Below are positions 1-64,000 of a stretch of 64,000 nucleotides of DNA, one piece after another. The position numbers were made by a program, and so were the translations under genes. Every line of letters begins with the position of its first letter. Positions within the stretch are counted from its first letter, which is position 1. The notes beneath the pieces were generated by a model. The model did no database searches, had not been told where the DNA came from, and was given only the letters and a program-made list of their open reading frames with translations. The stretch is taken from NCBI GenBank assembly GCA_046563655.1, contig CM102287.1, positions 2,914,001-2,978,000 of the forward strand, read 5' to 3'. The stretch comes from Yuukianura sp. NJ FZ-2021 (taxonomy: Eukaryota).

Positions 1-2625
<2,625 letters not shown>

Positions 2626-2889
2626 ATAGGACACCAGCATCAAGTCAAAGGTCAAGTTCTAGTTCAGTAGTGTCCAGAGTTGTCTACGATGATGAAAATC
2701 AACACAAAGTGGAGATCTATCCTTCCAAACGTACAGTTACAGATTTAAGAACAAGAAAATCGTAATATTTTTGACAATTAAAAACGCCTACACAAAAGTC
2801 AAAAGAACGACAGAGCTTCACTTCTTTCTAGTATTTCTGTGATGTTTTTTAATTAATTGTCGGAATTCTGCAAGTTCATTGTTCAAGAA

Positions 2890-4020
2890 ATTTTTGGCAT
2901 TTTTTGCAAAGTAAGCGAAATGATGTTTTGCAATTACAACTAAGAAATGGCGAGAAAATTACAATTTTGTTTTGTTTTTAGAATTTTCTGATTCTAGGAA
3001 TTGTAAAGTGTAGCTTTGGATTTGGTAGAATTGAGATAGGGGATTGTACGGTGCGAAGAGGTGGATAGGAGAACTGCCTCTGCTTTGCTTTTGTATGGGA
3101 AGTCCGCCAGCGGGAAAAAGTTGAAGAAGGCGAGGAGCCTTTCTGCAGCGTACGATCCCCGCATAGCTCCGGACAGTTTCACAGCGGAACCTTTAACTTC
3201 CCCGTGTAAAATCTTTTCGAAAAAATTCAAAAATTCATAATAATTCAAAAATTCATATCTCAGCAACAGAATGCGCTGGAGTGAAAATCTCTTCACAACT
3301 AAATTCCGAATCACCTAAAGTATTTTTTTTAAATTCTAAAAATTAAAAAACTACCAAAAAGTTGCCAATCGATTTTTGAAAAAAATGCATGGTTATAATA
3401 GTCCGTGTTTTTTTTTTATTTCATTTCATGAAACTTACCAGTAACTCCTTCCGTTTATAGATAAAAAAGAAAATTCGCATTTTTTGAAGACAGGGACAAG
3501 GGTAGTCTGAGAGTGCGGACATCCGGAAAAAACAAAAAAGGCGCCAGGTGTAGTTCGGGAGTGCGAACCTTTGGCGGAACAGCAAAACGCAAAAAAGAGT
3601 TACCAGTTACTCCTTTCCTTTCTAGATAAAAGGAAAATTCGCATTTTTTGCAAAAACAGAAAAGGGTCGGGGATAGTTTCGGAGTGCGGACATCCGGAGT
3701 AGACAAAGAAGCGCCAGATGTAGTTCTGGAGTGCGGACCTCCGGCGGAACAACAAAATGCAAAAAAGAGTTACCTGTTACTCCTTTCGTTTCCATATAAA
3801 AGGAAACCGCACCAAATTGTTGTCATTCACTCTCGTCTTGGTCCTGGAAGGGGGCGGTTCCCATTTTCCAACTCCAAAAGAGTAGGATTCCGTAGAATCT
3901 TACTCCTCCAAAGAGTAACCAGTAACTCCTTCCTTTTTCATATAAAAGCGAAGCTCCCCAAATTATTCCCGTTCAATCTCGTTTTTGTCATGGAAGGGAA
4001 CAGAACGGTTTCATTTTGGA
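2890..4020. repeat. Dispersed unclassified repeat, copy 1 (about 1.1 kb, internal tandem units of about 165 bp; ends approximate)
   Basis: Clearly homologous by eye to 36745-37220 and 38606-39025. Recurrent AAAAGAGTTACCAGTTACTCCTT-like motif. Tandem units at about 3435-3600 and 3600-3770. Confidence 0.8.
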
Positions 4021-4326
4021 AAATAAAAATCTTAGGCTGATCTCCTTACTTAATGTAATTATTAATTATTATTAATAATTAGACTAATTCTACGATTAGT
4101 GAAGAAACGACACAGCTTTCTAAAACATTCGGAAAACTTTTCAAATGCAAATCTAAAGTCGTCATTTATTCAAAGAAATGCTTCTAGAAAACAGAATTAA
4201 TTTAACACCTTAAAACCTCGTAATTAGTCAATTAATTTAAACTTTATATTAAACAATGAAGCCAACAGTTTCTTGTTCAATTCTATTCAACATTTTTAAA
4301 AAACAATCTGAGAATTCTAAAACTTT

Positions 4327-7300
4327 TTACATTCCAAATGCAAAGAACTTTGGAATGTTAACTTTTCTCGTTCTGGTGGCTGAAAGCGATGCTGGGGTCA
4401 CAGGGAAAATAGGCTTCTGTTTCTTTGGCTCAATCGCTTCAGCAGCATCAGCGTCATCAACTTGTTCTGGTTCTGCAGTGTCATCTTCTTGTGAAAGTTG
4501 AAGCGATTCAGCGCCTGTACATTATCCAAAATATCATTATCAAACAATTATTTAAAAAGTTGAGCTGGAAAGGTCCAAGCGACAGGAAAGAGAAAAAACC
4601 GAACCTTTGGAGAGAATTATAGAAAGCTTTCCGAAAAATCATCGAAAGTCGCAAAGAGTTTGCTCAGTCTTTGCATTTGTCACCTCTCGTGGACTTTCTG
4701 GAGGCCGTTGACCCGGACCGTGTCACCCTACGGTCATCGTCACCCTCTTCGTCATCTTCTACATCAATAACATCAGCTGATGCTGGTTGATGCTGCGGCA
4801 GCATATCGCTTCGTCGAGTTTTCCTTCTTTCCACTTTCTGTGCCGGTAATGGTGTAAGTGACGCTGAACTTTGTGCCTTTGTTTCTTCAGTTCCACTTGC
4901 TCTGCGGGTATGACGCTTTTCAGTACTTGTGGTCCCACTGCTTCCGCTTCCACTACTTGCTTTTGGTGAAATCGCAGGAACTGGACGAGTTTTCTTGGCA
5001 ACTACTGGCAGTATCGGATCATCCAGCACTTCCACTTCGTCTTCCGGAGATGATGGGTAGGTGTATGTTTGACGTTTTGAATTTCGGCGCGTTCTTCTTC
5101 CAGTGTCGGGCGTTTCCGGCTGACTTTTTCTTGTTCGCAACTGTTTCGGCTCAATTTCTTCGATATCGGATGAAATTCGTCTACTTTTCTTGGCGCTACT
5201 GACAGAAACTGAAACCGGAACTTCATCTTCCGAAGATTCGTAGAGAGAAGACTGCCGACTTCGTTTAGACAATCTGCCAGTACTGGCAGTACTTTTTGTT
5301 CCAGTTTCTTCATCTTCTGAAGATTCAATTCTCGTACTTTGTTTCCCGGGCGTTTTCTTGACCGGTTTGACTTGATCTTCCTCATCATCCGAGCTGTCCA
5401 GCACAAACGCTGCCGACTTCCGTTTCGTTCTTCTTGGACTTCTCATCGCCGATTGTTCAGTTCCTACCGACGAATCTTCCAGTATTCTCAACGTCTCTTC
5501 TTTTTTTCCTTTGTACTTGGCAGTACTTTCTTCTTCCAGCGTTCGTTTAGCTTTTTTCGATACCGGCACTGGCGGACAGTAGTCTTCATCTGATGAGCGG
5601 TGTCGTTGCTTCTTCGTGTCACTCTTTGGCTTACTTTTTATCAGTTTCGAAAGTGGAATGTCTTCATCTGAAATCTGAATTTCCTCTGCCACCTCTGAAA
5701 TTTTCTCATCCTTTTCAACACTTTTTTCAAAAAGTGTTTTAGTCGGAGATTTTTTTGAAGATGACGAAGTTTTTGCTTCTATTACAGTACTTTTATCAGT
5801 AACTGCTTTGGTTGGTGACTTCTTCGACGGCGAGGGTGAGGACAAAGGTGACACCGTGGAAGTAGACGACTTCGTCGTGTCCAGTTCCGTTTTTGGTGGT
5901 TCAGTTTTGATCTTGGCTGATTTGACCGGAGACATTGGAAAATCCACAGTACTTGCCTCTGAATCCCCATCATCGTCACCTTCTTGGAATGCTTCTCCAG
6001 CTTCAGTATCAGCGTCAGCGTCAGAATTAGTTGTGCTAGTTGTTTGAATGCTCTCCACTGGGACAACTGTAGCCAAAACTGGCAGTGTGTCTGAATTCGA
6101 TGTCGTAGGAGTAGGAGGAGCTTCTGGTGGCGGTGTCGGACTTGACGTCAATCTACTTGGTGACGAAGCTGATTTTGTCTGAGGAATCGAAATCCTAGGA
6201 ATTTTGACTTTCAGATTTTTAGCATTCTCCACTGCAATTTCGTTAGCAACAGAAATCGCTGATGCTGGTTTTGGACTTGATGTTTCTCTCACAATTGGTT
6301 CTTCAGTTGATGCTGCAAGTACGGGAGGTTTCTCAGCGATAATTTTAGTTGCCATTCTCACTGGAACAAGCGGAGGAAGATCTGAAGCCTCATCAGTTGG
6401 TCCATCAGCTGGCCATGGAACGAGTGACGCTTCTTGGACATAGCCAACTCCATCTCCATCTTCTTGGACACAAAGTCGAATTGGAATGCGATGATTCGGA
6501 GTATTTGCAGTTGGAATCAGCAACGGTGGACTTCGAAGTGCCGTTTCCTGTTTGACCACAAACGGCTCCGGAGTTGTTTTGACAGCCAATACTGGCTCGG
6601 GTGCTGGCGGAGGTGGAGGTGGAAGAGATTTGACAGCAAATACTTCTGACGATGACGAAGACGTCAACATTCTTGAAAACGACGCTGCAGTTGTCACTTG
6701 TGATGGAGTTGATAGCACAAGAGCCGCCATAGTTGTAGATGGTGGTGGTAGAGGTGTGTTTGGCGGTGGGAGTTTCGTCATTGATATCCACGGGGCTGGA
6801 GAAGTTATAGCCATGGAGCTAAACTTTCTAGGAGGATCTAGAGCTGTCACGGAAGTGGCAGTAGCGATTTCTTCTTTTTTCGGAAACGTTGGGCTGGACG
6901 TTCGAGGGCTGGTGGCTTCATTTCCAGAAGTTGAGGTGGAAGTAGCAGTACCAGGGCTGAAAGGCATTGGTAACGAAGCGTCATTGGAAGAAGAGCCTTG
7001 TTGTTCAAGAGACGCTGCCAGCGCCTCAGCAGCTTTTTCAGCTTTGGTTCTCCTAGGCTTCCGCGGTGGTTTTTCTCCTTTTGGCTTCGACACTCGAGGT
7101 TTTCTAGGCTTCTTTCCCTTCTGACCAGCTTCTAACTGTTGCAAATACTGGGCATTGTACTTCTCCAGTTGCGAGTAATATCTGAAAAGCACAACATCAA
7201 AATCATTCAGGTATTCCAAACTTTCGAAGTAAAAGTTCACGCTTCAATAGAACTTGAAAAAAAGTTCAACGGTGAAGAAGTTCATCTTTCAAATTCAAAA

Positions 7301-10300
7301 ATCAAAACTAGTGTCAACTTACTTGTGGTAACCCTCCACAGTTTCCATTGCAATTGCATGCTGAATCGCTGCGGCTTGACTCGCTACATGCGAATATGCT
7401 GCCGAGTATGCTCTCTGTAGATAGACATAAAACATTTTCAATTCATTTTGCAATTTTTCAAAAACTGCATAAAAAACTGTGTTTTTGAACAAATTCTTAC
7501 CGCAGCGTCCGGTCCAGGAGGAAAATACGGAGGATAAGATCCAAACATCGCCGAAGGTGACGGTATGAACCCTTGGTAGGGCGTGTAGGCTGGAAGTGGA
7601 AAGCCCGGAAGAGCCGCTGGAGAACCGAAACTTTGCTGGGGCTGGACACTTCGACCATCGCTGCTCGACGCTGATCCGCTGCTGTTTCTTCTCTTCGGTT
7701 GCTCATTGGTCGAATTTGGTTCACCCGTCTGATCTGAATGTTTTTGAGATGAAGCGTTGGAAGAAGATGCTAAAACAAAACAAACAGAAAAACTTTATAA
7801 CTAATCAACTAATTACTCAATTGTAATTAACATTTCAATCAACCTGTCTCATCAGTAGTTGAAAGTCTAGGCAGACTCAACTCGTCATCAAACTCATTTG
7901 AAATGGACTTCCGATGGTAACTTTTCCTCCGACTTTTCTTCTGTGTCTCTTCTTTCATCCTGTCATGACCGTTGGGCAACGTGGCCAATGTCAACCCAAG
8001 TCCTTCAAACTGCTCCCCGTTGACGCTTAGTTTCCGTTTTGATGTTGATGGCACCTCGACGCTGCTGGAACTGTCGTTTTTGATTATAATTGGAGGTAGG
8101 ATGGGAATGACGTTGGACTTGGCATCATATGACTCGTTCACAAAGATTGCAATTTCGTCCACAATGCACTTATCAACATAAGATTGTGTCACTAGAAGGT
8201 GCTTGCGGTGATAGCGACCGATCCGGAGATACTCATCAGCTGACTTGATCGCAACAATGTAGGCATGTTGCTGCAAATTACTCAAATCTTCTCGAAATTC
8301 TTCAATCAAAGGAATCCTAAAACAAAAACGCTGAATCACAAACTTAAAAAAAATTCCTTGAAACTTTGAAATTTTTTATTTCTTACGTGCAATTGGTTGC
8401 ACGATCTCCAACGACAAATAGAACGGGATGCTTCATTTGTAAAAGTGGATCGCTTCCTTCACCGTGACTTCCAGCGATTCCAAAAAGCGGAAACCCAAGA
8501 CACACCACTCCAGCCACTTTTTCAGTAAGCGATACTGTTGCAGCGATTATTGATCCAGTGCCCCATCCTACTAAATAAATCGGTCTATCTGGATACTGCG
8601 TCTTGAGGTCAGCCAGTTTCGCCTTGGATGAAATGATCATCTTTTCCGCAAGTTCATCTACAGACATGTACGGACTTGTCGAAATTTCTGGAGCCATCGT
8701 CACTGAAATTATCTGGAATCAAGAAAAATGAAAAATGAGACAACATTTTCAAAAATTTTAATAGTAATTTTCAGTAAACACGTTTTCCATTTCATGGTTT
8801 TGAACTTACTTTTCCAAGATTCGACAACATGCTGACGAAATGTTTGTGTCGACGGACATTCACGGCGTGTCCCCACGACGGTCCAGCAGGAACAAGCAAA
8901 AATACTGGACTGCACTTGAGCCTAATGCTTTTATGATGGTGAATTACAGATGAAAATGGATCCCATTGTCTTTTTATCAGAAGATGCAGCGCTTCAGCGT
9001 TAATGCTTTGTGTCAATTCTGCACGTTCCTGTGGTTTAGCCTCCCCAGTTTTGTCGGAAGGTGACTTCGATGCTGAAGATTCAGCAACATGAGATTTGCC
9101 ATGAGCCACTGTCGACAGCACAATCATCCGATCAACCAGAGCAGGAGCTTTTGATCTCAAAGTCTAAGAAAAACGAAGGAAGTGTGAAGTGGTAAACTGA
9201 TTGCTAGAAAACAACAAAAAATCATCGAACTTCTTTTTTTTTCTCTGACCTGCAAAACATCCAAGTAAATGGCGAGATAATGATGGCTGAGAGAATCGAC
9301 GAGAACACCGTGAAGCCACTGCGTTAGTTTTCCGTCCCATAATACTTCAACGAGAGCTTTGCGAACTCGATGTGCTGTCAAGTCCAACGAGTTTCGTCGC
9401 AACACAACTTCTCCAGCACTTCCTTTGTAGGCTAGTCGAGCAAAGTGTTCTGAATGAAGTGCTTTCATCACACTATTGAACAGATTTCCCTGAACTTTCG
9501 TCCAGCCAGTTCTAAAATACAAAACATAATGTGAAAACAACTCAAATTAATCAAAATGTTAAACTTAGTCCTTACTTGACAATCTGCTCCTCCCAATTGT
9601 CATCAACTTCCGTCGGACGAGCAAAGTTAACGTGAGTTTCACATTCGTTCATGGCTGTCGTTGCTTTTTCGAGGTCACAGTGTAGGTCAGGATCTGGATC
9701 AACAGTGACAACATCAACATCGATGTTTTCCTCCTCTCTGAAGTAATTGTACTTCCGAGGACTTGTTTGTAAGGATGAAGTAATCGGACCATCGTACATG
9801 GAAGTACGTCTGAAAATAAGCAATTGAGTAATTAGTTTAGGGTAATCAAGTTGATGTTAACGATGCGACATACTTTAGTAAGTTCTCCAATCGGGAAGGT
9901 CCTTGTTTCGGAGCATTTGGAGAGTTCAATTCATCATTTTCGTCGCGTTCTCGCAGTAGCAAGCATTTAATCGGTTTGAATCTGGACGGTGGCTCTTCTT
10001 TCACTACTTTGACAGTTTTCCGTGCTGGTGGTGGAGGTGGCGGAGGAAGTTGCGGCTCTATTCTGGGTTGGCAGTAGCTGTGATCCAACATAACAACTGC
10101 TGCTGCTTCGATATCCGCTGCTGTTGGTTTGTTATTGGTATGCTGAAAATATTCAAAATGTAAAGCATAAACAAGTTTTAGATTCCATTTTTGTAAAAGT
10201 GAATACATACTTTGGCGCTTCCTTTCCTTGGCTTTGGAGTAGTAAGTGAGGTTGAAGCTGGGACGACTTTGATGGAATACAAATGATTTGATGTCGTCGG

Positions 10301-10432
10301 TGGTCCTTTGATGACACGCACGGACGTTTCCATTGGAACTCCAGGAGCAAACGGTCGTTGTGACATGGTAGTTGTAACTGGAGGTGGTATAGGAGGAGGA
10401 GGCATCGTAGACGTCGATGGTGAAGAAATCAT
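4327..10432 (-). CDS. KANSL3: KAT8 regulatory NSL complex subunit 3 (Rcd1-like), multi-exon, with a very long low-complexity C-terminal exon; start codon tentative
   Basis: LDHSY motif; GWTKVQGNLFNSVMKALHSEHFARLAY; WDGKLTQWLHGVL; alpha/beta-hydrolase-like LVGWGTGS...VVCLGFP...HPVLFVVGD; YVDKCIVDEIAIFV. Exon about 7181-4684 is Ser/Pro/Lys rich. Last exon 4514-4327 ends TRTRKVNIPKFFAFGM*. Confidence 0.88.
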
Positions 10433-13400
10433 TTTGGAATCTTGAGCCTTCCAGTAAAAAATCTTCCTTACGGATCCAAAGATCCAATGATGCAAGTTTA
10501 GGACCAACTTCCTCTTTGCTCTTGATTGATATCCAGTCTGTCGAGATTCTGAAGCGATAGTTTCGAAGCGTTATACCTTATGATACTGCAAGCCCTGTGG
10601 AGCAACAACATTAAAAATTAGTTAATTATTAAGTATTTAACTAATCGTTGAACTGAAATCAACACTGCATAACAGGAAACATCGTAGAACTTACAAGAAC
10701 AACATCACAGGACACAGTTATGCTATGCACATCACATTCAATATCCAATTTTGGCTTACCATTCAGCTTTTAGTTTCTTCTTCCCTTGTCCTTGCTCCCT
10801 TCGTAATCCAGATTAAAATCTGATTAATTATTAGATAGAATTAATTAATCGTTAAAATTAAAAATCAAATTAAGAAGAGATTGTGGATTTTATTTTATTT
10901 TTTGTTGTTGTTTTTTGTTTTCTCAATTTTGAATTTTTTGCAAGAGCCTTTGGCGTTCCCGCCAATTTCTCCAATTTAATTTTTGTTTTCTCACTTTCCC
11001 CGTAGGATGGCAGTACAATCTCGAAAATTCTCATCAAGTGACGCCGCTGTCTTAAAAATTGGTAATGAAAATGATTCAACCCATTAATTTTTTTGCCAAT
11101 TTAAAGTGGCGAATTCCTGCTAACGTCAACTTTTAGCACAAGATGTTTACCAATTTCCCACAATTCCTTATAAAACTGAAACCAAGTGGCCATAAAAACC
11201 TGGAATTGAAACCTGAAAACGTTTGGATAATGAAAGTTTTATGGGAATTGACTAATGGGAAAGTTCTGCTAAAAAACTAGATTTTGATGAAATATTTCCT
11301 CAATTACACTCGCCTAATGCATGATATTTCATTTAGCAATTGATGATCAACTAACATTGTGACATTTCTTTTTTTTTTATATTGACCTGCAATTGAGATT
11401 TGGTCACTTGACAGGTCATATGACCTTCCTGTGATCAGCAAGTCACTGATTTAATTACTCATCATGAATTGAAGATCAGCAATTTTTTAGACTGCTTGCT
11501 GCACCTTCCACTGCGCGCAGATATAAATAAAAATCCAGAAATTCACTTTGTAAAACTCTGCTTAATATTTTGCTTGGTACGAAAAGGTCAAAAAATTCAA
11601 TTTGTCATTGAAGCGCGACACTAACGGTCGATTTTGAGGAGTCGTTGCTAAACCGTAGACTTCCGATCCGATGTACTCTAGCTTCCAAGGGAGCCCTTAA
11701 AGGGCTTCGTTTTTGGTTTTCAAGTTTTTCAACCTGTTTATACAGAGTCTTCTATGCCATTCGAAAAGTTTCACTGCTAACTTTGGTACTTTGGGACAGA
11801 ATTCCTGGAAGATCGTGACGAAGAATTAAACCACCCTTAATTCATCTCCAAAACAGGATGGTTCTAAGGAACCAGACGGTGGAAATTCAAGGAAAGGTAC
11901 CCTTAAGGCTCATATTTCAAAGCCCAAGGGCGTAGAGGGGGACTTGAAAGCAGCATTCCATTCTATTCTTCAGATTTCCATCTCTCATGTACTTGTGAAG
12001 ATCCAAACCCAGAATGCCCAACGACCAAACCTACAAGGTCTTTGTCTGTATGTGGAAAAATCGACAGGAAAACGAGCTTTTAAGCACGTAGCTTTGAATG
12101 TTATTTTTTTTTCTATGGGTTTTGTGCAATGTGCGTCGTAGTTGGTGAATGTTCTTGAAGCACTTAAGAACCAGCTACATAAGCGTTAAATCAACATCAA
12201 CGTTAAATTTATTTTCTAATGCGTCATAAAGATATGCGTCATTAATTTTTCCATGGGAGTTCTGTGGTGCATGAGTCTATTAACAGGAAAAGGCATAAGA
12301 ATTTAAGTGGGTTGAAAAATCAAAACGTTTTCGTAACGACAACTTCTTTTTTTCGTGATTTCGATATGACGCCGCACGATTTTTTTTGCGTCGACGCTTC
12401 AGAAAAAAGAGGACATGAAACGCAGTTAACACAATCTCCCTATCTGAGGTCACGTTAATGTGCAAATACGTTAATGTTCTTGGATTTTTCACTTAAATTC
12501 TAATTGACTGAACTACTGAAAATAATTTGGACTTTCAACGAAACCAAACCTACCTAATGTAAAAGTTGTTTTTCATCGAAAGATTCATCGTATCTTTGCA
12601 TTTTAGACTTGAATTCAAAGTTGAAATCTCTTTCTCATGCACTTTTGTAGGAGATTTGAGTGACCTTTTGACTTTTGGATTGGTATTGATACTTCAGTAG
12701 TCTGTGTACATCTACCAGTCGTTTCGATTAATGCTAACTTCTATCTTTCCTCTCTATGTTTATAACCACAATAAACTCATGGTCGTTTTTTCGTTTTTAG
12801 CTTGGCTTTTGAGGTCAGCCTCTTACATACAAAAGGAAGAGCTAAACCAAACTAACCAATAAATGAGGAGGGAAAATCAAACGGACGAAAGTTGTCTATG
12901 CTCTGTTGCCATCTGTTTTTCACGCGCGACAAAGTTGGAATTGACGTATCGCATAGAGGAAGCGTGAAAATTAACTTGTACCTCAGAAAGTGAAAAACAG
13001 TTACATGCATAAAACTAAAAAATAAATACAACTATGGTATAACTATGGTATGGTATATAAATGTAACTAGGTAGTAACAAGTAATGTTTAAAAATTAAAA
13101 TGAATAATGAAAACTGCGCAAAAGTATCGTAAAAATAAATACTAAACAAATATTATCTTCTCTAACGTTTCAGTTCATCTCTATCTGTTTTTCCATCACG
13201 ATTTGCAAACCCGGATATTCCTTATATTAATTTGAGATTTCATATTACCGTAACCACGTTCCTAGGAATTGTTGGAAAAATCCAGAATGTAAAATAAGAT
13301 AAAAAACGAAATAGAACATAGATTCGTGAATGCGTCGATTTCTAGTAGTAAATACGTGTCGTTGCTCATTCAAAGTCACATGAATGAGATAAAAAGATGA

Positions 13401-13862
13401 GAGTTCTAGGAATAATGTCATGACTAATCTTCGTGACAACTTAAAAACGTTTAACGGAAAAAAACGAAAAGTATCGATTTGGTTCATACCATATAGCCAG
13501 CATAGGAGGGTGTGTTCTTGAATCTGGCAACATAGGGCAGAGTTAATCGTCAATTCCCTTCGTTATCACCAAAAAAAACTTGTCTTCATCACACTCAACT
13601 TCCACTTTTTCGAAATATGGCGACTGTTCAGGAAAACTCGACTGCTGAAGTTTAAAAACAATTAATTAACGTTAGACATTTTTTTTTAGAATATACGTTT
13701 TAAAAAATCAGAAGTAGGCTTACCCAAGTGTCCTAATTGAAAAGGACTCATACCCTGAGTCTGAGACGAGACGGAACGGTTTCAGCTAAAAATTGTCGTC
13801 GACCCCAGGTCAACCAGGTCAATCACGATTTTTGGACGGGTTAAATTGATTTCAATTGAACT

Positions 13863-16800
13863 ATGACATCAATTTGCAGAGGTGAGTTTTTAATTAAGTT
13901 TGCACAGTAAGGAATAGTTTTATTTATTGGCGCATGTAAAAAAAAAAGTTAAGGGTACCATATCGATTGCGATTTTTCAACAAGGGAAGGTCAAATGCGT
14001 AATTTTTTCAAGTGACCTTGGAAATCGAAATTGGCAAATGTATGTCATGCGTTAAACTTTGAGTTTTGCGTAAAAGTTGAGAAATCTAAGCACTGGTTAA
14101 TTAGTTTTCTGATTTAATTGGTATCTAAAAACGTTGATTTAGTGTCTGAAAACGTTGATTTAGTATTGCAAAACGTTGATCAAGCGGGTAGTTCGCTAAT
14201 TGCGACATGGATCGATCGGGCCATGTAAGCATTGCACATGCGCGTAGTACTCACGCTTTTCAGTACTTCAGCATCGACATTCAATTTTAGCAAAGAATTG
14301 GCGAATGGTAAGCAATGTAAGGGAGTTTCTTACGTTTTTGGCAAGCTGTGGAGAGAATTTCAAATTGGCAAACCTTTCAAATTGTTCATCTGCGCCAAGT
14401 TTTTGGGAGACACTGCGTAAATGTAATTTACGTCAATGGCAACGCTACTTCCGGTAAAAAGTCTTACGGGAATGGGAACCTTTTCATTAGGGTGGAGTTT
14501 ACCATTTACCGTAAATTTAATCGTCGGTTTGGGACTCATCAGTTTGTCTATTATCACAGCATGGACATTCCAGCCACTCGACATCCACATCTTCTTGGCC
14601 TGGACTCCAGGATGAACGTCGGATTTACGAAAACAGCACATTTGGCAACGGTGACAGCGATTCGTACAACTACCGACCAGCAACCACATTCGGACAACTT
14701 ATATAAATTCTTTTTACAGCATCTTCCGGATTCGGATTGGATAATATCTTCAGATTTCTCATCCAGATCGTCATCATCATTCGCTTGAGACGAAGAAGAT
14801 GATGCTGGGAAGCATCGCATCGCTTCCGGGACTCAGGTTCCGGAAATAGCTATTTTGATGTGCACTGTAATTAATAAAGAATGATGATTTTTAGATTACT
14901 AATTAAGTTTAAGCTAAGTACGCAGTTCAAAACAGAGCTTTGGTTGCAGCATAATTAACTTGAGTATGTCGTGTGTTGTGTATTAATTCTTTGTTTATCT
15001 TCTTTTGTTGTGTTTCAGCCGGTTCATAATGGTCGAGGTCAAGAACCGGAATGGCGCAGGAGAACGGCAGAATCGCTGCGTCTCTGATTGCTGCCTTTTG
15101 TTTATAATGCGTTAAACATAATACTGGCAGCGATCATCGAGTGAGCATCGAGTACACAAAGCAAGTCAGTGGTGGATGGAGTCAATGAACAGTACTCTCC
15201 TCGCACTGACTTGCAGTACTCTGCTGCAGCACTGGAAAGATTCTGCATTTGCTCGCAAATAGTTTGGTCTCACGCAGTTACTGATGATGCCTCACATTCC
15301 AGTAAATTCTTTAAAATTACTTTTACTCTGCCAATTTCATCATCAAATCGCTTAAATTTCCAACACCAATCATAATTTCTCTTTCAGTAAATCGCAAAAC
15401 CTTCAAAAATTAGCGCAGATACGGAGTAAAACTAAGTTTTAGTTAATTGGTAACCTAATTAAGCTAACTTAACTATTCAATTAATGCGGTATTAGCCAAT
15501 ATTTTACTTAAAATTATGCATAATTACTTAAACTATATTAAACTATATGTATTTATTGAATTTTTGCTGCATCGAACCATTTTTGAAAGCTAAATCTTTA
15601 AATACAAAAGTTTCTAAACGTCAAAAGCTAAGTTGTAATTTATCGGTTTAACTTTTTCAACATGGTTCGGTGTAGTGTTCAAATTATGAAAAACATTTTT
15701 TTTAATTGAAATTTTGACGATTTTTGACCGTTGTACTTATAATTTTTTGGAAACGTTTCAGACGCGAGACCAGACGTTTCTTCGAAGATCAAGCGGGTTG
15801 GGCCATTTCTCTTGGGACCAAGCTTGGGTAACAATCTACCAGTGGAATGCTTCAAACAGCATTTGGCCAGACGGGAACTGACTCGAGACTACTACACTCT
15901 AAAGGTACTTAACTAATTAACATAGTTAATCAACTAATTAACATAGTTAAACTTAAATTAACAGTAATTTCTTGTTTTATATCCAGGTTCTGACATTACC
16001 GGAACATGATCCGACAGAACCGGAACCACTTCAGGAACAACAGGGCAGGATTTTGATTCACACGGAGTACAAAGTACTGAGACGACTCATCGGATGGAGC
16101 GGAGTGATCCAGTATCACGGATTTTTCAAAGTATGCTTCACTACACGTTGTCGACAATTTGTCGTTGTCCCCCACCTTCATCTGTCCACGATTTTATCTT
16201 TTGTGTTTCCCTCTTCGAACTCCTTAGGAAGTAAGTGATGAGCAGGTTGAAGTTGAAGGAAAGTTGAAGACCCAGAAAGTGACACAACTTTGTCTCCTGC
16301 TTGGACCGGAAGCCACTCCACACGACTACGACCATCGGGATTCACGGCGACGCACTCCTCTCACGAATCTCCAGTACTATGTGCTCAGAAACCAAAAACT
16401 TCCGGAACCTGTAGCGGTGACGATCTTCATAAACATTGTACAAATTGTTGAAAGACTGCATAGGGTAAGATTCGAGTCAAAACAGCTGATCGACAGGAAT
16501 CAAACTTCTAAGCGGATTTGACCTTTGGCTTTCGTTTCTTTAGGAAAACATTGTTCATCGTGATTTGAAACTGGGCAATTTTACGTTTAATGTGGAGACG
16601 ATGGAAGTACTGCTCTGCAATTTCGGATTGGCTAAGGAACTGGATTACGAAAATCAGCTGTTGAGGGATCAGCGTGGATCTCCCGCCTATATTTCACCGG
16701 AAGTCATTTCTGGGCATTCTTATCTCGGTGAGCGACGTAGATTGATCAGCTGATTCTTAAAGTTTTCGATTTGGTGTAACATTACAGTCTATGTAATGTC

Positions 16801-19118
16801 ATTTTATGTATCCTAACATAACTTATGTTTTCAATTTGTAGTTATGTTGATGTAGGACACAAATTGTGATAATTGATTGACTTGATTTGAATTAGGAAAA
16901 CCATCGGATATGTGGGCACTGGGCGTAACATTTTACACAATGTTGTTTGGTCGATTTCCATTCTACGAAAAAGATCCACCAGATCTATTTCGAAAAATAA
17001 AGGCTGGAGAGTACTCAATTCCAGGGTAGGTGATTGATTTAGCGCTGATTTTGTGCTGAGAATCAGCGATTAGTGATTTTGTGAATTCTTGAATCAGCGA
17101 TTAGTGATTTTGTAAATTCTTTGTTAGGGATGCTGTGATAGGCAGTACGAGTGTGAATCTGATTCACTCTCTGCTGGTTATGGATCCAAAGAAACGCTTG
17201 ACAGCGTCAGAACTTCTTCAGAAACTGAAAAGTTATCAGAGTCTGAGGTACTCGGCACTGGAAACTGAGACGCCCGAAGCTCTTCAGGTAAAGTCGCAGT
17301 TTTTTTTCTAAAGTTTATAAGAATTTGTTAATTTTAACCCATTGTGTTTGTTATTTTTTTTCTGAATTCTTGTAAGCAGGAAAATCTTCGTTTGATTACT
17401 AATTTACTTCACACATCTTCTGACTTTGGCATTTACTAAAGTAATCAGGAATCCTGATTGAGGATCATCAGTTTTACCTCACAAAATCTTCAACATACTT
17501 ACTACATTGTACAGTACATATACAGTTACACCTTTCGCGTTAATTTCAACATCCTTCGCGCTCCTAAGTTACGTCAAAGTTAATTACGTCAAAGTCAGTT
17601 ACTTCAAAGTCAAAAGTCAGTTGTGACAAAGTCACGAGTCAATAATTATTTGCACTTGCACTAGTTTTGAGTTGAGAAAGTCAAGTACTTTTGAATTTTT
17701 CAAAAGTTTTTCGCTTCGCAGCGTCTGTCAAGCGTTAAAATTTCATCGCATCTTACTACATGAGGAAAGGATTCAGGAATGGAACAGGTTGTTCGATTTA
17801 AAAAAGTAGCCAGTTTGAGCAATTTTTCAGTTTTTATGTGTTTAATTGTTTCATTTACGAAATATTTATCGTGTTTTTGTTTTGTTTTGAACTTGTTCCA
17901 TATTTTTAACTACAACGACCAGGAAGGATTGCGCCTAACCTTGAGGAAGGATAATTTTCTCATTGCACAGGATTTCTTCAATCTCCAATTTTAACTAACG
18001 AGTTTAACTTAATTAATTAACTAATTAAGAGCAACGGCAGTGCACTTTGTCTTTCCTGAGAAAAAAAGAGCGTGTGTTTACATGATTTGGTTTGGAAAAA
18101 ATATGAAACGACCGAAGCGGAGTACAAACTTTATGAAAATTGTAAAGTTAAATTACAAAGATGCTGTTCGGTTCGACTCAAATTTTTCGGATCAGATTTT
18201 GTAAAGATCGCTCCAAAAATTTGGAATTGTACAATTTGCTGTTGCTCGAAGCTTACGAATTGAGTTGAATGGAAAATCTAAAATTTTGATTTTGTTTGAA
18301 GGTGGTTCCTTCTGGTCACAAACGATCTCATGCGGAAGTTTGGTCAGAAGAGGTTCTATCTGGAGGTGCTTGGGGTCATGAAGTGCTGAGTGCCACGAGG
18401 TCAAGGTCACCAATTGACCTAACTGTCTTTGATATCGAAGAAGTTCTGATGGCCAATGCTAGTCCACTGGAAAAGGAGGAAGAGATAGTAAGTTTATCCT
18501 CTCGATACTCGATAAGTATCGAAGTATCTCAACTGCTAAGAACTTTGGACCAACTGAATTTTCTGGAAAGAAGTTCAATGATGCTTGATTGAGAATTTTA
18601 ATCTAACTTCCGCCTTTCGTTCTTTTTCTCTCTTCTTTTTCATCTAGGCTGAAACTGCTGAGAATAATAATGACGCAGAGGGCGGAGATCAGGAACCGCC
18701 TTTAAAGCGCTTGCGTTACGCGTTCAACTCAACCTCGGGGTTGCGTTCCATAAAAATCTCCAAAGTGAAAGCGGAACCTCGCGTTTTGACGCAGGGTGAC
18801 TTGGAGAAACTGTACGCCATCTACGTAGCAAATAAGACTAAGGGGCGGGGCTTAAGTGGCGTAACTTCGGCGCAAGCGTCTCAGCAACCTCAATTGATGA
18901 CACCAAGCGACCAGCCACGGGCGACCGTCGGACAGGATGTCGCCAACGACGACCACAACAGGAGTGACGACAATGAGAGCCAATTACGCAATTCTGCAGT
19001 CGAATCGCGAACGCTTTCACAAAACGTAAGCGATTCGACGAGCGCTGCAGCGTCTAATGTTAATGCTAAGCGATTGCAGCAACTTCAGCGCCAGGCTTCA
19101 AGCGTTCCAGTACTGTAA
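13863..19118 (+). CDS. STK40: STK40-like pseudokinase (core exons 15762-15904, 15987-16130, 16228-16464, 16544-16727, 16896-17025, 17128-17287, 18302-18487, 18648-19118; first exon 13863-13881 tentative)
   Basis: KRVGPFLLGP, LIHTEY, NLQYYVLRNQKL, IVHRDLKLGN, LCNFGL, LRDQRGSPAYISPEV, GKPSDMWALGV, and LQ|VVP (COP1-binding-type VP motif) across a splice junction. Confidence 0.88.
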
Positions 19119-20330
19119 CCCACCCCTACTTGTTTCTGTTTCCTCCAAAAATTTGCAATTTGGCCCCAATTTTCAAAGAAAAAATTAGTTGAGTGCCAAT
19201 TTCCCTCCGAATTTACTAAAAATTGCTGTTAAAATTTAAAAGGTCAAAGGATAGTAAGAAGTTAGCTCGCAAAAAAGCGCTTTTCTAAAAAATGTTGATT
19301 TTCAAAAAAAAAATGTCTGAATTTGGTTTTTATTTTGTTAATTTTTTTAACAAAAGAGAGCAGAAAACGCTGTGTTAAAATGAACTAAAAAAAATCATAA
19401 GTTTGATAATGAATTTTCAATTTCTGCAGGTCACGGCAGGGACAAAGTCCCGCTCCTTTTGTTTAACATGGGATTTAGTAATAATGCGAGCAATTAAATG
19501 AATTACAAGTAATTACTGTAATTATAAGTAATTAGTTAATTACTAATTAGTTATTTGTAATTAATTAAAATAAATAGGAACTTAAGTCCTTAAAGCGATA
19601 TGTAATGTTGGCACATGAGTGAGGCCGTGTCTCTCGCAGTCGCTCGATGGAATGCTCTTGGAGATCTCTAGAAGTGTTTAAAGTTTTAATATAATATAAA
19701 TTTATATAATATAAAATTTTATATTAACTTCACTTCTGGAAGGAGTCGAGAAGCTTGAAGTTGAGGGGCCATGAGGTCATGACCTCCAGATTGTGGCCAA
19801 TGTTACATTTTGATTTCTTGGATTTTGAGTTCCGAATTTACGTTAAAAAACTGAGAGTTAATTATTTAAATCCTACTATTTAATCCTTCAATTCCTTCCA
19901 TTTGCAAGCAATCCTCAAAATTTTAGTTTAGTTTTATAATTTATAAATTTTAGCTTTTAAGTATTTAATTTGAAATTCCAACTGCTTTAATGCTTCAATT
20001 TCTTCACTTTCCAAGCAACTCCTACAATCCTGTAGTTTATACTTTTATAAATTATGATTTTATAGTTTAGTATTTTAAAATAAGTTATAGTTTCAATCAA
20101 AAATTTGCCAGTTTCCAAAAAAAATGCTTCTGAAAATCTGAATTGACTGGACAACATACTAACAAAACCGCTAAAACTTCAATAAGTTTTCATAATTTTT
20201 TTCTGAAATTGGCATTTTCTTTTGCTTTTTTTAGACTTGTCACCTTAGGAGTATCATCTCAAGGCTTGGACGGACGTTGATGACCTTTGGTTGACCTCTT
20301 CGTTGTTGATCTGTTGACAGTTGATCCAAA

Positions 20331-20792
20331 ATGGCTCTTGGTGGAACAGAACAGATCATCTTCTACGTGTTCCTGTTTGGAGTTGGATCAGTTGTGAGCA
20401 TTGGAGTTCCAATTGGGATTATGGTGATCATGGCCATCCGAGATCGGAAGAAGACGAAGAAGTCAGTGCCGATTGTACTGCGCATGTTCACGGAAGACGG
20501 GAGTTACGAAGAGTTGATCGGGATTCCACATGATCTGGTTGTCCAGTTCCTCGAGTCCACGTACAACGTGAAGATTGTGACGAATAAGCCGAAGCCACGC
20601 CCCCCGGACAAGGAACTGCTCAAGTGGCTGCGTCTGTCCATGTCCAAGGGCCCGGGCGCTGCAAGACATCGTGGATCGCGTGACTTGAATTTAGAGCGGA
20701 AGGAGTACACTGAGTTCTACAAGCCCAAACGTCAGCAAGAACATGTCAACTTGTCCCAGTTCCTGGCTACGCTCGAGGAGTATCGTCGCTGA
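20331..20792 (+). CDS. Hypothetical 153-aa protein with an N-terminal transmembrane segment
   Basis: Single-exon ORF, GC-richer than its flanks. Hydrophobic stretch IIFYVFLFGVGSVVSIGVPIGIMVIMAI followed by basic RDRKKTKK. Acceptor-like GACAG at 20316-20320 and AAAATGG start context. Confidence 0.6.
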   Translation: MALGGTEQIIFYVFLFGVGSVVSIGVPIGIMVIMAIRDRKKTKKSVPIVLRMFTEDGSYEELIGIPHDLVVQFLESTYNVKIVTNKPKPRPPDKELLKWLRLSMSKGPGAARHRGSRDLNLERKEYTEFYKPKRQQEHVNLSQFLATLEEYRR

Positions 20793-21143
20793 AACCAAAA
20801 AAAGAGAAAGATCAGTGAACTTTTTCGAAATCTGAGCCAACTTTTTCAAAAATTTCACCTTACATTTGGTTAGAAAACTCGTTTTTTTCATTTACTGGAA
20901 TTTTATTTCCAGGAATTATTAAATTCATAATTTCAACATTAATTAAAATTATCTCTACAGTTGAAAATCATTTTTTTAGAACTTACGAGCTAAAAGGCTG
21001 TAATATCCTGAATTGCTTAAAATAAATAATTAATTTGCTATAACCAGGTTAATATTATGAACTTATCAAAATGCTTCCAGCATTTCAAGTCCTGGAAGCG
21101 TCATTTTGATTTGCAGCGATCCAGCGATTCTCAAAATCAGCGT

Positions 21144-24003
21144 TTACTCCTGCCCTGGTGTTGTTGCCACTTCCATAAGCGCTGCTAAGCATTCGCCAAA
21201 TTCCTCAATCAGGATTCTCTCTTGCTCTTCCTCATTCAAATGCTGGCGTTCCGCGGCTTCTCCTTTGGCCAAAAGCAGGTCAACGGTGGAGGTCACCACA
21301 TCAAGTGAAACTGAACCTTCAGGATATCTGTAAATAATATAAACATTTATATTATATAGAATTAATTATTATATTTTATACAACTACTAAATACAACTAT
21401 TGACTCACCTGAAGACGACAGCAGGTACAGTACATCCAATGTTATTTTGAGTCGACACGTCTTGCCACTGCGCCTTCATTTTATTTCTCACTTGATTCTG
21501 CTGCTGAACTCGAACTTCGGCGGCTTCAGCCAAATCTTTGAGCGTTTGCCGATGAGACGTTCCAGCTCCAGCGAAGTGCTGCTCAACTCCGACTCCATTC
21601 GGCAGTCCACTCGGTATGTTTTCAATACAGTTTTTACATCCAGTACATTTGCAGATTCCGGAACAAAAGATTTTGGCTTCGTAGCACTCGCAGTAGTTTT
21701 TGAGACAGCCGGATCTCCGACAGTTGCAACCTTTGTTGTGTCTCCGTTCATGCGGTTCGCCCGTTTGCGAACTTTTGCCGATCTTCGGACGGAATGCAAC
21801 CGGATTTCTCTCCAGAACGAGCTTGATGGCCTACAAAGCAATTCAAAGGGATTGGATTATTTTTTTTAATTCGAAAGATGATTGGATGCTGGCAGTATTT
21901 TGTTACCTTCTGTCGATCTTCTTCGTGTGTGAGGTTGTTGAAACATGAATTGCAGTTACACAAGTGGCAAAACTCGCCGTTTGCAAAACAGTCGCAGTAG
22001 AGTTTCAAGCATTGTGATTTGGTACAGTTGCAAGGCTTCCGCGGTCTCATGCCATTCGGCTCTAAAAGAGATCGAAATGAGTCGAATCCAACTTGTTGAT
22101 GAGCAGCAAAGTTCTGTTGAAGTGTCAGCATCGCTTGTTCGGCTGCTGCCTGTTGAGAGTCCAGTGCAGGTCGAATGGCTATTGGTGTCGTTCCATGTTC
22201 TTGTTTTATCTGAGATCCAAAATTTTTGATTTTTCATTTTCAACTTTGTTTTTACAAGTTTCTTTTTCTTTTTTTTTTCTTTTTTGTAGTTCCCTACCAT
22301 GTAATTTTGAAGCATCATCAATCCAGAATTTTTAAGACTGCTCAAATCCGTTCCGGGTGGCAATGTGACCAGGGTTTGACCAGAACCCGATTTTTGGACA
22401 AACTTTGGCTTCATGGGAGAAATTGGAATTTTATTCAACGGAGCAATGTTCGGCTTTGTATTTTGGATAACACGGAGATATTTGACCTAAAAAGTGAAAC
22501 AATTCAAGTGAAATCAGCGATTCAGCGATCAAACCAGGAAGAAAGTGTTTAGTTAGCTCATTTAACGAATACTTACCTTGTTGTCACTTCCGGTCACTTG
22601 TAGCAAGTTACCTGTAGAACCTGGCTGGAAATTAAAAAAAAAATGAAAAAATTGAAAAATTGAAGTTCTTCATTTCAAAAGGATGACAAAATTTTTGAGA
22701 TGAGAAAAAAAGTTGCTTACAGCGATGGAGACTGGAGTTAAAACATTTCCCTGCTTGAGCAGAATTCGTCTTGGTGCTGGGCTTGATGTGCTGCCATCTT
22801 GCAGCATGTCACCAGCAGGTACTGGTGCTGGCAGTATTTTGAGTGGACTTTTGGATTTTCCTTTCTGTGAAGAAGCAACTAAAATGCTTCGTTTGCCCGA
22901 AGGACCGCTGAGTGTAATCGTGTTGCCTCCGCCTTGCAATAATCCTTGAAGTTGTGCTGCGTCTAGCATCACTTGCTGTCCATTTCCATCGTTTGAAGAA
23001 TTTGCGAGCACAAACTTGACCTTTTTAGGAATTTCAAAAAGTTTAGTACTTAAAGTTGATTACTTTAGAAAACTGTTTTCAAAAATCTTCCTTCAAAATT
23101 TTGATTTTATGATTACATGTTGTTGTTTCGTAGACTTTCTTGGTTTGGGTGCTGGTGGAGTTGGTGTGTGGGTAGTAGTGGCTAAACTTGAAATTGGCTG
23201 AAGCGTTCCAGTGACTGGATTGAACACTGAATCTTGAACGCTGAGAAACTGGGTCATGTCGGAACTTGTAGTTTCATTGAAACTGGCATTGGACAGACCA
23301 AAGTGATCGTCATCTTCTTCTTCATGTGGAACTGATGTTACTACTTCCTCAATACTTCCAGTTGCTATCATCGATTCGTCAATATGCTCCTCCTCCTCAT
23401 GTCCAATCTGGATTTCATCCTGGAAAATCATAAAAATGATTAAATATTTCGATTTTGAAACGTTTTGATTTTGAACTTCTTCTTTTTTTTTCAAGTGAGG
23501 ATTACATCGACATGTTCCAAATCCATGTGCTCGTGCTCCTCATGCTGCATCTCATGTTGCCCTTCTTCCTCTTCTTCATCCGGTATTCCACTGATCAAGT
23601 TTCCCTCGGAATCTACTGTATGAAGAGTAATCAGTTCACGAAATTCTTCACTAGAAACGTGATGTTCATCGTCCATCATTTCTTGTGTCTCTAGTAGGCG
23701 ATGCTCTTCACTGTCCAGAATGTCATTCACGATTTGTTGTGTCTCAGCATCTTCAGTAGAGTGCATTACAAGTTCTTCATGCACCTCTTCCACTTCTCCT
23801 CCACCTTCCAGCACTTGTTGAGCTAATTGATCTTGGTAGCTCTGCATCTGTTCAGCAGTCAACACGATTGTGTTTCCATGCTCATCTTGGGCAGTGAAGT
23901 GATGCATGAGCTGTGTATCCTGATCTTCATATTCTTGCACCTCTTCATGTTCTTCCATGATATGCTCCTGTTCCTCTTGAATCTCTTCATGATGATCGCC
24001 CAT
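21144..24003 (-). CDS. LIN54: LIN54 / Mip120 tesmin-like CXC protein (exons 24003-23506, 23419-23117, 23020-22721, 22624-22577, 22486-22298, 22209-21907, 21830-21409, 21327-21144)
   Basis: Two CXC domains, [27 protein letters not shown] and [26 protein letters not shown], linked by [13 protein letters not shown]-terminal [12 protein letters not shown]. Confidence 0.93.
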
Positions 24004-24290
24004 TGTTAAGTCCTGAGCTTAGCCTTTCTCGATTCAACAATGGCAATGACCTGGAAAGAGAACAAACAGCTTTCAGAATTCCTGTATAGTTAGCAGTACA
24101 TCCATAACTTATGCGGTTCCATGCCATTGGTGCGAATGAATTGGTGCGAAGCGCAATGGTGCGAATGAATTGGTGCGAAACCAATTGGTGCGAATGCTGC
24201 ATTGGTGCGAATGATTTATTGGTGCGAAAGAGCATAAGTGCGAAACCAATTGGTGCGAATCCTAAAATGGTGCGAAAGACTAATTGGTAG

Positions 24291-24783
24291 TGTAATGAAG
24301 TGGCCTTATTTTAGAAATGAAAGGTCAAGACACTACTGTTTTGTGTTTCTGCTTGGTGCAGAAGGAAAATAACTTTTATTCAATTAAAGTTTAGTGAAAG
24401 GGGATTGACCTCGCAGGGTCAAGTTGGGTTGAACTCAGTCAGAGTTTGAGCAGAGTTCAGTTGGAATTGAAAGTTAGAAGAAGAATGATGGAGGGCATTG
24501 GCAACTGCTCCTTTTATAGGGCCTTACGAGTACCAATGACCCCTTGACATTTAAATGAGGAGTAACTCGTAACTCCTCTGATGCTAATGAAAACAATGGC
24601 AATGAACTCAGTGAGTTCAAGAAACTGGATTTGAACTAGAAAAATCTATTTTTAGAGTAAAAAGTAACTTTGTACTTTAAGTTATGTGTTTTGTGCAAAC
24701 ACAGTTTGCACAAAGACAAAAGACAAAAGTTATGAAATGGAAATGATCTGTATTTAACAGGAGATTGACCTTATTTCATTACA
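24291..24783 (-). repeat. 3' LTR
   Basis: No differences seen by eye versus 30630-31122. Minus-strand TATAAAA at 24518-24512 and AATAAA at 24380-24375. Confidence 0.96.
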
Positions 24784-25524
24784 GTCCTCCTTCGTTAGAC
24801 GGAAGACTCTCCTGAGTTTTCTTAGGCTGAATGAGACATCGATTTGCTTTGTGACCCGGGAGGTTACAGATCCAGCAGTGACGTGGCCCGCGAGGTTTTG
24901 GTCTCGGCTTCGGGATCATCGCAGAAATTGTGGCCTTGATGTCCCGTGGGTCAGTGACGATGACAATTGGTCTGCCAGCGGAGCGTTGTTGTTGTTGTTC
25001 TTGTTGTTTTGGTCGTCTCAGCGGCGGCGGAAGTCCTGTGCTCATCCGAGCGTAGGTTCTCGGCTGACGTTCCATTTGTCGGAGGTTTTGGAGCCGTTCC
25101 ATTTGTCGGAGGTTTTGGAGAGGAGATTCGGACGTCATCGGCACGGGTCGTTGAACCTTCGGGATTCTCCATGCAGAAAAGTTGATTGCACCATTTGGAG
25201 GGTTGTCGTTACGGAGTAGCGGCACCGTAGGAGTCTCCGATGTTACCGATGATGTAGAATTGATAGAAATGGTTGGTGAAATGGCTCTCCGTTGAACTTG
25301 TAGGTTTTGGAATTGATCTAAAATAAAAATAAAAGAATAATTAGAAAAATAAGTATAATTTAGAAGTTGAGGGGTATGTTATGGGAATGGGATGGACAGA
25401 TGATGTTGCATGAAGTCAAAGGTTGAAAGGTCATTGCACTTTACTTACCAGCGACTTCTTCGTCAACACGAAGCAATGCTTCTTCTTGCTCGAGGTCCAT
25501 GTCCTCAATATTCCCATTGGCCAT
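24779..25524 (-). CDS. Extra spliced ORF3 of the Gypsy element (exons 25524-25449, 25317-24779; about 204 aa) with a CCHC zinc knuckle
   Basis: Donor G|GTAAGT at 25448; branch-like CTAAT, long pyrimidine tract and TTTTAG acceptor at 25318. Splicing keeps the frame: MANGNIEDMDLEQEEALLRVDEEVA-D-QFQNLQVQRR...CWICNLPGHKANRC...EGGL*. Confidence 0.7.
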
Positions 25525-28500
25525 AACGATCTGGTTGTCTGGTGGTTCGAGTTGACCTTCTGAGTTGTAGTGGTGACGGTTGGTTGACCTCCGGTAGACT
25601 TTCGGACAGAGTTCCCTCGTCTTCGAGTTCTGATGCAGGACTGACAGGGTCACCGTCATCCTGACCTGTATTTATAGGGGATCTGAACTGGTCACTACCA
25701 CTGTCACTTGCACTATCCGAGTCAGTGCCACTGAACTTGTTTGAATGTGCCGATGAACTTTTATCTAATTTAGCACTAGTTTGCGTAGCAGATGAACTTG
25801 AATTTGACCTGATTTGACTATTTGCACTTGAACTGATCTTTGCATGATCAGCTGTGTGATGTGAAGTGGAGGAGTGTGATTCAGCTACAGTTTGCACTTT
25901 CCTCCCCCTCCTTACTTTAGCACTAATGGGAGTTCCAGGGGACCCATTGTTGCGTTTTGACTGAAGATTTTTCTCTTTCTGTTTGACATGATCAGTGAAG
26001 CTACTTTCGCTTTCACTGTCGGAGGAAGGCATAAACTGAGAGTTGTATCGCTCTATGTCCCTTACATGAACAATGACCTTTTTAGAGCGACTATTCATCT
26101 TTTTGATTTCGTAATTAACATTACTAGTCTGCCTAATAATTTCATAAGGGCCGTCCTTTTGAGCAATCAATGCTTTTGAAAGGCCTTTCTTTAAAATTGG
26201 TTTTGATCTCAAAACCAAATCACCTACTTTAAATTGATGTTCTTTTCGAGTCTTATTGACTCGAACTTTATTTTTCTCATGATTTTTTCTGGAATTTAGC
26301 TGAGCTTTGTGCCAATCCTCTTTTAATTTTTCCAAATCATGTTCTTCATCAGAATCAAAGTTTGGAAGTTGGAGATCAATTGGCAAAGTAGCTTCTCTGC
26401 CAAATAGTAAATAAAATGGGGAATACTCGGTTGAACAGTGTTTTTGGACATTATAAGAAAATGTCGCTCTGTCCAAACACGCGTCCCAATTTTGCTGATT
26501 TTCCTGAACAGTTTTTGCAATACCCTTTTTAACTGTTTTATTACAGCGTTCCGTCATGCCATTTGCGGCTGGGTGATACGGAGCTGTAAATCTAAGTTTA
26601 AAACTAAATTCCTTAGCACACGCTTTGACCAAATTGGAAGTGAATTGTCTTCCTCGATCAATCACAAATTCCTTTGGCAAGGAATGCTTGAAAATAATTT
26701 TGTTTTTAATGGCTTCCACGGTCGCTTCTGCTGTAGCTGCCGGAACTGCTAGTGTTTCAGCGTATCTAGTGAAATGATCAATAAAAACAATTGCGTATTT
26801 GTTTCCTGATTCTGATTTCACAAAAGGGCCAATGTAGTCAATCCCTACTCTTTCGAAGGGTGTGCTGACCTCATCGAAGCTTTGCATAGGACCATATTCA
26901 TGACCTACACGTTTCCTAAATTTTTGGCAAATTGGACAACCAAGAATGTATTTTCTTGTGTCCCTGTACATTCCTACCCAATGGAAACGACTTCTTACTA
27001 AATCCCATGTTTTAGTAATCCCCGAGTGACCTGCTAGGTCACCAACATGCAGAGAATCCAAAACAATTTTCCTAAGGCATTTTGGAAGTACGATTTTCCA
27101 CTGATGTCCAGATGGCGCGAAATTTGGAAAAAGCAAAATTCCATCTTGTAAACTATAATGTTCCAATTGTTTAACATTAGGTTTAGGAATATTACTTATC
27201 CCTTTTTCTTCAGATTCAATGTACAAAATGATCGACTTAAGGAAATTGTCAGATCTTTGTTTCACTTTAATTTCATTTTTTGAAAATAATTCAGGGACTC
27301 CATCCAGAACTAGGACTTCTGAGCTGTCCATTGTTTCTGGTGGGTCAACTGGGTATCTTGACAAGGGGTCAACGTCATTGGCTGTTCTCCCTGGTCTGTG
27401 GACAATTGTCATATCTTGATTTTGCAAGGTTATTGCCCACCTTGCAAGCCTACTATTCACGTCTTTGACAGAAAACAGCCATTTAAGGGCGTTATGGTCA
27501 GTGTACACAGTATATTTAGTACCATAAATGTAAGGTCTAAATTTTTTGACTGCGTAAACAACTGCCAGGCATTCCTGTTCTGTCGCGGAATATTTTCGCT
27601 CTGCGTCCGTCATGCTTCGACTTGCATAAGAAATGACGCAAGGTTTTTCATTTTGTATTTGGACGAGGGTTGCCCCAAGCCCATACCCACTACTGTCACA
27701 GTGTACTTCTGTAGGAACATTGTCCATGGGGTAAGCCAGAATTGGACTGTTAATTAAATAGTTTTTTAAAGTCCGAAAAGCTAAGTCCTGCTTTTCTCCC
27801 CATTCAAATTTTTGATTTTTCTTCAATAGAGAATTGAGTGGAATTGCAATTCTTCCGTAATTTTGAATGAATCTTCGGTAGTATCCACACATTCCCAAAA
27901 ATGATTTCACATCCGTTTGATTTTTTGGAATTGGGAACTTTTCGATCGCAACTGTCTTGTTTGGGTCCACCTGAATTCCATGTTCAGATATGACGTGGCC
28001 CAAATAGTTGAGTCTGTTGGTTCCAAACACACATTTACTCAATTTCAGGGTTAGACCGGCTTCTTTAAGTCGGTTTAGAACCGTAACCAGCCTATATTTG
28101 TGCTCGTCAAAGGTTCTACCCCAAATTACAAGGTCATCTAAGTACACAAGTACAATGTTCCATTTCAAATTGAGTAAAACCAAGTCCATTAAGTATTGGA
28201 AGCTTGATGGAGCATTGCATAAACCCATAGGCAACCTTTTGAACTGGAATAACCCATCAGGAGTAATAAACGCAGTTTTTCTTTGTCTTTTGGATCCATT
28301 TCAATTTGATAGAATCCAGACAATAGATCTAAAACTGTGAAATATTTGGCTCCAGAGAGTCTGTCCAAGGCGTCATCCATTCTAGGCAATGGATATGAGT
28401 TTTTCTTGGTAATTGCATTAAGTTTCCTATAGTCAATGACCAGTCTTGAACTACCGTCCTTTTTAGGTACCAGTATGACAGGAGACGACCATGGGGAAAT

Positions 28501-29739
28501 GGATTCCTCAATGATCTCACTTTCCAGTAACTTGTTTATTTTTTCCTTAATTTTACTTCTTTGAGGGTATGAGACCCTATAGGGATGACTACGTATAGGT
28601 TGACTTTCGCCTGTGTCAATTTTATGACGAACTAGGCTAGTTTTTCCTAAATCCGTTTCATCCTCAGCAAAGAGCATAGGAAATTGGTTAATTACTTTTG
28701 TCATTTCAGTCTTTTCATCGTTTGTCAGGTTGTCTCCTAACTTTGGGGTGAAGTTCCCTAACTTGCCTTCTTCTGTTTTGATGGTCTCGCCATCTTCAGT
28801 AAGATAGTACAAGTTTTTATTAGGAGGACAAATTTCACCATAACAAATTGTTGTGCCTTTTGCTAAGGTCACAGCAAAGTTATTTAAATTGGTGAGCCAT
28901 ATTTCGGTACGGCTGTCCCTGACTGTCGAGTAGACATACGGTTGGAGTAAGGCATGAGTCTCATTAAGTTTCTTGTTTGGATTTAAAATAACTGATCCAG
29001 AAATGATGAAATCAGACTCAACTGTAATTCTTGAACACATTTTTGGTTCCAGTCGGACTGTTTTTGTCAAATTGAATTTGTTTAACTGAGGCTCATTTTC
29101 CTCAGCCTTGGGCAAATCCAATGGTGACTCTTCATCAATTATTGGAAATTTGTTTTTGTCCATGTTTCTTGTAGTCCAATCAGTCCCTAACAGCATTTGG
29201 GGTTTCAATCCCACCATTATATGGAATCCCCAGACAGTGAGTACATGGTTGTGGTAGAACCGTAGTTCAACAATTTCATCAACCGCTGTTACACTGTTTG
29301 CTGTGTTGACCATGATTGGGCAAATCTTGTACCTCTTATGAATGAATTCTTTTAATTCATTCAACCGTTCTAAGCCAATGCTGCTGAAGTTGGCACCTTC
29401 ATCGACTTGAACTCTATACGTTTTGTTACCAAAAAGTAGTTCGGTAAAGACTTTCGGTCCATACCTCCATTTTCTGAAAGGTACGGGGACTTTTATCCCT
29501 TCCACGGAAGTTTCAGGGATCGAGTCGGATGCTACATTAATTGAATTAATTGAATTCAAATTTTTCTTTACTTTACTAGCGTATGTTTCACTAGTAGTTT
29601 GTTTATTTTTGTTTTCTGAAAAATTTTTATTTTCAGTAGTGAGGGCATTTTGCCCTTGCTTGCATTTGTTTACTTTTTGTAAAGAGAAGTTATACGCTGT
29701 TTTTATTTGTGGGTGAGCGTAAGCACCCGATTCATTTAG
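25505..29739 (-). CDS. pol: Gypsy pol (PR, RT, RNase H, integrase), reached by -1 frameshift from gag; one apparent 1-nt deletion at 28276-28280
   Basis: PR-like VDEGANFS; RT SPWSSPVILVPKKDG, LDLLSGFYQI, PMGLCNAP, YLDD; RNase H CDSSGYGLGA; integrase HHCC, IDYIGP, DRGRQF, NGMTERCN, GPY. Confidence 0.95.
25639..25676 (-). promoter_or_regulatory. Candidate internal core promoter for ORF3 (TATA plus Inr) inside the pol tail
   Basis: Minus-strand TATAAATA at 25676-25669 and TCAGTC (arthropod Inr consensus TCAKTY) at 25644-25639. The first downstream ATG is 25524. Confidence 0.4.
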
Positions 29740-29745
29740 TTTTTT
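29693..29745 (-). promoter_or_regulatory. -1 programmed ribosomal frameshift signal (A AAA AAC plus H-type pseudoknot)
   Basis: Slippery heptamer 29745-29739 immediately before the gag TAA. Stem 1 GGGTG/CACCC, stem 2 TACGCT/AGCGTA. The -1 frame is open into pol. Confidence 0.85.
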
Positions 29746-30614
29746 GTAGTTTTAATTGTTTCAGTGACTTCTACATTGTCAACTGAAGTAAAAGAAGTGC
29801 TTCCAGATTTGTTACCATCTTTGTGCCAACAGTCATCGTACACGTGACCTGGCTTTTTACAACCTGTGCAGAACTTTCGTTTCTTTTGTTCAAAGTTTCT
29901 GCCAGTTTCTGTTGCAGAGGTAAGAGTAGAAGACTCTTTTTGCTTATTTGCATTTGTATTTTCTGCAGGTGATTTGAATTTGACCTGCGAATTTTGACCT
30001 TTTTTGTCATTGTTGAAGTTAGGCTTTTCTAACTTCCTAAGTTTTTGTAAAAACTCGGCTGGAGTTTTGGGGTCAATCAAGGTCATCATGTTTTTTACAG
30101 AATATGGGAGACCTTTGATTAATTTTTCAACTTGTTTTTCTTCTGACATGTCTGGGTCAATGACCGACAGGCATGCCAGTTTCTTGGCGACATACTCAGA
30201 ATGTGAGTCGCAAGTTTGTAGAAAAATAGTTTTCAGTTTCCTCTTTGCGTCAGATTTGACCTGTTCGGGGTCATAGAATGACCTGATCGCAATTTTTAAC
30301 TCTTGCCATTTGGAATTGGCATTTGCAGGGGTCAAATCCCTGATAATTTTTGTTTGTGACCATCGCCACCATTCTAGTGCTTCACCTTCCATCAAAAGAT
30401 GGAAGTTTAGGATCAGCGAATTGCTGTCCAGAGCACCCGATGCAATTAGAGCATCGCACCTTAAGGTCAACAGGTCAACGTTCGTCTTGCCATCAAAAAG
30501 AGGCACCGAACGTACCACAGCCTTTAGGTCAAATGGTTTGGTCAACGCCTGTGCGGACCCGTTAGGAGTAGGCAAAGGAATTGAGGTAGAGGTCGAGGTC
30601 ATGTTTTGGTTCAT
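29736..30614 (-). CDS. gag: Gypsy gag with a CCHC zinc knuckle
   Basis: VPLFDG, LMEGEALEWW, LIKGLP, CTGCKKPGHVYDDC. First ATG at 30614, just downstream of the PBS. Confidence 0.92.
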   Translation of the reverse strand: MNQNMTSTSTSIPLPTPNGSAQALTKPFDLKAVVRSVPLFDGKTNVDLLTLRCDALIASGALDSNSLILNFHLLMEGEALEWWRWSQTKIIRDLTPANANSKWQELKIAIRSFYDPEQVKSDAKRKLKTIFLQTCDSHSEYVAKKLACLSVIDPDMSEEKQVEKLIKGLPYSVKNMMTLIDPKTPAEFLQKLRKLEKPNFNNDKKGQNSQVKFKSPAENTNANKQKESSTLTSATETGRNFEQKKRKFCTGCKKPGHVYDDCWHKDGNKSGSTSFTSVDNVEVTETIKTTKN

Positions 30615-30629
30615 AGGCTCGTCCACCAA

Positions 30630-31122
30630 TGTAATGAAGTGGCCTTATTTTAGAAATGAAAGGTCAAGACACTACTGTTTTGTGTTTCTGCTTGGTGCAG
30701 AAGGAAAATAACTTTTATTCAATTAAAGTTTAGTGAAAGGGGATTGACCTCGCAGGGTCAAGTTGGGTTGAACTCAGTCAGAGTTTGAGCAGAGTTCAGT
30801 TGGAATTGAAAGTTAGAAGAAGAATGATGGAGGGCATTGGCAACTGCTCCTTTTATAGGGCCTTACGAGTACCAATGACCCCTTGACATTTAAATGAGGA
30901 GTAACTCGTAACTCCTCTGATGCTAATGAAAACAATGGCAATGAACTCAGTGAGTTCAAGAAACTGGATTTGAACTAGAAAAATCTATTTTTAGAGTAAA
31001 AAGTAACTTTGTACTTTAAGTTATGTGTTTTGTGCAAACACAGTTTGCACAAAGACAAAAGACAAAAGTTATGAAATGGAAATGATCTGTATTTAACAGG
31101 AGATTGACCTTATTTCATTACA
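30630..31122 (-). repeat. 5' LTR
   Basis: Direct repeat of 24291-24783, followed on the minus strand by PBS-like TTGGTGGACG. Confidence 0.96.
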
Positions 31123-32714
31123 GTAGGAAAGATTATTTGGCTTATGCTTATATTCGGTAAAACGGCGCTGCGATTTTTACGAATAAAAAAATCCTTTGAA
31201 ATCAATCTTGAAGCGTGAAGACCAACGCAACGAGGATTGATAAACTGTTGGTATTATGCTAACCAAACCTAACGCGCGCCTTCGGCGCGGAGATATAACA
31301 AAGAACAATATTTGGTATACATAGGTTTTACTTGAAATCCTCATTCTACATGTGAAAGTCACATTGTTTATTACAATGTGACGTAGTCTTAATTAATCAA
31401 TGCTACACAGAAGGAGGTGTGGCTGCCAAAAACGGATTTCAGATACCGAATATAAGCCAACTAATCTTTCGCACCAATTTAGGATTCGCACCAATTAATC
31501 TTTCGCACCAATTGGTTTCGCACTTATGCTCTTTCGCACCAATAAATCATTCGCACCAATGCAGCATTCGCACCAATTGGTTTCGCACCAATTCATTCGC
31601 ACCATTGCGCTTCGCACCAATTCATTCGCACCATTGCGCTTCGCACCAATTCATTCGCACCAATGGCGTGCTACCAACTTATGCAGCATAAGTTATGCTT
31701 ATAATTACTAAGTTTAGATTAACGTTTCGTTAGAGTAACGTTAGATTAACCACAAATCATCTTTTAGTTTATGTTTACCACATCCAGATCAATTGGTTTA
31801 GAAGGTAATTGAACTGGAAGCTGCGCATAGTCCAACCAGAAGACTCTCCTCCCAAAATCACCACAGCTAAACCCCACCAACAGCAAGACTGCCTATTCAT
31901 CGTTGATTTGACTACTGTACCTCAGTAAGGTAACGTTAACTATTAGATTAATCGATTAACTTGACGTTAACAAAAATACTGCAATGCTAAAAACGTAAAC
32001 AATGAACTTATGATTACGAATCATACTTCATACGAGACTCCTAACATCCTTATGTTATGCTATTCCCTTTCCCTTTGAAAATCGTCCGGGAGGGAACGGC
32101 TGATTTAAAATTTTGAATTTTTGAAAGTAGCAAGGCGGCGGCAGCGGCAGAATTGGCAAATTAAAAATGATTTCTTTTTGGGTACGAAAACAAGGGATTT
32201 GAGGTCATCGCAAGGAAATTTCTTACCTTTTGAGTTGACCTCTGTCGATGACACGGATTAATTTTTAGCCTAATTTTTTTAGGTATGGACCCAGTGGAGG
32301 CAATGTGGAGGTTTTCCTGTGCGTAGATTGGTGAGGTTTCGACCCCTCAAGCAACGGAAAACGGAGGGAAGCCATAGCATCAACAAAGCTTAACAGCGGG
32401 CCGCTCAAAGGTTACGCAATCACAAACATACCCGTAAAAGGGGTTTACTAATTTAGTTTATCGTGCAAAAGATATTCACAATTTTAAGTTACTTAGCGTG
32501 TACTAACAAGTGCTAATTCACAGTTCCTTTTTCTGTGCGAATTAATTGACTCGATTTTTAAAGCGTCATCCCAACAAATGTGTTAGGTTGTTAGGTTAGG
32601 TTGTGTTAGGTCTGATTTAAGTTCCATATATTGTGCTTGTGATAAACACACAAATCTTAGGTGTTTTGGAATTTGCAGTTTTGCTTGTACTATAACTATA
32701 ATTTTCATCCTAAA

Positions 32715-32880
32715 TTTTCAGCGCTTTGAAATTTTAATTTCTGTTACTTATACTCAAAACATCCACTTAAATTTTGAAAGTTTTGAAATTTAGAACTCTG
32801 CTAACTAATATACTCAAAACTTGATCCTAAATTTCTAGCGTTTTGAAATTTGGAGTTCTGCTACTAACATACCCAAATAC
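32715..32880. repeat. Degenerate tandem repeat of about 60 bp (about 3 copies)
   Basis: Recurrent TTTGAAATTT...TCTGCTA/GTTACT...ATACTCAAAAC...CCTAAATTT at about 60-bp spacing. Confidence 0.6.
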
Positions 32881-33351
32881 TCGTTGAACTTCAAACTCGA
32901 CTGTTTACCCGGGTTTGCGTGAACGTAATATGTGCCCAGTGCCAGGAGGAGGCAAGCTGTCTCCCTCATTCATTGGCCAATTTTCAAAAGTGGTAAAATC
33001 AAAATAAGCCGCAACCCTACCCACTAAAATTTTCACGCTTTCAATTTTTCATTTTTCAAAAACCGAAGTTTTTCATTTCATTCACAGGGAAGTGGGGTTT
33101 TGTTTGTTGTTATTTTTTCTTCGGCGAAGGTCCACGGGTCAAGTCCAGGTCAACTTCTGAAGCCGTTGACAAGTCGCATAAACACGTTTAGTTTTTTTAG
33201 TACGTAAACGTATTAGTCGAGGTAAGTCTTTGTTTTGCTTTGAATTTGAGACAATCTTAGTATTTTGATTGAAGGAACTCCCAATTAATTACTAATTGGT
33301 TTTGCCTGTTGTAGCAGCTAAGATTCGTCCAAGATAAACCTTGAAACAAGG

Positions 33352-33846
33352 ATGACAACAGTGGATACTTACGGAAGCAATTTCTTACCCGAAGACGTAA
33401 GTTTCTTGAGCTTACTTTCGATAAACAATTTGATTTGAATTAAGTGAATTGTGCTAGTTTTTAACGATTGGATTGCCTAACAATAATTGCAGGATTTCGA
33501 TGAAAGTTTGGGAGAGCGAATCATGGCATTAGGAGAAATGTTTCCGGATTCAATTCGCAACGGTGTGGGAGCCGTCTGCTCATACACTTCAAGTGGAGTC
33601 AAAAGTACGTTTTAATTGACCATTCCTATTGATTCTTACAAGAAAATTAGTTATTTAGTTCAATTTGATTGTTTTTTAGCTGCATACAGCTTTTCAAGAA
33701 CCTGGTCCTGGATCATCTTCTCCTCAGCGGCTGTCCTCATGACTCCAATTATCATTCAGAGTGCCATTATTGACATCGAAGACATGGCCAAAGCTCAACA
33801 ACGTCAAATGCTGCTAGGAACCAATCCAGCATCATATCCACGATAA
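33352..33846 (+). CDS. TOMM22: Mitochondrial import receptor Tom22 (exons 33352-33396, 33493-33604, 33680-33846)
   Basis: EDDFDESLGERIMALGEMFPDSIR; YSFSRTWSWIIFSSAAVLMTPII (TM); QQRQMLLG. Confidence 0.9.
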
Positions 33847-35247
33847 CATCACACCAGGAGACAAACCACGTTTCTTCCGTGTTCATTGTTCAACCCCTAC
33901 GATTATCTTCAATCTTTTACATGATCAAGCATCAGGAGGGCGACGTACATCTTTTATTTCCAAATCTTCACCGGTCACATACAATCCAAGAGTAGCTAAC
34001 TTTTACTTTAGCATTCACAGGAAATTGAAGAAAATGGAATAAACTCAAACATCCATTCCATAGTCATCCAACCAAATGGAACTGTGACCTTTGACCTCTC
34101 CAGTTTCAGCATCACTTCCATATATTTTTGTACTGCTGAGGGAATCCACGAGTTTCCTGTTTATCCTGTTCTCGGCTCCTCTAAAACTGGAATTTTTTCC
34201 TGCTCCATTCACTTATCCTCAATTTACTTCACCCTTGCAAAAAATACTTGGTAAGTTCACAAGATTTAAAAGCAACTTTTCACAAGCACCTCTTTGAGTT
34301 AACAACTAACGTCAGGAAAACCGCTATGACTTTTTTTACGTAATGTTTTTTTAATGTCTGATGTGTTTTTCCATTTATTCCCATGATCAGGTTCACTTGG
34401 ACAAGAACGACTTGGATTTCCCATTTACTTCTGAACTACAAACTACAATTTTCCTTTTCCTTAACCACTTTGCATTGTGCAACTAGCATCATTCAAGGAA
34501 ACCTACAAGCAGCAGTAGTTAGATCAACTTCTGAATCTCAACAAGTACTAACTCCAGCAATTGACGTAAACAACTTTTTTTTTTTTAGATTTTTCTAATT
34601 CTTTGGCGAGAGAAGATCAATTTTAAAAGCAGCAGGATTTCCCCACTTTAGAAGTTCTCACAATAATCGCTTTGCAAAAATAGTTGTTGAGGGATAGTGG
34701 AAGTGGAATTCCAATTGTGTTCAGTTCTAAATTCTTGTCTGGAGCGACAACATTGTCCAACTAAAAACCTTGTTCCAAATACTAACCTTTGTTGGACAAT
34801 TGGCACTTTTGGAACAATTGTTTTTGGAATTTGCGGCTTTCTTCTGCAAGGTTTTTCCAAATTGTAAGTTTTCTTCTTCCTCCAAATCTCCAAATATTTT
34901 CAGCGCTAAACTCTTGTTAGGACCACAGAAAGTCTACATTTTTTTTCGACAAAAGTTTTTGGAGATGTTAAAAATACTTTAATTTTTATTGAAAATAGAC
35001 AAGAATCTTGTCTATTTTCAATCTTGTCACAAGATACTTGTCTATTTCTCCTAAATTCGAAGTGTTAACGCGATCAAATTATTTAACTTGGATTTCTAAC
35101 TCATTCCAAAATTGACGTGTTTTTGTAAGTATGAGGGTGGCAGATAGTAGTAATGGTTTAATTTGTAATTAGAAGATAAGAGTGCCGCAGGTAATCAAAA
35201 TCAAATTAAGTTGTTCAATGCTTTAACTCGAATTCGAATTGAACTAA

Positions 35248-36483
<1,236 letters not shown>

Positions 36484-36744
36484 TCTCCCGCAGTTTCATG
36501 AATCTCCGCTCTTGACCCTTGACCTTCACAAACAGTTAGCGTTAAAGTAGACAAATCAGGACTTATGACTTTTGGATTGTAGGAGTTAATTAGTTTAATC
36601 GTTAGTCTACACTTAGAGGTGCTAGCTAAGCAATACTATTTGGTGGCTTCTTATTGGATACTGGATCAATCATTCGATTAATTAACTTGACAATAAAAAT
36701 ACAGTATGAACAACCCAATTTGGCTAAAAATCGTTCTGCGTAAA

Positions 36745-39025
36745 AAATTTTTGCATCTTAGTAAGCAAAATTATGGTTTGCATTGCAATTAAGAAATGGC
36801 GAAAAAGTTGCAATTTTTTAGAATTTTGTCATCTGAGGAGTCGTAAAGTTTTAAGGTTGTTTGTGGCAGAATTGAGATAGGATATTATACGGAGCGAAGA
36901 GGTGGATAGGAGAGCTGCCTCTGCCATGCTTTTGTATGAGAAGTTCCGCCAGCGGAAAAAAAAATTGAGCTAGGCGAGGAGCCTTTCTGGACCGTACGAT
37001 CCCCGCATAGCTCCGGACAGTTTTCTGGCAGAACCTTTAACTTCACAGTGTAAAATCTCTCCCAAAAAATTCGAAAATTCATAAAATTAAAAAATTTATA
37101 TCTCAGCAACAGAATGCGTTGGAGAGAAAATGTCTTCAGAATCGCCTAAAGTATTTTTTTTTAAATTTTGAAAGTTCAAAAACAGCCAAAAAGTTTGCGA
37201 TCGATTCTTGAAAAAAATGGACTAGGAGAAGTAAGTTTTTTTTTCTAAAGACGAAATTTTGAAAATTAATTTTTGCATCAAATTTATTTGACATGATGTT
37301 GTTTTGACATGTGAGCCGGCCGATGGCAATCTGCCAACCAATCAGGAATCTGCAAAAGAGTAACACGTTACTCCAAAAGTATGGAGGGAGTTCGGTGGCA
37401 AAATTATTTTAAAGTTTCGCGCGTTAAAACATGTTCCGCCAATTAAAAACAAACGTTTTCGCGTATTACTTTAATGCGCGAAAACTTTTTTTAATTGCAG
37501 TAATTTTAATTGCAGAAAAATTTTAACGCGCGAAAAAGTCTAAGCGTACGCGCGAAAAAGTCTAAGCGTACGCGCGAAAAAGTCTAAGCGTACGTTAACG
37601 GAACGTACGCTTAGGAAACGTACGCTTAGAAAACGTACGCTTAGGGAACGTACGCTTAGAATACTAACGCTTAGAATGCATGTCCAATAGAAATCACATT
37701 GCCAGAACTGATCAGAATTAGTATTCTGTAAATTATTATTTATTGTCTATTATTATTTATTATTTATTATCTATTGTAAACTATAAAACACTTCTTTTCT
37801 CATATGCTTTGTAAGGTTTTCAAAAATGTGTAGCCCCATACAGTGTTGCTGGATATCCACTTTTTTGACATTTCCTCCACGGCTGGATATCCACAGGAAG
37901 AAATGGACTAATCCAAAGGGGTGGATCTTTGCCCGCGGGGTTTGAAATACTTAAATCCAAACCACTTAAGCAATTCAAAATACCGTACAAAAACAAAGAA
38001 AATGTCGTTTTTGTAAGAGTTTTAAATAAATACTTAATTTTAGCAATAAAAGAAACTCTTTTTGCTCTTTTTCGTCCAGCCGTGGACGAAATGTCAAAAA
38101 AGTGGATATCCAGCAACACTGTATGGGGCTACACATTTTTGAAAACCTTACAAAGCATATGAGAAAAGAAGTGTTTTATAGTTTACAATAGATAATAAAT
38201 AATAAATAATAATAGACAATAAATAATAATTTACAGAATACTAATTCTGATCAGTTCTGGCAATGTGATTTCTATTGGACATGCATTCTAAGCGTTAGTA
38301 TTCTAAGCGTACGTTCCCTAAGCGTACGTTTTCTAAGCGTACGTTTCCTAAGCGTACGTTCCGTTAACGTACGCTTAGACTTTTTCGCGCGTACGCTTAG
38401 ACTTTTTCGCGCGTACGCTTAGACTTTTTCGCGCGTACGCTTAGACTTTTTCGCGCGTTAAAATTTTTCTGCAATTAAAATTACTGCAATTAAAAAAAGT
38501 TTTCGCGCATTAAAGTAATACGCGAAAACGTTTGTTTTTAATTGGCGGAACATGTTTTAACGCGCGAAACTTTAAAATAATTTTGCCACCGAACTCCCTC
38601 CATACAAAAGAGTTACCAGCTACTCCTTTATTTTCTAGATTAAAAAAAATTCACATTTTTGCAAAAAAACAGAAAAACGGTCGGGGGTAGTTTAGGAGTG
38701 CGGACATCCGGAGTGGACAAACGAGGCGTCAGGAGTAGTTCCAGAGTGCGGACCTCCGGCGTAACAGCAAAACACAAAAAAGAGTTACCTGTTACTCCTT
38801 TCGTTTCCATATAAAAGGAAACCGTACCAAATTGTTCTCATTCACTCTCGTCTTGGTCCTGGAAGGGGGCGGTTCCCATTTTCCAACTCCAAAAGAGTAG
38901 GATTCCGTCGGATCTTACTCCTCAAAAAAGTAACAAGTAACTCCTTCCTTTTTCATATACTAAAAGGAAAACTCATCAAATTATTCTCGTTCTCTCGTCT
39001 TTGCGTAGGAAAGGAATAAAACAAT
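36745..39025. repeat. Dispersed repeat, copy 2 (homologous to 2890-4020), split by the foldback element; ends approximate
   Basis: 36745-37220 matches 2890-3390 and 38606-39025 matches 3590-4010, e.g. the shared TTCACTCTCGTCTTGGTCCTGGAAGGGGGCGGTTCCCATTTTCCAACTCCAAAAGAGTAGGATTCCGT. Confidence 0.82.
37379..38605. mobile_element. Foldback-type non-autonomous DNA element with very long TIRs
   Basis: Arms 37379-37887 (509 bp) and 38075-38605 (531 bp) are near-perfect reverse complements around a 187-bp spacer. They differ by one extra 22-bp unit CGCGAAAAAGTCTAAGCGTACG and one mismatch seen. TSD AAAA (or CAAAAG). Confidence 0.92.
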
Positions 39026-39037
39026 TTTTAGCCAATT

Positions 39038-40322
39038 ATGTCCGTTTTTCGTCCGAATTTATTCAAGAACTGCGTAGCGATTGTCACTGGAGGAGGAACT
39101 GGCATTGGAAGGGCAATCACGTATGAACTACTGACATTAGGTGTGGTAAAGGTATTAGTTAAGTGGTAGCATTGTCTTTAATAATTAATAATTATTTAAT
39201 TAATTTATGTGGGGATTTGGTTTCTTTTTAGGTGCTAAAGTTGTGATCGCATCCCGGAATGCTGAACGACTCCGACAAGCTGCCAGTGACCTCTCGTCAG
39301 TTGGCTCAGTCACTGCTATACCTTGCAACATCCGGCATGAGGACCAGGTCAAGTATGTCGCGCTTTATATGTCACCTCTTGACATTTGTAATTATCCTGA
39401 ATCCTCATGTTATGTCCATTTTGTAGAGCTCTGATCGAAGAAACGTTGAAGCAGCACGGGAAGATTGACTTTTTGGTTAACAATGGAGGAGGTCAATTTC
39501 CCTCAGCAGTAGCAGACATGACACTCAAAGGCTGGAACGCCGTGATCGAAACGAATCTTACCGGAACATACCTTGTTAGTCGCGAAGGTAAATAAGAATT
39601 ACTTACATGTTTTTTAGTAATCTAAATTAATTGTTTCGATTAACTCCAGCTTACAATCAGTGGTTCAAGGACAACGGTGGTGGATCCATCGTCAACATTA
39701 TTGCTGACATGTGGAGGGGATTTCCGATGATGGCCCATACGGTACACTTCCAGAATCCAGCACAATTCAACTGATTTGTAGTCAATAATCTAGTCATTCT
39801 CTGTATCTTAGTAGGGTGCAGCTCGTTCTGGAGTTCATAATTTGACACAAGTGAGACATCATTCACGATTAATCAAGTACTAGTTAATTAGTAAGACGTG
39901 TTAATTGTTTGATTTCAGTCGTTGGCAGTAGAATGGGCCGAGGCTGGTGTTCGTGTCAATGCTGTAGCTCCAGGAATCATCTTCTCCCAGACTGCTGCTG
40001 ACAACTACGACGCAGACGTTTTCGGTCCAGTACCGAGTCTTCTACCGACAAAACGCTTAGGAGTTCCAGACGAAGTGGCCAGCAGTGTCTGCTTTCTACT
40101 GTCACCCGGTGCTTCATTTATTTCTGGTGCTTGCCTGAAAGTCGACGGTGGCGGAAGTTTGTACAGTCGACTATTCTTGGATATTAACGGTAACTTTAAC
40201 TAACTATTTACAAAGAATTCAATTAACAATAATTAATCTAACACAACTAATGGATCTTTCTAGAACACAAAAATCTGCCAGCATACAAATGGATCCCGAC
40301 TCCAGCGACAACTAAAAGCTAA
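39038..40322 (+). CDS. PECR: Peroxisomal trans-2-enoyl-CoA reductase-like SDR (exons 39038-39140, 39232-39352, 39427-39587, 39650-39741, 39815-39850, 39919-40189, 40264-40322)
   Basis: [86 protein letters not shown]. Confidence 0.88.
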
Positions 40323-42130
40323 TCGTTCAGAAATTGATCTAAGGTCACTCCAACTGTGATTGTTGTTAGGAGAAAACTCACAACCGAGTGCCCTTGACCT
40401 TGACCTCGCTCACTGCCCGACACGATTTCGTTGAGCGAATGAGAAAAATTCCTTTTGTAAGCCGTAGTGTAGACTTGATTTCGCATTTTCGGAAGAATAA
40501 ATCCTAAAATGAAACAACAAATTATAATTCGGGTGAAGGTCAAAAGTCAAAAAGCCAAGGTCAAAGTCAAAAACATTTTGCTCACTATGAAAATGCTGGT
40601 CAACATTTCCCCAAAAGTGGAAGTGGTACAGAGCTCTGTTGACTGCAAAGTGGTTAGTGGTGGATGGGTTGATTGATCTCCTGAAGCGACACCATAACTT
40701 GTCATAGCCACTCTCGTCCAAATGTAAGTCATAGTCGTCCACATCAAACGACTGCTAAATTTTCAAAATTACAAAATCAACTTCCAAGAAAATTCAAAAT
40801 TTTGATAAATTGAGCACCTTACTTCATTGTGGACATAGGGAGGAAGGTGTAAACTTTCAATTAGCAAATGTTCCACTTTTGCTTTTCCACGATCCATCCA
40901 GCACGCCATCATCTCTGCTTGACGCAAAGTCTCAAACTCCTCGCCAAACGCCACTGCAATGTAAGACTATACACAAATTAAATTAATTACTCAATTAATT
41001 GAATTTTCGTAATTTTAAATTAATTTTTACATTGTTTTGTAGCAATCGTCCTCCCAGGGTAAATTCAATGTGATTTAATTCGACGTTGATGTGATACGTA
41101 AACACGAGAATTGCATCACGCGGTAGACACGTCTCCGGTTCTTCTTTGAATGGACACACCCGGAAGCATGCCAAAGTTGATCCACAGGAGTAACTGCTGA
41201 TCGCTGAAAAAAAAAATTGTCAAAGGTCAACGTCACTCCGCAAAAATAATGCAAAGGTCATGATCAACCGCCATAATTTCGCAAAGTTTAAAGTAGTTCC
41301 CACTCTCCTAAAATAAAAGCTAACGAAAGTCAAACTTACGAAAAGGATTGAAGCTCAACGTATTGGACACGATGACCCAGTACTGCGTTCCTCTCAGAAT
41401 ACTGGCCCTAGAAAAGTAAAATTCCAAAGGTCAGGTAAAAGGTCAAAAGTTAAGTTCAAGATTTAATTGTTATGAAAACTTGCACAAATCGAATGTCACC
41501 AGCATCTTGGTCGGGTGCTCTCCAGACGAAACTTTGGTTTCCAAGTTTGATTGGTTGACCGTCGTCAATCACGGTGGACGCAGGAGAGTCAAAACAGGTC
41601 AAAAGTTTAAACGGAAACTGGACAAAGCGAAACTGTCCAACGATTCCAACTGCTCCAGCACCAAGGTGATGTTGACTCCGCCCACGGTTTCCTCCAAGAC
41701 TCCGTGCTTGCAGCATCAGGCCATCGAAAGCTCCGCCTTCTATTTGCACTATTACGGTAAACAAAAACTTTAAGTCAAAATTTGAAATTCAAAATTCTAA
41801 AATTTTTAAGTACCGCTACGGTATTTGAAATTCCAATGAAGCCTTACCCACCACATCAGCATCACGACGGTAGCGTCTTCCTTTGGCCGTAATCCTAAAC
41901 GGTATTTCCTCACTGCCTAAAGCACCGTAGTCATTGTCTCTTCTAACTTTGTAGTTTGGAGTGCCAAAGTCAGAGGTCAACAGACTCTGGGCATGCATGA
42001 AGTCGTCGTAGTTCCGCGGTGTCAAGTCCATACAAGATTGTTCGGTGTAACGCAGAAACGGACCCGCCGAGGTCAGTCGAATCAAGACGAAGACAGTCAC
42101 TAGCAGTTCCGAAGTTATCCAGCACAGCAT
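40319..42130 (-). CDS. Secreted or GPI-anchored reeler plus DOMON-like protein, multi-exon
   Basis: Signal peptide MLCWITSELLVTVFVLIRLTSA. Reeler-like SCMDLTP, FDGLMLQAR, VGQF, FVWRAPDQDAGDIRFVASI. DOMON-like CGSTLACF, YIAVAFG, MMACW, LWCRFRR. Hydrophobic C-terminal tail. Confidence 0.75.
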
Positions 42131-42302
42131 TTTAAAGCTGACCGTGTTGACCTTTGAGCGAAAACTCCAGAGTAAGTTCCAGCGATGCTGTTCAAATGAA
42201 AACTGACATGAGTTTGTATTTGGTGTTAGTGACAGTGACGGGTGACAAATTAGATGTTGCATAAATCATACCTTTCAGCTGCCTATGCGTTGATCGCTGA
42301 TC

Positions 42303-43937
42303 ATGCAAAGACAATTTCCTGTCAAACTTCTCCGGAAGTTTAGTGGGACACCTTCCAGGAAAATTAGAACAATCCAGCATATCCTCGTAGTCGTGATGAC
42401 GATGCTGACAACTTTCCTTTGCGTGTGGATTATTTCTGGACAACTTCGGAAATTCCGGACGCTTCAAAGTCGAAGTGGCCAAGGATACAGGACTTCCGTA
42501 GCGATTAATCATGATTACTCAAGATTAATTGATGAAGATGAAGATGGGCCAGTTTGGACTCGAATTAGTGATTCAGTGTACACATACAGTGCGTTCCTGG
42601 ACATGCGCAGTATCTCTCGAAAAGTAAGCTTGTCTTCACAGCTAATTCCAATAAGAGTCATCGGTCTCTGGAAACTTCCAAACAAAATGGACATGTTAAG
42701 ATCAACTCCTCTAAAGTGGTATCATATCAAAGAGGAGGCTGACCTGGAAGGATTTTTCTGTAAGGTCATCCACACAAGCGGGTCAAAGGTCACGGTGTCC
42801 GTCCAAGGTCAAAGCTTGACAAGGTCAATTTTTGAAGAGGGCCTGAAAATCTTCGCGGGAACTTTTTTTAATTGCTACATCAATGGTTCAATTGCTCAAA
42901 ATTTGGTGGACGGTGAAACCCATGGGTCAACTATCGTCGCAATTTACCCCACAGAGATACAAAATTACCCCATGAAGGGAATCCGGGTCAAAATAATCCA
43001 CGATAATTCTTCAAGGTCAACAAGGTCAACCGGGTCCACTCCGAAGTTGACACTTTGTGTTCGGCCCATTTTCGGACCAATTTCTGTACCCCACGTGACA
43101 CAATTTTTGGCTTTTTACAATGTCATGGGCGTTGAAGAATTCAACTTTTACGATTTCGGAATTCCTCCAGCCGTTAAACAGGAATTTCGGAAATGGCGGA
43201 GGCTCGAAAATTCAAAAAATTCAAAATTGAAAATTTTTGTGAAAAGATGGAACTTGCCTACAGGAGACTGGAATGAGTTATGGGATTACGGATCGCTGGC
43301 AGCGCTTAACGATTGTATCTACACAAACATGGACAGAGGTCACTGGGTCATCGTCGTTGACCTTGACGAGTTCATGGTTCCCCAAAACAGCGCTGGAAAC
43401 GTAACGCTGCAGCGATTACTTACGCAAGACGCTGGAACAGGAGCAGTAGCTGGATATGCCAAGTACGCTCAACTCCTGGTCCGAAACACTTTTTTCTGTA
43501 AAGAATTTTGTCCTGAAAGGAATCAATTTAATCGATTAACGTCGATTAATCACCTCAACTTGCCAATTTTGAATTGTTTAATTAGAACCAAGAGAATTTG
43601 GAATGTAAAGTTAAGGAGTAAGTTTATAGTGAATCCATACCGAGTAGCACAAGTAGGACATCATGGAGTTACCAGATTTTGGGAAAAGAAACCTTTCGAA
43701 AAGATTTCTGGAAATAAAATTTCCAGATTTACTACAAACTCTTACATTTTTCCAGAAAATATTTTGATTTTGAATCATTATCGAACGTGTTCTCAAATTT
43801 CAACTCCACTTCAACCCATTTTAGGCACAAAAATTCAAGTTGATACAACTATACTGAAATACAAGGAACTGATCATGTCAAAGGTCAAAGGTCATGACAC
43901 TTTAAGCGTAATTTGGCACATTGGAGACAAATTTTAG
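42303..43937 (+). CDS. Glycosyltransferase family 92 (DUF23) type II membrane protein, intronless CDS
   Basis: N-terminal TM anchor; YTYSAFLD, LTLCVRPIFG, GVEEFNFYD, AALNDCIY, VDLDEFMVP (DxD), RSKFIVNP, GHH, LNHYR. Confidence 0.85.
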   Translation: MQRQFPVKLLRKFSGTPSRKIRTIQHILVVVMTMLTTFLCVWIISGQLRKFRTLQSRSGQGYRTSVAINHDYSRLIDEDEDGPVWTRISDSVYTYSAFLDMRSISRKVSLSSQLIPIRVIGLWKLPNKMDMLRSTPLKWYHIKEEADLEGFFCKVIHTSGSKVTVSVQGQSLTRSIFEEGLKIFAGTFFNCYINGSIAQNLVDGETHGSTIVAIYPTEIQNYPMKGIRVKIIHDNSSRSTRSTGSTPKLTLCVRPIFGPISVPHVTQFLAFYNVMGVEEFNFYDFGIPPAVKQEFRKWRRLENSKNSKLKIFVKRWNLPTGDWNELWDYGSLAALNDCIYTNMDRGHWVIVVDLDEFMVPQNSAGNVTLQRLLTQDAGTGAVAGYAKYAQLLVRNTFFCKEFCPERNQFNRLTSINHLNLPILNCLIRTKRIWNVKLRSKFIVNPYRVAQVGHHGVTRFWEKKPFEKISGNKISRFTTNSYIFPENILILNHYRTCSQISTPLQPILGTKIQVDTTILKYKELIMSKVKGHDTLSVIWHIGDKF

Positions 43938-43975
43938 AAAAATGAAAAAAGTTTTTCGAAATTTGACATTTGACC

Positions 43976-46580
<2,605 letters not shown>

Positions 46581-49500
46581 GTTTCAGTCACTTACCGGTG
46601 ACCTTTGACACTTTCTGAACCGTCGCCTTGGTTATATCTAACAAAAAGAAGCTTATGATCACTCGTAGTGAAGTTGAAGAAGCTTTACTTTCACAAAAGT
46701 ACAAAGTAGGAGCCGCAGACGCTTTTATTGTGCGTAAAAGCCTTACTTGTGCCAATCCTTGGAGTCAAGAAACGCAGACTGACGATCCCTTACTTGCTGT
46801 ACCACGAGAAGACGCCGACTGAGCTGGAAATCTGTAAGGGCTGCTGTTTTTGACTTTAACGAGGCATGTGTATTGATTGGTTGCCCTCCAAGGTCATCCA
46901 ATTCCAGCCTAGAAGCCTCTCGTGTTAGAATGAACTGGAATTTAATATAATATACATAAATACGTTTGGATTCCAATTATCGAGAATAATCGAGAATAAC
47001 GGCTTCATCATGCCATGTTTCTTGAACCAAGTTCATTTTATACTTGAAATGAATTACTTCTTCGTCATCCCAAGTCATTTGTATTGCTACCGAGGCTGGA
47101 AGGAAGTATGAAGGTTGTAAAGTTTCAACAAGGTTTATCATGAGGTAGGTCAGTCTCCACTGCTTTTTATATTCGTTCGTCCTCTCTGCAACAAAAATCG
47201 ATAAAAGGTTGGTAATCCTACCACAACGTAGGAATGAATGAAGCATGAACTCATGAATTTTGAATTAGACAAAGTTTACCTTTCGATTTGTGTTCCGTTC
47301 AACTGAACACGGTATAAAACAGTCAAGTTTTACGAGAAACTACAAGTTTTGTTCAATTCATGTTCATGATTAGAGTTATGAGATAGAGCTCACCCAGATC
47401 TTGGTAAATCGGTGATTCTTTCATGAATTCCGTTCGTCATTACATTGTTCTTGGCAAGGACACTCCAAGTCCAAGTCCAAATGAACAGGTACATCCAACG
47501 TAATTTCCGTGATGGAATCTGCATTTATGCGTTGGTATTTAGCAATGCGGAGCAGCTGCTGGTCAGTTAATCTGGTTAGACGATGCCACAAAACAAGCCG
47601 GATCTCTCAGAAAAACGTTGAGGTCATCAGTACAGGCACATTTTTAGCAAGCAACGAACCATGACGAAGGTACGACGTTGACTCCTTGAAGGTTGGACGT
47701 TGATGTAAAGCAGTAATCGATGGGGCTACCAATACCTGAAATAATCATAGGGTTTTTAACATGACATGTTCTAATTGATATTACACTCAGTTAAATGCTC
47801 ATAAAATATAATAATTTATTTAATTCTTCAGACCTCAATTAACCCCGAACCGAACGTGATCCATCGTTTTTAATTGAAACTGGCAATTTATTTCGGAAGC
47901 GAAACCATGAAAATCCGGACTCCAGACCTTTCATTCATAAAATGTAGTTAAACAAATTCAAAACTCGCGCGAATTTTTGAACCACGTGACTGGGGATTCC
48001 CCGAGCCACACCTCCTCTTCTGATTGGCTGTAGTAAGAAATTCCTTTCGTTTGTAAAAAGTAGTAAAAATATTTTTATGAATGAAACGGAAGAGTGCATT
48101 AAATTTACTCGATACTTCCTTCCCTCTCAACCCAAATTTCTTTCATTACTTTCCCGTTACACTGAAAATCGAAATTCTCAATTGTTAATTCTCAAATTAA
48201 CAAGTTATAAAACAATTATTTGTACAAAATTAAAGATAATTAATTCTGATAAATTTTAAATTCTAAATCTACAATTTATGAAAGAATTAAGAGGTCAAGG
48301 TGCTTTCAAGATGAAAATGACGCAAGGAAGCTTTGAAGCACTGTATTTTCCGTACATAACAAATTACGCAAGACGAAGATTACTAAGAAGTGGTCCAGGA
48401 AGAAAACAAAGTTAGATTAAGAATAATAAGAGTTAAAAAATGCTGAGGGTAATCTAGGTTGCAGAAGTTTGCGTCCAGCAGGATGTTTGATCTTCCTTCA
48501 TTCCACATTTTATTGCTCTGGTTAAATGGTTTACGCAAATACTGTTAGTAGATAATTCCACAATCCACTACCATTCCATATTCAATTTACTTCAGTCCAT
48601 CTCCTGCCATAGTAAAAGATAAAGTAGAATCAGGAAGCTTTACACAGTAGTAACATCCTTGGGCAAACCATTCTGTGCTCACTCTAACATAATCAATGTA
48701 TATTTCAAGACAAAAAAATTGACAGCTAAATTCACAGGTGAAAAATTCACCTAGAAGTGGTTGAATTGATAAAAATTCATTTCTACTCTAACTTTTAGAG
48801 CTATTTGAAGTGTGAAAAATGCACATTCACTCTTATTCACAGTACTGAGGGTATTTCCCCCAGTGATGTTTAGCCTAGAGATGCTTTTGAGGCGGAATGA
48901 AACCGAGGGGACACGCACATGTAGTGGAGGGACGTAGATAAATCAAAGCATTTCAGATGAACCTCAGTCACGCAGTTCACACCAACAGAGAAAGACGTAG
49001 GCAGGAGTTGCTGGAAAAGCAGTAGTTTTTTATCCAGAATTCATTTCATCTTCAATTCCAATTAAAAACAACTTCTTTTAAGACCAGTTTCAATTCAAAC
49101 TGAAAGTTGAAGTTGCTTCTTCAAGTTAAAGTTTACATGGATTTTAGTTTCTAATGGTCTCCCTAGCCTGTCATCCCTCCTGTGTCAATAACGAGGAATT
49201 AATTGATTTCTGACTCAAAACACAAGAACGAAGGAAGTGACTCAACTTTTTAAATATTTTACACAAAGATTGTGGATCTGCGTGGGAGTTTGGAAAAAAT
49301 TTGTATCGATTGTGTGTGCGGAGGCGGACGAGTTCTGGAAGGAAACAGGACGGGAAACACCTCAGTTGCTTCGTAATTCGGAAATAACTCATCAGTCATC
49401 ATCCGGAAACAGCAGCATCAGGAGATACTACAGGTAACAGCCACCTCCTAGTGTAAACATAACCTAATCTAAGCATAACCTAATGTAAATAGCCTAACAT

Positions 49501-51578
49501 AACATTTTGATTAGTGTATGTCAGGCTCAAGGCTAATTTAATTTCATAATTATCACAAATAGTTTGAATTTGTCAAATTTCGTAAATTAGTCCATTTCGT
49601 TTCAGCCGTGAAACTTAATTTGCCGTTTGACAAATTTTAAAATTTGACTTTGATTAGAATGTGTTGTTATGAGGGGAAAACTGTGTCATGGTGCTATTTA
49701 GCACGGTGACACTTCGTGTGTCATGCGTACGACGTGTCACCTTCGGACATGTTAAATTACACATATTTAAAACAGGGTGACAATGGCTCAATTAGTAGTG
49801 TTTTTCCGTATTCAAAAAATAGAGCAGAAAAAAGATTGCCAAAAGTAAACAAGGAAGCTGGCTCCATTTTTATCTCTAAAAAGCTTTACGGTATTTTTAT
49901 CACTCTTTCCGGTATTTTTACAAATACCGTAGTAGCTCGTGTAGTAGCCTTCGCTGGTGGTTTATCTGTCAATATTTTTGTATCAACAGTTGTGTTGACA
50001 CAATAAAACAAAGTCTATAAAGCTGTTATCGATTGACTATGCTAAAATAGATTTTGGAATTGAGTTATTCTGGTTCATGTAAAAAAAATTCAGTACGAGG
50101 TCACTCCGCGAAGATGTGAGTCACAACGTACCACTTGCTTGTAAAAATTATGACGAAAGAAACAGAAGCTGCTCTTTTTAATTGTCTTTGTCACATAGGA
50201 TATTTTCATTGTGATTTATTACTAGAGCACAAGTTTATTCAAATGCTAAACAAACACTTGTGGACCACACTGCACATTTTTAATTAACGATTCACACATT
50301 GCTTAATCACTTTTGTGTACCAGCAGCAAATGACTTCCCCAGTTCTGCATGTTGGTCAAAAAAAGTTTTAGAAAAAGTAATTCATCATTTTTTTGATTTA
50401 AAAAGGAATTTTTCCCCCCTCATTGTATTTTGTTTAACGCTTTCACTATAAAATTGTTGTAAAACGGCGTTTATCTTCGGCATAATTATGAAAATTTATT
50501 ATAATGTAGAGTAATACATTGATTCAATAATGTTATGTTAAAGTGAGAATTTTGCAAATTTAGTTTAAAAACAGTGCTGACGTTTGACGTGACGCCGACG
50601 TCAATTATTTTTGACATGGAACGTGAACAAGCAACGCAAGCGAAAGCAAACTGAAATTTTTAGAATAACTTGATGAGCGTGACCACAGTAAAGTTTTTAA
50701 ACGGAAGAAAAATGAAAACATTTGAAGAGAAAAATTCAATTTTTCAAATCAAATGTCAATCAAAAAAATTTGTCCGTCTTTTTTTTCGCTTAATTTTAAC
50801 ATCACCCAAAAAAAGTTCACTTTTTCTCTCTATTTAAATTTGTCATTTTAAGTAGACAATTTCTTACAATAAATTACAGTGAATTTAAAATTGTGTCTGT
50901 TAGAAAGCGTGTTAAATGTTGAAAGAGTTGCAGAAATAGAACAAAAATGCAATTTTATACGCAGAATTGCAGAAAAGCAGATGCGTTGTCAGTGAAATTG
51001 AAACTGAAAAGTATTGAATTTCGAAAGAACGAAATTGTAAAAAGTTGAAGAACCGTTGTAGAAGACTCGATTTTCACACGGTGATCATTTCAGATTAAAT
51101 TCTAAATGTAATGAAAAAAAAGTCTAAGCATTTCACTTCATGATCTCAGGAATTTGACTCGTTTTTTCACTTGTTCTCACTGCTCTCCTTGTTACGGATT
51201 TTTTCTGTCTCCAATTTTTTTTAAACTCGCATTTTTTACTCAAATTTTGACCAATCAACGACAATGACTTTGTCAAAACACAGAAATTGTTCAAGTATGT
51301 TTCAGTTCCTGAATTGGTACAAATCATGCATCATTTTGATTCATAAGGAAACGTTTTCTTAAATTTACTTTTTGATTCATTTTTTGAAAAGTTCTGTTCT
51401 TTTTTTGTTTCAGATTGAACATGAAGGTCATTGGTCCTAAGATGGTAGGGAGTGAAGGTGTGGAGTTGACACCTTAAGAAGAGACACTCATTAATTTTGA
51501 ATTGAAAGTAGCCATTGTCCAATCACTCAAAAGTTCCCGCCAAAAAAAACTACGCATGCGTGTTTCGAATAAAAAATC

Positions 51579-54500
51579 ATGTTGAAACACGTCTCTGCGA
51601 CTACTTTGACACGTCGACGTGCTGCGTCTCCAGCCCCCTCATCAGCGTCAATCTCAACACTCGAATCTTCCGGATCCTCTGCATCTTCAACATGTTCATC
51701 TCCATCTTCATCTTCTTCTGTCTCTTCCTGTCACCTTCCAGGCACCAGCAGCAGCATTTCCAGCGCTTGCAGCGATTCCAGCGATCACTCGGCGTCTAAC
51801 TGGCGCAGTTTGGCCGAATGCCGAACTTACTCCCGCCTCAGCGTCACGGAACACCCAAATGCCGTAAGTTTTTGAACGTATTCTAAAATTTTCGGAACCT
51901 ACCGTATTTCCTGGCGTATATTTCAAACTCTAGTAATTCACGATTTTTGGTAGTTTCGGTAATTACTTGAATTACAGCAGGTAATTACAGTAATTACAGC
52001 AGTTAATTACAGTAATTACATTGATAATTACTTGCGGTGTTTAGTATTTCAAAGAAGATGACACTTTTTGTGGAAGGTGCAAAATTTTAATTTCAACCTT
52101 CAAATTTTGTCTTTTGAGCCTGTTTTAACTCAAGGTGCAACCAATTACTAAAATTAGCTTTTGGACTAATTAGTCTACAAGGATGTTTGACAAGGGCAAA
52201 GTTACGAACATGGTGGGGCTGAACCCACCACAGCATGACCCACCAACAAAGGTGGGGCTCAGATTTGAATCAAAAGTGATTAGGAATTTTTGAATGTTTA
52301 GAATTCTGAAATGTTTTTTGAGAGAGTTTAAGAAGATTTGAGAGAGATGATCATAAAGATCTTAGAGATGAAAGACAATGGAGCAGTAATTAGCATTTAA
52401 TCCACTACAAATCCTTCCAGAACAACTTTTCTCTTTTGTTAGGCTAACTTTTACGTTTTCACATTAGGTTATGTTCACATTAGGTTTAAAACCTTACCTT
52501 GTTTGGTCTAAAGCGCTCCACGTGCAGGCCTCCGCCTCTCGTCTTTTTCAAAAAATTGCCAGAAGCAAATCGTCATAAATTTTGGTTTCATTTTTGTTGA
52601 TTTTTATGCCCCATTTTGTCACGTAAAGCGTAATTTGAGTAATTTTTTGTCGTTCTCTGGAATAGTGCAGATTTTGAAAATTCGAGATATGTATTCCGAA
52701 CTTCGATTTTCAAAAATGATGTATCATTTTTGAAAATGTTTTGAAAAAGAGGTTTCTGTTGTGGAAATAGGAAAGTCGTTAAGTTTAACGAGGAAAGCTG
52801 ATGAGATCCAACTGGAGAAAGATTTAGTTTTTGTTTGTTTTGAAAGATCCAGTTCTAATTTTGTTCAAACAGAATTTTTAGAAAAAGTTAAACTCGGTTC
52901 TGATTAAGACACAGTTTCATTCATCGCGTTTTCGAAATTAGTTTTTTTTTTCAAAATGTTTAAAAGTTGATTTTATAGCAACAGTAGGTTTAATTCAAAG
53001 TGAAAAGTGGATTATATATGTACAAGATTTCTAAAAAAAAAATTGATTATTTCTATGTTAACGCTCCATAAGGCGTCTAAATTTTTTTGAAAATTGAACA
53101 ACCTCCTTCCAGAAAGTGGCAAACTATTGGTTTAGAGTCAAATATGTTTGAAATATTTCGGTTTCAAGCGATTTCGCCTTTTTGGCCTTTCGGGCCAGGA
53201 AATCCGTCGAGGCCTCGGTCGCCTTTCGGGCCAGGAAATCCAGGAAGGCCATCAAAGCCACGTTCGCCTTTCGGGCCGGGAAGGCCAGGATCACCTTTCA
53301 AAAGTTCCCGCGTTTTTTGCGAATTTAGAAACTCCGGAGACGTTCTTGGGGCACGCAAGACGAATCTTGTGTCTTGACTCGGATGAGCCAAGGTTTGGAG
53401 CAGGTTGAACTTCAAAACAACAAAAAATGAGTTTTGAAAAAATTGACGAAATTAAGTTCAAAGCTAAGATTTTTTGGAGTTTTTGTACCCATTGTGGAAT
53501 TGCTTCTTGGGACTTCCTAAGTTCCGTCATCTGAAATAAGCTTGAAGCAAGTTTTTTTTCCTCATTTTTTTATAATTTGAAATTTTGAGTGTATTTATAA
53601 AATTTGAAACTGACCTTCTCCACAAATGTTTCGTACTCATCTCTGTCGGCGTTGACCTAATGAAACAAAGTTTCAAAAATTTTGTTTTACAATGGAATAT
53701 TCTTTTTGGAAAAACAGTTTTTTTTAGAAAAGTGTCTTACCGCTTCTTCAACTTTCATTAAAACATATTTGAGTCCAGTTTCTTCCATTTTTGTTACATC
53801 TGCATCCAACCTTTACATATAAATCAAATACTACTTCAAAAACTAAAATTTCAGATTTCATAATTTTTTTAAAATATTTTTTGAAAGTTAAAATCTTCTT
53901 ACTCATTTGAAAGATCGGCTGGACCGGATCTCACTAGATTATTTTGAGCTGACAGCACAAGCATAACTACTAACGAGAACAACCGCATGTTGACTTATAT
54001 CCAAAAATTTTTGGTTTTCAAAATTTCGAACTTTTAAGTTTTTCAAAATTTCAGTTTTGATTAACTTCACTTGCCAAGGGTGCCTTGTTGCAACTGAACT
54101 GTTCAATTCTAAAGTGGCTAGTATTTAAATGTGCTAGTTTTATGAAGAAATTTTTAAATTGACCTTGATCCAGTAACACTTTAACTCAATTTTTCTTAGA
54201 AGAGAGGATGTTCTAAAACAAAGACTAAAAAACTAAGTTTGTAGAGTGTTTTTTAAAGATTACTTTTCATTTTGGAAAATTTGTGCGTCACAGGATGGGA
54301 TATATTTCCGTTCGATAACGAATTACGTTTTAGCTCAAAATTTTATTATTTTTTTTTAGTTTTAATTGTTAAAAATTTTCAAACTTTTTTTTAACACAAC
54401 CCCCCTCTCTCTGGAATGTAAAACTTTTTATTTTTTTTCCTCAGTTGTGCAAAAATGCGTGTGGAAAGAATTTCATTTGAATTTTTTTTTCTCTGCAAAC

Positions 54501-57500
54501 TGCAATTTTTGGGTGTGGTTTTTCCCACTTTTTTATGCAGTTGTGAAAAGGAATCTGGAAAAGTTAGTTTTTTTTAACAGTGGAAGTTCTCACGGTGGTT
54601 TTTTGTGTGAGACTTTTTGTTTGTCACAGAGAAAGAATCAGAATGCAATGCAGGCAGAGGAGCAAGCGGTGTGTCGTGTTCATAGATTCTGAATTTTCAA
54701 AAGAACTTTGAAAAGAATTGTTCAAGGTTTCAAAAGTTACATTTTTGTTGTTAAAAGAAAAACAAGCTTTTGTCAATTGTCATTCCGAACACAGAACCAA
54801 AGGAACTCCGCTTCTCATTGTCAATCCACAAGTTAAAATGAAGAAAAAAAAAGATGTAACTTTTCAAAGTTTCAAAAAAAAATATTTTGACATGATCAAA
54901 ATTTGTTTCAATTTGATTGAAAATTTGAATTCCACTTTAATTTGATGGGTTTGAGTACTTCCGGAAGTGGGAGATGAGATTAGAACATCCGAAAAAAGTT
55001 ACTTTTAGCCCCGCCCCCAAATTCCTCCCGAACTCATTTCCGGTTTTCAGTTTTTGAACAGAACCGCACAGCGGCACATGTGCAGTCCAGTTTCTGCTGA
55101 ATTGTCCAACATTTCTATTGTTCTTTTTCATTTCATAGAACAATTGATTTCTTTGAAACTTTTTGAAAACTTTGCCAAAGTTTCGTTTTTGAAACACTTC
55201 CGGTGGATATCCGGTCGTCGAAAGTGTCGAAATTTTCAAAAAGTTCAATTCATTCTCCCCCTTGCTACGACTTTTTTGTGACTCCAAAATTTTCTGGACT
55301 TTGAAAAAAACTTGTTTTCAAAATTGTTATCAATTGTCTGTTTCCTGTTCCTGGACGGCCCCACCCAAAAACTGCGTTCCACCAGAGAAGCCCCACCGGA
55401 ATTTGAAATTTCAAATTCACAATTTCACAACTTAAACTTTACTCACTTCTCAGCCTTGATTTCCGAAAGTGTAGTTTCCAAAACACTAAAGTTTGTGACC
55501 TTCACTTTTTGTCCAAGTTGACCTTGACCTCTCCCCGGAGTTGATTTACATCAGTTGACCTTTGACCTTTCACCTCAAAATTCCTAAGTGTAACTGTATA
55601 CATTAGCGGTTTGTAGTAAATTACCATATTCTGAGAATCGGAAGTCATCAAAAAGGCAGAGGACTGTGTCGGAATTTCAATTGTTCTTTTTTCATGGGAG
55701 AATTTCTCAGGGTCTGACATTTCCTTCGAAATTTTAAAGTCTTCATTCCAAATGCACATCAAGTGAATTGTACTTCAAAGTGAAAATATGTTGACCTTTG
55801 ACCTCTGCACAGGAAATCAGGCTATGAAAACTATGGTAATTTAGAACACAGGAGAGTTTTATGCTCCAACTCCTCCGCCAATTGTTCTCTCTGTGCTATC
55901 ATACGCAATATTTCCTCCACCACACCTTTGTCAGTCATCAGTTCATCAGGTGAAGGTGAACTTGTTACAAATTTAACTTTAAACAATTAACTAAAGTTGA
56001 TTAACAACAATTAAGTCAACTTCAAAGTAGATTTAAAAAGTTTACCGCCAAAAAGTTACACAACTGCTACAATTTTGGCTAAAAGTTGCGAAATTGCAAA
56101 AAAGACGCCGCCGTAGTTTTTAGATGAAGGATTTTTGTGAAATAGAAAAAAGCAGCAGCAGCATGAGCTACGTCCTCAAAAATTCTCACTTGTATCTCAT
56201 TCCTAAGGTAAGATTTCTTGAGAAAAGTTTTTTGAAAAGTCACTTTTGTTCGAAAAAGTTGTCAACACTTAAAGGACTGAAGGATTTAAGGGTACTTAAG
56301 GGTCTGCTGAATGTCGAGTAAAATAGGCGCCTTTATTTGAAAAGTGACCTCTGACCCTTGGATTTTGGTTTGTAAAGTGTCACTTTAATGGACTTCATAA
56401 AAGTTTGTTTGTTTCCTTTGTTCTAAATTTACTTTTTCTTAGAAAAGATTTCGAATATTCTAATGAAGTGTCTAATAAAATTTAAAAGGTTCGGAGCCAG
56501 TTGAAACTTTTATGAAATTCAATTCCCGAAAACTGCTGTAAAAATAAATTTAGGTAGTTCGTCAAAGTGTCTCAGTTTTTGGATTATTTCAAAAACTTCT
56601 ATTAGGTTATAATTTTTGTTAGTTTTATAAAGTTAGGCTAAGAATTTTGTTTAAGTTAAGGTAAAAAGCAGCGAGGATTGACTAGTTAGGTTTACAAATT
56701 GCAAAAAAACGTAACTTTTAGTAAGTAATTGTACTTTTAAACAACTTTTGTAGAAATGGAGCACTAATGAAATTTGAACCATAAACAAAAAGTTGCATAA
56801 ACAAACTTAAAAGTCTGTTAATTTTGAACAATGGAAGAGTTAAAACAAAGGCTTCTGGTTTCCTGACATCTGGAAACAATGAAGTCAAAATTTAGTACAA
56901 AAAGCTTCCTCTTCTATTTCAAAAAACAAAGAAGCAAAAAAGCTTCTCAGTTTTTCAAATTCTGAACAGGAAATGACTGTAGAAAGGAGGAGGACGGAGG
57001 AGCCTATTGGGAATTACGAATTACTTCTGAATTAAAAATTCCAAAAGTATTTCGTGTAATTACGATTGAAAATTCATGAAATATAAAGAACTTGCTGATA
57101 CGTGAACTTTTTTTATTTAAATTTTGCTATATCTTAAAACAGAATAATGTTGACCGGCGTAAAATTTTAACTTGAAAAAACGAAGATTTTTGAAAGTGGA
57201 GCAGAGATTATTGGATGAATGGAGGAAATGAATGAGTGGATGCAACAATCAAAACAACTTGTTCCATCTGGAGATCACTTCCGTCCATTCATTTTCAAAA
57301 TTTCAAAAAACCGGGCATCTTTCAAAAAACCCGCTTTTTTTCAAAGGGTCCCTTTTTAAAGTCTTGGGCTTTAAATTTTCTTAAGCAGAAACTTAAAACT
57401 CCGAATCGGAAGTAACATTTTTTACACACAGCAGACTGGAAGCGGGGGACTTTAAAGATTTTCATCTTAGGCTTCACAGATGTGTTGCAAAGGGCCCCCC

Positions 57501-60500
57501 TCCCTTAGCAGCACATTAGGTTAGGTTCAGCAACAGAGGTTAGGCTAGATTAGGTTAGTTAGGTTACTTGTAGACAGGAAGACGAACAACGCCAAAAGCT
57601 TCTTCCAAAAAGAGAGCCCTTCAAGGGTCCTCGAGGCCCTTTTCCTTCTATGGAAGCCTCTAACACTGTGAGGATTGTCTGATTAGCCTAGCAAAGTTAG
57701 GTTGTAAACGTAGACTATAAAAGGGCCCTTTGTTGATGGAAGATTGGACCTGTTGGATGCATCTGGGGCCCTTGAAGGGCTCTTCGCGGAAGATGGAATG
57801 GCTGATGCCGGTTCCAAAGTAAACAGAGAATACCCGGGTATTTTGTGTTTACATTTTGATGGAAGTGGAAGTGGCTGGTGAGTGGTGGGGCGGATGGAGG
57901 AATGTCAAGGGCTGTGGTCGTCCTACACGCTTGGCTACTCTTCCATGCACAAAATTATACAGCAAAACAAGCGTCTTCTTTACCCTAAATCCACGCATAT
58001 AGCTCACTTTCTAAAAAAATATATATACTATTTAAAAAATAATTAATTTACAAAAATTTATTCTCACTTCTGGAAATTCAATTTTGGAATTTTGAGTTCT
58101 AAGTCAATTTTCTAGAGATAAAGTATTACAACTTTTTGAACTTATTTTTTTTCAAAAAGTGAGTAAAATTTTCTTAAATGATGTCAGCTATTAGGTTAAT
58201 GTTACTATTGTTAGGTTTTTAGACTGAGAAAGCTAAGTTAAAATAATGTTAGGTACCATGTGTGTGATGATTTGGTACGCATTTTAGGTACTGCATAACT
58301 TGAGGTACCCCGGCAGACTAACTTTTGTGTGTTTTTCTTTTTTGCTAGAGTTTTTTTTCTTGGAATTTTTTGTTACCTCACAGCATATTCGAGGAAATAC
58401 GGTACTTTATTTGGAAATCTTTTTTTTTGTGTTTGATCCATGTCTCGTGCGCTTCTGTTTGAAGAGATCTCATTTCCTCCGTCTAAAAATGGACTTGAAA
58501 TGGTCCCTCTGGAACCATTTGGTTACTTTAGGCTGGCATAACCAAATTGTTAAGTTGGAAAAGGAAGAAGGGGAAGCGTTGTTAGTCTTCTTGTCACTCC
58601 AGGCAGACGTCCATGTCACAATTCAGATGATAACACTTAAGTAAGGGCTCTTGTCTCTTTACAAGATGAACATTTCCTTGCATTTGAACACAAAGTTACA
58701 AATTGTAACTTACAAGCCAAGTTACAAGTGTTACAGAAAAGGACATGATTACAGCACTCCTCATTTCTTACATTTTCCAAATTGGAACGGATGCTGACAG
58801 CATGTGGACAAATCAAGGAAGCATTTTTTGTATAAACTGATAGAAAAACGGCCAAAACAGACAAAATTTTTGAAGATTTTCAAAATTCTGAAGAATCGGA
58901 AACCAGAATGTTGAAATTTCAGATTTTCTGCAATGATGGTATCATTCCATTTCAAAATTTTGAAAAATCACATCAAATTTTTCATCAGTTTTTCTTCAGT
59001 TTAATGGTGTATAGTAGTGGTTGAGCAGTAATGTGAAGGTACTTGCGTGTTTTCAGACATTTTTTCGAAATTTTGAAATTTTCAATTTTTTTTTGTAAAT
59101 TTTTTGTGAATGTCAAACTGTGAAGTGCAGACGACTTGAATTTGTGACGCTGTTCACATTATGTGACTTGAATAGTAAATCAGAGTCACGTCCAGGAAAT
59201 GAGAGAGCGTCCACCATACACTATGACTAATACATGTATCCATTTTTATATATAATTGAATTCATATATAATTTTATATAAATATATAATTATTAGGTAC
59301 TTTTCCATTTCAAAATCAAAAAACCGAAACGAAGTTATAAATGGAAGAGCATGCGACTCCAATTACAACTTCCTGTCTCTTTCAGCACTAAATTTCTAAC
59401 GCTGAATCTATACTTTTACCTTTTCCATTTCCGTTCCTCTTCCATTCTCGTTCCATTCCATTACGAATGCATTGTTGTCATCCATACTACAATTGCATTC
59501 CAGTACCATTTCCATGACAGTAGCATTCCATTTTCTATTTCATCAAGCATTCTCGCTGAAAAGTATGGATCGTTCCGTCGATGCACAAATTGGAAGTGCA
59601 TATTTTTCGTATTTTTCTTTAACGTTGGTGCATTTGTGCAAATTTAATTTGCCATAGCAACCCATTTTTCCTCTGTCGCTCCATTGAAGGAATAGAACTG
59701 AGTTGAATGGCACGATGTCACTGGCATGGCAATGGAATGCAACAGGAACGGAAAACTCAAAATGCATTTCCATTCCATTTCCATTCCATCATCGTTCCTC
59801 ATGGAAACCACGAAGCAACGATGGAAAACAAGTATGGATCGTGAAAATGGAAAATGGAATGGAATGCAACGAGAATGGAACGGGAAAACCACGAAGTATG
59901 GATTCAGCGTAACTCATCTTCTGACTCAACGTTTTTCACTTTACCTTTCGAAATTTCAATTTTGAAACTTTTTTTTTGAAAAGTTGACTTCTTTATGTCC
60001 TTGTTTTCTGAATTTTCTGCTTTGAAGAGACTCGTAACTTTTAATTTGGCATTAAATTACAGGTTTTCCCAAATGGAGAGATGTGCCAAAGATCGTAACT
60101 TTAGATTAGCCAGCTCGTCTCCTGGAATTTCCAATTCAGTTCTCACAAGTCTCTGCTCAAATTTCATTCTCAACTTTTCAAAAAAGTGTTTTGAAAAAAC
60201 GTAGTTTGAAGTTGGTAGTTTATGAAGTAGGAGTTGGAAGTTGTCATTTTGGAGGTAAAAGGAAGATTTAAAAATATTTTATGATGTTGTGCCAAAGTCA
60301 ACTGGATGCAGTTGCATGCTATCGCTGCAAAATCGCTGTTTTGTATCTCATGCAACTGCGGATGATGTCGTTAGTCAGATGAAATGTCAATAAAACACGT
60401 CTAAAGACATACTGGAAAAGTTACGGTTGTTGACAAAATCAAACCATAAACTTTTCAGTTTTAGAAAAAAAAAGAGTGAAAAAGAAGCTGAAGCTGAGGA

Positions 60501-62871
60501 AGAAGCTAACATTTGAAGTTTTCATAACAAGCTAACCAAAAACTACAAAAAAAAATCATTTTTTCCTCAAAAGCTTTTTAAAATGTTTAAACGCCAGACA
60601 ATTTTTTTTCAGTTTCACACAAAGTGAAATTGGCTAAACTTAAAGTTAAAAAATTTGGACCATGTTCAGTTTTGTGAAATCGTGTTTTTAAGTCAAGTTT
60701 TAAGATTTAGTTAGGGGAAATGACTTTAGTAATTTTCATTTTGTTCCAAAAACTTTTCATTTTACACAAAAAAAAAATGTGCTTGGACAAAATTGACGCA
60801 AGGTGGAAATGACGCAGGAGGGAGTTACGCAGAAGCAGTTTGGAATTCATACATTTGTTTGTTAGGTTTGCAAATTGTTGGTGATTTGCAAAAATTGTAA
60901 CTTTTCATTGTTCTTTTTTACGCTTGACGTGACTTGCAAGCAAACTTTTTGCAAGTTATGTCTGCTACTTTTGAGTTTTAGTTAGGCTTTTTGGGCGTGG
61001 TTCGGTAATTGTTAAGTGGAAAAATTGTTATTCCGGTTCAAGTGCAAGGACACACTCTGGGCACTAATTCCTTAATTGGACAAAAACTTACAAAAGTACT
61101 ATAAATCAAAAGTACTATTCTTGGTCTAGGCTAATTAACTAACGTTGAACTTAACTGATTTATGATAATTAAAATTAAAATGCTAAAAGTAATCATTACA
61201 CTTTGGAACGCAGGAAATGAAAAAATCGTACCACTGTAATCGATTATTTACGACATCCAGGAGCTTGGAAAAACTTTTTTTTATCCTACTTTTATCTAAG
61301 TGAATACTGGAAAAATCCTGAACGGAATTGAAGAAAAATCTCGTTTTGATTACTTTTGAACTTTCGATTGCTTTAGCACGTGCCGATTACTTTGAACTTT
61401 CGACTACTGAGCTTGTGATTACTTACCAAGTTACGATTAATTACTTGTGGAAAAAACATTCCTTTTCATTAACTTTTACTTTTCGATTACTTTTGACGTT
61501 TCGATTACTTTCAGGTTCCGTTGCGAGTGTATGCTACCACTCTGCGTCCTGACATTCAGTACAAAACAATCGGCGTGACCTCAACTACGACCTGTGAAGA
61601 GGTCATCGGAGCTCTACTCACAAAATGCAAAGTCCGCTTCAAGGATCCACGCCTCTTTCAGTTGTCCATGGAAGTGGAAATCCGCTGTCCCGATGGTTGG
61701 TTTTTACAGTTAAACTTAATTATTATAATTATATTAATTATTTTAATTATTAATTATAATATTTAATTCCAGGATGCAATACCCGAGCTTCAATTAAGTT
61801 AGAAGACAGGGCAATTCCGCTGCATCTGCAAGAGTGCTACCCCAGGGGACAGGCCAAGTTCATTCTCGAGACTAGAACGGGAACTTTAGTCAAAATATTT
61901 GATGAATCTAATACAGTTGGAGTAAGTTTTCAAAAAAAGTTCAAAATTTTGACTTTTTTCAAAATTATGAAACTAATTAGCCTGAACTACTTTGTAATTA
62001 CAGTGGCAGTACAAGAGCGTTTTGATCTCTGAGAAAACGACGGCAAGTGAACTTCTGGATGTTCTGTTTCGTTTCACTTCCAAAACCGTGGAAGATGTTC
62101 ATTTCTATGCGCTCCATTTGGTATGAACGGCTCATTTCAAAAAACTTCAAATTTTTTGAAAAAAAATTTCAAAATTTCAATTTTTTTTAGGAAACGAAAG
62201 ACCGCCGCAGGCCGCTAGCGTGGAACGAATGTATCGTGCCAGCAAGAGATGCAGCAGCAGCTAGTCAGTCGACTTCCGAACAAGTCCGAATTGTACTCAA
62301 ATCTCAAGCAATTCTGCCATTCGGAAGCATTCGGGAACTTCCGACGTCAAATTTTGCGACAAATTTTCTACGCACTTCGACTTTGTCGCTTTACGACAAC
62401 GTAACTCCGCCCTCTCCTCCTCCCGTCCCATTCGAACCTACCTCAGACACAAGTCCACTCACTCCACCACAAATGGAAACTAATACCTTGGTAAATTTCC
62501 AAAATTTCGAAGTATTTCGTAATTAGTAATTCAGGTAATTCGTAATTAGTAATTCGTAATTGTAATTACAGGGCCGACTCCAAATGAAACTACGCAGACG
62601 CAGCAAATCTCTGTCAGACAGTCTCTCCTCGGCATCTAATTCTCCAACGTCGTCGATTTCTCCGACAGAATCTTTTCGCCTAATTTCAAACTCCCGCGTA
62701 ACTCCGAATGCCCGCGTCCCTCCGAATTCAAATTCTCGCGGGGTTTACTCTTCCCCGTTCAATTTTCCCACCATAACAGAGTCAGTTCTGGCCACTTTGT
62801 CTAGCAAATTCGGATCGAGCAGTCGATATGGAAAGTACGATCTGTCAGTGTCAGAGGCATTTTTTGTTTGA
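51579..62871 (+). CDS. Ras-association (RA) domain protein (first exon 51579-51863 or 56163-56207; then 61515-61695, 61773-61921, 62004-62120, 62191-62490, 62572-62871)
   Basis: [54 protein letters not shown], and a second RA-like repeat [28 protein letters not shown]. Splice phases are consistent. Confidence 0.72.
53164..53988 (-). CDS. Small secreted protein with a short C-terminal collagen triple helix, nested antisense in an intron (exons 53988-53903, 53810-53741, 53656-53615, 53530-53489, 53409-53164)
   Basis: Signal peptide [14 protein letters not shown]. Five exons join in frame through canonical sites. 14 uninterrupted Gly-X-Y triplets (GDP...GEI) then A*. Confidence 0.75.
57601..57793. 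repeat. Small imperfect inverted repeat (possible MITE relic)
   Basis: TCTTCCAAAAAGAGAGCCCTTCAAGGGTCC versus the reverse complement of GGGGCCCTTGAAGGGCTCTTCGCGGAAGA. Confidence 0.45.
59400..59909. mobile_element. PIF/Harbinger-like MITE (510 bp)
   Basis: TIR CGCTGAATC(T/C)ATACTT with one mismatch. TAA TSD at 59397-59399 and 59910-59912. Interior rich in inverted CCATT / AATGG motifs. Confidence 0.7.
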
Positions 62872-64000
62872 AATTTCGAAAAAAAAAAAAAGCTGAGGGG
62901 TTAGAAACTGCTGTTCTAAAAAGTGTTTTCTAAAGTGTTTTTCTAAAAACTTTTTTTTAGATTCTGTCTTCTATAGGTTCTAAGATATACATTTTTAAGC
63001 TTCTGGTCAAAGCAAATGATCCATGTCAATCTAATTAACATATGAAAAATCTCCGTTTTTGTCATAAATATCAAAGTTTAATAAAATATTTACTAATCAA
63101 TCATGTACAAAACCAATTTTGAAAAAATTTGGAAATTTTGAAACTTTTTTTGAAGAGAAAATTCTATCAAAAGTTGGAGCGATGTTCAAAGTTTAAAGTT
63201 TTTTGACAAGTCATGTCATTTTCTTGCCAGGTCAAAGGTGACGCTTGTGTTACAACATTTTGTTAGTCAATATTTTCACGAAGCAAATCAGTTTTTGATT
63301 TCAAAAATTGCGTAATTTCTTCAACTTTAGAGAAAAACAAACATCACATGCTTTGATGCTTGATTGTCATCAAAGGACATAAAAGTTAACTAAACTTTAA
63401 ACTAGTTAACTAATGATGCAAATCTGCACGAGGTCAAATTGGCACTAAGAATTTCCAAGGTCAAAGGTCACGCTTACACGCTTTTCAGACGTGGAGCTAC
63501 GTGGAATCCGTTTCCGACAAAGTCTGTGGATTAGTCAAAACAGTCGTTTCTAAATAGTAAGTTTAAAGTTAAAGTTCAAATGAAAAGTTAATGTTAATTT
63601 AAATTTTATGTGTAGTTTGAATTAATCTTTGGAAATTTGAGCATGATGGGATGATGGAAAGATCCGCTTGGAGTTGCGTCATGTCACGCCTTCCTTGATA
63701 ACTCATTTTTATGAAACCTAGTTAAAGTTAACCATGTTCATAGTTAACTTCACATTTAAGTTTTGTCATGAGTTGACACTTTATCTAATCTGTCCACTTT
63801 GCTACTTGCTGTGCTTTTGCTGCTCGATCCACTTCAAAAAGTTGAAAATGAAGTGATTCTGGTCAGTATAAAACCAGGGCAGAACGAGTTAGTCGGTCCT
63901 TTCAAAACTTTTTCAAGTTTTCAGAACAACTTTTGTTGTTTTCAAAAAAAACTTCCAAAAAATGACTCTCACAACTGAACAAATTGTTCCCCAGGGGGAG

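What the first reader, a model, noticed from the sequence alone, without database searches (positions are those of the whole stretch)
24779..25676. Gypsy element carries a spliced third gene encoding a second zinc-knuckle protein, possibly with its own promoter
Seen: between pol and the 3' LTR is a 131-nt textbook intron (25448-25318: GTAAGT donor, CTAAT, pyrimidine tract, TTTTAG). Removing it fuses an acidic leader (ATG 25524, overlapping the last codons of pol) in frame to a Pro/Arg/Gln-rich ORF ending in CWICNLPGHKANRC. The ORF runs through the PPT and takes its TAA from the first bases of the LTR. TATAAATA and TCAGTC lie upstream inside the integrase tail, with no ATG between the Inr and 25524. 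There is an internal 27-nt duplication (LQNLRQMER x2). Established: the usual third ORF in Gypsy elements is env (signal peptide and TM, both absent here), and sense introns should be purged by reverse transcription unless retained in the genomic RNA. Inference: an accessory nucleic-acid-binding gene expressed from a subgenomic mRNA, e.g. an RNA export, packaging or anti-silencing factor, with regulated intron retention.
Basis: partly seen in the sequence, partly recalled or inferred. Interest (0 to 1): 0.85.

Follow-up and report, generated by a model that had tools for sequence, protein, structure and literature searches.

The report
Extra zinc-knuckle gene in a Gypsy retrotransposon
A young Gypsy-type jumping gene carries, after its polymerase gene, a small extra gene with its own likely intron that encodes a basic RNA-binding-type zinc-knuckle protein, which resembles the rare accessory genes known from a few other retrotransposons but has not yet been shown to be expressed.

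Summary
The element is a Ty3/gypsy LTR retrotransposon on the minus strand (24291-31124), with identical LTRs and a CTAC target duplication. A 199-codon open frame lies between the pol stop (25505) and the 3' LTR. It is rarely this long by chance: 6 of 5000 dinucleotide shuffles. It contains a C-X2-C-X4-H-X4-C knuckle.

The proposed 131-nt intron joins the best-scoring donor and the best-scoring acceptor of the whole element. It is G-poor and T-rich like host introns. It fuses an ATG-headed acidic exon in frame to the ORF, giving 204 aa with pI 10.1 and no TM segment.

In variant copies in public DNA contigs, the listed indels fall in the intron. Of 9 listed substitutions in exon 2, 6 are synonymous. 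This supports coding constraint.

Not shown: no RNA run was listed, so splicing, the internal TATA/Inr promoter and function remain inference. No homologue of the ORF was found anywhere.

Non-env and spliced ORF3s are already known (Cer1 CERV, rotifer ORF3s, plant aORFs). I therefore rate this a new variant of a known kind, of moderate interest.

The parts
24291..31124 (-). Complete Ty3/gypsy LTR retrotransposon (6834 bp) flanked by a CTAC target-site duplication (24287-24290 and 31123-31126)
   Evidence: It is the only copy in the window.
30630..31122 (-). 5' LTR (TG..CA). TATAAAAG starts at 30857, and the A of the Inr-like TCATTC lies 32 nt downstream of the first T of the TATA box. The PBS-like TGGTGG... 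follows one base after the LTR, from 30628
29736..30614 (-). gag, with a Retrotrans_gag domain and one CCHC knuckle. It ends at an A AAA AAC heptamer followed by TAA
   Evidence: PF03732, E 2e-08
25505..29751 (-). pol (RT, RNase H, integrase, then a Ser-rich tail). It reads in two frames because the RT domain is interrupted by a frameshift near 28270-28280
   Evidence: The tail-end motif is shared with relatives.
25639..25676 (-). Candidate internal core promoter inside the pol tail: TATAAATA (25676-25669) and TCAGTC (25644-25639), with the A at 25642, 34 nt from the first T of the TATA box
   Evidence: Motif only; no transcription-start evidence.
25449..25524 (-). ORF3 exon 1: ATG in a G-3/G+4 context, acidic leader (10 D+E and 1 K+R in the first 26 residues). 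It overlaps the last 6 codons of pol in another frame. A second in-frame ATG is at 25500
25318..25448 (-). Candidate spliceosomal intron, 131 nt, phase 1: GTAAGT donor, CTAAT about 23 nt before the acceptor, T-rich tract, TTTTAG. GC is 30.5% and G is 7%
   Evidence: Indels in variant copies are, table 4.
24779..25317 (-). ORF3 exon 2: a Pro/Arg/Gln-rich basic region, the 27-nt duplication (25068-25120), a (CAA)n Gln run, the CCHC knuckle, and a stop in the LTR
24291..24783 (-). 3' LTR. It supplies the ORF3 stop codon, the 3' UTR and AATAAA (24380)

Best explanation
ORF3 is a genuine, family-specific accessory gene of this Ty3/gypsy element. It is probably made from a 3'-coterminal mRNA from which the 131-nt intron (25448-25318) is removed. 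The mRNA ends at the LTR poly(A) signal.

The product has 204 residues and is largely disordered. It has a short acidic N-terminus, a strongly basic Pro/Arg/Gln-rich body (pI 11.5) and one nucleocapsid-type CCHC zinc knuckle.

I infer that it binds nucleic acid and acts on the element's own RNA after transcription. Its role would resemble Rev or Cer1 CERV (export, stabilisation or packaging of unspliced genomic RNA) rather than env (cell entry).

The transcript may start at the internal TATA/Inr pair in the pol tail (A at 25642).

Shown: the anatomy, the frame, the quality of the splice signals, and signs of coding constraint.

Inferred: splicing, the promoter, RNA binding and the role.
For: Open frame:
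- The full 199-codon frame was reached in only 6 of 5000 dinucleotide shuffles.

Coding constraint in variant copies (public DNA contigs, 4 runs, 2 samples):
- 6 of the 9 listed substitutions in exon 2 are synonymous in the ORF3 frame. The binomial P is 0.009 given 24.6% synonymous sites.
- The long antisense frame has 1 of 9 synonymous.

Intron:
- The donor CTG|GTAAGT is the best donor in the element and the only GTAAGT.
- The acceptor ranks 1 of 174 YAG sites.
- The two sites lie 131 nt apart in the right order and restore the frame to an ATG-headed exon.
- The interval has 30.5% GC and 7% G, against about 50% GC in both exons.
- It resembles introns of a host gene in the same window, which are 60-300 nt and include GTAAGT...TTTTTTAG.
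- All four indels listed between 25300 and 25460 in variant copies lie in the intron, at 25324, 25369, 25388 and 25391. No indel is listed in exon 1 or exon 2 (table 4; 23 rows were not shown).

Protein:
- The knuckle fits C-X2-C-X4-H-X4-C with W after the first Cys and G before the His.
- The only 3 PDB sequence matches at E up to 10 are retroviral nucleocapsid knuckles.
- There is no TM segment, and the pI is 10.1.

Promoter:
- The TATA-to-Inr spacing is 34 nt, against 32 nt in the LTR's own promoter. The leader is free of ATG.

Precedent:
- Cer1 CERV is a spliced accessory protein needed for genomic RNA export (PMC10309623).
Against: - No expression data of any kind bears on this.
- No homologue of ORF3 was found in four kinds of search. 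Conservation beyond closely related copies is therefore untested. pol relatives at 40-57% identity have no detectable ORF3 counterpart among database proteins.
- Pfam zf-CCHC does not reach even E 10. It fails likewise for the element's own gag knuckle.
- The PDB matches have E values of 1-3, which is not significant.
- The T-poor composition inflates open frames; the mean longest frame in shuffles is 99 codons.
- The substitution test rests on only 9 listed sites from a table that hides 155 rows.
- No intron-less copy was seen in DNA contigs (table 5). Such copies might be expected if full-length RNA were efficiently spliced.
- The single-sequence structure model has low confidence (pLDDT 55.5) and shows only two helices.
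- This copy has a frameshifted RT, so it may itself be inactive.
Confidence: 0.45

Rival explanations
1. ORF3 is real but is expressed the retroviral way. The LTR-driven full-length transcript is spliced from a donor in or near gag to the strong acceptor at 25318. This gives a subgenomic mRNA whose protein begins with gag codons, as in Cer1 CERV or insect gypsy env. The internal TATA/Inr pair and the ATG at 25524 would then be incidental.
For: - The acceptor is the strongest in the element.
- A gag donor, AAG|GTGAAG at 30385, lies 229 nt after the gag ATG. It is in phase 1 and would therefore join in frame.
- CERV shares its N-terminus with GAG and is spliced from the full-length RNA (PMC10309623, section 9).
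- Rotifer ORF3s are said to be expressed typically from spliced messages (PMC5408684, passage).
Against: - The gag donor scores 6.5, against 8.5 for the 25448 donor. One in three donors is in phase by chance.
- This model does not explain why a perfect GTAAGT, an intron-like composition and an in-frame ATG exon sit immediately upstream of the acceptor.
Confidence: 0.2
2. ORF3 is coding but is not spliced. A shorter protein of 119 residues starts at the first in-frame Met of the open frame (ATG 25138) on genomic or read-through RNA. The splice-like signals are not used.
For: The knuckle and the basic region lie entirely downstream of ATG 25138. No splice evidence exists.
Against: - The frame stays open 60 codons upstream of that Met and continues in frame into exon 1 after intron removal.
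- The one listed substitution in that upstream part (25229) is synonymous.
- On genomic RNA such a start would lie about 5.5 kb from the 5' end, after the gag and pol reading frames.
Confidence: 0.1
3. ORF3 is not a functional gene. It is either a by-product of T-poor composition or a decaying captured fragment, for example of a host or foreign CCHC protein or gag. It is carried along because the region must hold the PPT.
For: - It is an orphan with no homologues.
- Its composition is low-complexity, with a recent 27-nt duplication and a Gln-codon microsatellite.
- Several other frames in the region are also fairly open.
- The structure model has low confidence.
Against: - The open frame was reached in 6 of 5000 shuffles.
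- Synonymous substitutions are in excess specifically in this frame.
- Indels are confined to the intron in the listed rows.
- The knuckle motif is intact.
Confidence: 0.15

Closest known systems
CERV of Cer1 (Caenorhabditis elegans Ty3/gypsy element), PMC10309623
   Same: [quoted passage not shown] It is made from a spliced mRNA, has no homologues outside its narrow host group, and contains a Cys-rich putative zinc-binding element. It acts on the element's own genomic RNA in nuclear export.
   Different: CERV has 517 aa and 5 exons. Its N-terminus is shared with gag, it has folded H, M and G domains, and its finger is a possible C4 type. The protein here has 204 aa and 2 exons, its own ATG at the end of pol, is mostly disordered, and has one CCHC knuckle. 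No sequence relationship was detected; no such hit appeared.
Retroviral and retrotransposon nucleocapsid (NC) CCHC zinc knuckle
   Same: The C-X2-C-X4-H-X4-C spacing is exact, with an aromatic residue after Cys1, Gly before His, and basic flanks. The only PDB sequence matches are NC knuckles.
   Different: The knuckle is not part of gag. It is encoded by a separate gene after pol and shows no similarity to the element's own gag knuckle region. The profile matches are not significant.
Non-env ORF3s and additional ORFs of LTR retrotransposons: rotifer Vesta/Juno/TelKA ORF3s (PMC5408684), plant aORFs (PMC7264820), maize Grande accessory gene
   Same: [quoted passage not shown] The Grande gene is reported to be transcribed from its own promoter and to encode a nuclear protein; I saw only that paper's title, in reference lists.
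   Different: Those ORFs are enzymes (DEDDy, GDSL), TM or coiled-coil proteins, or plant-specific and often antisense ORFs. In the passages I read, none is described as a CCHC-knuckle protein with a private short intron.
env of insect errantiviruses (gypsy) and sORF1/sORF2 of the Drosophila MDG1 group (bioRxiv 10.1101/2025.03.14.642691)
   Same: These are accessory genes of arthropod Ty3/gypsy elements.
   Different: env has a signal peptide and a TM segment, and neither is present here. sORF1 and sORF2 lie upstream of gag and are expressed without splicing.

Membership tests
Ty3/gypsy (Metaviridae) LTR retrotransposon | Direct LTRs ending TG..CA, a short target-site duplication, a PBS next to the 5' LTR, and a PPT next to the 3' LTR | tested here: met
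   The LTRs are 100% identical over 495 nt. The TSD is CTAC. TGGTGG... follows one base after the 5' LTR, and GAAGGAGGA lies two bases before the 3' LTR. I did not determine which tRNA primes.
Ty3/gypsy (Metaviridae) LTR retrotransposon | gag followed by pol, with the domain order RT - RNase H - integrase | tested here: met
   Pfam gives Retrotrans_gag, then RVT_1, RT_RNaseH, Integrase_H2C2, rve and Integrase_p58_C in that order. No protease profile matched at E up to 0.01. RVT_1 is split by a frameshift.
Retroviral-type CCHC zinc knuckle (Pfam zf-CCHC) | C-X2-C-X4-H-X4-C spacing | tested here: met
   Read directly from the translation at residues 173-186 of the 204-aa product.
Retroviral-type CCHC zinc knuckle (Pfam zf-CCHC) | Significant profile or sequence match | tested here: inconclusive
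   There was no zf-CCHC hit even at E up to 10, and the gag knuckle of the same element fails in the same way. The 3 PDB matches are all NC knuckles, at E 1.1-2.9. The Atlas gave zf-CCHC clusters at score 0.85-0.86, below its 0.9 lead level.
Retroviral or errantiviral env | Signal peptide and transmembrane anchor | tested here: not met
   The highest 19-residue Kyte-Doolittle mean is 0.82. The protein is hydrophilic with pI 10.1.
Cer1 CERV-like export factor | Sequence or fold relationship to CERV (H, M and G domains) | tested here: not met
   HMMER against 1.84 billion representatives gave 4 weak hits, all CCHC repeats or repetitive proteins, and none CERV-like. The structure model has only two short helices. 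I did not fetch CERV itself for a direct comparison.
Cer1 CERV-like export factor | Made from a spliced mRNA and required for export of unspliced genomic RNA | not testable with these tools
   No RNA run was listed. This needs an experiment.
Spliceosomal (GT-AG) intron | Consensus donor, branch-like site, pyrimidine tract and acceptor; length and composition like host introns; frame restored | tested here: met
   Host introns are shown.
Spliceosomal (GT-AG) intron | Junction observed in RNA | not testable with these tools
   All five listed runs were DNA contigs.
TATA/Inr RNA polymerase II core promoter | A TATA box about 30 nt upstream of an Inr | tested here: met
   The spacing is 34 nt from the first T to the A, against 32 nt in the LTR promoter. 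The pattern occurs 5 times against 0.75 expected in the window.
TATA/Inr RNA polymerase II core promoter | Transcription starts mapped at the Inr | not testable with these tools
   No RNA data were available.

The most novel reading that the evidence does not exclude
This Ty3/gypsy family, whose named pol relatives are from chelicerates, has evolved a gene layout like that of a complex retrovirus. A separate transcription unit with its own TATA/Inr promoter and its own intron is nested in the 3' end of the element. It encodes a Rev/CERV-like trans-acting RNA-binding protein built from an NC-type zinc knuckle. The protein would control export, stability or packaging of the unspliced genomic RNA, or counter host silencing.
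Probability: 0.2. Interest if true: 0.75.

Novelty: new variant of a known kind. Interest (0 to 1): 0.5.

Why it matters
Accessory genes are what separate complex retroviruses from simple ones. In LTR retrotransposons they are rarely annotated, and only a handful have been studied; Cer1 CERV is the clearest case.

If this ORF3 is expressed as modelled, it would be a second, independent example of a Ty3/gypsy element encoding a small trans-acting nucleic-acid-binding regulator. It would come from a different animal lineage, use a different protein design (an NC-type knuckle on a disordered basic chain) and perhaps use an internal promoter.

It would also offer a simple case for asking how an intron survives repeated reverse transcription. 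If ORF3 is not expressed, it is an ordinary orphan ORF in a young element.

Tried and rejected
RNA evidence:
- The look-up of sequencing runs listed 5 runs from 2 studies. All were DNA contigs and no RNA holder was listed.
- Laying 4 of the 5 runs showed no contig that joins across the intron. The only joints were at 26017-26106 and 26020-26214. Run X4 had no cover over 25363-25496. Contigs show presence, not absence.

Homologues of ORF3 exon 2 (178 aa):
- The word-indexed search of near-length proteins gave 0 hits.
- HMMER over 1.84 billion representatives gave 4 hits at E 1e-6 to 6e-6, all CCHC-repeat or repetitive proteins.
- The metagenome contig scan gave 0 of 594 candidate stretches.
- The viral contig scan gave 0 of 139 candidate stretches.
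- Pfam gave nothing at E up to 0.01, and only a DUF7011 hit at E 0.1.
- The ESM Atlas gave only sub-threshold leads, best 0.87.
- ORF3 against gag gave E 0.57. This rejects a recent duplication of the gag knuckle.

pol searches:
- The pol tail (residues 640-931) gave no hits in the word-indexed search.
- pol in the metagenome scan gave 12 loci at 26-47% identity. None has a CCHC motif downstream of pol; all 6 motifs found lie upstream, in gag-like frames.
- pol in the viral contig scan gave 0 of 4 candidates.

Other:
- No whole genome is held for this window, so other copies in the host could not be aligned.
- The structure prediction had pLDDT 55.5, too low for a fold search, so none was run.
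- Earlier-findings look-ups returned nothing.
- Rfam and tRNA scans of the window were empty.
- The antisense ORF 24758-25219 was rejected as coding: 1 of 9 substitutions is synonymous.

Literature:
- Three searches and the passages I read found no CCHC-knuckle ORF3 with its own intron. This is a limited search, and supplements were not read.
Full report
**The element.** The finding lies in a complete LTR retrotransposon on the minus strand, 24291-31124 (6834 bp).
- Its two LTRs match 100% over 495 nt. They begin TG and end CA, and are flanked by a duplicated CTAC.
- It is the only copy in the window.
- Pfam finds Retrotrans_gag in the first ORF. It then finds RVT_1, two RT-RNase H models, Integrase_H2C2, rve and the integrase C-terminal/SH3 models, in the Ty3/gypsy order.
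- gag carries one CCHC knuckle and ends at an A AAA AAC heptamer just before its TAA, with pol in the -1 frame.
- In this copy the RT domain is split between two frames by a frameshift near 28270-28280. Relatives have a continuous RT. This copy may therefore be defective, or the assembly may carry an error there.
- The pol relatives that carry source names are from a pseudoscorpion, spiders and ticks. The best identity is 57%, to unnamed contigs. The host is therefore probably a chelicerate or another arthropod; I did not pursue this further.
- The Ser-rich pol tail ends in a motif (RRSTR..R.P.RYG) shared with relatives at 40-57% identity. The pol stop at 25505 is thus the family's normal end, and what follows is extra.

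**Check of the observation.**
- pol stops at TGA 25507-25505.
- An ATG at 25524, in a G-3/G+4 context, opens a different frame.
- GTAAGT starts at 25448, CTAAT lies about 23 nt before the acceptor, and TTTTAG ends at 25318.
- Removing these 131 nt joins 76 nt of exon 1 in frame to the open frame 25317-24779. The product has 204 aa.
- The TAA (24781-24779) lies inside the LTR, which starts at 24783. The purine tract GAAGGAGGA is in the last codons.
- The knuckle CWICNLPGHKANRC is at residues 173-186, with 18 residues after it.
- TRF confirms the 27-nt duplication, 25068-25120.
- TATAAATA (25676-25669) and TCAGTC (25644-25639) are present, and the 118-nt leader has no ATG.
- No hydrophobic segment exists; the highest 19-residue hydropathy mean is 0.82.

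**Is it more than chance?**
- The region is T-poor (18% T), which favours open frames. Dinucleotide shuffles give a mean longest frame of 99 codons. The full 199-codon frame was reached in only 6 of 5000 shuffles.
- With a simple consensus score, the 25448 donor is the best of all GT sites in the element and the only GTAAGT. The 25318 acceptor ranks first of 174 YAG sites by pyrimidine tract.
- So the best donor and the best acceptor of a 6.8-kb element lie 131 nt apart in the right order. They bracket a segment of 30.5% GC and 7% G between exons of about 50% GC, and they restore a frame headed by an ATG. This is unlikely to be accidental.
- A host carboxyltransferase gene at the start of the window has GT-AG introns of roughly 60-300 nt. 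One reads GTAAGT...TTTTTTAG. The proposed intron therefore looks like a host intron.
- The TATA-N-Inr pattern occurs 5 times in the window against 0.75 expected. Two hits are the LTR promoters and two belong to another repeat family. The spacing is 34 nt here and 32 nt in the LTR.

**Evidence from other copies.** No whole genome is held, and no RNA run was listed. Four DNA runs from two samples were laid on 24291-26300.
- Variant copies exist at 80-99% likeness.
- In the tables shown, all four indels between 25300 and 25460 fall in the intron (+1 at 25324, -3 at 25369, +1 at 25388 or 25391). None is listed in either exon. 23 indel rows were not shown.
- Nine substitutions are listed in exon 2. 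Six are synonymous in the ORF3 frame, against 24.6% synonymous sites (binomial P 0.009). The other five frames have 1, 2, 1, 5 and 1 synonymous, and the long antisense ORF has 1. The frame with 5 of 9 is the antisense frame whose third codon positions coincide with those of ORF3, and it contains stops.
- This supports purifying selection on ORF3. It rests on few sites, and 155 substitution rows were hidden.
- No contig joins across the intron (table 5), so no intron-less DNA copy was seen. Contigs drop rare variants.
- One contig in run X2 leaves the stretch at 25254 and continues with RT-region sequence (table 7). I cannot explain this.

**The protein.**
- The first 26 residues are acidic (10 D+E, 1 K+R). 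The rest is strongly basic (28 K+R, pI 11.55) and rich in Pro, Arg and Gln.
- AlphaFold2 without an alignment gives pLDDT 55.5, with two helices (exon-2 residues 65-82 and 123-133) and otherwise coil.
- The knuckle has the retroviral spacing. The only three PDB sequence matches at E up to 10 are nucleocapsid knuckles, at E 1.1-2.9, which is not significant.
- Pfam does not call zf-CCHC, but it also fails on the gag knuckle of the same element.
- ORF3 is not a copy of gag (E 0.57).
- No homologue was found in any search.

**How it most likely works.** I commit to the following model, with confidence 0.45.
- A 3'-coterminal mRNA ends at the LTR AATAAA (24380). It loses the 131-nt intron and is translated from ATG 25524.
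- The product is a small nucleic-acid-binding accessory protein that acts on the element's own RNA.
- The transcript may begin at the internal TATA/Inr. I give that step about one chance in three.
- If it does, the subgenomic RNA lacks R-U5-PBS and cannot be reverse-transcribed. Its splicing would then not remove the intron from the lineage. This is inference.

The rivals are:
- Rival 1: retrovirus-style splicing from a gag donor to the same acceptor. One in-phase donor exists at 30385.
- Rival 2: an unspliced 119-aa product starting at ATG 25138.
- Rival 3: a non-functional orphan frame.

**Comparison with what is known.**
- ORF3s that are not env are established. A review passage warns that a downstream ORF3 need not be env and cites rotifer DEDDy and GDSL ORF3s (PMC5718144, passage).
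- The rotifer paper states that ORF3s typically are separate transcriptional units expressed from spliced messages (PMC5408684, passages).
- Plant aORFs are reviewed in PMC7264820 (passages). Its reference list includes a maize Grande accessory gene transcribed from its own promoter; I saw only the title.
- The closest functional analogue is Cer1 CERV (PMC10309623; abstract, passages and section 9 read). It is a 517-aa protein from a five-exon spliced mRNA, with an N-terminus shared with GAG and a possible C4 finger, and it is required for export of genomic RNA.
- The present ORF shares the position, the non-env nature, the orphan status and the likely splicing. It differs in size, exon structure, start codon, fold and finger type, and it is not a sequence relative.
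- The Drosophila MDG1-group sORF1 and sORF2 lie upstream of gag and are unspliced (bioRxiv 10.1101/2025.03.14.642691, abstract and section 7).
- In three literature searches I found no report of a CCHC-knuckle ORF3 with a private intron. The search was limited and no supplements were read.

**Verdict.** It is a new variant of a known kind. Interest is 0.5.

Noticed in passing
window 29736-29751 (minus strand): gag ends with the slippery heptamer A AAA AAC (29745-29739) directly before its TAA, and pol opens in the -1 frame. This is a textbook -1 ribosomal frameshift site.
   Followed up: partly
window 28270-28280 (minus strand): The RT domain (RVT_1) is split between two reading frames by a frameshift, although the LTRs are identical. 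Either this is a defective young copy or the assembly has an error in a homopolymer. Relatives have a continuous RT.
   Followed up: partly
window 25505-26050 (minus strand): The Ser-rich pol C-terminal tail has no detectable homologues as a whole. It does end in a short basic motif (RRSTR..R.P.RYG) shared with pol relatives at 40-57% identity. The ORF3 start codon is formed by the Tyr-Gly codons of that motif.
   Followed up: partly
window 24128-24288 and 31473-31633: The host sequences on the two sides of the insertion are 94% identical inverted copies, rich in a TTCGCACCAAT-like motif. The element seems to have landed inside a foldback or inverted-repeat element.
   Followed up: no
window 37379-37887 / 38075-38605; 2910-4000 / 36760-39016: There is a 531-bp inverted repeat (95.7%) and a dispersed repeat family (81-88%). 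The repeat family carries its own TATAAAAG...TCATTC pairs at 3795 and 38810. It may be another mobile element family.
   Followed up: no
table 7, run X2, place 25254: One contig follows the element from the pol tail through the intron and 64 nt into exon 2. It then continues with sequence identical to part of the RT region (the WGRTFDEH codons near 28110-28135). It could be a rearranged copy or an assembly-graph chimera.
   Followed up: no
window 24758-25219 (+ strand): A 153-codon antisense open frame overlaps ORF3. Only 1 of 9 listed variant substitutions is synonymous in it, so it is most likely a by-product of the base composition.
   Followed up: yes
window 19-2313 (+), 42294-43937 (+), 21408-22233 (-), 36076-36480 (+): Host genes surround the element. 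They include a multi-exon carboxyltransferase gene with short introns, an intron-less GT92 glycosyltransferase ORF of 547 aa, tesmin/CXC-domain exons and a NUDIX exon.
   Followed up: partly
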